A stretch of 32,000 bases of DNA from Bacillus benzoevorans (GTDB taxonomy: Bacteria; Bacillota; Bacilli; Bacillales; Cytobacillaceae): assembly GCF_014207535.1 (NCBI RefSeq), contig NZ_JACHGK010000016.1, forward strand, positions 33,069-65,068, in the 5' to 3' direction. The translations under genes were made by a program, and so were the position numbers. Numbering within the stretch: position 1 is the first letter of the stretch; each line of letters opens with the position of its first letter. Of the stretch, positions 1-32,000 are shown in pieces. The notes below the pieces were generated by a model. The model had not been told where the DNA came from, did not search any database, and saw only the letters and a program-made list of their open reading frames with translations.

Positions 1-790
1 TTCGTTCTTTTTTATAGTCATCTTCTGAGCTAGGAACGAAAATATGATATTTAATACCATCTTCTTCTATTACTTTAAGTCCCCATTCTCTATATTTGAA
101 TTTCCCCCAAATATCAACAAGTATATTCCTTTGAAGTGAGAGGTACATTATTTCTTCTAAACTTCCTATATTGTATGGAGAAATATTTTCATGATCAAAT
201 TCTACCGCATTTTCAATAGACTTCTCACCTTTATAATATAAGAATCTAAACAAGGTGTTTGCTATTTCGATTAATGACTCTAGTCTATCTGATTCAGAAA
301 TCTTGATACCCTCTACATCATCTACTTCGAATTTAGCTACCTCTTTCTCCATACCAGTTAGAAATTTCTTTTCATTCGTTTGCATTTCTTTAGCTAATCT
401 ATGTTGATCCTCAATATAAATACAAAACATTTGTAGCTGTTCAGAAAGAGAATATTCAAAAAAACTATTCTCATTTAATCTTTCCTCGTTACTTTTAGAA
501 TTTTGGCTTATAATATTTATTGCCTCAGATAATTGAATAAATTCACTAGCGTACTTTGAAATATCAACATTTTTGTCAATTAATTGCTTACCAGCAAGAA
601 GGAATGCTAGGCGAAGTGTTTTTAATTTCTCATTAGAAAATGATTTTCCCATAGGTTCAGGTAAACTATTACTTAAAAGTAAACTTTTCTTAAATTTATC
701 TGGTTTTTCTAAGTATAAGTTTACAAGAATAGCAGCAGCTTCTGTTGCATTAGAATCAATTAAAGCGTTTTTAAACTTCTTTAAATTCAT
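1..790 (-). CDS. hypothetical protein, N-terminal 263 codons (3' end beyond the left window edge)
   Basis: Absent from the supplied track, presumably because it has no stop in the window. From ATG at 790-788 (MNLKKFKNALIDSNATEAAAILV...) I checked every minus-strand codon down to position 2 and found no stop. GGGGA Shine-Dalgarno at 799-803, 8 nt upstream. No family recognised. Confidence 0.6.
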   Translation of the reverse strand, partial: MNLKKFKNALIDSNATEAAAILVNLYLEKPDKFKKSLLLSNSLPEPMGKSFSNEKLKTLRLAFLLAGKQLIDKNVDISKYASEFIQLSEAINIISQNSKSNEERLNENSFFEYSLSEQLQMFCIYIEDQHRLAKEMQTNEKKFLTGMEKEVAKFEVDDVEGIKISESDRLESLIEIANTLFRFLYYKGEKSIENAVEFDHENISPYNIGSLEEIMYLSLQRNILVDIWGKFKYREWGLKVIEEDGIKYHIFVPSSEDDYKKER

Positions 791-1280
791 TTTTAAATTC
801 CCCTTAGTAAGATGCATTAAGTTAATTATTTGCATAATACAAATTATAAAAATAATATATTCCGTTATAAGATATCTATTATGATTACCTAAATCAACAC
901 AAAATCCTGCTATAAGACAATGAACCAAATGAATAAGTTTCTTAAATTGAAAATAATAATCTAATCAGTCAATCTTTTAAGCGTTTTCCTTTTAATAATT
1001 TGTTTATAGAATTTAAAAGATTAATCTTATTACCTCGTGTTAATCCCTTATTAATGAATAAAGAGACTATTTGAATTTTTGTTGTATCCACAACAATCTT
1101 GGCCTTTTAATTCAATACGCCACCTTCACAAGTTTGTATAAATATTAGTGGTTATACAAGAATTCACTTTATATAAATTCTTTATTTTTATAAACATACT
1201 GTCAAATCATACATCAATTAATTCCGGAAACATGGGGTAAAACATGAATACTAATGCTGAAGATATATCTTTTAAAAACC

Positions 1281-3479
1281 TTATAATTCTTTAAACTTAC
1301 GTGAATTCCCTATCTTCTCTCTAGTATTTTTAAGAAGTTTATATGACGACTCTGGTAACATTTGAAACTGTTCAGGACCTATAACATGTGTTATCACTTT
1401 TGTTAACTCTTTATTTTTGTTCATTCCCACCAATACGCAATACGCTGGCTCATCTTCAAAAACAACTCTCTCCATTAAAAACCGTTTACGTTGAACTACA
1501 TCCTTAAATAATTTATTGGACGCGTGAAGTAGGAATATCATTATAACGGGTAATTCACTGATTCTATCTTCCTTTTTAAAGTTGAATGCCATATATGGAG
1601 TTAATATTGCTTTGCGATTTTTAAATTCTGCAAGCCTTTTACTTCTTGATAAAAGAAACTCATTAATATTATCCCTCGAATATGAATCTAATAAAAGAAG
1701 GTATCTTGCAGCTCGTATACACAAATGATCTTTTGTACCATCTAGTAAATTAATTAGTTGTTCAAACATGAAATCCATCTCTTGTTTAGGCTTTGGTGCA
1801 GGTCCAATTAAGAGATCAAGAAAACTTTCCCCTTCACCATCATCAAGATCGGAGTTGATTTTTCTTGCCATGTAGGCATCAATTTCATCTCTATGACTAG
1901 CAATAAATATTTCACCTATGTCTTCTTCATCAGCAATCTCTTGAATACGCGTAGAATAGTCATTATATGCAAAATACATCCCTATATGGTCCAATTCATC
2001 ATTAACCTTTATATAAGGATTCTTAGCAGCATGACTCCTTTGATATAGATAATTTAAGAACAAACTTGGAGAATCAAAAAGCTCAGGGTATACTCTCAAA
2101 TCGTTAACAGAAACACACCAAACAGGCAGATCGCTATTTTGAATAAATTCCGTCTTTTCAATTTGAGATGCAATTTCGTTAAAATCATCTAATGTGACAC
2201 AACAAGCTTGTATAAATTTAATATTTTCAATAGAAGTAATTAATTTATAACGCTTTTTAGTCTCTTTTTGATAAATTTCTAACTTCCCTACCCTTCTATA
2301 TTCTTCAAAAAGTCGTAAGGATTGTTCATAAGGATTTTTTGCTAAGTCATTTAATGATTTTTTGTAGGCTTCTTCATCCGAAAAAGGTGAAACGGGTGAC
2401 AATGCCCCACCCTTCACTTCTGTAATAATCATTACATCATCAAATAAAATAATACCATCACATTCACACCATTCATTTTTTCCATTTGCACCAACTGGAG
2501 CTTTGTAAAAGATATTTTGAAACATTTGAGATGTGGGCAAGATGGTTTTAAAAAACCTAAAAGGTAATGACTCCGATAGATCCTTTTGAATGTCATTAAT
2601 CCTATTTGAAATACTACTTTTCTTTCTACGCATAGCTCTTAATACCGTTCTATAAAAGTTATCAATTAAATTATCTATGGAAAAACAGTAATATTTACCA
2701 CCAATACCAATGAAGGGATTGTATTTTATCGGAGGCTCCTTTAGCATCACTTGAAGGTCACTTTTGTAAAAGTCTTTGTATTCGCCTTGTTGAAGTGATA
2801 ATTCCCGAATAAATTCTATTGGCCATCCTGTAATATCTTTAACATTAAAGTATTCGGCTAGATTTAACAATTCACCTTCTGATACTTCTTCTGGCGAAAT
2901 GCCACTATCTATCAAAGCTTCCATAAATCCCATAGTACGTAAATTTCTGCTGATTGCTAAAAGGCCTTCTACCAGATCAAAGCTTGTTATGCCAAAGATA
3001 TCATTTAAAAGATCTGTGTACGGAGATAACATATCTGTAAAATGTTCTTTTTCAAAAAAAGGATACAATGATCCAGAAACGTTCATTTGCATACCTTGTG
3101 AATACTTAATTAATTCATCCTTTGGTGCGAAGTTTACATAAACAGTTGCAGCAGTAAAAAGCTTCTCTAGTTCCTCTATATAGCAAGTTATTTCATCTAA
3201 ATTTAAGCACACAGTTCCTACATTTACATCACTAGTCACTAAAAGACTTTGTGTGAAATCAAGCAATTTGTTCTCATAAGGCTTAACATTACCGTGAACC
3301 GATGCCTCTATGTCCCCAAAATGGTTAAAAAACTTATGCCCATGCAATTGAATCAAAGTAATTAAAGGATTGGCTTTAGAAATTGTGCTTCTTATCTTTG
3401 TAAGACTTTCAGCTATGTTTTTCTCCAACTTTGTTATATCCATAAAAGGCAACATATCTATTGAATCATTTACTGACAT
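1281..3479 (-). CDS. large hypothetical protein with a putative PD-(D/E)xK nuclease core
   Basis: 732-aa ORF. Residues 336-356, EWCECDGIILFDDVMIITEVK (about nt 2412-2474), fit the E...D-x(12)-E-x-K restriction-endonuclease-fold pattern, flanked by long helical N- and C-terminal regions. No named family recognised. Confidence 0.7.
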   Translation of the reverse strand: MSVNDSIDMLPFMDITKLEKNIAESLTKIRSTISKANPLITLIQLHGHKFFNHFGDIEASVHGNVKPYENKLLDFTQSLLVTSDVNVGTVCLNLDEITCYIEELEKLFTAATVYVNFAPKDELIKYSQGMQMNVSGSLYPFFEKEHFTDMLSPYTDLLNDIFGITSFDLVEGLLAISRNLRTMGFMEALIDSGISPEEVSEGELLNLAEYFNVKDITGWPIEFIRELSLQQGEYKDFYKSDLQVMLKEPPIKYNPFIGIGGKYYCFSIDNLIDNFYRTVLRAMRRKKSSISNRINDIQKDLSESLPFRFFKTILPTSQMFQNIFYKAPVGANGKNEWCECDGIILFDDVMIITEVKGGALSPVSPFSDEEAYKKSLNDLAKNPYEQSLRLFEEYRRVGKLEIYQKETKKRYKLITSIENIKFIQACCVTLDDFNEIASQIEKTEFIQNSDLPVWCVSVNDLRVYPELFDSPSLFLNYLYQRSHAAKNPYIKVNDELDHIGMYFAYNDYSTRIQEIADEEDIGEIFIASHRDEIDAYMARKINSDLDDGEGESFLDLLIGPAPKPKQEMDFMFEQLINLLDGTKDHLCIRAARYLLLLDSYSRDNINEFLLSRSKRLAEFKNRKAILTPYMAFNFKKEDRISELPVIMIFLLHASNKLFKDVVQRKRFLMERVVFEDEPAYCVLVGMNKNKELTKVITHVIGPEQFQMLPESSYKLLKNTREKIGNSRKFKEL

Positions 3480-3711
3480 CGCTCCGTCTCCTTACCCTTT
3501 ACTTTTATTATTTCGTTTGGAACATCCGATTAAGTTTATTAATGTTCCCCCTCAACAATATGCATTCCGTACACTTCTCCCAACTAAAACTTACCTATAT
3601 ACTTACTATTATACGGAATATTACCAGAAAACTACATATAAAAAGGAACAAATGTTCTGTAACTAATTTAATATTATTAATTTCAATGACATCTAATTAC
3701 AGAGGTGAACT

Positions 3712-4461
3712 ATGGGAAATAAGGAGAATAGCTACTCTTTTGAGGACTTAATAATCAAAATTATTCATGAAGAAATGCTTATGCTTAGAAACCATTTGTC
3801 CCAAATGAAAAATCCTACTTCAAAAAGGTATATAACAATGAACGAGGCTGTAAGTTCCACAGGAATCAGTTCATCTGTATTGCGGCAATTAACATACTCA
3901 AGGGCAATGCCACATTTAAAGGTAAAAGGGAGAATTATCTTTGATGAGAACGCAATAAAAGAAACTGTTTCTGAATACAAAGAATTTGGTTGGTCAGATC
4001 CAGAAGACCAATGGGCAGTTGCAAATGTACAATCTGAAATTCTAGCTTTTGAAAAGAACAAGGAGGATTCAAAAATGATTGAAGATATACTAAGAGAAAT
4101 AATAAGAGAGGAACTTGATAAATTTTCTACAGATTTATATGCAGAAGCAAAAAAAGAAAAAACGCGTTACTATGGAAGAACAGTATTAACGGTAAAAGAA
4201 GCAGCCGAGTATTTCAGATCAAGTCCTGCTACGATATACAATTTAATAAAAGAAGAAGGAATGCCCCACTTCAAAATTCAAAGCAGATCATTTATCGTTT
4301 TGGAAGAGGCGGAAGCTTTTTTATGGCGAGAGACAGCAAAGTCTTACGCTGAAAAAGGGAATATTTATTGGCAACGTATACTTCAAAATCTTGATTGGGA
4401 AGAAAAGGAGCGAAATGCAGCCTATGCTAGAGCTTTAAAAAGACTTGAAGAGGATTTCTAA
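3712..4461 (+). CDS. DNA-binding protein with two excisionase/MerR-type HTH modules
   Basis: 249-aa ORF. Two internally similar segments, ITMNEAVSSTGISSSVLRQLTYSRAMPHLKVKGRIIFDENAI and LTVKEAAEYFRSSPATIYNLIKEEGMPHFKIQSRSFIVLEEAEAF, each resemble excisionase-family HTH domains. Divergent from the 732-aa gene. Confidence 0.65.
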   Translation: MGNKENSYSFEDLIIKIIHEEMLMLRNHLSQMKNPTSKRYITMNEAVSSTGISSSVLRQLTYSRAMPHLKVKGRIIFDENAIKETVSEYKEFGWSDPEDQWAVANVQSEILAFEKNKEDSKMIEDILREIIREELDKFSTDLYAEAKKEKTRYYGRTVLTVKEAAEYFRSSPATIYNLIKEEGMPHFKIQSRSFIVLEEAEAFLWRETAKSYAEKGNIYWQRILQNLDWEEKERNAAYARALKRLEEDF

Positions 4462-4525
4462 AACATTAGGTCCCTTCCTTATATATTTTAAAAAAGGAAT
4501 GATTGGAGACGATATATATCCATTT

Positions 4526-4553
4526 AAAAGAAGCCCGCATTTGAGCTTCTTTT
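4526..4553. terminator. bidirectional intrinsic terminator between convergent genes
   Basis: AAAAGAAGC / loop CCGCATTTGA / GCTTCTTTT. The 7-bp GC-containing stem has an A-run on one side and a T-run on the other. It lies between the stops at 4461 (+) and 4641 (-). Confidence 0.5.
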
Positions 4554-4640
4554 TCCTTGCTAAATAGCTTTTTAAGGGGGGCTTAATCCGATAACAGTAT
4601 TTACCACTAGATAACTCAAGAGGGTTTAATTTGGCTTAAT

Positions 4641-6398
4641 TCAGGCATAGTAAAACTTGATCTTTTTATAATGTGGTATCTCATTCCTAAGAGCTGTACA
4701 AATATTACGATAGCTTGATATATTAAGTTCCCTAGCTGCCTCAACAGATGAAGAAAAAGTACCCAATATATTCCCATCGAGATCAGTCGCAATAATTTTA
4801 CCCTTATTCTTACCTTTCTTTACCTTACTTTTTCGTATTATTTGTTCAATTCTAGCTGTTGAAAGAGACCCATATAATTCTGATATATGTTTTTGTATTT
4901 TAATTACTTTTAAGCCCCTTTTACTTAGTTCGATAATTAATTTATCTCGCTCATCCTTTATTTCTTTTCTCAAAATTTTTGTATCTTCATACTCATGACT
5001 TAAATCAATGTCTATATATGGTTTTAGAGTTTGATTATTTAGGATTCTTCCTATTTGCCTTCTACTCAGATCGACTTTTTTGGAAATTGCCTCATGTGAT
5101 TCACCGCTTTTACGCAAATTAAAGACCTTTATGCAAAGGTTCGTATAATAATTTTGAGATTCCTTTAATAAAATCACGGGATCCTGAAGAATAGATTTAA
5201 ATTCCCGTACCTTTCTAAGTAATAGTTCCTTATTAATCAGGAATTTTTCATTTTGATCAACCCATTGAAAAATGCTCAGTTTCTTAAAACCTTCTGAAGT
5301 GATTTTATTATATCCTTCTTCTCCCAATAAGAATACAACTTCTAAATCATAGTCTTGATATTTCTTTATCTCCTTGTACAATCTAGTATGGATACTTAGT
5401 TTAATTTCAATTACTTTTTTATCTATTTTACATACTATATCTAGTCGATTATTCTGATCTTTTTGCTGAAAATCAAAATAGTCGCTATGCTCTTTTATCA
5501 TCCTTATTATACAATGCTCAACATAAATACCTAATATTCTTCTATCCTCAAGGTTATAATAGTCTTTTAGATCCTCACCACAGAAGGTTAAGAACTTATT
5601 AAAGGGCATTATATTTGTTATTGCAGCATAAAGATCTTGATATTTTTTTCTAATTACAGATGTAGTTAATGTTTCTTTTTCTTTGATTAGGCTAAAACAT
5701 GCAATACATTGACTTTTAGTCCAGAAACCGTCCATTTTCACATTTGGTAACTTTTGTTGGAACCAGTATGATGCCAAAGTCTTTTCATTCACTTTATTTT
5801 CTAACCTAGAGACGAATAATAAAATCTCTTTTGAAATTCTGCTTTTGTGGTGAAGTGGTAAATATATTTGATTTTTCTTATTAGGTGGCTTCAAGACGTA
5901 CCCAGTTTTATCCTTCGCTTTTATGGAATCAGCTTCAATTTTAAACATTCCTTCATCATAAGCCTTCTTTAGATTATTAAGGAAATCAATAAAATTTACT
6001 TCTTTAGTTGGCCTGCACTTGTCACAAACTTCGGGCTTCCCTTTAATCCTTTTATCATAATGCAGATAGTACTTGCATCTGAATATTTTATTACATGCAT
6101 CACAAATACATAATATTTCAACTTTAGAGTTCGGAAGCAAGTCACTCGGACTTACTAAAAACTCATCATTAGCTTTGGTAAACGTGTACCCTTTTTCTAT
6201 ATAATAGCTATTATATTCTTTTCTTCCAATCCACTTTGTTGGATACAGTTTTGGAAAAGTGGATTGATTACTCGTAAGGTGTTGTTTTGCCACTTCAAAA
6301 TAATCACCTAAATCTGTAAACCTATATCCAATAGATTCAAAGTGTTCTTTATTAGATTCAGTCCAATTCATTAATCCATGATCCGTAACTAATGCCAT
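4641..6398 (-). CDS. composite nuclease-like / DNA-binding protein (Cys-rich finger, PD-(D/E)xK-like core, HTHs, NUMOD1-like C-terminus)
   Basis: 585-aa ORF. Cys cluster CICDACNK...CDKC at residues 97-128. E294...D320-IV-x9-E331-I-K333 (LDIVCKIDKKVIEIK). HTH-like LRKSGESHEAISKKVDLSRRQIGRIL. C-terminal IIATDLDGNILGTFSSSVEAARELNISSYRNICTAL resembles the NUMOD1/IENR1 DNA-binding module of homing endonucleases. Confidence 0.65.
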   Translation of the reverse strand: MALVTDHGLMNWTESNKEHFESIGYRFTDLGDYFEVAKQHLTSNQSTFPKLYPTKWIGRKEYNSYYIEKGYTFTKANDEFLVSPSDLLPNSKVEILCICDACNKIFRCKYYLHYDKRIKGKPEVCDKCRPTKEVNFIDFLNNLKKAYDEGMFKIEADSIKAKDKTGYVLKPPNKKNQIYLPLHHKSRISKEILLFVSRLENKVNEKTLASYWFQQKLPNVKMDGFWTKSQCIACFSLIKEKETLTTSVIRKKYQDLYAAITNIMPFNKFLTFCGEDLKDYYNLEDRRILGIYVEHCIIRMIKEHSDYFDFQQKDQNNRLDIVCKIDKKVIEIKLSIHTRLYKEIKKYQDYDLEVVFLLGEEGYNKITSEGFKKLSIFQWVDQNEKFLINKELLLRKVREFKSILQDPVILLKESQNYYTNLCIKVFNLRKSGESHEAISKKVDLSRRQIGRILNNQTLKPYIDIDLSHEYEDTKILRKEIKDERDKLIIELSKRGLKVIKIQKHISELYGSLSTARIEQIIRKSKVKKGKNKGKIIATDLDGNILGTFSSSVEAARELNISSYRNICTALRNEIPHYKKIKFYYA

Positions 6399-6696
6399 AG
6401 TATACCACCGTCAAAATTGATTTTTCTATATTATTGGCGTGAATGGTCATTTTAATACATTGAACTAGAGGATGAGTATGTTTTTAATTTTATTAATAAG
6501 AAAAGCCCCATAGATCCTTCTCCATGAGACTTTCCTCTAATTTAATTTATGGTGGTTCTCAATGTTTTATCATTGTTAAAACATTACCCCCAAAACTTCA
6601 ATCTGTTCCTCTTCTGTTTTTGGACCTATCTCATGATAAATCATATATTTTTCAAATACCTTTTGACCTTCTGTAAATAACATAATAATCCCCATC

Positions 6697-7017
6697 CTAC
6701 ATTCCTTTAAATCTAATTTTTAATGCTTCCATGACCAATTGTTTATTGGTTAAATCGAGATAATCGATATCATTTAAATCCACCTTCACCTCGCCGTTGA
6801 ACAAATGAATGGCAAGCCGCAACATAAACTGTTCACTTTTTGACCACGGTTTCGATACCTTTAATAACTGCTTCACATGAATAAAACCATGATTCAAATC
6901 GAAATATTTAGCTGTTAAATAGTTTTGTAGTTTGCTATGGTTTTGAAATAAATTCAATACGGATGCCCATTCTGCATTAACATTGGCCATATGAGCCACA
7001 TCTTCTTTGGATATCAT
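6697..7017 (-). CDS. hypothetical protein co-transcribed with an XRE regulator
   Basis: 106-aa ORF starting 22 nt after the stop of the 69-aa XRE gene. AAGGAG upstream. No family recognised. Confidence 0.55.
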   Translation of the reverse strand: MISKEDVAHMANVNAEWASVLNLFQNHSKLQNYLTAKYFDLNHGFIHVKQLLKVSKPWSKSEQFMLRLAIHLFNGEVKVDLNDIDYLDLTNKQLVMEALKIRFKGM

Positions 7018-7039
7018 TTTCTTCTTTTCACTCCTTCAT

Positions 7040-7249
7040 CTATTCAATAATAAATAAACCGTTGAATTCCATTTGGAGTTTTTCGGTTATCTTCTTTGCA
7101 ACATCCGGAGATGGATGTTTCTTCAGATTAATAATTTGATTAAGATATGCTTCACTCGTGCTGATTTCCTTTGAAAACTGACGCTGTGAGTAACCCTTCT
7201 CCATCAAAATGATTCTAAATTGAACTGGATCCTTTAACGATATTTTCAT
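7040..7249 (-). CDS. XRE/Cro-C1 family HTH transcriptional regulator
   Basis: 69 aa. EKGYSQRQFSKEISTSEAYLNQIINLKKHPS is a classic HTH_3 helix-turn-helix. Confidence 0.85.
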   Translation of the reverse strand: MKISLKDPVQFRIILMEKGYSQRQFSKEISTSEAYLNQIINLKKHPSPDVAKKITEKLQMEFNGLFIIE

Positions 7250-7385
7250 TTATGTCGCCTTTCTTTTAAAAAGTAGATGCTTTGTTTTAACTCTTGATTA
7301 CATATTATTACCGGATACCTCTCTCAACAAATGGGAGTTTGAGAGGCTTAACTTAAACTCTCATTTGACAAATTTCTTGAATGTG

Positions 7386-7598
7386 CTATTTAGTAATTTT
7401 AAATACATCATGAAAATTAAGCTTTAATACAGAGACAATTTTCTTCGCAACCGAGGGACTAGGATTCTTCTTGTCATTCATTATTTGATTTAGATAATTC
7501 TCACTCATCCCTAAGCTTTTTGAAAAAGCCCGCTGAGAATAACCTTTTTCAATTAAGGCCATCCGCAGCTTCTCCTTATTCTTTAGTACAATCTTCAT
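7386..7598 (-). CDS. XRE/Cro-C1 family HTH transcriptional regulator (paralogue of 7040-7249)
   Basis: 70 aa. EKGYSQRAFSKSLGMSENYLNQIMNDKKNPS aligns along its whole length with the neighbouring 69-aa protein. AGGAGG Shine-Dalgarno upstream. Confidence 0.85.
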   Translation of the reverse strand: MKIVLKNKEKLRMALIEKGYSQRAFSKSLGMSENYLNQIMNDKKNPSPSVAKKIVSVLKLNFHDVFKITK

Positions 7599-7625
7599 TT
7601 AGAATGGACACCTCCTACAAATAGA

Positions 7626-7693
7626 AAAGGGATAACCGCCAATAGATTCGTAGCTTTAAACTACTCGTCTTTGAATTGGGGTTATCCCTTTTT
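7626..7693. repeat. 13-bp perfect inverted repeat with a ~40-nt spacer next to the XRE gene start
   Basis: AAAAGGGATAACC (7626-7638) pairs with GGTTATCCCTTTT (about 7680-7693). It begins about 10 nt upstream of the XRE Shine-Dalgarno. Confidence 0.4.
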
Positions 7694-7907
7694 AAGAACT
7701 ATATTTTGTTTTGTATGATCTTTTGTATGAATACTATAACAGGGGTTGTTTCAGATTTTAATAGTTTCAAACATATTTTTTAAAAAGACTTTTATTTATT
7801 TTAACTGTTGCTATAAGAATGTATTCTTTTTTCTTTTCTTATTATATCCACTGCATTCTTATATTTTAAGAGATAAAAGCAAACGATTATTTTTTGAAAG
7901 TTATCTA

Positions 7908-7936
7908 TTGCCAAATGTATAATTTTATATTACTAT
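7908..7936 (+). promoter_or_regulatory. candidate sigma-A-type promoter
   Basis: TTGCCA (7908-7913), 17-nt spacer, TACTAT (7931-7936). No ORF follows before the hairpin at 7965-8027. Confidence 0.3.
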
Positions 7937-7964
7937 AACGATAACTTAATAAACGAGATAAGGG

Positions 7965-8027
7965 AAAAACCCAATCGATAGACGCCTATACAATAATATA
8001 GGTCCTATTCGGTTGGGTTTTTTTGTC
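7965..8027 (+). terminator. long hairpin plus T-run (intrinsic terminator, possibly bidirectional)
   Basis: AAAAACCCAA (7965-7974) pairs with TTGGGTTTTT (8013-8022). Inner pairing CGATAG/CCTATA...TATAGG/CTATTCG. Followed by TTTTTTTG. Confidence 0.5.
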
Positions 8028-8084
8028 GTCTATTAAGGAAAAATGCGAAAGTAGTGATGTGGTATGTAGCATACAAAAAAAGAT

Positions 8085-8178
8085 TTAGGGGCATTAGGGT
8101 ACTCGCTTAGATTTATCTACCCCTGACCCAAAGCCTTGCTAATAAAGGGATGCTGATCCATTAGGGGAATTAAGGTAC
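8085..8178 (+). promoter_or_regulatory. pair of 18-nt direct repeats upstream of the first DUF3987-like gene
   Basis: TTAGGGGCATTAGGGTAC (8085-8102) and TTAGGGGAATTAAGGTAC (8161-8178) match at 16/18 positions, 76 nt apart. The second ends 28 nt before ATG 8206. Confidence 0.3.
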
Positions 8179-8205
8179 AAAATAACATTAGAAGGAGCAA
8201 TCACG

Positions 8206-10062
8206 ATGCAAGATAATCAAAATCAATTATTGCATACAACTAAAGCACCCGGACTAGATGGAAAACGGAGAAAAACAAGTGGTGGTGCTGGTGAACACCT
8301 AGCCAACGAACTTATTGAAACATTAAACAAAGATCCTGATATTTTAGCTTATGAACAGGCTAAATGGGAAGAACCAGTCACATTTGATAAATATCCTGTT
8401 CCTCCCTTTCCAGTAAACATTTTTAATGAACCGATGAGAAGTATGGTAAAACATGTTGCTGAATCTATCCAGACACCGATTGACTTACCAGCAGTAGTTG
8501 GACTAGGCGTTTTATCAACTGCACTTCAAAAAAAATTTAACACCTCCCCAAATTCAAGTTGGTGTGAGAAATCAAACCTTTATTCCGTCTCTTTATCGGA
8601 TCCATCAACTCGAAAATCGGCTGCTTTTTCGAAAATGACAAAACCAGTTCGTCAACATGAAAAAGAACAACAAGAAAAAATGGAACTTTCCGTTATAAAT
8701 CGAAAAGCAGAACGTTCAGCGTTAGAAAAACGAAAGGATGCATTGGAACGTGAGTATGCTAAGGATCAAAATCCTGAGTTTCTGGAGGATATTAAAAAAA
8801 TTAACAAACACTTACAGGAAATTCCTGAGTTATATCTACCGACCTTATCAACAGACGATGCTACGCCAGAAGCTTTAGTTTCTTTAATGCATCAGAATGG
8901 TGGAGAAATTTCAATTTTATCAGCTGAAGGCGGATTATTTGAGCGGTTCAGAAATAGAAATATTGATCAAATAAAATATGACGTGTATTTAAAGCCATAT
9001 AGTGGAGATTCAATACAAATAAATCGTCAAACAAGAGACACACAGATTATAGAAAACCCAACTATGACGATTTGTATAACAGCCCAACCAAGTGTTATTA
9101 AAGAACTTCCAAGCCCCGTACATGAGCGAGGATTAATGGCAAGATTTTTTATTTCCATTCCAAATGACAATCTAGGCCATCGAAAATCCAGAGTGCCAGA
9201 AATCCCTAAAGATCTTATTCATAAATATGAATCTTTTATTCGAAAACTACTAAATTGGAAAACAGATGAAACGATTACCTTAAAACTATCTGATGATGCT
9301 CTCAATCTTTTATATGACACAATGGATGAAGTAGAGGCTGAATTTCGAGAAAACGGAGCATTTCATGACGATTTAAAAGCATGGGCCGGAAAGTTAATTG
9401 GTCAATTACTCCGGGTTGCAGGATTACTTCACGTATCTTATCAAGCAACGAAAGCTAAAAACATTACAGAGGTTGATACAACTATTAGCAAGGACACATT
9501 AGCTTCAGCCTTCCAGTTAAAAGAGTATATGATTTCACATGCTGAAAAAGCCTTTGGTGTTATGAAGCAAAACCAAGACTATGATGACGCAGAGTATCTA
9601 TTAAAACATATTCTTAATCAGAATAGCCCTATTGTCGCAAAACAAACGATTCATCAAATTGTGAAGAAAAAAATAAGGGGAATAGAACGAATGCAACGAT
9701 CATACGACATTCTTGAATATCATTCTTATATCCAGCAAGCGTTAGGTGGTAAGTCAGGCATTAAAGGTTTAATTTGGGTAAACCCAAGCGTACTTAAAGG
9801 TGCAAAAGGTGCAAAAAAGTCCCATAATTCCCCTAATCAAGATGAAATCGTTGAGAACACTGTAATAGAAGAAGGGGAAAAAGAAACCCTAGTGTCCCCT
9901 AACGCCCCTAATAAAACTATAGATGTGGAAATAAGCGAACAAAAAGAAGAGAAACAGGAGTCTCCTACAACCCCCGTTTCTCCGAAAAAACCTGAAAAAA
10001 ATAAATTAATTGAAGCTAATTATACAACATCCCAGAGCGATTATAAAGTGGTGAAAGTATAA
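8206..10062 (+). CDS. DUF3987-like (YfjI-like, primase/helicase-associated) protein with a low-complexity C-terminal tail
   Basis: 618 aa. PPFPVNIFNEPMRSMVKHVAESIQTPIDLPAVVGLGVLSTAL and later DDATPEALVSLMHQNGG...ILSAEGG match the DUF3987 pattern seen in replication modules of phages, islands and plasmids. GAAGGAG Shine-Dalgarno 8 nt upstream. Pro/Lys/Glu-rich tail. Confidence 0.75.
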   Translation: MQDNQNQLLHTTKAPGLDGKRRKTSGGAGEHLANELIETLNKDPDILAYEQAKWEEPVTFDKYPVPPFPVNIFNEPMRSMVKHVAESIQTPIDLPAVVGLGVLSTALQKKFNTSPNSSWCEKSNLYSVSLSDPSTRKSAAFSKMTKPVRQHEKEQQEKMELSVINRKAERSALEKRKDALEREYAKDQNPEFLEDIKKINKHLQEIPELYLPTLSTDDATPEALVSLMHQNGGEISILSAEGGLFERFRNRNIDQIKYDVYLKPYSGDSIQINRQTRDTQIIENPTMTICITAQPSVIKELPSPVHERGLMARFFISIPNDNLGHRKSRVPEIPKDLIHKYESFIRKLLNWKTDETITLKLSDDALNLLYDTMDEVEAEFRENGAFHDDLKAWAGKLIGQLLRVAGLLHVSYQATKAKNITEVDTTISKDTLASAFQLKEYMISHAEKAFGVMKQNQDYDDAEYLLKHILNQNSPIVAKQTIHQIVKKKIRGIERMQRSYDILEYHSYIQQALGGKSGIKGLIWVNPSVLKGAKGAKKSHNSPNQDEIVENTVIEEGEKETLVSPNAPNKTIDVEISEQKEEKQESPTTPVSPKKPEKNKLIEANYTTSQSDYKVVKV

Positions 10063-10497
10063 GTGAATCTTACAAGTTTTCTACATTTCTTAGACGATCA
10101 CCATATCGATATTTGGGTCAGTGAAGATGATTTACTCGTTGGAATGGAGGAAGGCAATGCCCTCCCAGACAGCGCTCATGATTATATCCATGCCCATAGA
10201 CAGCAAATCAGAAAGCGATTATTAAATAACATCTTTGCCCAAAGCCGGCAATGGAATGTTGCGAATTTCGGTGAGGTTTATTGTTACCATTACAGTTCCA
10301 CAGGATACGTCTTTATTGAACGGAATGAAGATGAAACCGTTGATGTGTACCGTTGCAAGTTCGATATGCATCAGCAAGCTACAAATATAAAAGGGCTGCA
10401 CGAAAATATCCCTTTTGCAAAGGCCTATCAAAAGGCAAAATCCTTTTTAAAGTGGTTTTACTCTGAGAACCCCCACATAAAGAAAGGTAAATACTAA
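10063..10497 (+). CDS. hypothetical protein (GTG start directly after the preceding stop)
   Basis: 144-aa ORF. GTG at 10063 directly follows TAA 10060-10062, which suggests translational coupling. No family recognised. Confidence 0.5.
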   Translation: MNLTSFLHFLDDHHIDIWVSEDDLLVGMEEGNALPDSAHDYIHAHRQQIRKRLLNNIFAQSRQWNVANFGEVYCYHYSSTGYVFIERNEDETVDVYRCKFDMHQQATNIKGLHENIPFAKAYQKAKSFLKWFYSENPHIKKGKY

Positions 10498-10502
10498 AGT
10501 CT

Positions 10503-10533
10503 GCATGATAGGGAGGTCCTCTCCCTATCATGC
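10503..10533 (+). other. perfect 13-bp stem-loop between the 144-aa gene and the second DUF3987-like gene
   Basis: GCATGATAGGGAG / loop GTCCT / CTCCCTATCATGC. No T-run follows, so a terminator role is uncertain. Confidence 0.4.
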
Positions 10534-10577
10534 TAAATAGTTAACAAAAATTAAAAATAGAAAGGTACGATTAATAA

Positions 10578-11807
10578 ATGAACAAGTTAAATACTGAAAA
10601 CTATAATTATAAAAATAACAACTCATTAGATACGGTTTCTCTACCTCCTTTTCCAACAGGAGTATTTCCTAAACCAATACAAGATATGATTATTTATCAA
10701 GCTGAAGCAAATCAAACCAATCATGATATTCCCGGAATGCTGACATTAGCTATTTGTTCAATTTGTCTTAAAACAAACTTTGAAGTAAAGGTTAAGGAAG
10801 GTTGGAAAGAACCACTGAACCTTTATACGGCTATTCAAAGTGAATCCTTCCCGCGTCGAAGTTCTTTCTTTAGTGATATGTTAGAGCCAATCGCAGACTA
10901 TGAAAAAGAATGGATAGACAAAATAAGACCTCTTATTAAAGAACGAGATATGTTGGAAAGCAAGATTTCATTTTATAATAACCAATATGCTAAGAATGGA
11001 AATCTTGAACATTTGAAGAAGGCCAAAAGATTAGATGAGCAAATACGCGATTTATCAGGGATCCACCCACCAGTATTAATGGTAGATTCCGTTACACCAG
11101 AAGCCCTTGTTCATATTATGTATAAAAATAATGGTCAGCTATCAATTATATCGGACAATGGAGATCTATTTGATTTCTTGAAAAATGAAAAATATATGAG
11201 GATATTTTTAAAGGCCTACAATCAGGACCCTATTTATTTTAACCATCGGTTGTCGAAAGTCCAAACCCAAATCAATAACCCAAATATGAGTATATGTTTA
11301 TCAACACTTACTAGCAAGATTCATGACCTTACTACTCTGCCATTCGGAGACCGGTTAATTTCATGCTTTCTTATTAGCTACCCAGAAGAAAAACTTGCAA
11401 AACGACAATGTTGGATTCCTGAAGATCTTTTGAATTGCTCTGAATGTTACTACCCTTTCATTCAGAAATTGCTAAATTGGCAGACAGAAAAGCCCATTCA
11501 ATTAGAAATGGCTAAAGATGCGATTGAACTTTTATATCAATTAATGAATGAAGTAGAAAAAGTGTTCTTCGAAGGTAGTGTTTTTCAAAAGGAATTGAAG
11601 TCATGGGGTGGAAAAATTGTTAGCCAATTACTTCGTATCGCTGGGCTATTACACGTTACTTCTCATGCAGTAACAGCAAAATTAATTAAAGACGTACCAA
11701 TTACGATTAGCAAGGACACATTGGCAGCAGCAATACGGTTTAAAGACTACTTCATTGCACATAAACAAAAAGTATACGATGAGATTAATAAATATCAAAC
11801 AGAATGA
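10578..11807 (+). CDS. DUF3987-like protein, shorter paralogue of 8206-10062
   Basis: 409 aa. Collinear with the first copy: LPPFPTGVFPKPIQDMI..., NLYTAIQSESFPRRS vs NLYSVSLSDPSTRKS, VTPEALVHIMYKNNG vs ATPEALVSLMHQNGG, LLRIAGLLHVT vs LLRVAGLLHVS, ITISKDTLAAA vs TTISKDTLASA. Confidence 0.75.
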   Translation: MNKLNTENYNYKNNNSLDTVSLPPFPTGVFPKPIQDMIIYQAEANQTNHDIPGMLTLAICSICLKTNFEVKVKEGWKEPLNLYTAIQSESFPRRSSFFSDMLEPIADYEKEWIDKIRPLIKERDMLESKISFYNNQYAKNGNLEHLKKAKRLDEQIRDLSGIHPPVLMVDSVTPEALVHIMYKNNGQLSIISDNGDLFDFLKNEKYMRIFLKAYNQDPIYFNHRLSKVQTQINNPNMSICLSTLTSKIHDLTTLPFGDRLISCFLISYPEEKLAKRQCWIPEDLLNCSECYYPFIQKLLNWQTEKPIQLEMAKDAIELLYQLMNEVEKVFFEGSVFQKELKSWGGKIVSQLLRIAGLLHVTSHAVTAKLIKDVPITISKDTLAAAIRFKDYFIAHKQKVYDEINKYQTE

Positions 11808-12013
11808 TGGCATCTTATAAAAAAACATTATTCATAATATTTATTGCCAACTCAAAGGGGTACGGGCGATACGAAACCGTACTCTTCCTCTTCAATTGGA
11901 TTTAACAGAATGGTACTTATCCCCAAAAAACTGGGCTTAAAAAGAACTTTATTAAGATGGGAAACCGTCCTTCAATTTGTAAATAACACGTAACAATATC
12001 GGGAGGTATATGA

Positions 12014-12505
12014 ATGTTCCAATTAAATAGTCAAAACGAATTATCAAAAACTCATTATTGCCGGGCATGTCCATTTCAACATCAAAACATTATGATTGAA
12101 GATCATTACTATCGTAAAATCCTCAAACTAACCAAACAGGACTTTTTAGATGGTGGCGGCATTCACATCCACGCCTACTTTAAAGAATACGATCAGTTGC
12201 TGTTCAATTACATCATGGACAACCTTCACCAGTTTCACGAGCAGGATGATTATGGTTCTTGCGGAGAGATGGAACAAAATATTTTTTTATGGGATGTAAC
12301 GAATGATCCTGTCATCCCTTATCTCGTGGGGCTTACACCTAAGATATTTAAACCTTATTTTGATAGTCTGCATGGTCCGATTAATTCTATCATCATCGAA
12401 TTAAAATGTGATTATTATTTTTATACTGAAGAAATTGTTTGGGGAATGATGATGCTACAAATAATCCCTGAAGAAACCATCTGGACGAACGAGTGCAATT
12501 ACTAA
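12014..12505 (+). CDS. hypothetical protein
   Basis: 163-aa ORF with GGGAGG Shine-Dalgarno 7 nt upstream. No family recognised. Confidence 0.55.
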   Translation: MFQLNSQNELSKTHYCRACPFQHQNIMIEDHYYRKILKLTKQDFLDGGGIHIHAYFKEYDQLLFNYIMDNLHQFHEQDDYGSCGEMEQNIFLWDVTNDPVIPYLVGLTPKIFKPYFDSLHGPINSIIIELKCDYYFYTEEIVWGMMMLQIIPEETIWTNECNY

Positions 12506-12878
12506 TCATTCAGCATATTATTCTCGCAAATAAATAATATGGTAAATCAATATGAAACTAAATAGTATAACCTTTTAAATGGGGCGTGTATTTTTTAATA
12601 CTTGTCCCATTTATGTTTGGAAGGACTAGAAATATCAACATTTGACAGTAAACTATTTAAAAGAACACTTCTTTTTCACTTCTAACTACTCAAATAATGT
12701 AGTTCGAAAACAAAAAATAGATCTTCAAACCCTATTATTCAGGGAAAGTGTATTATTCATAGGACTCATCTCTATGTAATCCACTTTTTATATAGCCGAC
12801 ACTAATAGTGAAAAATGAAATCTAAAAAGTGTTCTTTTAAACAAATATCATTCACCCATGAGGAAAGGAGAAAAACAA

Positions 12879-13877
12879 ATGCAAGATAAAATCATCTTAA
12901 AGAAAAATGCAAGACAACGGTTGGAACTGACTAAATCCGATTTACAGTTATTAGTATTTTTGGAACAGCAACGAATGTTAACGCTGCAACAATTCTATCA
13001 AGCTGCTAAACACTTATTTGAAATGAAAATCACTGAATATAGCTTTAAGAATCGAGTTCGGAAATTTGAGGACTATCATCTGATTCGTGGCGAACATTAT
13101 AGTGAAGGGTTTGACGGAGAGCGGTTCAAATCCTTGTGTATTGGAAGCAAGGCTGTTGATTTGCTGATAGAGAACCATTTATTGGATAGCACATACAACA
13201 AATCAAAAATCTATAAATTTAATCAAAAGAAGAATATAATGCACTATTTAGCAACCCAACAAGCAGTGATCAATATATTAACTCGCTTCAATGCTAAAGC
13301 AATAAAAGATCCAAATACTAATGAAATGAAATACCCAGTTATATACAATAAAACATCATTCTCCCGTTCTCCAGCAATGTATCCATATACGGAGTGGATA
13401 AGGAAACACAAAAACCTACATCGACAAAACAGCGGTGCATACCATGCAAAGATTGCAAAGCATATGACAGGAAGTAAGTCTAGTGCTGAGATATATGGTA
13501 CGACAATAACCATCGTAAAACCAGATTGGATTATCGAATTAAAAGGAAGAAACGGGCAGAAAGATGCAATTATAAATATCGAGCTTGATATGGGAACGGA
13601 ATCCATTGAAACATTGATAGAAAAAACTTTCAATTATGCAAAGCTTGCAGAAAAGAACCCAGATGTTCTTCATATTATGGACATCGTTATTGCCGATAAT
13701 AGTTTCTCAAACCGCTCTAAATTTAGTGATGGAATTGGGAGAACAAAAAATATCGTTAAACAATTTAAGACTGATTCAGCGGTTATAAGAAGGATAAGAG
13801 AATCCAGTTTAAAAATTATCGTTCGACCTTTAAGACTTAACGTTAAAGCGGTATGCGAAGCACTACGTAAATACTGA
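12879..13877 (+). CDS. replication-relaxation (Replic_Relax)-like protein
   Basis: The track ORF starts at 12858, but AAAGGAG sits 8 nt before the in-frame ATG at 12879. N-terminal LELTKSDLQLLVFLEQQRMLTLQQFYQ resembles the winged-helix start of replication-relaxation family proteins. The family assignment is tentative. Confidence 0.5.
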   Translation: MQDKIILKKNARQRLELTKSDLQLLVFLEQQRMLTLQQFYQAAKHLFEMKITEYSFKNRVRKFEDYHLIRGEHYSEGFDGERFKSLCIGSKAVDLLIENHLLDSTYNKSKIYKFNQKKNIMHYLATQQAVINILTRFNAKAIKDPNTNEMKYPVIYNKTSFSRSPAMYPYTEWIRKHKNLHRQNSGAYHAKIAKHMTGSKSSAEIYGTTITIVKPDWIIELKGRNGQKDAIINIELDMGTESIETLIEKTFNYAKLAEKNPDVLHIMDIVIADNSFSNRSKFSDGIGRTKNIVKQFKTDSAVIRRIRESSLKIIVRPLRLNVKAVCEALRKY

Positions 13878-13960
13878 TTAATACTATTAACACACAGTCA
13901 TTCATTTTGAATGGCTCGTATACATACAAGCTACAAAGAAATAGATAAGATTACATCATT

Positions 13961-14249
13961 TGTAACCATTAATAGATACCATGACAAAACGTTGTAATAT
14001 CAATTCATTCCTCATCCTACCTTTCTTATTTTTCTCTTCTATTTAACTATTCGTTGCGAGCAATAGTAACCATTAAACAGAGTAATACACTAATTCGTTC
14101 ATTATTCACTTCAAAAATAGATCTGTCATAGGTTTGGTAACGATTAATAGATACCATAACGAACATTAATAAATCAGCTTTTCTTTGACTTATTTTCCTG
14201 AACTACCATCCGTATCTACTATTCGTTACTATTAATCGTTACCATAAAC
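13961..14249 (+). repeat. iteron-like repeat cluster A (two degenerate ~175-bp tandem units)
   Basis: TGTAACCATTAATAGATACCATGAC (13961-13985) and GGTAACGATTAATAGATACCATAAC (14136-14160) share the exact 14-mer ATTAATAGATACCA. ACTATTCGTT...TAACCATTAAAC (14046-14078) pairs with ACTATTCGTT...TTACCATAAAC (14218-14249). The cluster lies between two convergent gene ends. Confidence 0.7.
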
Positions 14250-14394
14250 TACTTTGACAAGCAATGAAGAATGAAATAGATGGTTGAATGATATTATTCA
14301 ATTAAGTAATTACCAATAAATATGCACAAAAAAAAATAACTCCTGTCAGAATCCAACAGAAGTCATTTTTTTCATATTTTTTTACCCTTCATTG

Positions 14395-14649
14395 CTACCA
14401 CTTTTTAATACTACACATTGTACCTGCACTCTTTGGAAGTACCAATCGTTGTTTTTCATCAAATATCAACTGTTCCTTTACTTGAAAAATGTAAAATGCC
14501 TCACCCTCTGTCATAGCTTCCTTCTCAACTTTATACCGAACTTCAAAGATTGCCTTCGCTTCGCCCAGCGACATTGCATCAATCACTGCAAATTGTTCAT
14601 CTTTCTCCTTCGTTCTTTTTACAACATAATACGTTAGCATTTGATTCAT
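14395..14649 (-). CDS. small hypothetical protein
   Basis: The track ORF runs to 14721, but GGAGGG lies 6 nt before the in-frame ATG at 14649 (MNQMLTYYVVKR...), giving 84 aa. Confidence 0.45.
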   Translation of the reverse strand: MNQMLTYYVVKRTKEKDEQFAVIDAMSLGEAKAIFEVRYKVEKEAMTEGEAFYIFQVKEQLIFDEKQRLVLPKSAGTMCSIKKW

Positions 14650-14943
14650 TTGGTTCCCTCCATATGGATTTTTTATATAAAAAAACATCGGCAAGAATAC
14701 AACGATTGTTTCGTCATACATCTTACCGATGATTTTTATCCGATTCCTCGACCAAAAAGGTCATTCTATTAAATTAGTTTGTAAAAGAAAAAGTAAATAA
14801 AACCTATCATATACTATTATTCTATCGTACACTTTACCCCTTTTTAACCCCTGTTATCAAATAGAATAAGTCCACTCGACTTATTCTATTACTTATTGAT
14901 GCAATTTGGATGGACTTTTCACCAATGTCCATACTTTGACATT

Positions 14944-15369
14944 CTAATCTAAATCTTGCTGTTCTAACATCTTTCGTAAATTTTGCTTTGTGTCATTAGG
15001 AATGATCTCTAAGAATCTACGCAAACCGGTGGCATGTAAACCGAGCAAAAGCATATTTTCAGCTCCTTCTAGTTTCCCCCTTTTAACATACATCTCAGGT
15101 AGTAAGCATTGTGAAGGCAATCCGCTCGTAATGCATTGCGGTTCGGTTGATATCTCTAAATTTTTGGCACACAGCCATTTTTCATAGTTCTTTCTAAGTT
15201 GACGAACTTGTTGCGGATCTAATTTAACCTTTTCCGCAATTGTTTCATCGTCATAATTAGTTGTCTCCAAATAAATTCTTGCAACTTCTTCTCTGACTTC
15301 TTGCTCCGCTTCTTTTTGTAATTGCTCTTTAATTTTAGTTCTAAATTCCTCCAAATAATCTTGTCCCAT
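14944..15369 (-). CDS. hypothetical protein
   Basis: 141-aa ORF with GGAGGT Shine-Dalgarno 8 nt upstream. Charged helical N-terminus. No family recognised. Confidence 0.55.
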   Translation of the reverse strand: MGQDYLEEFRTKIKEQLQKEAEQEVREEVARIYLETTNYDDETIAEKVKLDPQQVRQLRKNYEKWLCAKNLEISTEPQCITSGLPSQCLLPEMYVKRGKLEGAENMLLLGLHATGLRRFLEIIPNDTKQNLRKMLEQQDLD

Positions 15370-15799
15370 TAAGCCTTACCTCCATTTAACATTATGATTA
15401 ATAAGGATTACGGGGCAGTTGGTTACCGGTTACCCTTCCCAATTGATAAGTTTAGCAGAGATTTCAATACTCTCCAAAGAACCTTCATAGATATTTACAA
15501 ATTACTCCGATAACCTGCAATCAATGTATCCTTCCCCTGTATCCTTATGTGATTAAACCCACTACTGTCCACTTTAGCTTTCTTATTCATTTTAAAACAA
15601 AAGGAATCGCCAATAGAATTGGTTTTTTTATGTCTTTAAACAAGCCATTCATGACTGCAAACTGACTTTTCAAGGATTTAGGGTATATATTTCACACATT
15701 AATACTTATAATAGCTTTTGATAAATAAATAAAAGCGCTGTGAAAATACGAAGGAACAATTGGGTTTACTATCATTCATTAGTAAAGTGAGGGAAATAA

Positions 15800-16273
15800 A
15801 TGGGTACGTATTACGCTCTTGGTATCGTGAAAAAATTTACAGCAAAATCAACTCAATCACTCAGTCAAACTGATTGGAAGAAGCACTTGAATGAAAGGCT
15901 TAATATGGAGCAGTACTCCATAAATTTCAGGGATAATGCAGTAATAGGAGAATTGAAAAAGGAAGTATTTGAGAAAAATATTGAAGACTTTTACCACAAG
16001 CTTGTCAAAATAACCAATAACGAGCAAATTGCCATTGACTTTGAAGATTCAGGTACTGATATGGAGAAATATCAAGATTGGGTTACAGTAATGACAGTAA
16101 AAGAGCATAGCCCTAATATTAGCTTACGGGCTGAATTTGCGATACTTTTTATTGAAGGAAAAGTTATAGCTGAGGAATTTAGCATCGAACCACAATTAAT
16201 GAATTGGCTGTTTAGACATGTTGACCTCTCTAATCCGCTTAGTGGATGTATTATGGCGGATATAGTGGGATAG
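15800..16273 (+). CDS. hypothetical protein
   Basis: 157-aa ORF with GTGAGGG Shine-Dalgarno 7 nt upstream. First gene of a plus-strand run of small genes. Confidence 0.55.
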   Translation: MGTYYALGIVKKFTAKSTQSLSQTDWKKHLNERLNMEQYSINFRDNAVIGELKKEVFEKNIEDFYHKLVKITNNEQIAIDFEDSGTDMEKYQDWVTVMTVKEHSPNISLRAEFAILFIEGKVIAEEFSIEPQLMNWLFRHVDLSNPLSGCIMADIVG

Positions 16274-16386
16274 TATTCTTTAATTTTGAATTGGCTTACG
16301 AAAAGAAACAAGATTTAGTGACATAAGACAATGATCATTAAATAAATTGTCCAAAGAAGTTAGACAACAAATTACAAGGAGAAAAA

Positions 16387-16587
16387 ATGAGGAAATTAAA
16401 AGATAGTAAAGAGTACTGTCCTTACTGCAAAGCTGATTTACAAGGAGATCCTATTCCTTTAGAAATGCAACGCCATTATGGCAATGCAACACACTTTACT
16501 AGAAAAATCGGGATTTCCAGTATGGAGCAAGACCGTATAATCAAATGGCAATGTCCTGACTGTGGGAAGGAATGGGAGCGGGAGTGA
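16387..16587 (+). CDS. small zinc-ribbon protein
   Basis: 66 aa with two CxxC pairs (CPYCKADL, CPDCGKEW). AAGGAG Shine-Dalgarno 6 nt upstream. Confidence 0.55.
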   Translation: MRKLKDSKEYCPYCKADLQGDPIPLEMQRHYGNATHFTRKIGISSMEQDRIIKWQCPDCGKEWERE

Positions 16588-16778
16588 AAAGATACGTTGT
16601 GATTGGTTTTGATATTAGAGAACATATCGTCATAGGTAAAGTATTTGAAGATATTGAAGAAGCAAATGAATATCTTCAATATTTAAATAACGAAATGATT
16701 GGAAAAGTTATAGAAGAAGAACATCGCCTCCTAGAATATGCAGAGATGCACGAGATGGATTATGTTCCTTTAAAATAA
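16572..16778 (+). CDS. small hypothetical protein overlapping the zinc-ribbon gene stop
   Basis: 68-aa ORF. An alternative GTG start at 16584 forms a GTGA overlap with the upstream stop, which suggests translational coupling. The exact start is uncertain. Confidence 0.4.
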   Translation: MGAGVKRYVVIGFDIREHIVIGKVFEDIEEANEYLQYLNNEMIGKVIEEEHRLLEYAEMHEMDYVPLK

Positions 16779-16848
16779 CAGCCAATGACGAATATATGAA
16801 AGGAAATCTTTACTATGAAAACTAGAAAAAGAAGGTGAAGAAGATAGA

Positions 16849-17058
16849 ATGGATTTCCACAAACTGATGCTTTTTGTCAATATCCTCGGCATCTGCCTGC
16901 CAGTGGCATTAACCTATTTAGTTATCGCTAGTAAGGTCACTGGACAACAAATCTATCCATTTACCATTGCTGGACTAGCTTTTGGCTATGCAGTCATGAT
17001 TAAACGAAATTTGTTGTTTCAGGAGCTATGGAATAAATGGTTCAAGAAGAATAGGTAA
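16849..17058 (+). CDS. small membrane protein (two predicted TM helices)
   Basis: 69 aa. Hydrophobic stretches LMLFVNILGICLPVALTYLVIA and IYPFTIAGLAFGYAVMI. Confidence 0.5.
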   Translation: MDFHKLMLFVNILGICLPVALTYLVIASKVTGQQIYPFTIAGLAFGYAVMIKRNLLFQELWNKWFKKNR

Positions 17059-17086
17059 CCCTTAGAACAAGTTGGGAGACTGCTCT

Positions 17087-17672
17087 ATGGACACTCAAGC
17101 AAAGTGGTATTTCGAAGATTTGAATAATCTAACAAAAAAACAAGCAGATGTTATTGAACAATTACATCGTTTAATGATAGAAAAAGAAAAGCACACTATC
17201 CCATTAATACCAACCAACCGTTCGTAAATTAATTAAACACGGTTTAAGTCGGGATGAAATTGTAGAAATAATAAATATTCTATCAAACGAATTGGACCGT
17301 TTCATTTCTGAAAATAAACGATGTCAACTACCCTATATTTATTTAAAAGATGAAGAATCATAGGAATTTGATCAGCTACTTGGAAATATTCATCAATCAA
17401 AAGATATACAGGAGCTAATTGATGCGGACAGTGAAAAGGATCGTATCAAGTTCATCAAAAGTATCTTAATTCTATACCAACAGGAGGCTGATTATATTCC
17501 CACTGAAAACAACGAAGACCACAGGGCTAAGATTATGAAACACTTAGAAAGGGCAGCAAAAAATGAACAAGCAAAATCCTCCTATGCTGCATTAGTTCGT
17601 ATTTTTGGAAATGAATTGAAAAGACAGCGAGAAGAAGTGCTAATTAAGAAATCAAATGACAAAGAAGATTGA
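17087..17672 (+). pseudogene. decayed gene (one frameshift plus one in-frame TAG)
   Basis: GGGAG then ATG 17087 opens a 46-codon frame ending at TAA 17225. The +1 frame is open from 17208 (RKLIKHGLSRDEIVEIINILSNELDRF...) to TAG 17361. It then continues in the same frame (EFDQLLGNIHQSKDIQELIDADSEKDRIKF...) to TGA 17670. The frame junction lies in the ACCAACCAACC tract. Confidence 0.45.
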
Positions 17673-17697
17673 TTTTTCCGGGAAGGAGGTTGCTAGA

Positions 17698-17973
17698 ATG
17701 AATGAAAATATACAAAATGAGGTAATCGAGCGTTTTAAAGCTCGTCATTTTCTATTTAATACTATGCATATCCAAGAGCTGAATCTGGCATTTAAACCAA
17801 ATAACACTCTGGATATTGTCATTAAAATGGGACATGGACACAATACTGATAAAGATAGAGATGCATTGGCTGTCTTTTTTGCAGCAACTCTTGGATTGCA
17901 GTTTGACTTTACCTTTTACATTATTGAAATCGATACATATGAGGAAAAAAATAAATTAGTAAGAATAGAGTAA
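17698..17973 (+). CDS. hypothetical protein
   Basis: The track ORF starts at 17656, but GGAAGGAGG lies 8 nt before the in-frame ATG at 17698 (MNENIQNEV...), giving 91 aa. Confidence 0.5.
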   Translation: MNENIQNEVIERFKARHFLFNTMHIQELNLAFKPNNTLDIVIKMGHGHNTDKDRDALAVFFAATLGLQFDFTFYIIEIDTYEEKNKLVRIE

Positions 17974-18301
17974 AATCATTAATAATAACAAAAATTACTT
18001 TTCACCAATTCAAAACTTTAACAGACTACTTTCATCTAGTTGTAACAGCAATACATATATTGTTCATCATATTCCAATTGCGTCATAATATTGCACATTC
18101 AATGATATTAAAATCGATGTAGTAACAGAAAAAACGATACCATTAGCCCAAAAAAGAACAAGTAAACGTATGACGGACTAATTGGACATTATCATGCCTG
18201 AAATAACGATTAGGACCTACCCTTTTATTTCTGGAGAATATATAAAAAGAGTAATGCCACAATGAAAACAAATATCCAATATTGAAAATGGTGGTGATGG
18301 T

Positions 18302-18601
18302 ATGTTATCGCAACAAGAAATCCTAGATGTATTATCAAAAAACCTAAATACATGGAGAGAAAAATATGGTGTTAAGCGAATTGGATTATTCGGTTCGTAC
18401 AGCCGCGAAGAGCAAACTGAATGCAGCGACATTGATGTGCTAGTTGAATTTAACAGTTCGGACCTATCTTTTAATAATTATATGGACTTAAAATTTGAAC
18501 TTGAGGATCGTTTTCAGAAGCCAGTAGATTTTGTCATATTAGATGATATCAAATCTGCTTTAAAACAAAGTATTTTAAGAAGTACAAAATTTACAGAATA
18601 A
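18302..18601 (+). CDS. minimal nucleotidyltransferase (MNT/MntA-type, usual partner of a HEPN/DUF86 toxin)
   Basis: 99 aa. GLFGSYSREEQTECSDIDVLVEF is the canonical GS-x(n)-D-x-D Pol-beta-type nucleotidyltransferase signature. Confidence 0.85.
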   Translation: MLSQQEILDVLSKNLNTWREKYGVKRIGLFGSYSREEQTECSDIDVLVEFNSSDLSFNNYMDLKFELEDRFQKPVDFVILDDIKSALKQSILRSTKFTE

Positions 18602-18936
18602 GCCGAGAGTTTACTAGAAGGTATTTAATTAGCGACAGTTTTGTGAAGAAAATAATCAAAATAGAGTACACATTCATTAACACTTTGATATCATTATATT
18701 TACTTAAATCTGTCTGGATAATATGTTTAACCTCGTAATTCTTTATTTTTAATGATACCTGTCTATAATGAACAATAAATAATTTGTGATTGGGTTATTA
18801 TACGCCTGTAGCTTTTCTTATTCAATTAGAAGTATTAGACACTTCTCTCTACAGGAAGAGTTGAGAAGGAAGCACGAGACCATCCCTGCGCTTCCAGACT
18901 TTTGACATAATACCAAGATGACCTTGTATTGTTTTA

Positions 18937-19506
18937 TTAGCAAGAATAAAAATATTGATCAGCAGTACACTTTGAATTAATCATAAAGTCTTTATTGTTC
19001 AGCGCTTTTCTTATCAGTTCCTTTTTATTCGGTATATGTAGCGTTGGGACACTGTTCATAGAATCCCGAAAAGCAGGCAATTTATCCCACAAATTCTTTA
19101 TCTGTTGTTTAAAGGTTTTCGAACTGCAATTTATAATATCACTCTTATCACTATACTCTGGATAAACCACGATAACCGGTAGCCCTAATGTACCAATTCC
19201 ATAGTTTATTTCTTCCCTTAATGCTTTGCTATTTTTAGTTATTGAACTTAAAAACAAAATAATATTCTTTGAATTATTAAGCCTATCATGTAAACGGGGT
19301 TTCAAGGTCTTTTCCCAATCACTTCCATCCCTTACATTATAGTTTTTATTATGTGAGTCAATGAACGGAAAAGTGCTATCGTTAGATTTCCAAGCTTTTA
19401 ATAGATTGTAAGATACAAAATCCTTCGTGGCTGATGCGCCCAAATTACTTTCATTAAAAGGTTCACTTACATAAAACGCTGCGTAATTACCATTCCTATA
19501 AGCCAT
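18937..19506 (-). CDS. thsB: TIR-like (DUF1863-type) protein, Thoeris ThsB-like
   Basis: 189 aa. YAAFYVSEPF...FIDSH...DWEKTLKPRLHDRLNNSKNIILFLSSITKNSKALREEINYGI...LPVIVVY follows the TIR-like pattern of ThsB proteins. AAGGAG Shine-Dalgarno 8 nt upstream. The start overlaps the upstream gene by 11 nt. Confidence 0.65.
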   Translation of the reverse strand: MAYRNGNYAAFYVSEPFNESNLGASATKDFVSYNLLKAWKSNDSTFPFIDSHNKNYNVRDGSDWEKTLKPRLHDRLNNSKNIILFLSSITKNSKALREEINYGIGTLGLPVIVVYPEYSDKSDIINCSSKTFKQQIKNLWDKLPAFRDSMNSVPTLHIPNKKELIRKALNNKDFMINSKCTADQYFYSC

Positions 19507-20332
19507 TCTCTACACTCCTTAATTTATAAAAATTAATTTTATCCTTTATAGATTCGTGTATTACTATTGAAACATGAGAAGGATAGGTAAACTTGATTCT
19601 ACTTACTTTAAATGACCATATTAATAATTCTAGCAATTCTTGCTCAGATACCATATTATACTCTTTAAATCTTGTCATTCCTGAACCTAACAGTGGTATT
19701 GACACTGTACGTCCTCCATATACAATATCTACTTCATTCCAAAAGTTAATTAAGAAATTAATATAATCATTCATATATAAATAGGCTCTATCGTTATCGT
19801 CAAACTTGGTAAAAGCAGTGAGCAAGTAGTTGCCATGTTGAAAAATTGTTCCGAGCTTATACTGCTTCTTTTTGCCAACTTCTCTATCTTCATTAATAGA
19901 AGTAATTTTTTCATTTAACTTTTTATCCGTATCAATTAAATAATCAAGTTCTTGCACGGCATCTACTTGTTGTTTAATATATATACCGTTAAGAGTTCTT
20001 TCTGAAATGATCTTATTATCAACACACGTGTCAAAATACTCATTGAAAGAGATTACTTTTAATTCTTCCTCTTCAAAAATATCTCCTATCTTAACACGTA
20101 CGGTTGAATTATTGATATTTAATGTCACGTGGTTAGTAAGATTAGCTCGAATCCACATAATAAAGTAAATAATAAGTAAAAACAGAAAGACTACTATTCC
20201 CGTGATAGGCTTATATTTATTAGGAATATTAATCGCAATTAAGACAAAAGACATTAAAATACTTATTACTGATAAGACTGAAAAATAATTTTTCAATAAA
20301 TTTTTATCAAAAAAGTTCACCTTTATTTTCAT
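19496..20332 (-). CDS. thsA: two-TM plus Macro-domain protein, type II Thoeris ThsA-like
   Basis: 278 aa. Two N-terminal hydrophobic helices (VLSVISILMSFVLIAINI, ITGIVVFLFLLIIYFIMWI). These are followed by VKIGDIFEEEELKVISFNEYFDT...SIPLLGSGMTRF, which fits Macro-domain core motifs. Directly upstream of, and overlapping, the TIR-like gene. Confidence 0.6.
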   Translation of the reverse strand: MKIKVNFFDKNLLKNYFSVLSVISILMSFVLIAINIPNKYKPITGIVVFLFLLIIYFIMWIRANLTNHVTLNINNSTVRVKIGDIFEEEELKVISFNEYFDTCVDNKIISERTLNGIYIKQQVDAVQELDYLIDTDKKLNEKITSINEDREVGKKKQYKLGTIFQHGNYLLTAFTKFDDNDRAYLYMNDYINFLINFWNEVDIVYGGRTVSIPLLGSGMTRFKEYNMVSEQELLELLIWSFKVSRIKFTYPSHVSIVIHESIKDKINFYKLRSVENGL

Positions 20333-20354
20333 TTATATATCTCCAATTTAATTA

Positions 20355-20383
20355 ATCATAATAATCATATCATAAATTTCCAA
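20355..20383 (-). promoter_or_regulatory. candidate sigma-A promoter of the Thoeris pair
   Basis: On the minus strand: TTGGAA (20383-20378), 17-nt spacer, TATGAT (20360-20355), about 25 nt upstream of ATG 20332. Confidence 0.35.
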
Positions 20384-20734
20384 GTAATTTTAATAAATAG
20401 GGTAATTCAAATGATGATTATGGAATAGTTTCTTTCCTTTTTTTATAAAAAAGAAAAGCCCTGCAGATTACCTTTCAGGACCTTTCATCAAGGCTAGGCT
20501 ACACTATCCCTTTCAAAACAGTATTCAATAATCTCGCCTGATCGATTAATAAAACAGAAGTTATTTCTTTTCTTTATCTGTCTATAAAACTTTATATAAA
20601 AATGCGAGTTCAGCTTCTTCTATACCAAGTGGTAATTTCCCGTTTTCTCCCCTACAGGAACACAGTTCGTTTTTAGTTGAGATCGTTGCTTCAACTTTTC
20701 GGAAAAATATTGAAGAAGAATCCCTGATAGTATT

Positions 20735-20765
20735 AGCCCCTGCTACCATTACGGCGGCAGGGGCT
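20735..20765. terminator. GC-rich hairpin 20 nt beyond the stop of the 291-aa gene
   Basis: AGCCCCTGC (20735-20743) pairs with GCAGGGGCT (20757-20765) around a 13-nt loop. The T-run (GTTTTTGTT) is on the plus-strand side only. Confidence 0.45.
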
Positions 20766-20784
20766 GTTTTTGTTATCTTACTCG

Positions 20785-21660
20785 CTACCTTTTTTTGTTA
20801 TTAGTCGGAATATCTGTCAACGATTCTCTAAATCTTTTATCATCAATAGGCATGTATTGTTCGTTTATGATTAGCTCACTGCCCAATATTTCTGATAAAG
20901 CAATTGATTCCCACTCTTCCAATAAAGCAGGATTTTTCTCTAATATCATGTTAATGTTTCCGATAACATTGGGGTCACTTAGTCTCTCGACCATTGCTTT
21001 TCCTTCAATAAATTGGCCTGATGGATTTGCAGTATCTACGATATTTGCATGTAATATTTTCCATACCTTTCTTGCTCGAATAACAGAAAGCATGAATATA
21101 TCAAGAAGTTCCTTTTGTGCTTCTTCGCTTGTCATATTAATAGTGTACTGTTCGTAAGCATTATCAAATTCAACTGTTGCCGAAGCTGACATCGTCTTAC
21201 TTGATGTTGCATTCTCAGAACTTCGAGTTTTGCTTTGTTCATCTAATATCTGCTGTGCTTTTGTTTTTCTTGTATTGATACTGACAGTTTTTTTGTTCTT
21301 ATTCTTATTCTTTTTCTTTCTATTCTGCAACCATTGATCAAAACTTGTAATAGCTTTATCTGTCAGATATTCAGTCAGATATTCAGCTGTCTTAATTGCC
21401 AATGTTTCCGAAACATCAATAATAAACTGGCCAACCGGCGAGATATCCTTATACCTTTTAGGATCTCCACCTCTATCGTTAGTTCTAGTCAATTGAGTTT
21501 TGTCATCTATGATTTCAAGGTCATAGGCTACACCAGAATATGTACCATCACTTCGACGATAACCGCCTGCACCCAACTTATCACTGGTTATATCATTTCC
21601 TTTTTTATCTTTCTTTGGAACCTTACCAATGACTACATCATAATCCTTGTTTTCATCCAC
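20785..21660 (-). CDS. uncharacterised bipartite protein (gene B of the candidate operon)
   Basis: 291-aa ORF with GTG start at 21660 and AAGGAG 9 nt upstream. A ~110-aa N-domain (GAGGYRRSDGTYSGVAYDLEIID), a ~50-aa Lys/Asn/Ser/Thr-rich linker (NRKKKNKNKNKK...SSENATSSKT) and a ~130-aa helical C-domain. No family recognised. Confidence 0.65.
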   Translation of the reverse strand: MDENKDYDVVIGKVPKKDKKGNDITSDKLGAGGYRRSDGTYSGVAYDLEIIDDKTQLTRTNDRGGDPKRYKDISPVGQFIIDVSETLAIKTAEYLTEYLTDKAITSFDQWLQNRKKKNKNKNKKTVSINTRKTKAQQILDEQSKTRSSENATSSKTMSASATVEFDNAYEQYTINMTSEEAQKELLDIFMLSVIRARKVWKILHANIVDTANPSGQFIEGKAMVERLSDPNVIGNINMILEKNPALLEEWESIALSEILGSELIINEQYMPIDDKRFRESLTDIPTNNKKR

Positions 21661-21689
21661 TTTCCATTACTCCTTACCACTTTTCTACT

Positions 21690-22910
21690 CTAATTCCATT
21701 CAATTTCGGAACTCATCTCCGCTTCATAATAAGAACGTGCCTCATTTTCATATTCTGCTACGGCATCCAGCATTGAATCACAGCGATCTAAAAAGTTAAG
21801 CAATGAACGCATATATTCATATGCATTCTTTAAATCTAGCTTTTTATCATTAATCCTGTATTCCAAACTATAAGAGGTTGGATATCTAAAGTTGTCCCCA
21901 TTTTTATCTATATCATTTATTGCGAACAACTTCTGCTCAACGACATCTATTAATTCTGTATCCTGTCCTTGTTCATCAGCATAGTATTGTATTACTGGTT
22001 TTACATTTTTCCAAAGGTCCTTCTTTATGAGATGACTCTTCCTTTTTGAAAGGAAAACATGTTGTGGTACACCATTCTTGACCATGCTATAAAAAAGTCT
22101 CTTTAAACATAATTCTATTGCATTTCGCAGCATGAATATCAAGGGATATGTCTTTTCTTCTTTGGATAATTTATCGGTCTGGAAAATGAAGTCAGCAACT
22201 GCAATATAGCCTGTTACCTTTACATGAAAACCATCATCAGACAATCGTTGCCAAAAATAACAGTTCCCAATTCCATGAGATGCCATTATAAAGAATTGCG
22301 GTTTGAGCTTGTCATCAAACTCATCTATTGTATCAATAGCACCACACTCAATGCACTTTTTTATCAGTGCAAAAGCCTGCAGCATATTATTTGCCACATC
22401 AACATTATCAATAAACTTACCTCTATATTGAGAAAGAAAATCGTCCTCGAAAGGAAAACGAAACATATCTGACTTCGCATCCACCAATTCCAGCGATGTT
22501 AAATATGATACGATCCATTGCTTTTCTTCATCAGTTAAGTAATTCTCTGCATTGCTCTCAACGTACTTGCCCCATAGCATCGGCAAGTCATGGCAGCATT
22601 TTTCAAAAACATCCTGCATATCTCTTTTCTTGGTGTTGACCCTGCACAACAGAGCTTTTATTCCAAGTTCCATACTTTGTCTAAGCATAAATATGCCCGG
22701 TAGAAACCACATATCTGATTTTACATTATCATGCCCACTTTCAATAACATTCTTGAATATATGAAAACCACAATTATAGAATTTATATGACAGCTCTTTA
22801 TAATCCAAAAAAGGATTTAAAGACCACTTTATTTCAACTTGATATTCTGTATCTTCTATTTTCCAAAAATCCATACCAGCTGAAGGCCATAGCCATTTTC
22901 CTAAATCCAT
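21690..22910 (-). CDS. uncharacterised protein built from two duplicated helical modules (gene A of the candidate operon)
   Basis: The track ORF extends to 22967, but AAGGAGG lies 5 nt before the in-frame ATG at 22910 (MDLGKWLW...), giving 406 aa. Residues ~45-188 and ~228-380 share the same ordered motifs: FMLRQSMELGIKALL / FMLRNAIELCLKRLF, CHDLPMLW / SHLIKKDLW, SDMFRFP / GDNFRYP. Confidence 0.75.
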   Translation of the reverse strand: MDLGKWLWPSAGMDFWKIEDTEYQVEIKWSLNPFLDYKELSYKFYNCGFHIFKNVIESGHDNVKSDMWFLPGIFMLRQSMELGIKALLCRVNTKKRDMQDVFEKCCHDLPMLWGKYVESNAENYLTDEEKQWIVSYLTSLELVDAKSDMFRFPFEDDFLSQYRGKFIDNVDVANNMLQAFALIKKCIECGAIDTIDEFDDKLKPQFFIMASHGIGNCYFWQRLSDDGFHVKVTGYIAVADFIFQTDKLSKEEKTYPLIFMLRNAIELCLKRLFYSMVKNGVPQHVFLSKRKSHLIKKDLWKNVKPVIQYYADEQGQDTELIDVVEQKLFAINDIDKNGDNFRYPTSYSLEYRINDKKLDLKNAYEYMRSLLNFLDRCDSMLDAVAEYENEARSYYEAEMSSEIEWN

Positions 22911-22993
22911 GCTTACCTCCTTAACAACCATCTTGCCGCTGAAAATCTTGACAACCAATTGGCTCACACAACCTGACCGATTTTGGGTTCAAA

Positions 22994-23019
22994 GTTTCCG
23001 TGGAACTGTTTCCGTGAAC
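22994..23019. promoter_or_regulatory. tandem near-palindromic 13-mers upstream of the candidate operon
   Basis: GTTTCCGTGGAAC (22994-23006) is immediately followed by TGTTTCCGTGAAC (23007-23019), 85-110 nt upstream of ATG 22910. Each unit is close to the palindrome GTTCC-N-GGAAC. Confidence 0.3.
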
Positions 23020-23220
23020 AGAAAAACAAAGGCAGACTGGCACTTTTTTCCAATCCTATCCTGCCTGAAAATCCCTTTAATTCAAGGTCCTTTCATAATC
23101 TTATTTACCCGCTTTTGACATCAATACTATCGTCTCAACATGCGTTGAGTATATGTGACAACATAAGGAGTTAACAGATGTACTAGACTACTCATTATAT
23201 GGTTTTTATGGGCCGTATGC

Positions 23221-23447
23221 CGTTACTTATAATCGTAACTATTAATGGTATCTATTATTAGTTACGAAACAATTTTCACTCGTAAAAGTAAAATAATTTT
23301 GTAGTGAATTATACTAATAGAGACGAATAGTGGTATCTATTAATTTTATTGCCCCCACTAAGCCTGCCCAACTTTTTGGCTGAAGTAAATATCAATAAAG
23401 ACGATTAAGAGTCTCTGATAATAGTAACTAATGTTGGTCTCTATCAG
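23221..23447 (-). repeat. iteron-like repeat cluster B (same family as cluster A, opposite orientation)
   Basis: Plus-strand TGGTATCTATTAAT (23331-23344) is the exact reverse complement of the cluster A 14-mer. ATGGTATCTATT at 23245-23256 matches 12 nt. ACGAATAGT (23323-23331) is the reverse complement of ACTATTCGT. A degenerate unit sits at 23415-23447. Confidence 0.65.
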
Positions 23448-23536
23448 TTTTTTTTCCCATAATCAGCACAATCACACGAAGCAACTAATTGCAATGCTTG
23501 TGCAACATTATTAAGTATGATTTTAGCAGTAACTTT

Positions 23537-23755
23537 TTAGTCCTCTTCATAAATCGAGTAACTAAAATCAATAAATTCATCTATGTCTAATTTTTCTTCG
23601 GTTTGTTTTATTCCCCAGCCAAAACGTTGGTAATCAGTTCCTCCATCAATGAAAATGCTGCCACAGGAACACAACCTAAAATCATGTTCATGTTTCGATT
23701 CAATAACCTCATCACACTTTTTACAACGTATTTTATTTACAAGAATTCTTCGCAT
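23537..23755 (-). CDS. small zinc-binding protein
   Basis: 72 aa with CKKC...CSC Cys pairs (IRCKKCDEVIESKHEHDFRLCSCGSIFIDGG). Confidence 0.55.
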   Translation of the reverse strand: MRRILVNKIRCKKCDEVIESKHEHDFRLCSCGSIFIDGGTDYQRFGWGIKQTEEKLDIDEFIDFSYSIYEED

Positions 23756-23864
23756 AAAATCACCTACTGTGTCATGGCTATTAAAAAGGTTAATTTTTCC
23801 AATTTACCACAATCTCTATAAATTTCAATATATCTACGTCGATCAAACATTTAAAGAAATAATA

Positions 23865-23901
23865 GTATTAATAGCTATCTCCGGTATTAATAGCTAATCT
23901 C
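23865..23901. repeat. two adjacent ~18-nt direct repeats upstream of the zinc-binding gene
   Basis: GTATTAATAGCTATCTCC (23865-23882) and GGTATTAATAGCTAATCTC (23883-23901). Both contain the ATTAATAG core of the cluster A/B family. Confidence 0.45.
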
Positions 23902-24009
23902 TGTTGGTTAAGTTCATACAGTTTATGTTCTCTGTAGCTTATAAAAACCTTTTGTTATCTTCCCAGAAATCATAACAAACTCCCTATTTTTACACACAGT
24001 TTCATATGT

Positions 24010-24041
24010 TTAATTGGGTATGTTTAGGTATACCCAATTAA
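24010..24041. repeat. perfect 12-bp inverted repeat
   Basis: TTAATTGGGTAT (24010-24021), 8-nt loop, ATACCCAATTAA (24030-24041). No T-run follows. It lies in the 510-bp gap beyond the end of the BREX-side genes. Confidence 0.45.
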
Positions 24042-24267
24042 GTGTATGAACGACTTCATATATCTGAAGGGATACAACCATTGATATTACTGCATTTTCC
24101 GCTATCAATCAGGACCCTTTTTCGCCGACTAATATATCTCAGGAAGTCCAATGTTACCCCAAAAAAGTGCAGATAATTCCGGGGTAACCTAGAGGATCAT
24201 TTGCTGTTATTTCAAGAAAGATTTTATCTCATACCACATGCATCTCTACAAAGCATTAAATAATTAT

Positions 24268-24435
24268 TTATTGATCATTTGATTCAAACTTTGCGAGTAT
24301 TTCCAGTACCTCTTCTTGGGATATTTTTAAATCAGATGATATTTCATTAACTGACTTACCAGCCAGATGGAGCTTAATAACGTTTATTGCAGTATTTCGA
24401 GCCTTTATTAAACTTTGCTCAATGCCACTAATCAT
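24268..24435 (-). CDS. small HTH protein downstream of the BREX helicase
   Basis: The track ORF starts at 24453, but GAAGGAGG lies 8 nt before the in-frame ATG at 24435 (MISGIEQSL...), giving 55 aa. LAGKSVNEISSDLKISQEEVLEIL looks like a sigma-70 region-4/LuxR-type HTH. Confidence 0.55.
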   Translation of the reverse strand: MISGIEQSLIKARNTAINVIKLHLAGKSVNEISSDLKISQEEVLEILAKFESNDQ

Positions 24436-24511
24436 GAAATAATCCTCCTTCAATTACCACAAACTATTGGAAACAAAGAAGCTTTTTTATATCAAATGAC
24501 TTTCTCCCTAA

Positions 24512-27500
24512 CTAGATCCCAACGATTTGTTCCATTTTCACTTCTTCAACAATATAATGTTGATTTACCACATAAACATATACTGATCCATTTAATTCTT
24601 GGTAATCATTTAATTCCAATTGTTGTGAAAGCAACTCTAATGACGGTGTTAATAAAATAAATCGTGTATTACTATCTGCTTCTTCACTCGTGAAATCGAC
24701 TAAACCAAATGCATTCTTAACACGGATGTTTAATCGCCCATTATGATATTCATACTCTTTTACAACTTGTATAAAATCTTTTGGAATAACACGTGCTGCA
24801 CTTACAATTGGTTGTACATGCAGTTGTGTAATCGGCTTAATGGATTGTAACTGAATACTTCTTTCTCTTTCAATATTTTCAAGCCGATCTTTACTACGTT
24901 CCTCTATGTCTTCAATTTGAGTGTAGGTTTGGTTAATTAATGCGCTATTTTTATTATTTAAATTATCACTTAAATAATTAGTTAATCTTTCCTGTAGTGT
25001 TTGCATTTGTTCATCAAATGAACGACGTAAATAAGTACTCTTTCGGTTTAAATAATCATCTCGTTTCATTTGAACAGATTGAAGTATCTTTTTCGCTTGA
25101 AGAATAGATTCTTTTTTAAATGATTTATCTTCTGTACCTACTATATTGATTAATTCAAATTGCTTCTGGAATAATAAATACGGATCTACTTGAATGAATT
25201 CCCCAGTTTTCCTTTTAGCTAATAACATTAATTCTTGTTCTAACTCTCGACCTGTACCATCAACTACACTAATACGACTAATTTCTAATGTTAAAGGTTC
25301 ACTAACAAATGTTTTTACTGTACAAATTGGTAAAGCCACTTGTTGCAGCTCTTGACTCGCTAATTCCATCGCTAATTTTTTTAATGGATGGTCATTCGGT
25401 AATATTGATAACTGTTCTGTTTGTTTATCTGGTCTTAATGTAAACCGTAATGATTCATCAGTTCTTAAAGAATATTTTCGCTTCTTAATTAGTTCACGAA
25501 TATTTTTAGGGTAACGATCAATTCGAACTGTATTGCCATCATTTGAGATATTTACTTTAATACGTGTTTCTTCAAACTGTTTTACTACAAACTCACCATA
25601 GACTCGCGAAGGCATACTGCTAATTGAAATTTCTTGATATGCACGTCTTGCACCCGGTAAATCAAAACTGGAATCATCTAAGCGTTCTTGTTTTGCTAAT
25701 TCTAGTAATCGTTCATGTTCTTCAGATAATGTTTTTTCCATTTGTGCAATTAGCTCATCTAAATTTTCACGGCCGCTAATCGCTTCCTCCATTAAGTGAG
25801 ATAAATCGATATTGTTTTCTTCTAGTACTTCACCAATAAAATCATAGACCTGATCTTGTCCCAAATCCGTGCGCATTTGTTCCATCTTATCAAGTAGACG
25901 TATCAATACATCTCCTTCACGTGTATTCTTCGCAACAAGATTAAAGACGAATACTTCATTCTTTTGTCCAATACGATGAATACGTCCCATACGCTGTTCT
26001 AAACGATTTGGATTCCACGGAATATCATAGTTAATCATTTGATTACAGAATTGAAGGTTGATAGATTCTCCCCCGGCATCTGTAGCAAGCATAATTTGTA
26101 CATCATTTCGGAATCGCTCCACTTGTTCACGACGTTGATCCATCGAAAAATTCCCAACGATTTTTGTGACTTCAGGGACATGCTGTAGGAGCTTTCGTTC
26201 AAGGTAATACAAAGTATCTTTTGATTCCGTAAAAATAAGAATCTTTTCTCCTTTGGATAACAATCCATCCTGACCAAATAACGTGTTTTCAAGCTCTAAA
26301 TATTTTCGTTCAATATCTTGATATACGAGCATCTCTGTTTTACGAACTAATCCATCTAGAATCTCTATTTCTAACTTTAGTTCCTCTAAATCAATAACAT
26401 CGGTTTCTCCTTCAACTAAAGTCTCTATTTCTTCCTGCTCTTCTGTTGAAAGTTCGTCGTATTCAAATGGCTCAATCGATTTATTGGCCGTTAACTCAGA
26501 CTCTAATAATTCTTGTAACTTTTCTTTACGTCGTTTAAGGGATAAATAAATAGCATCTAATGACGAACTTAGGCGACGTTGTAAAATCATCATCGCAAAT
26601 GCTACGTTTGGTTTATTATTTTGTTTTGCTTGATTAAAATGCTCGCGTGCATAAGAAGTTACTTCTTCATAAAGCTCACGTTCGCCATAACTTAAATCAA
26701 AGGTAATTGTCGTTGTTGTTCTTTTCGGGAATAACGGAGTACCATCAAAATTTTTCATTGTCTCCTTTAAACGACGAATAACAAACGGATTACTCTTTTC
26801 ATATATAGAATCACCTGTATTTAAACGAGAAAAAATATCATGGTCCACCAAACTCATTAAATGCCGAAAATTTTCTTTATCTCCTTTATGCGGTGTTGCA
26901 GTTAGTAATAAGCAATGCTCTGTGTGACGAAGTAAACTCTCCCCAAGTTGGTAAATTTTCGTACGATTCACTTTACGTTTCTTGACGCCATGCGTATATG
27001 CAGCCATTTTATGTGCTTCATCGACGATTACTAAATCAAACTGAGCTTTTAAAATAAAGGCTTTAATTTCTTCACGTGAAGCCCAATAAATTGATGCAAT
27101 TACTTTATCATGTGATTCAAATGGATTCACTTCACTTGAGCTATTTAATAAACTTCGATTTATTATCGTAAACTCTTCTCCAAATTTATCTTTTAGCTCT
27201 TCCTGCCATTGCTTTAATACTAGAGGGGGAACTAAAATTAATATACGCTCTGCAGCTTGTCTGGCAATTAACTCACGAATTAACATTCCGGACATAATTG
27301 TTTTCCCTGCTCCGGGATCATCCGCTAATAAATATCGTACTTGAGGTGACTGTAACATGCGGCTATACACAGCTTCTATTTGGTGTGGTAGTGGGATAAT
27401 CTTTTTGTTTCCTCGCGCACGTGACTTCGAAAATTTATCCTCTGTCTTTAAAATGTAATATTGTAAATAGTGTTGCAGTCTTTCAGAATTAAAGGAACTT

Positions 27501-27685
27501 TCCTCTTCTTTAATGTTCTCTAATTGACCTAGCTGCACCCTATCTAAATACTGTTCATAGTATTTATTAGTTTTACGCCCAATTGATTCAACTAAAAACA
27601 AATCATCATCAATTTCTTCAAAATGCTTTATTTCAACAATTTCCGGCCAGAAAGAGCCTTTAATAATCTCTCCTACTTTTAACAT
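24512..27685 (-). CDS. brxHII: SNF2-family DEAH helicase, BrxHII-like
   Basis: 1057 aa. Motif I LADDPGAGKT, motif II VIVDEAHKM, motif III LLLTATP, motif VI WNPNRLEQRMGRIHRIGQ, then a ~400-aa C-terminal region of unknown function. Immediately downstream of pglZ on the same strand. Confidence 0.8.
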   Translation of the reverse strand: MLKVGEIIKGSFWPEIVEIKHFEEIDDDLFLVESIGRKTNKYYEQYLDRVQLGQLENIKEEESSFNSERLQHYLQYYILKTEDKFSKSRARGNKKIIPLPHQIEAVYSRMLQSPQVRYLLADDPGAGKTIMSGMLIRELIARQAAERILILVPPLVLKQWQEELKDKFGEEFTIINRSLLNSSSEVNPFESHDKVIASIYWASREEIKAFILKAQFDLVIVDEAHKMAAYTHGVKKRKVNRTKIYQLGESLLRHTEHCLLLTATPHKGDKENFRHLMSLVDHDIFSRLNTGDSIYEKSNPFVIRRLKETMKNFDGTPLFPKRTTTTITFDLSYGERELYEEVTSYAREHFNQAKQNNKPNVAFAMMILQRRLSSSLDAIYLSLKRRKEKLQELLESELTANKSIEPFEYDELSTEEQEEIETLVEGETDVIDLEELKLEIEILDGLVRKTEMLVYQDIERKYLELENTLFGQDGLLSKGEKILIFTESKDTLYYLERKLLQHVPEVTKIVGNFSMDQRREQVERFRNDVQIMLATDAGGESINLQFCNQMINYDIPWNPNRLEQRMGRIHRIGQKNEVFVFNLVAKNTREGDVLIRLLDKMEQMRTDLGQDQVYDFIGEVLEENNIDLSHLMEEAISGRENLDELIAQMEKTLSEEHERLLELAKQERLDDSSFDLPGARRAYQEISISSMPSRVYGEFVVKQFEETRIKVNISNDGNTVRIDRYPKNIRELIKKRKYSLRTDESLRFTLRPDKQTEQLSILPNDHPLKKLAMELASQELQQVALPICTVKTFVSEPLTLEISRISVVDGTGRELEQELMLLAKRKTGEFIQVDPYLLFQKQFELINIVGTEDKSFKKESILQAKKILQSVQMKRDDYLNRKSTYLRRSFDEQMQTLQERLTNYLSDNLNNKNSALINQTYTQIEDIEERSKDRLENIERERSIQLQSIKPITQLHVQPIVSAARVIPKDFIQVVKEYEYHNGRLNIRVKNAFGLVDFTSEEADSNTRFILLTPSLELLSQQLELNDYQELNGSVYVYVVNQHYIVEEVKMEQIVGI

Positions 27686-27816
27686 TTCAGCATCCCCCTC
27701 AAATAATTACGATCAATCAACTTAATTTAAATTATATAGCAATCACCCAGATACTGTTAGAAGAAATAAAAGACAAAAAAAAATAGAGAACTATGTAAAA
27801 TAGTCCTCTAGCTTCA

Positions 27817-30327
27817 TTAGTAAAGCGCATTATACATATGAATTGTAAATTCTGTATCGCGATATGGTGTGACTTTATCATCTTCCACGGTTACCATTTT
27901 CAACTCACAAGTTTGCCCTGTTGGATAATAGTTTTCTACAAGGTTAAATATAAGTTGCTCCGTACGTTCATGGTTTTCACCAGTCATATCAAATGTCCAT
28001 TCAATTTCGTTCGAAATTCGTTCACCATTCAGGTAAAATGCAGCTTGAATTGTTCGTGCCTTAAATTCTTGTGAAATACTTTGTTCTTGATATATTGGCA
28101 CTTGGATACGGAATCCTGTGATGACACGTTTTGGGATGGCCACACTGATTTCAACAGGAATTGCTTGTGAAGTACGACGATAATCAATTAGTGGCACAAT
28201 TACTTCTTGAGGTGTTGCACCGCCGTGTACAAACTGTAATCCTCCACCGCCAATAAATCGGTTTACGCCTTTAGCAATCACTTTTTCAACACCTTCTAAT
28301 GTTGAAAAACCATCTGGCACATTAATAGCTCCATCATCTATTAGTAAATCATGACCAACAGCAAAGCGACGATTCGAATCAATGATTTTACCTTTAACAC
28401 TCACTACTTTAATATCATTTTCAATTCTTGGATACTGATAAAGGAATCCGTGATCTGCTGTTATAAAAATTCGTTTTGCTTGCCATTTAGATAACCGATC
28501 AACAGCAATTGATAATTCTTTTATTGCTCGTTCCGCAGCTATATAAGTATCTCGTTCAGATTTTGCAGAATCACCTGCTGCATCGATTACATCATGATAT
28601 AAGTAAACGAGACGTTTTCCTTTTAAATTTTCATCTGCTGTCGCTCTTGACCAGTCTAATAAATCGGTTAAACGATAGGCAATTGCTTCTGGATGAGTTG
28701 CTTGTAGAATTTTTGTACGGTTTGCTAATCCATTTGTAGGTTGGTCATCTGCTAATACTGTTCCATTTTCAGTAATCGTTAATACTTTATTTGGTAATAA
28801 AGATGCCATACCTAATTGTGTATACGTTGGCATATTCGCAACTAACGGACTGATAGAGGCAATTCCATTCGAACGCAAATTTAAACGAGATACTAATTCT
28901 GCCCCTACTTCATATCGTAATGCATCCGAAATAATCACAAATACGCGTGTTGATTCTTTATCAAGAATAGGTTGCACAACTTCTTTATAAAATTTAGCCT
29001 GTTTTGGTAACTTTCCTACTTCTGCAGTTTCTAAAAGATAATTGGTCTCTTGTGCAATTTTCAACGAGTATTTATTTTCATACCAGTTTGTTAGTTGCTC
29101 AGCTAAAGTTTCTAGCATTTCATTATTCTCTAATTGCATATAGCCGGTCATGAAACGTCTATAAGCTTGATCAATTAAATAAAGTTCGCTTGTATATTGA
29201 ACATATAAAGGCTCACGCGTATCATATTGCTTCAAGAACATTTTATACTTCGTCAAATCAACTGCATCTAACAATACACTTAATAAACGTTGAATTTGTT
29301 CATTTCGTTTCGCCCAATGCATTTTTAACCGTTTATGCAAAATGTCTTTCCAAGCATCAAAATTGGATGTTTGATGAAGGAGTTCAGTCGTTAATTTACT
29401 CGTCAATAAATGATCAATGACAGGAAAAGTTGAAACGTTGGCATATTGTTCGATAGGACGTTCACCTAACACCTCTACAATTGAAAACCTTTGTTCGATT
29501 TCCTTTATATAATTTTCTAATACTTCTACTTCAATTTCTTTTTTATGGTGCCATTCATCAATAAATAAAGCACAAACATTTCCGCGTGTTGTTTCATATT
29601 TCTTTTGTAAAGACTGTTCTTCAAATTGTGCATGACGTTGGAAATGAGCATACAAAACATGCTCCATTAAATACTGCAATGTCAAATCATTTGATTGTAA
29701 ACCAAAGTATTCCGAAATGAGCTCCCACATACGATTCGAGCTAAACCGTTTTGATATGGCTTTATACACTTCATTTGTTTCTTCTTGTAAACCACGCAAC
29801 AATAAATGGCGAGTAATTTCTTCCATATTTGCAATGGGTGCGCCTGTTAGTACTGCTAACATAGCATACTCTATATCACGTTCACTAGCATTAGGGGGTA
29901 CGACTTTCTTTAATTTATTTTTACGCTCTGCACTTTTAAAAAAGTCTCCATATTCCTTAATCAAAGGTCTTAAAATGGCATCACTTACTTGCAACTGTTC
30001 TGCAAGTAAAGCATTAGTATCAGCTTTAAACTCTGTACCGTAAAGCTCCATATCCAGTAAAAAATTGTCTTCTATCGCTGGTTTTGCAAAATCAGCATAT
30101 AATAAAAAAGAATCTCTTTTCTTTTCCACCTCGATTTCTAATTTAAGCGTAAAGAAATTATTACGCGTTAATTGGCGGATATGAATTGGTTGCTCTGCTA
30201 ATGTTTCTTCTAAATCAGAAACAGTGTATTCTCCTTGCTCGTCATACCAAAAAATAACCGTGCGCGGCTTATTTTTCTTATATAGCTCGTCCTCTATTCG
30301 CTCTTTTAACAGTTCAATGACATTCAT
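27817..30327 (-). CDS. pglZ: BREX alkaline-phosphatase-superfamily protein PglZ
   Basis: 836 aa. N-terminal VIFWYDEQGEY, then VFVIISDALRYEVGAEL and IFITADHGF, the PglZ-domain metal-site motifs. Sits between a pglX-like gene and a helicase gene. Confidence 0.88.
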   Translation of the reverse strand: MNVIELLKERIEDELYKKNKPRTVIFWYDEQGEYTVSDLEETLAEQPIHIRQLTRNNFFTLKLEIEVEKKRDSFLLYADFAKPAIEDNFLLDMELYGTEFKADTNALLAEQLQVSDAILRPLIKEYGDFFKSAERKNKLKKVVPPNASERDIEYAMLAVLTGAPIANMEEITRHLLLRGLQEETNEVYKAISKRFSSNRMWELISEYFGLQSNDLTLQYLMEHVLYAHFQRHAQFEEQSLQKKYETTRGNVCALFIDEWHHKKEIEVEVLENYIKEIEQRFSIVEVLGERPIEQYANVSTFPVIDHLLTSKLTTELLHQTSNFDAWKDILHKRLKMHWAKRNEQIQRLLSVLLDAVDLTKYKMFLKQYDTREPLYVQYTSELYLIDQAYRRFMTGYMQLENNEMLETLAEQLTNWYENKYSLKIAQETNYLLETAEVGKLPKQAKFYKEVVQPILDKESTRVFVIISDALRYEVGAELVSRLNLRSNGIASISPLVANMPTYTQLGMASLLPNKVLTITENGTVLADDQPTNGLANRTKILQATHPEAIAYRLTDLLDWSRATADENLKGKRLVYLYHDVIDAAGDSAKSERDTYIAAERAIKELSIAVDRLSKWQAKRIFITADHGFLYQYPRIENDIKVVSVKGKIIDSNRRFAVGHDLLIDDGAINVPDGFSTLEGVEKVIAKGVNRFIGGGGLQFVHGGATPQEVIVPLIDYRRTSQAIPVEISVAIPKRVITGFRIQVPIYQEQSISQEFKARTIQAAFYLNGERISNEIEWTFDMTGENHERTEQLIFNLVENYYPTGQTCELKMVTVEDDKVTPYRDTEFTIHMYNALY

Positions 30328-30416
30328 TGTGTCACCTCATTATGAATATTTACTAATAATTTTAATTATACCTTAATATTAAACAAGCCTCCTTACCAAA
30401 GTAAGAAGGCCATGAT

Positions 30417-32000
30417 TTATTTAATCTTCGCTAATACACCTTTTCCACCACGATACAACTGCTCATAGTTCACTTTAACACCATCGTCTAGATCAATTTC
30501 AATCTCTTCGTTAGCTATCTCAGCTAAACGTTTATCAAACTCTCGTAGTTCATCCATTTTCTTTTCAAAAGAAGTTTTTTCTGCTGTTAGCTTTTTCTTC
30601 TCACTTGCTGATAAGTTTGGATTCACTAATCGGTTTTCTAAATCTGTAATTTCATTTTGATATTTAGCTTGAATTTCTTGCAAATACTCAAAACGAATTG
30701 TTGCTATTGTATCTGGCTGATAACGATGCATATAAAATAGTGTACGCAACCCTTTTTGTTTACCTGAATCTACTAACCAATAAATTGGCTTTTTTTGATA
30801 CATTTTGCAATGATCGGCAAAAAACTCATCTAAAAAATACCTACGTAAACGTGCCTCAGCATCCTCACCCTTCTTCATCTCAAGCGCTTCTGCTAGCCAT
30901 TGCATATTTTCATCCACTGTATCTGAAGAAAAAGCAACCGATAAGAACTCACGTAAACGAACGATAACATCATTTTCAAAATAGACAGTATCTGTAAAAT
31001 TAATAATTCCATCAGGCAGAGGATTGAATGTTGAATAATGTTTATTATCCCAGTCTCCACCTGCATATACAACTCCCTCGCTATCTAAACTATACCTCCC
31101 CAGCAAACAACCGATAAAGTAAGAAATGAATGAACGTACATCACTTGATAAATTAGCAGTTCTAATCGCTATATCATTATCAGAAATAGTAGGGTTAAAT
31201 TCATCAGTTAAGTTATATATGTTAATTAATATTTTATTTAATTTTTCTTCATTTGACTTAATTTTATTAAATCTATTCTTTGTTATATTTATCCACTCAT
31301 TATTAGCATTTTGCAAGCTATGTGAATTAACTAAAGGATGTTTTTTGAAATCCCATGAAACTTCGAAAGCATCCCAGTCTTCTTTAGAAATCAGAATATT
31401 TTCATCAACTAGTGATTTAATTTGAGGAATCAAATCACTCGCTAAAATCACTGGAACTTTCGCAATATTTCCTACTTCAAAATTGATAGTAGGGCTTAAT
31501 ATCTTCATTAATTCTACTGTTATAACGCTATTTAATAATGCCATTATATATTTGAGATTAGAATTATTTTCCGTGTAAAAAAAAGGGCTAGCATCTCCTT
31601 GAATAATACCTTTTCTTTGGAACCGTACTGAAAATTTCCCTGAAGAAAGTTTATTCCAAGTTATACATTGTTTAAAATATTTATCTTCTGATGGTATAAT
31701 TGCCTTACCAGTAGACTTTATTTTTTCTCCGTTATTGAACCACTCAACCACTTCAATTATATTTCCATACCACTTCCTATAATTACCTCCACTGTTAAAT
31801 AAAAACCATTTGAATTTTTTCGATATGTCACTTTCATAATTCTTATTATCCAAAAATATTTTATTAATATTAAGTTCAAACCACAATCTTATAAATTGAT
31901 TAGAATCTCCAGTCTGTAGACCTCTTCGAGCATCTCCATATGTTGAGAGTTCATTTCCCTCTTGGAACACATTCGATATCTTTTCACTTATCCAATATGC
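30417..32000 (-). CDS. pglX: BREX adenine methyltransferase PglX, C-terminal part (5' end beyond the right window edge)
   Basis: The frame is open to position 32000. RRGLQTGDSNQFIRLWFEL and KKPIYWLVDSGKQKGLRTLFYMHRYQPDT match the post-catalytic and C-terminal regions of BREX-1 PglX and type IIG enzymes. The NPPY catalytic region would lie outside the window. Confidence 0.78.
   Translation of the reverse strand, partial: AYWISEKISNVFQEGNELSTYGDARRGLQTGDSNQFIRLWFELNINKIFLDNKNYESDISKKFKWFLFNSGGNYRKWYGNIIEVVEWFNNGEKIKSTGKAIIPSEDKYFKQCITWNKLSSGKFSVRFQRKGIIQGDASPFFYTENNSNLKYIMALLNSVITVELMKILSPTINFEVGNIAKVPVILASDLIPQIKSLVDENILISKEDWDAFEVSWDFKKHPLVNSHSLQNANNEWINITKNRFNKIKSNEEKLNKILINIYNLTDEFNPTISDNDIAIRTANLSSDVRSFISYFIGCLLGRYSLDSEGVVYAGGDWDNKHYSTFNPLPDGIINFTDTVYFENDVIVRLREFLSVAFSSDTVDENMQWLAEALEMKKGEDAEARLRRYFLDEFFADHCKMYQKKPIYWLVDSGKQKGLRTLFYMHRYQPDTIATIRFEYLQEIQAKYQNEITDLENRLVNPNLSASEKKKLTAEKTSFEKKMDELREFDKRLAEIANEEIEIDLDDGVKVNYEQLYRGGKGVLAKIK

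Follow-up and report, generated by a model that had tools for sequence, protein, structure and literature searches.

The window, a stretch of 32,000 nucleotides from Bacillus benzoevorans, contains two neighbouring genes, here called gene A and gene B, that lie among defence genes on the minus strand (Table 1). The product of gene A is a B. benzoevorans hypothetical protein at 100% identity. A first-pass annotation, made from the letters and a list of open reading frames, had taken the two genes for an operon and for a candidate two-gene defence system. Its description of the locus holds: ORF calls and reading of the sequence confirm both ORFs, both Shine-Dalgarno sites and the 29-nt spacer between the genes, folding confirms the hairpin after gene B, and the flanking genes (ThsB with its TIR domain and ThsA with its Macro domain downstream, SNF2 and PglZ upstream) are all on the same strand as A and B. 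Since the spacer is only 29 nt long and is unstructured in RNA folding, co-transcription of A and B in B. benzoevorans is plausible, and gene B is probably co-transcribed here with gene A through juxtaposition. The hairpin that follows gene B is stable (centroid -23.7 kcal/mol, z = -2.56). Its T-run is on the plus strand, and for a minus-strand transcript the hairpin therefore does not qualify as a canonical intrinsic terminator.

The segment that carries the two genes is bounded by repeats, as had been proposed. The 20-nt motif GGTAAC-N-ATTAATAG-ATACC has five matches, at 13961-14243 and 23247-23266, against a chance expectation of 0.01, and weaker copies occur at 23315-23342 and 23419-23446. 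About 200 nt upstream of gene A sits the 3' end of an rlmD gene, in a block of DNA that is conserved with the rlmD 3' ends of other loci, including L028, L010 and L026 (the prefix L denotes loci fetched for comparison). The gene A module has its edge at this remnant. The terminator-like hairpin between the remnant and gene A corresponds in position to the stretch that follows the rlmD stop in other loci. No serine recombinase is found among the annotated ORFs of the window. A phage origin was rejected for both genes, since tblastn of A and B against 50,697 phage records gave no match.

Table 1. Features of the gene A and gene B locus, in positions of the window
Feature	Coordinates	Strand	Details and source
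Gene A	21690..22910	-	ATG 22910, stop 21690, 406 aa; ORF call
Gene A module 1 (about aa 28-195)	22326..22829	-	R77, E81, K85, H107, D144, R151; invariant or near-invariant columns
Gene A module 2 (about aa 222-406)	21693..22247	-	R262, E266, K270, H293, D335, R342
Gene A Shine-Dalgarno, AAGGAGG	22916..22922	-	5 nt ahead of ATG; read from sequence
Gene B	20785..21660	-	GTG 21660, stop 20785, 291 aa; ORF call
Gene B Shine-Dalgarno, AAGGAG	21670..21675	-	9 nt ahead of GTG, within the A-B spacer
GC-rich hairpin downstream of gene B	20735..20765	-	T-run on plus strand only; fold
Terminator-like hairpin with U-tract	23020..23065	-	After the rlmD remnant, upstream of gene A; fold
rlmD/rumA-type rRNA methyltransferase gene, 3'-end remnant	23110..23151	-	Reads THVETIVLMSKAGK-stop; DNA conservation, tblastn, translation
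Operator-like repeat, three copies upstream of gene A	23230..23446		Inverted relative to copies at 13959-14247
ThsA (TM + Macro) and ThsB (TIR), type II Thoeris pair	18937..20332	-	Downstream context; annotation
SNF2-type helicase and PglZ, BREX-type genes	24512..30327	-	Upstream context; annotation

Distribution of gene A and gene B

Profiles of the A and B families were run with hmmsearch over the ORFs of 98 fetched loci. Relatives of A are present in 35 of these loci and relatives of B in 60, and only three loci, the window, L018 and L074, have both. In L018, gene B is upstream of gene A, in reversed order, with a gap of 620 nt, and in L074 a weak A-like gene lies 4 kb from B on the opposite strand. 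When A and B were compared by tblastn with the first 35 loci, B was found near A only in L018. The closest homologue of gene A (84% identity, in L008) has no gene B beside it, and the closest homologue of gene B (85% identity, in L036) has no gene A. The proteins encoded downstream of gene A homologues were considered as divergent forms of gene B and rejected, as BLAST shows no relation; the 455-aa protein that follows A and the 476-aa protein that follows B also belong to different clusters. Since the homologues of A have no conserved B partner, and the usual partners of B are other genes, A and B are not a conserved two-gene system, and the central proposal of the first-pass annotation is not supported. 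Here, tight spacing within a defence island did not suffice to infer such a system. It was the comparative context that separated the two genes, and the same context revealed the recurrent partners of gene B.

The AlphaFold model of gene B has an N-terminal beta domain, a basic linker of low confidence and a helical C-terminal domain, in agreement with the three-part layout (N-domain, low-complexity linker, helical C-domain) read earlier from the sequence. Within the family the N-terminal beta domain is variable, the helical C-terminal domain is conserved, and the linker is basic and of low complexity. Gene B has no match in Pfam, PADLOC, NCBIfam, PHROGs or the PDB. Foldseek of its model against the PDB gives nothing significant, and a sequence-profile search of the PDB with the gene B family gives only a low-complexity artefact. 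The C-terminal domain was also considered as a HEPN-like relative of the gene A module and rejected (hhalign probability 0.4%).

The usual cluster around gene B is an RHH/Zn-ribbon gene, gene B itself, a HEC-07-like gene of 476 aa and GmrSD, and gene B is a separate family with this as its usual setting. Counted by immediate neighbours, the order RHH/Zn-ribbon, B, HEC-07-like (c3-B-c4) is found in 25 loci, DUF6508-B in five and GmrSD-B in two, while A-B is found in the window only. The 476-aa protein matches the PADLOC HEC-07 model weakly (E 1.1e-7) and has a weak HicA-like C-terminus (E 0.0015); a GmrSD/HEC-06 enzyme comes next after it in most gene B loci (E 5e-59). Both of these neighbours are absent from the window. 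In the gene B setting, three recombinases precede c3-B-c4-GmrSD and a small ORF of the rlmD cluster, and relatives of gene B are found on seven IMG/VR contigs, beside serine recombinases.

A and B could still be a genuine system of recent assembly, within this lineage and read from one transcript, with A as the HEPN-like effector or toxin and B as its sensor, regulator or antitoxin. The unstructured 29-nt spacer, which has no terminator, and the Shine-Dalgarno site that gene B has of its own are consistent with such a system, as are the two other loci with relatives of both genes (L018 and L074), and the position of B beside varied toxin-like or nuclease genes (HEC-07-like, GmrSD, DUF6508) fits a swappable accessory. 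However, the pair is missing in roughly 30 other contexts of A and in more than 55 loci of B, the nearest homologue of each gene stands without the other, the order and distance in L018 differ, and gene A in L028 and L016 has no co-directional gene downstream at all, which argues that it needs no protein partner. We regard a recent system as unlikely. Co-location of A and B in three loci and their tight spacing in the window make a local functional link possible.

Tandem HEPN-like modules of gene A

The gene A family comprises 435 representative clusters at 50% identity, nearly all of about 400 aa. Except for one sub-threshold HEPN match, gene A falls in no Pfam, NCBIfam, PHROGs or PADLOC family; the PADLOC-DB v2.0.0 profiles give no family for A or B at E up to 1, and PDB profile searches with full-length gene A and with a single A module found nothing. 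The earlier statement that neither protein can be placed in a named family thus stands, with the HEPN match of A as its one qualification.

Each gene A chain contains two modules with the common pattern R-x3-E-x3-K...H...D-x6-R. Although the two halves show no significant similarity in plain BLAST (E = 3.1), the internal duplication noticed in the first-pass annotation is borne out by profile-to-profile comparison (hhalign probability 89.8%, E = 1.8e-6) and by a joint alignment, in which modules 1 and 2 from 39 diverse sequences co-align over their full length with the E, K, H and R invariant in both types. The residue pairs singled out at that stage, R77/R262, H107/H293 and R151/R342, are invariant or nearly so in a 72-sequence alignment of the family, and even at about 20% identity neither module shows any change in the set R, E, K, H, D, R. 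When a single-module profile was used in a large protein search for relatives with one module or for annotated architectures, all that came back were truncated fragments of the gene A family.

Gene A itself matches the Pfam HEPN family (PF05168) with an E-value of 5e-4 and 20.6 bits, against a gathering cut-off of 22, and the match spans aa 248-375, in module 2. Independent matches to PF05168 are obtained by 18 of 72 diverse full-length members of the family, with a best E-value of 3.7e-7. Because these members match on their own, the profiles place the gene A family in the HEPN superfamily, and module 2 by transitivity. The AlphaFold model of gene A is of high confidence (pLDDT 95.9, pTM 0.93) and mostly helical, with two repeated modules. 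Foldseek of this model against the PDB and BFVD gives no significant match (best E 0.28), and Csm6 is reached at an E-value of about 1.8 and a probability of at most 0.13. The HEPN idea raised in the first-pass annotation is therefore supported by the profile signal and by the form of the conserved residues, which resemble those of AbiV and HEPN-T, but not by a structural match in Foldseek or the PDB.

The canonical Rx4-6H motif is missing, as had been noted. There is no His at +5 to +7 after the invariant R151 (FRFPFEDD) or R342 (FRYPTSYS); instead, the invariant His (H107/H293) is found about 44-49 residues upstream of these Arg residues. As judged from the sequence, gene A is excluded from the canonical catalytic HEPN class and not from the superfamily, since AbiV and HEPN-T show the same variant. 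These two lose the motif His, keep the Arg and conserve an alternative His upstream (PMC3710099). Gene A is probably a HEPN-like protein and a putative RNase. The tandem duplication, with its invariant residues in each module, suggests that activity would come from a composite site to which both modules contribute. The two modules would pack against each other as an intramolecular pseudo-dimer, in the manner of the HEPN pairs of Cas13 or of HEPN homodimers, and the site would rely on the conserved Arg and the upstream His where canonical HEPN sites have Rx4-6H, as has been suggested for AbiV and HEPN-T.

The modules might instead be HEPN-like domains without catalytic activity, which would only bind RNA or a nucleotide ligand, so that gene A serves as a sensor or scaffold. 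The loss of Rx4-6H agrees with this, HEPN families without the motif can be inactive binders (PMC3710099), and the HEPN domain of AbiA is reported to be enzymatically inactive (PMC13064643). However, strict retention of all six residues in both modules across the diverged family favours chemistry, and AbiV shares the variant pattern yet is reported to degrade rRNA as an active RNase (PMC13064643). Dead modules are, on balance, improbable. The missing motif also counts against the RNase reading of gene A in its own right, as the modules could be non-catalytic.

Genomic settings of gene A

Gene A is recurrently associated with rlmD. In L010 and L026-L029 the rlmD gene is directly upstream, 204-293 nt away, and in L011, L020 and L024 it is found no more than four genes upstream. 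In L028, gene A is the sole gene between rlmD and three serine recombinases. By its location, gene A is cargo of integrative elements that target rlmD/rumA and carry triple serine recombinases. A paper on Streptococcus ICEs (PMC4701971) contains the terms rumA, triplet and serine recombinases. Downstream of gene A the neighbours vary (a 455-aa TM protein, Vsr-Dcm, a SEC-C protein, AbiH or nothing).

Other settings of gene A include Gabija-like OLD+UvrD, AbiH, type I R-M and TIR neighbours and, in L004-L007, a GmrSD_N (DUF262) gene that ends 14 nt before it; GmrSD is also near gene A in L018 and L030. Taken together, relatives of A and B in other genomes adjoin Gabija-like OLD+UvrD, GmrSD, AbiH, Dcm-Vsr, type I R-M, TIR, McrBC and Wadjet genes. 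The earlier description of both as uncharacterised genes among defence genes is supported. A pooled PADLOC scan of 137 gene A neighbours is dominated by methyltransferase models and gives no clean figure for defence enrichment; its ten 'mad2' matches are probably ten rlmD genes.

The position beside rlmD raises a further alternative, namely that gene A has no part in defence and serves the element itself as a recombination directionality factor, a regulator or an anti-defence factor. At least eight loci have gene A immediately at the rlmD/att edge, it stands alone between rlmD and the recombinase genes in L028, and the rlmD remnant accompanies it in the window. Against this, in many loci gene A is flanked by defence genes well away from any att site, distant members are carried on Bacillaceae plasmids beside type I R-M or TIR genes, where the annotated stretch around them contains no serine recombinase, and a HEPN-like signature with a duplicated constellation of catalytic type is typical of RNase toxins. 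A role in the service of the element therefore has a low probability.

When the neighbours of gene A are clustered, no small ORF recurs alongside it, and in several loci it has no co-directional neighbour. A type II toxin-antitoxin system with a protein antitoxin was rejected, because there is no conserved small adjacent partner. The lack of a conserved protein partner would suit a type III system, in which gene A is the toxin and a small RNA in its 5' leader or flank is the partner; AbiV, AbiF and AbiD are HEPN Abi toxins with RNA antitoxins (PMC13064643). In the lineage of L010, L026 and L027, four direct copies of TGGATTAGATG lie between the rlmD stop and the Shine-Dalgarno site of A, while L013 has three copies, which equals the maximum in shuffled sequence, and L018 has four copies of a different motif. 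However, upstream repeats exceed shuffled controls only in the L010/L026/L027 lineage and in L018, not in the window or most other gene A loci, no tandem array or Rfam match is found near gene A, the upstream gap in L004 is only 14 nt, and the leader in the window is not unusually structured (z = +1.8). A repeated or structured antitoxin RNA conserved with gene A was accordingly rejected, a non-repetitive one is possible, and we give the type III reading as a whole little weight.

Proposed role of gene A and comparison with known systems

The explanation that we favour, with somewhat better than even confidence, is that two independent cargo genes stand side by side in the defence island of B. 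benzoevorans, and that gene A encodes a tandem HEPN-like putative RNase that works on its own. Its protein would be turned on by infection and would act alone in a defence of the abortive-infection type. Gene A moves as a single gene, both at the rlmD-side edge of triple-serine-recombinase elements and within defence islands. If gene A is an active RNase, its 435 clusters define a large, unannotated family of stand-alone defence genes in gut and soil Firmicutes. A single chain would then combine two non-canonical HEPN modules, an arrangement for which Cas13 is otherwise the best-known case, and the family, whose model is missing from Pfam, NCBIfam and PADLOC, would offer a compact system for HEPN sites that lack the Rx4-6H histidine. 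A bolder version, which we consider quite unlikely, makes gene A a widespread, self-contained, single-chain double-HEPN RNase that uses its Arg and distal His and needs no guide, partner or dimer, with B as a swappable accessory that plugs into A, the HEC-07-like protein, DUF6508 or GmrSD; the window would then hold a newly formed pair of effector and accessory.

The arrangement of gene A can be compared with that of Cas13, which has two HEPN domains in one polypeptide. Csx1 MJ1666 and Swt1 are listed as HEPN dyads in a survey of the superfamily (PMC3710099). Like these proteins, gene A has two HEPN-type modules per chain and could form a composite site without dimerising. In contrast to them, it is small (406 aa), has a non-canonical motif, is accompanied by no CRISPR array or guide RNA and has no CARF/Rossmann sensor domain, and no sequence or Foldseek similarity to them is detectable.

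A close likeness in the motif is to AbiV of Lactococcus and the HEPN-T/AF0298 family, which have a helical HEPN module, keep the motif Arg but not the His at +5 to +7, and strongly conserve a second His N-terminal to the motif (PMC3710099). They share the abortive-infection and defence context, and AbiV itself is reported to be an RNase (PMC13064643). AbiV differs in being a single module of about 200 aa that has to pair with a second copy, whereas gene A has both modules in one 406-aa chain. In addition, neither gene A nor its relatives match the Pfam AbiV family, and no conserved RNA antitoxin is found beside gene A.

ApeA, Tha, AbiJ and AbiD/F are, like gene A, stand-alone HEPN genes in defence islands or prophages, and their products cleave RNA after a phage trigger. 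Gene A matches none of their PADLOC models and consists of tandem modules with no extra sensor domain. HEPN genes are also recurrently linked to ParB/DUF262 genes and to R-M systems (PMC3710099). The gene A loci with GmrSD_N or GmrSD nearby resemble such operons, although they are a minority and no DUF262 gene lies near gene A in the window. Gene B, which itself matches no PADLOC model, has PADLOC HEC-06 (GmrSD-like) and HEC-07 as its usual neighbours.

Arrangement and conservation of the A–B pair

Gene A and gene B are best read as two independent cargo genes that have come to lie side by side. Both ORFs sit where the first-pass annotation had placed them, and the type II Thoeris genes on one side and the SNF2-type BREX helicase and PglZ on the other share their strand, as it had stated. 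The features of the region are collected in the table; the remainder of the window holds mobile-element genes (DUF3987, Replic_Relax, HTH_17). Each of the two proteins is 100% identical to a hypothetical protein of Bacillus benzoevorans. The two genes are probably co-transcribed in the window, and the 29-nt spacer between them has no predicted structure. The T-run of the hairpin that follows gene B is on the plus strand, so the hairpin lacks the form of a textbook terminator in the minus-strand direction.

Features of the A–B region (positions of the window)
Feature	Position	Strand	Details
Stable hairpin 3′ of gene B	20735-20765		centroid -23.7 kcal/mol, z = -2.56
Gene B	GTG 21660 to stop 20785	minus	291 aa
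Shine-Dalgarno of gene B	9 nt ahead of start	minus	AAGGAG; read from sequence
Gene A	ATG 22910 to stop 21690	minus	406 aa
Shine-Dalgarno of gene A	5 nt ahead of start	minus	AAGGAGG; read from sequence
Terminator-like hairpin and U-tract after rlmD remnant	about 23020-23065		fold; rlmD terminator position in other loci
rlmD/rumA-type 3′-end pseudogene remnant	23110-23151, possibly to 23187	minus	THVETIVLMSKAGK-stop
DUF7695 zinc-ribbon-like protein	23537-23755	minus	72 aa; between BREX-type helicase and gene A
ORF without Pfam match	24268-24453	minus	61 aa; between BREX-type helicase and gene A
Downstream flank of A–B		minus	ThsB-TIR, ThsA-Macro
Upstream flank of A–B		minus	DUF7695, SNF2-type helicase, PglZ

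The first-pass annotation had put the two genes forward as the best candidate for a new defence system, a two-gene candidate that is rejected on comparison with other genomes; the features it observed stand, and its interpretation holds in part, though not the reading of the two genes as one system. The comparison covers 98 loci, which include 24 genome loci with gene A relatives, loci from exact-protein look-ups and other loci, and, for gene B, 50 metagenome and 7 viral loci. When the ORFs of these loci are searched with both family profiles (hmmsearch), A is found in 35 and B in 60, and only three loci have the two together. These are the window; L018, with gene B upstream of gene A and a gap of 620 nt; and L074, with a weak A-like gene (E = 8.8e-8) 4 kb from B on the opposite strand. 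The closest homologues also lack the partner. L008, whose gene A is 84% identical, has no gene B in its 2 kb downstream, and L036, whose gene B is 85% identical, has no gene A and adjoins Tn7-like genes. Gene A homologues without a conserved gene B, which the first-pass annotation itself had named as evidence against a pair, are thus what is found across the 98 loci. The C-terminal domain of gene B is unrelated to the gene A module (hhalign probability 0.4%).

The gene A family

On sequence grounds, gene A belongs to a new, large and unannotated family of tandem, non-canonical HEPN-like proteins. The protein has no above-threshold match in Pfam, PADLOC, NCBIfam or PHROGs; Pfam HEPN (PF05168) aligns with aa 248-375 at a sub-threshold 20.6 bits (cut-off 22, E = 5e-4). 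The family has 320 clusters in the 90%-identity database. An exhaustive search brings 435 representatives at 50% identity; almost all of them are about 400 aa long and have both modules covered. Among 72 diverse members scanned singly, 18 match Pfam HEPN, the best with an E-value of 3.7e-7, and there is good evidence that module 2 at least is a HEPN superfamily member. Since the modules are duplicates, these matches would bring module 1 into the superfamily as well.

The internal duplication described at first pass is real and ancient. The halves do not match significantly by BLAST (E = 3.1). Aligned as profiles, they give an hhalign probability of 89.8% (E = 1.8e-6), and the motifs FMLRxxxELxLK and DxFR[FY]P fall in register. 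Modules 1 and 2, taken from 39 diverse members and aligned jointly, match along their whole length; no variation is seen at E, K, H and R in either type of module, and almost none at R, D, F and P. In the family alignment (72 full-length sequences, down to about 20% identity), E81, L82, K85, H107, D144, R151, R262, E266, R342 and P344 are invariant, and R77, K270, H293 and D335 are kept in at least 90% of sequences. The pairs R77/R262, H107/H293 and R151/R342 had therefore been picked out correctly.

The canonical Rx4-6H motif is absent, as had been noted: the invariant Arg has no His after it, and the invariant His sits about 45 residues upstream of the Arg. In a comprehensive HEPN survey, AbiV and the HEPN-T/AF0298 family show an Arg-without-His variant, for which the upstream His was proposed to build an alternative active site (PMC3710099). 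AbiV was later reported to be an RNase that degrades rRNA (PMC13064643). Gene A resembles AbiV and HEPN-T/AF0298 in lacking Rx4-6H, in keeping the Arg and in having a conserved His upstream.

The AlphaFold model of gene A is of very high confidence (pLDDT 95.9, pTM 0.93) and mostly helical, with two similar modules. Foldseek searches of PDB and BFVD with this model give nothing significant (best E = 0.28); Csm6 appears only at E about 1.8 with a probability of at most 0.13. Sequence-profile searches of PDB with full-length gene A or a single module give no match. The HEPN affinity suggested at first pass is thus supported by the 18 matching relatives, but not by a significant structural match in Foldseek. 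Most likely, gene A is an RNase of the abortive-infection type that works alone and as a single chain; its two modules would form a pseudo-dimer, and a trigger would activate the putative RNase. The family merits a profile model and an experiment as candidate HEPN-type defence RNases.

Neighbours, mobility and RNA partners of gene A

A frequent upstream neighbour of gene A is an RlmD/RumA-type rRNA methyltransferase gene (TRAM and U5-methyltransferase domains), which is directly upstream in five loci (gap 204-293 nt) and up to four genes upstream in three more. The rumA gene is a known integration site of triple-serine-recombinase elements. L028 has rlmD first, then gene A and, on the opposite strand, three serine recombinase genes, which leaves gene A as the sole gene between rlmD and the recombinases. 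The DNA block common to gene A upstream regions is the last ~14 codons of rlmD, which ends in HVETVVLMSKVK-stop in L028 versus THVETIVLMSKAGK-stop in the window. This remnant and the hairpin after it indicate that gene A came into the Bacillus island along with the flank on the att side of an element that targets rlmD. Gene A should have its own promoter, and gene B falls outside the module formed by the rlmD flank and gene A.

The remnant is a footprint of an rlmD-targeting serine-recombinase element; no serine recombinase is present among the annotated ORFs of the window. In some loci (L013, 3508-5346) the rlmD ORF continues into a C-terminal extension of ~110 aa (…KVHTAYIAEVKR…EAIKDALK…), which in gene B-type elements forms a small ORF of its own at the distal end (L051, 11199-11546, and similar). 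Its occurrence in both forms suggests that the element may give rlmD a new C-terminus on integration. A partly palindromic motif of 20-28 nt, GGTAAC-N-ATTAATAG-ATACC, has five matches in the window versus 0.01 expected by chance. Its copies form two mutually inverted clusters of ~3 each (13959-14247 and 23230-23446), which flank a ~9-kb segment containing Thoeris, gene B and gene A, and they look like putative operator sites of some regulator, or element boundaries.

Other neighbours vary. Gene A is preceded by a Gabija-like OLD-ATPase and UvrD pair in one locus type and by a GmrSD_N gene ending 14 nt ahead of it in some loci; it overlaps an AbiH gene in one setting, is followed by Vsr-Dcm methyltransferases in another, and on Bacillaceae plasmids adjoins either a type I R-M system or clustered TIR genes. 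Downstream neighbours differ between loci, some having none at all, and no small ORF recurs beside gene A. A 431-455-aa protein with an N-terminal TM helix, which has no Pfam or PADLOC match, comes after gene A homologues in L004 (11284-12579), L010, L012, L029 and L030, five distinct contexts. Its gene sometimes begins ahead of the gene A stop (-10 or -4 nt), and the protein is a possible lineage-specific partner of gene A. In L014, an uncultured Lachnoclostridium contig, a gene A homologue is preceded at a distance of three genes by a gene (4954-7638) that is related to the 1057-aa SNF2-type BREX helicase of the window and shares its BLAST cluster. This contig is a second instance of such proximity.

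HEPN Abi toxins, including AbiV and AbiF, use RNA antitoxins (PMC13064643), and an RNA partner was therefore sought near gene A. Rfam and Tandem Repeats Finder give nothing relevant there, and the leader in the window folds into no unusual structure. Direct repeats occupy the stretch from the stop of rlmD to the Shine-Dalgarno of gene A in one lineage (L010, L026, L027; four copies of TGGATTAGATG, about 150 nt ahead of gene A) and in L018 (9800-10000; four copies of another motif, AGAACAGGATT), and the final copy directly adjoins the Shine-Dalgarno. The count in L013, three copies, is equal to the shuffle maximum. The repeats of L010/L026/L027 and L018 are lineage-specific and could be autoregulatory or RNA-antitoxin-like. 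Since most gene A loci, the window included, have no upstream repeats above shuffled controls, a conserved repeat RNA is not a family feature; a non-repetitive RNA partner is possible.

Gene B and its usual partners

The N-terminal domain of gene B is variable and exists in two sequence versions; a basic low-complexity linker connects it to a C-terminal domain that is strongly conserved, with the pattern NMTSEEAQKELL...HANI...NPxLLEEW...LG...PI. Only two parts of the gene B model (pLDDT 75 overall) are confident, the beta domain at the N-terminus and the helices at the C-terminus, and no significant structural or sequence relative was found. In its commonest setting (25 loci), three serine recombinases are directly followed by a ~146-aa RHH and zinc-ribbon gene, gene B, a 476-aa protein with weak matches to HEC-07 (E = 1.1e-7) and, at its C-terminus, HicA (E = 0.0015), a full GmrSD/HEC-06 enzyme and a small ORF of the rlmD cluster. 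As a candidate multi-gene system that includes gene B, the four-gene cluster from the RHH gene to GmrSD is stronger than the A–B pair; an example is L047 (6552-11040), with about 25 similar loci including L051 and L055. Elsewhere gene B is found behind a 226-aa gene and a DUF6508 gene, in that order, and ahead of DUF262 genes (in L035 between McrBC and Wadjet), after GmrSD_N, or directly after a protein that clusters with type I HsdR. From these settings, gene B too is defence-island cargo of the same element class, with partners of its own.
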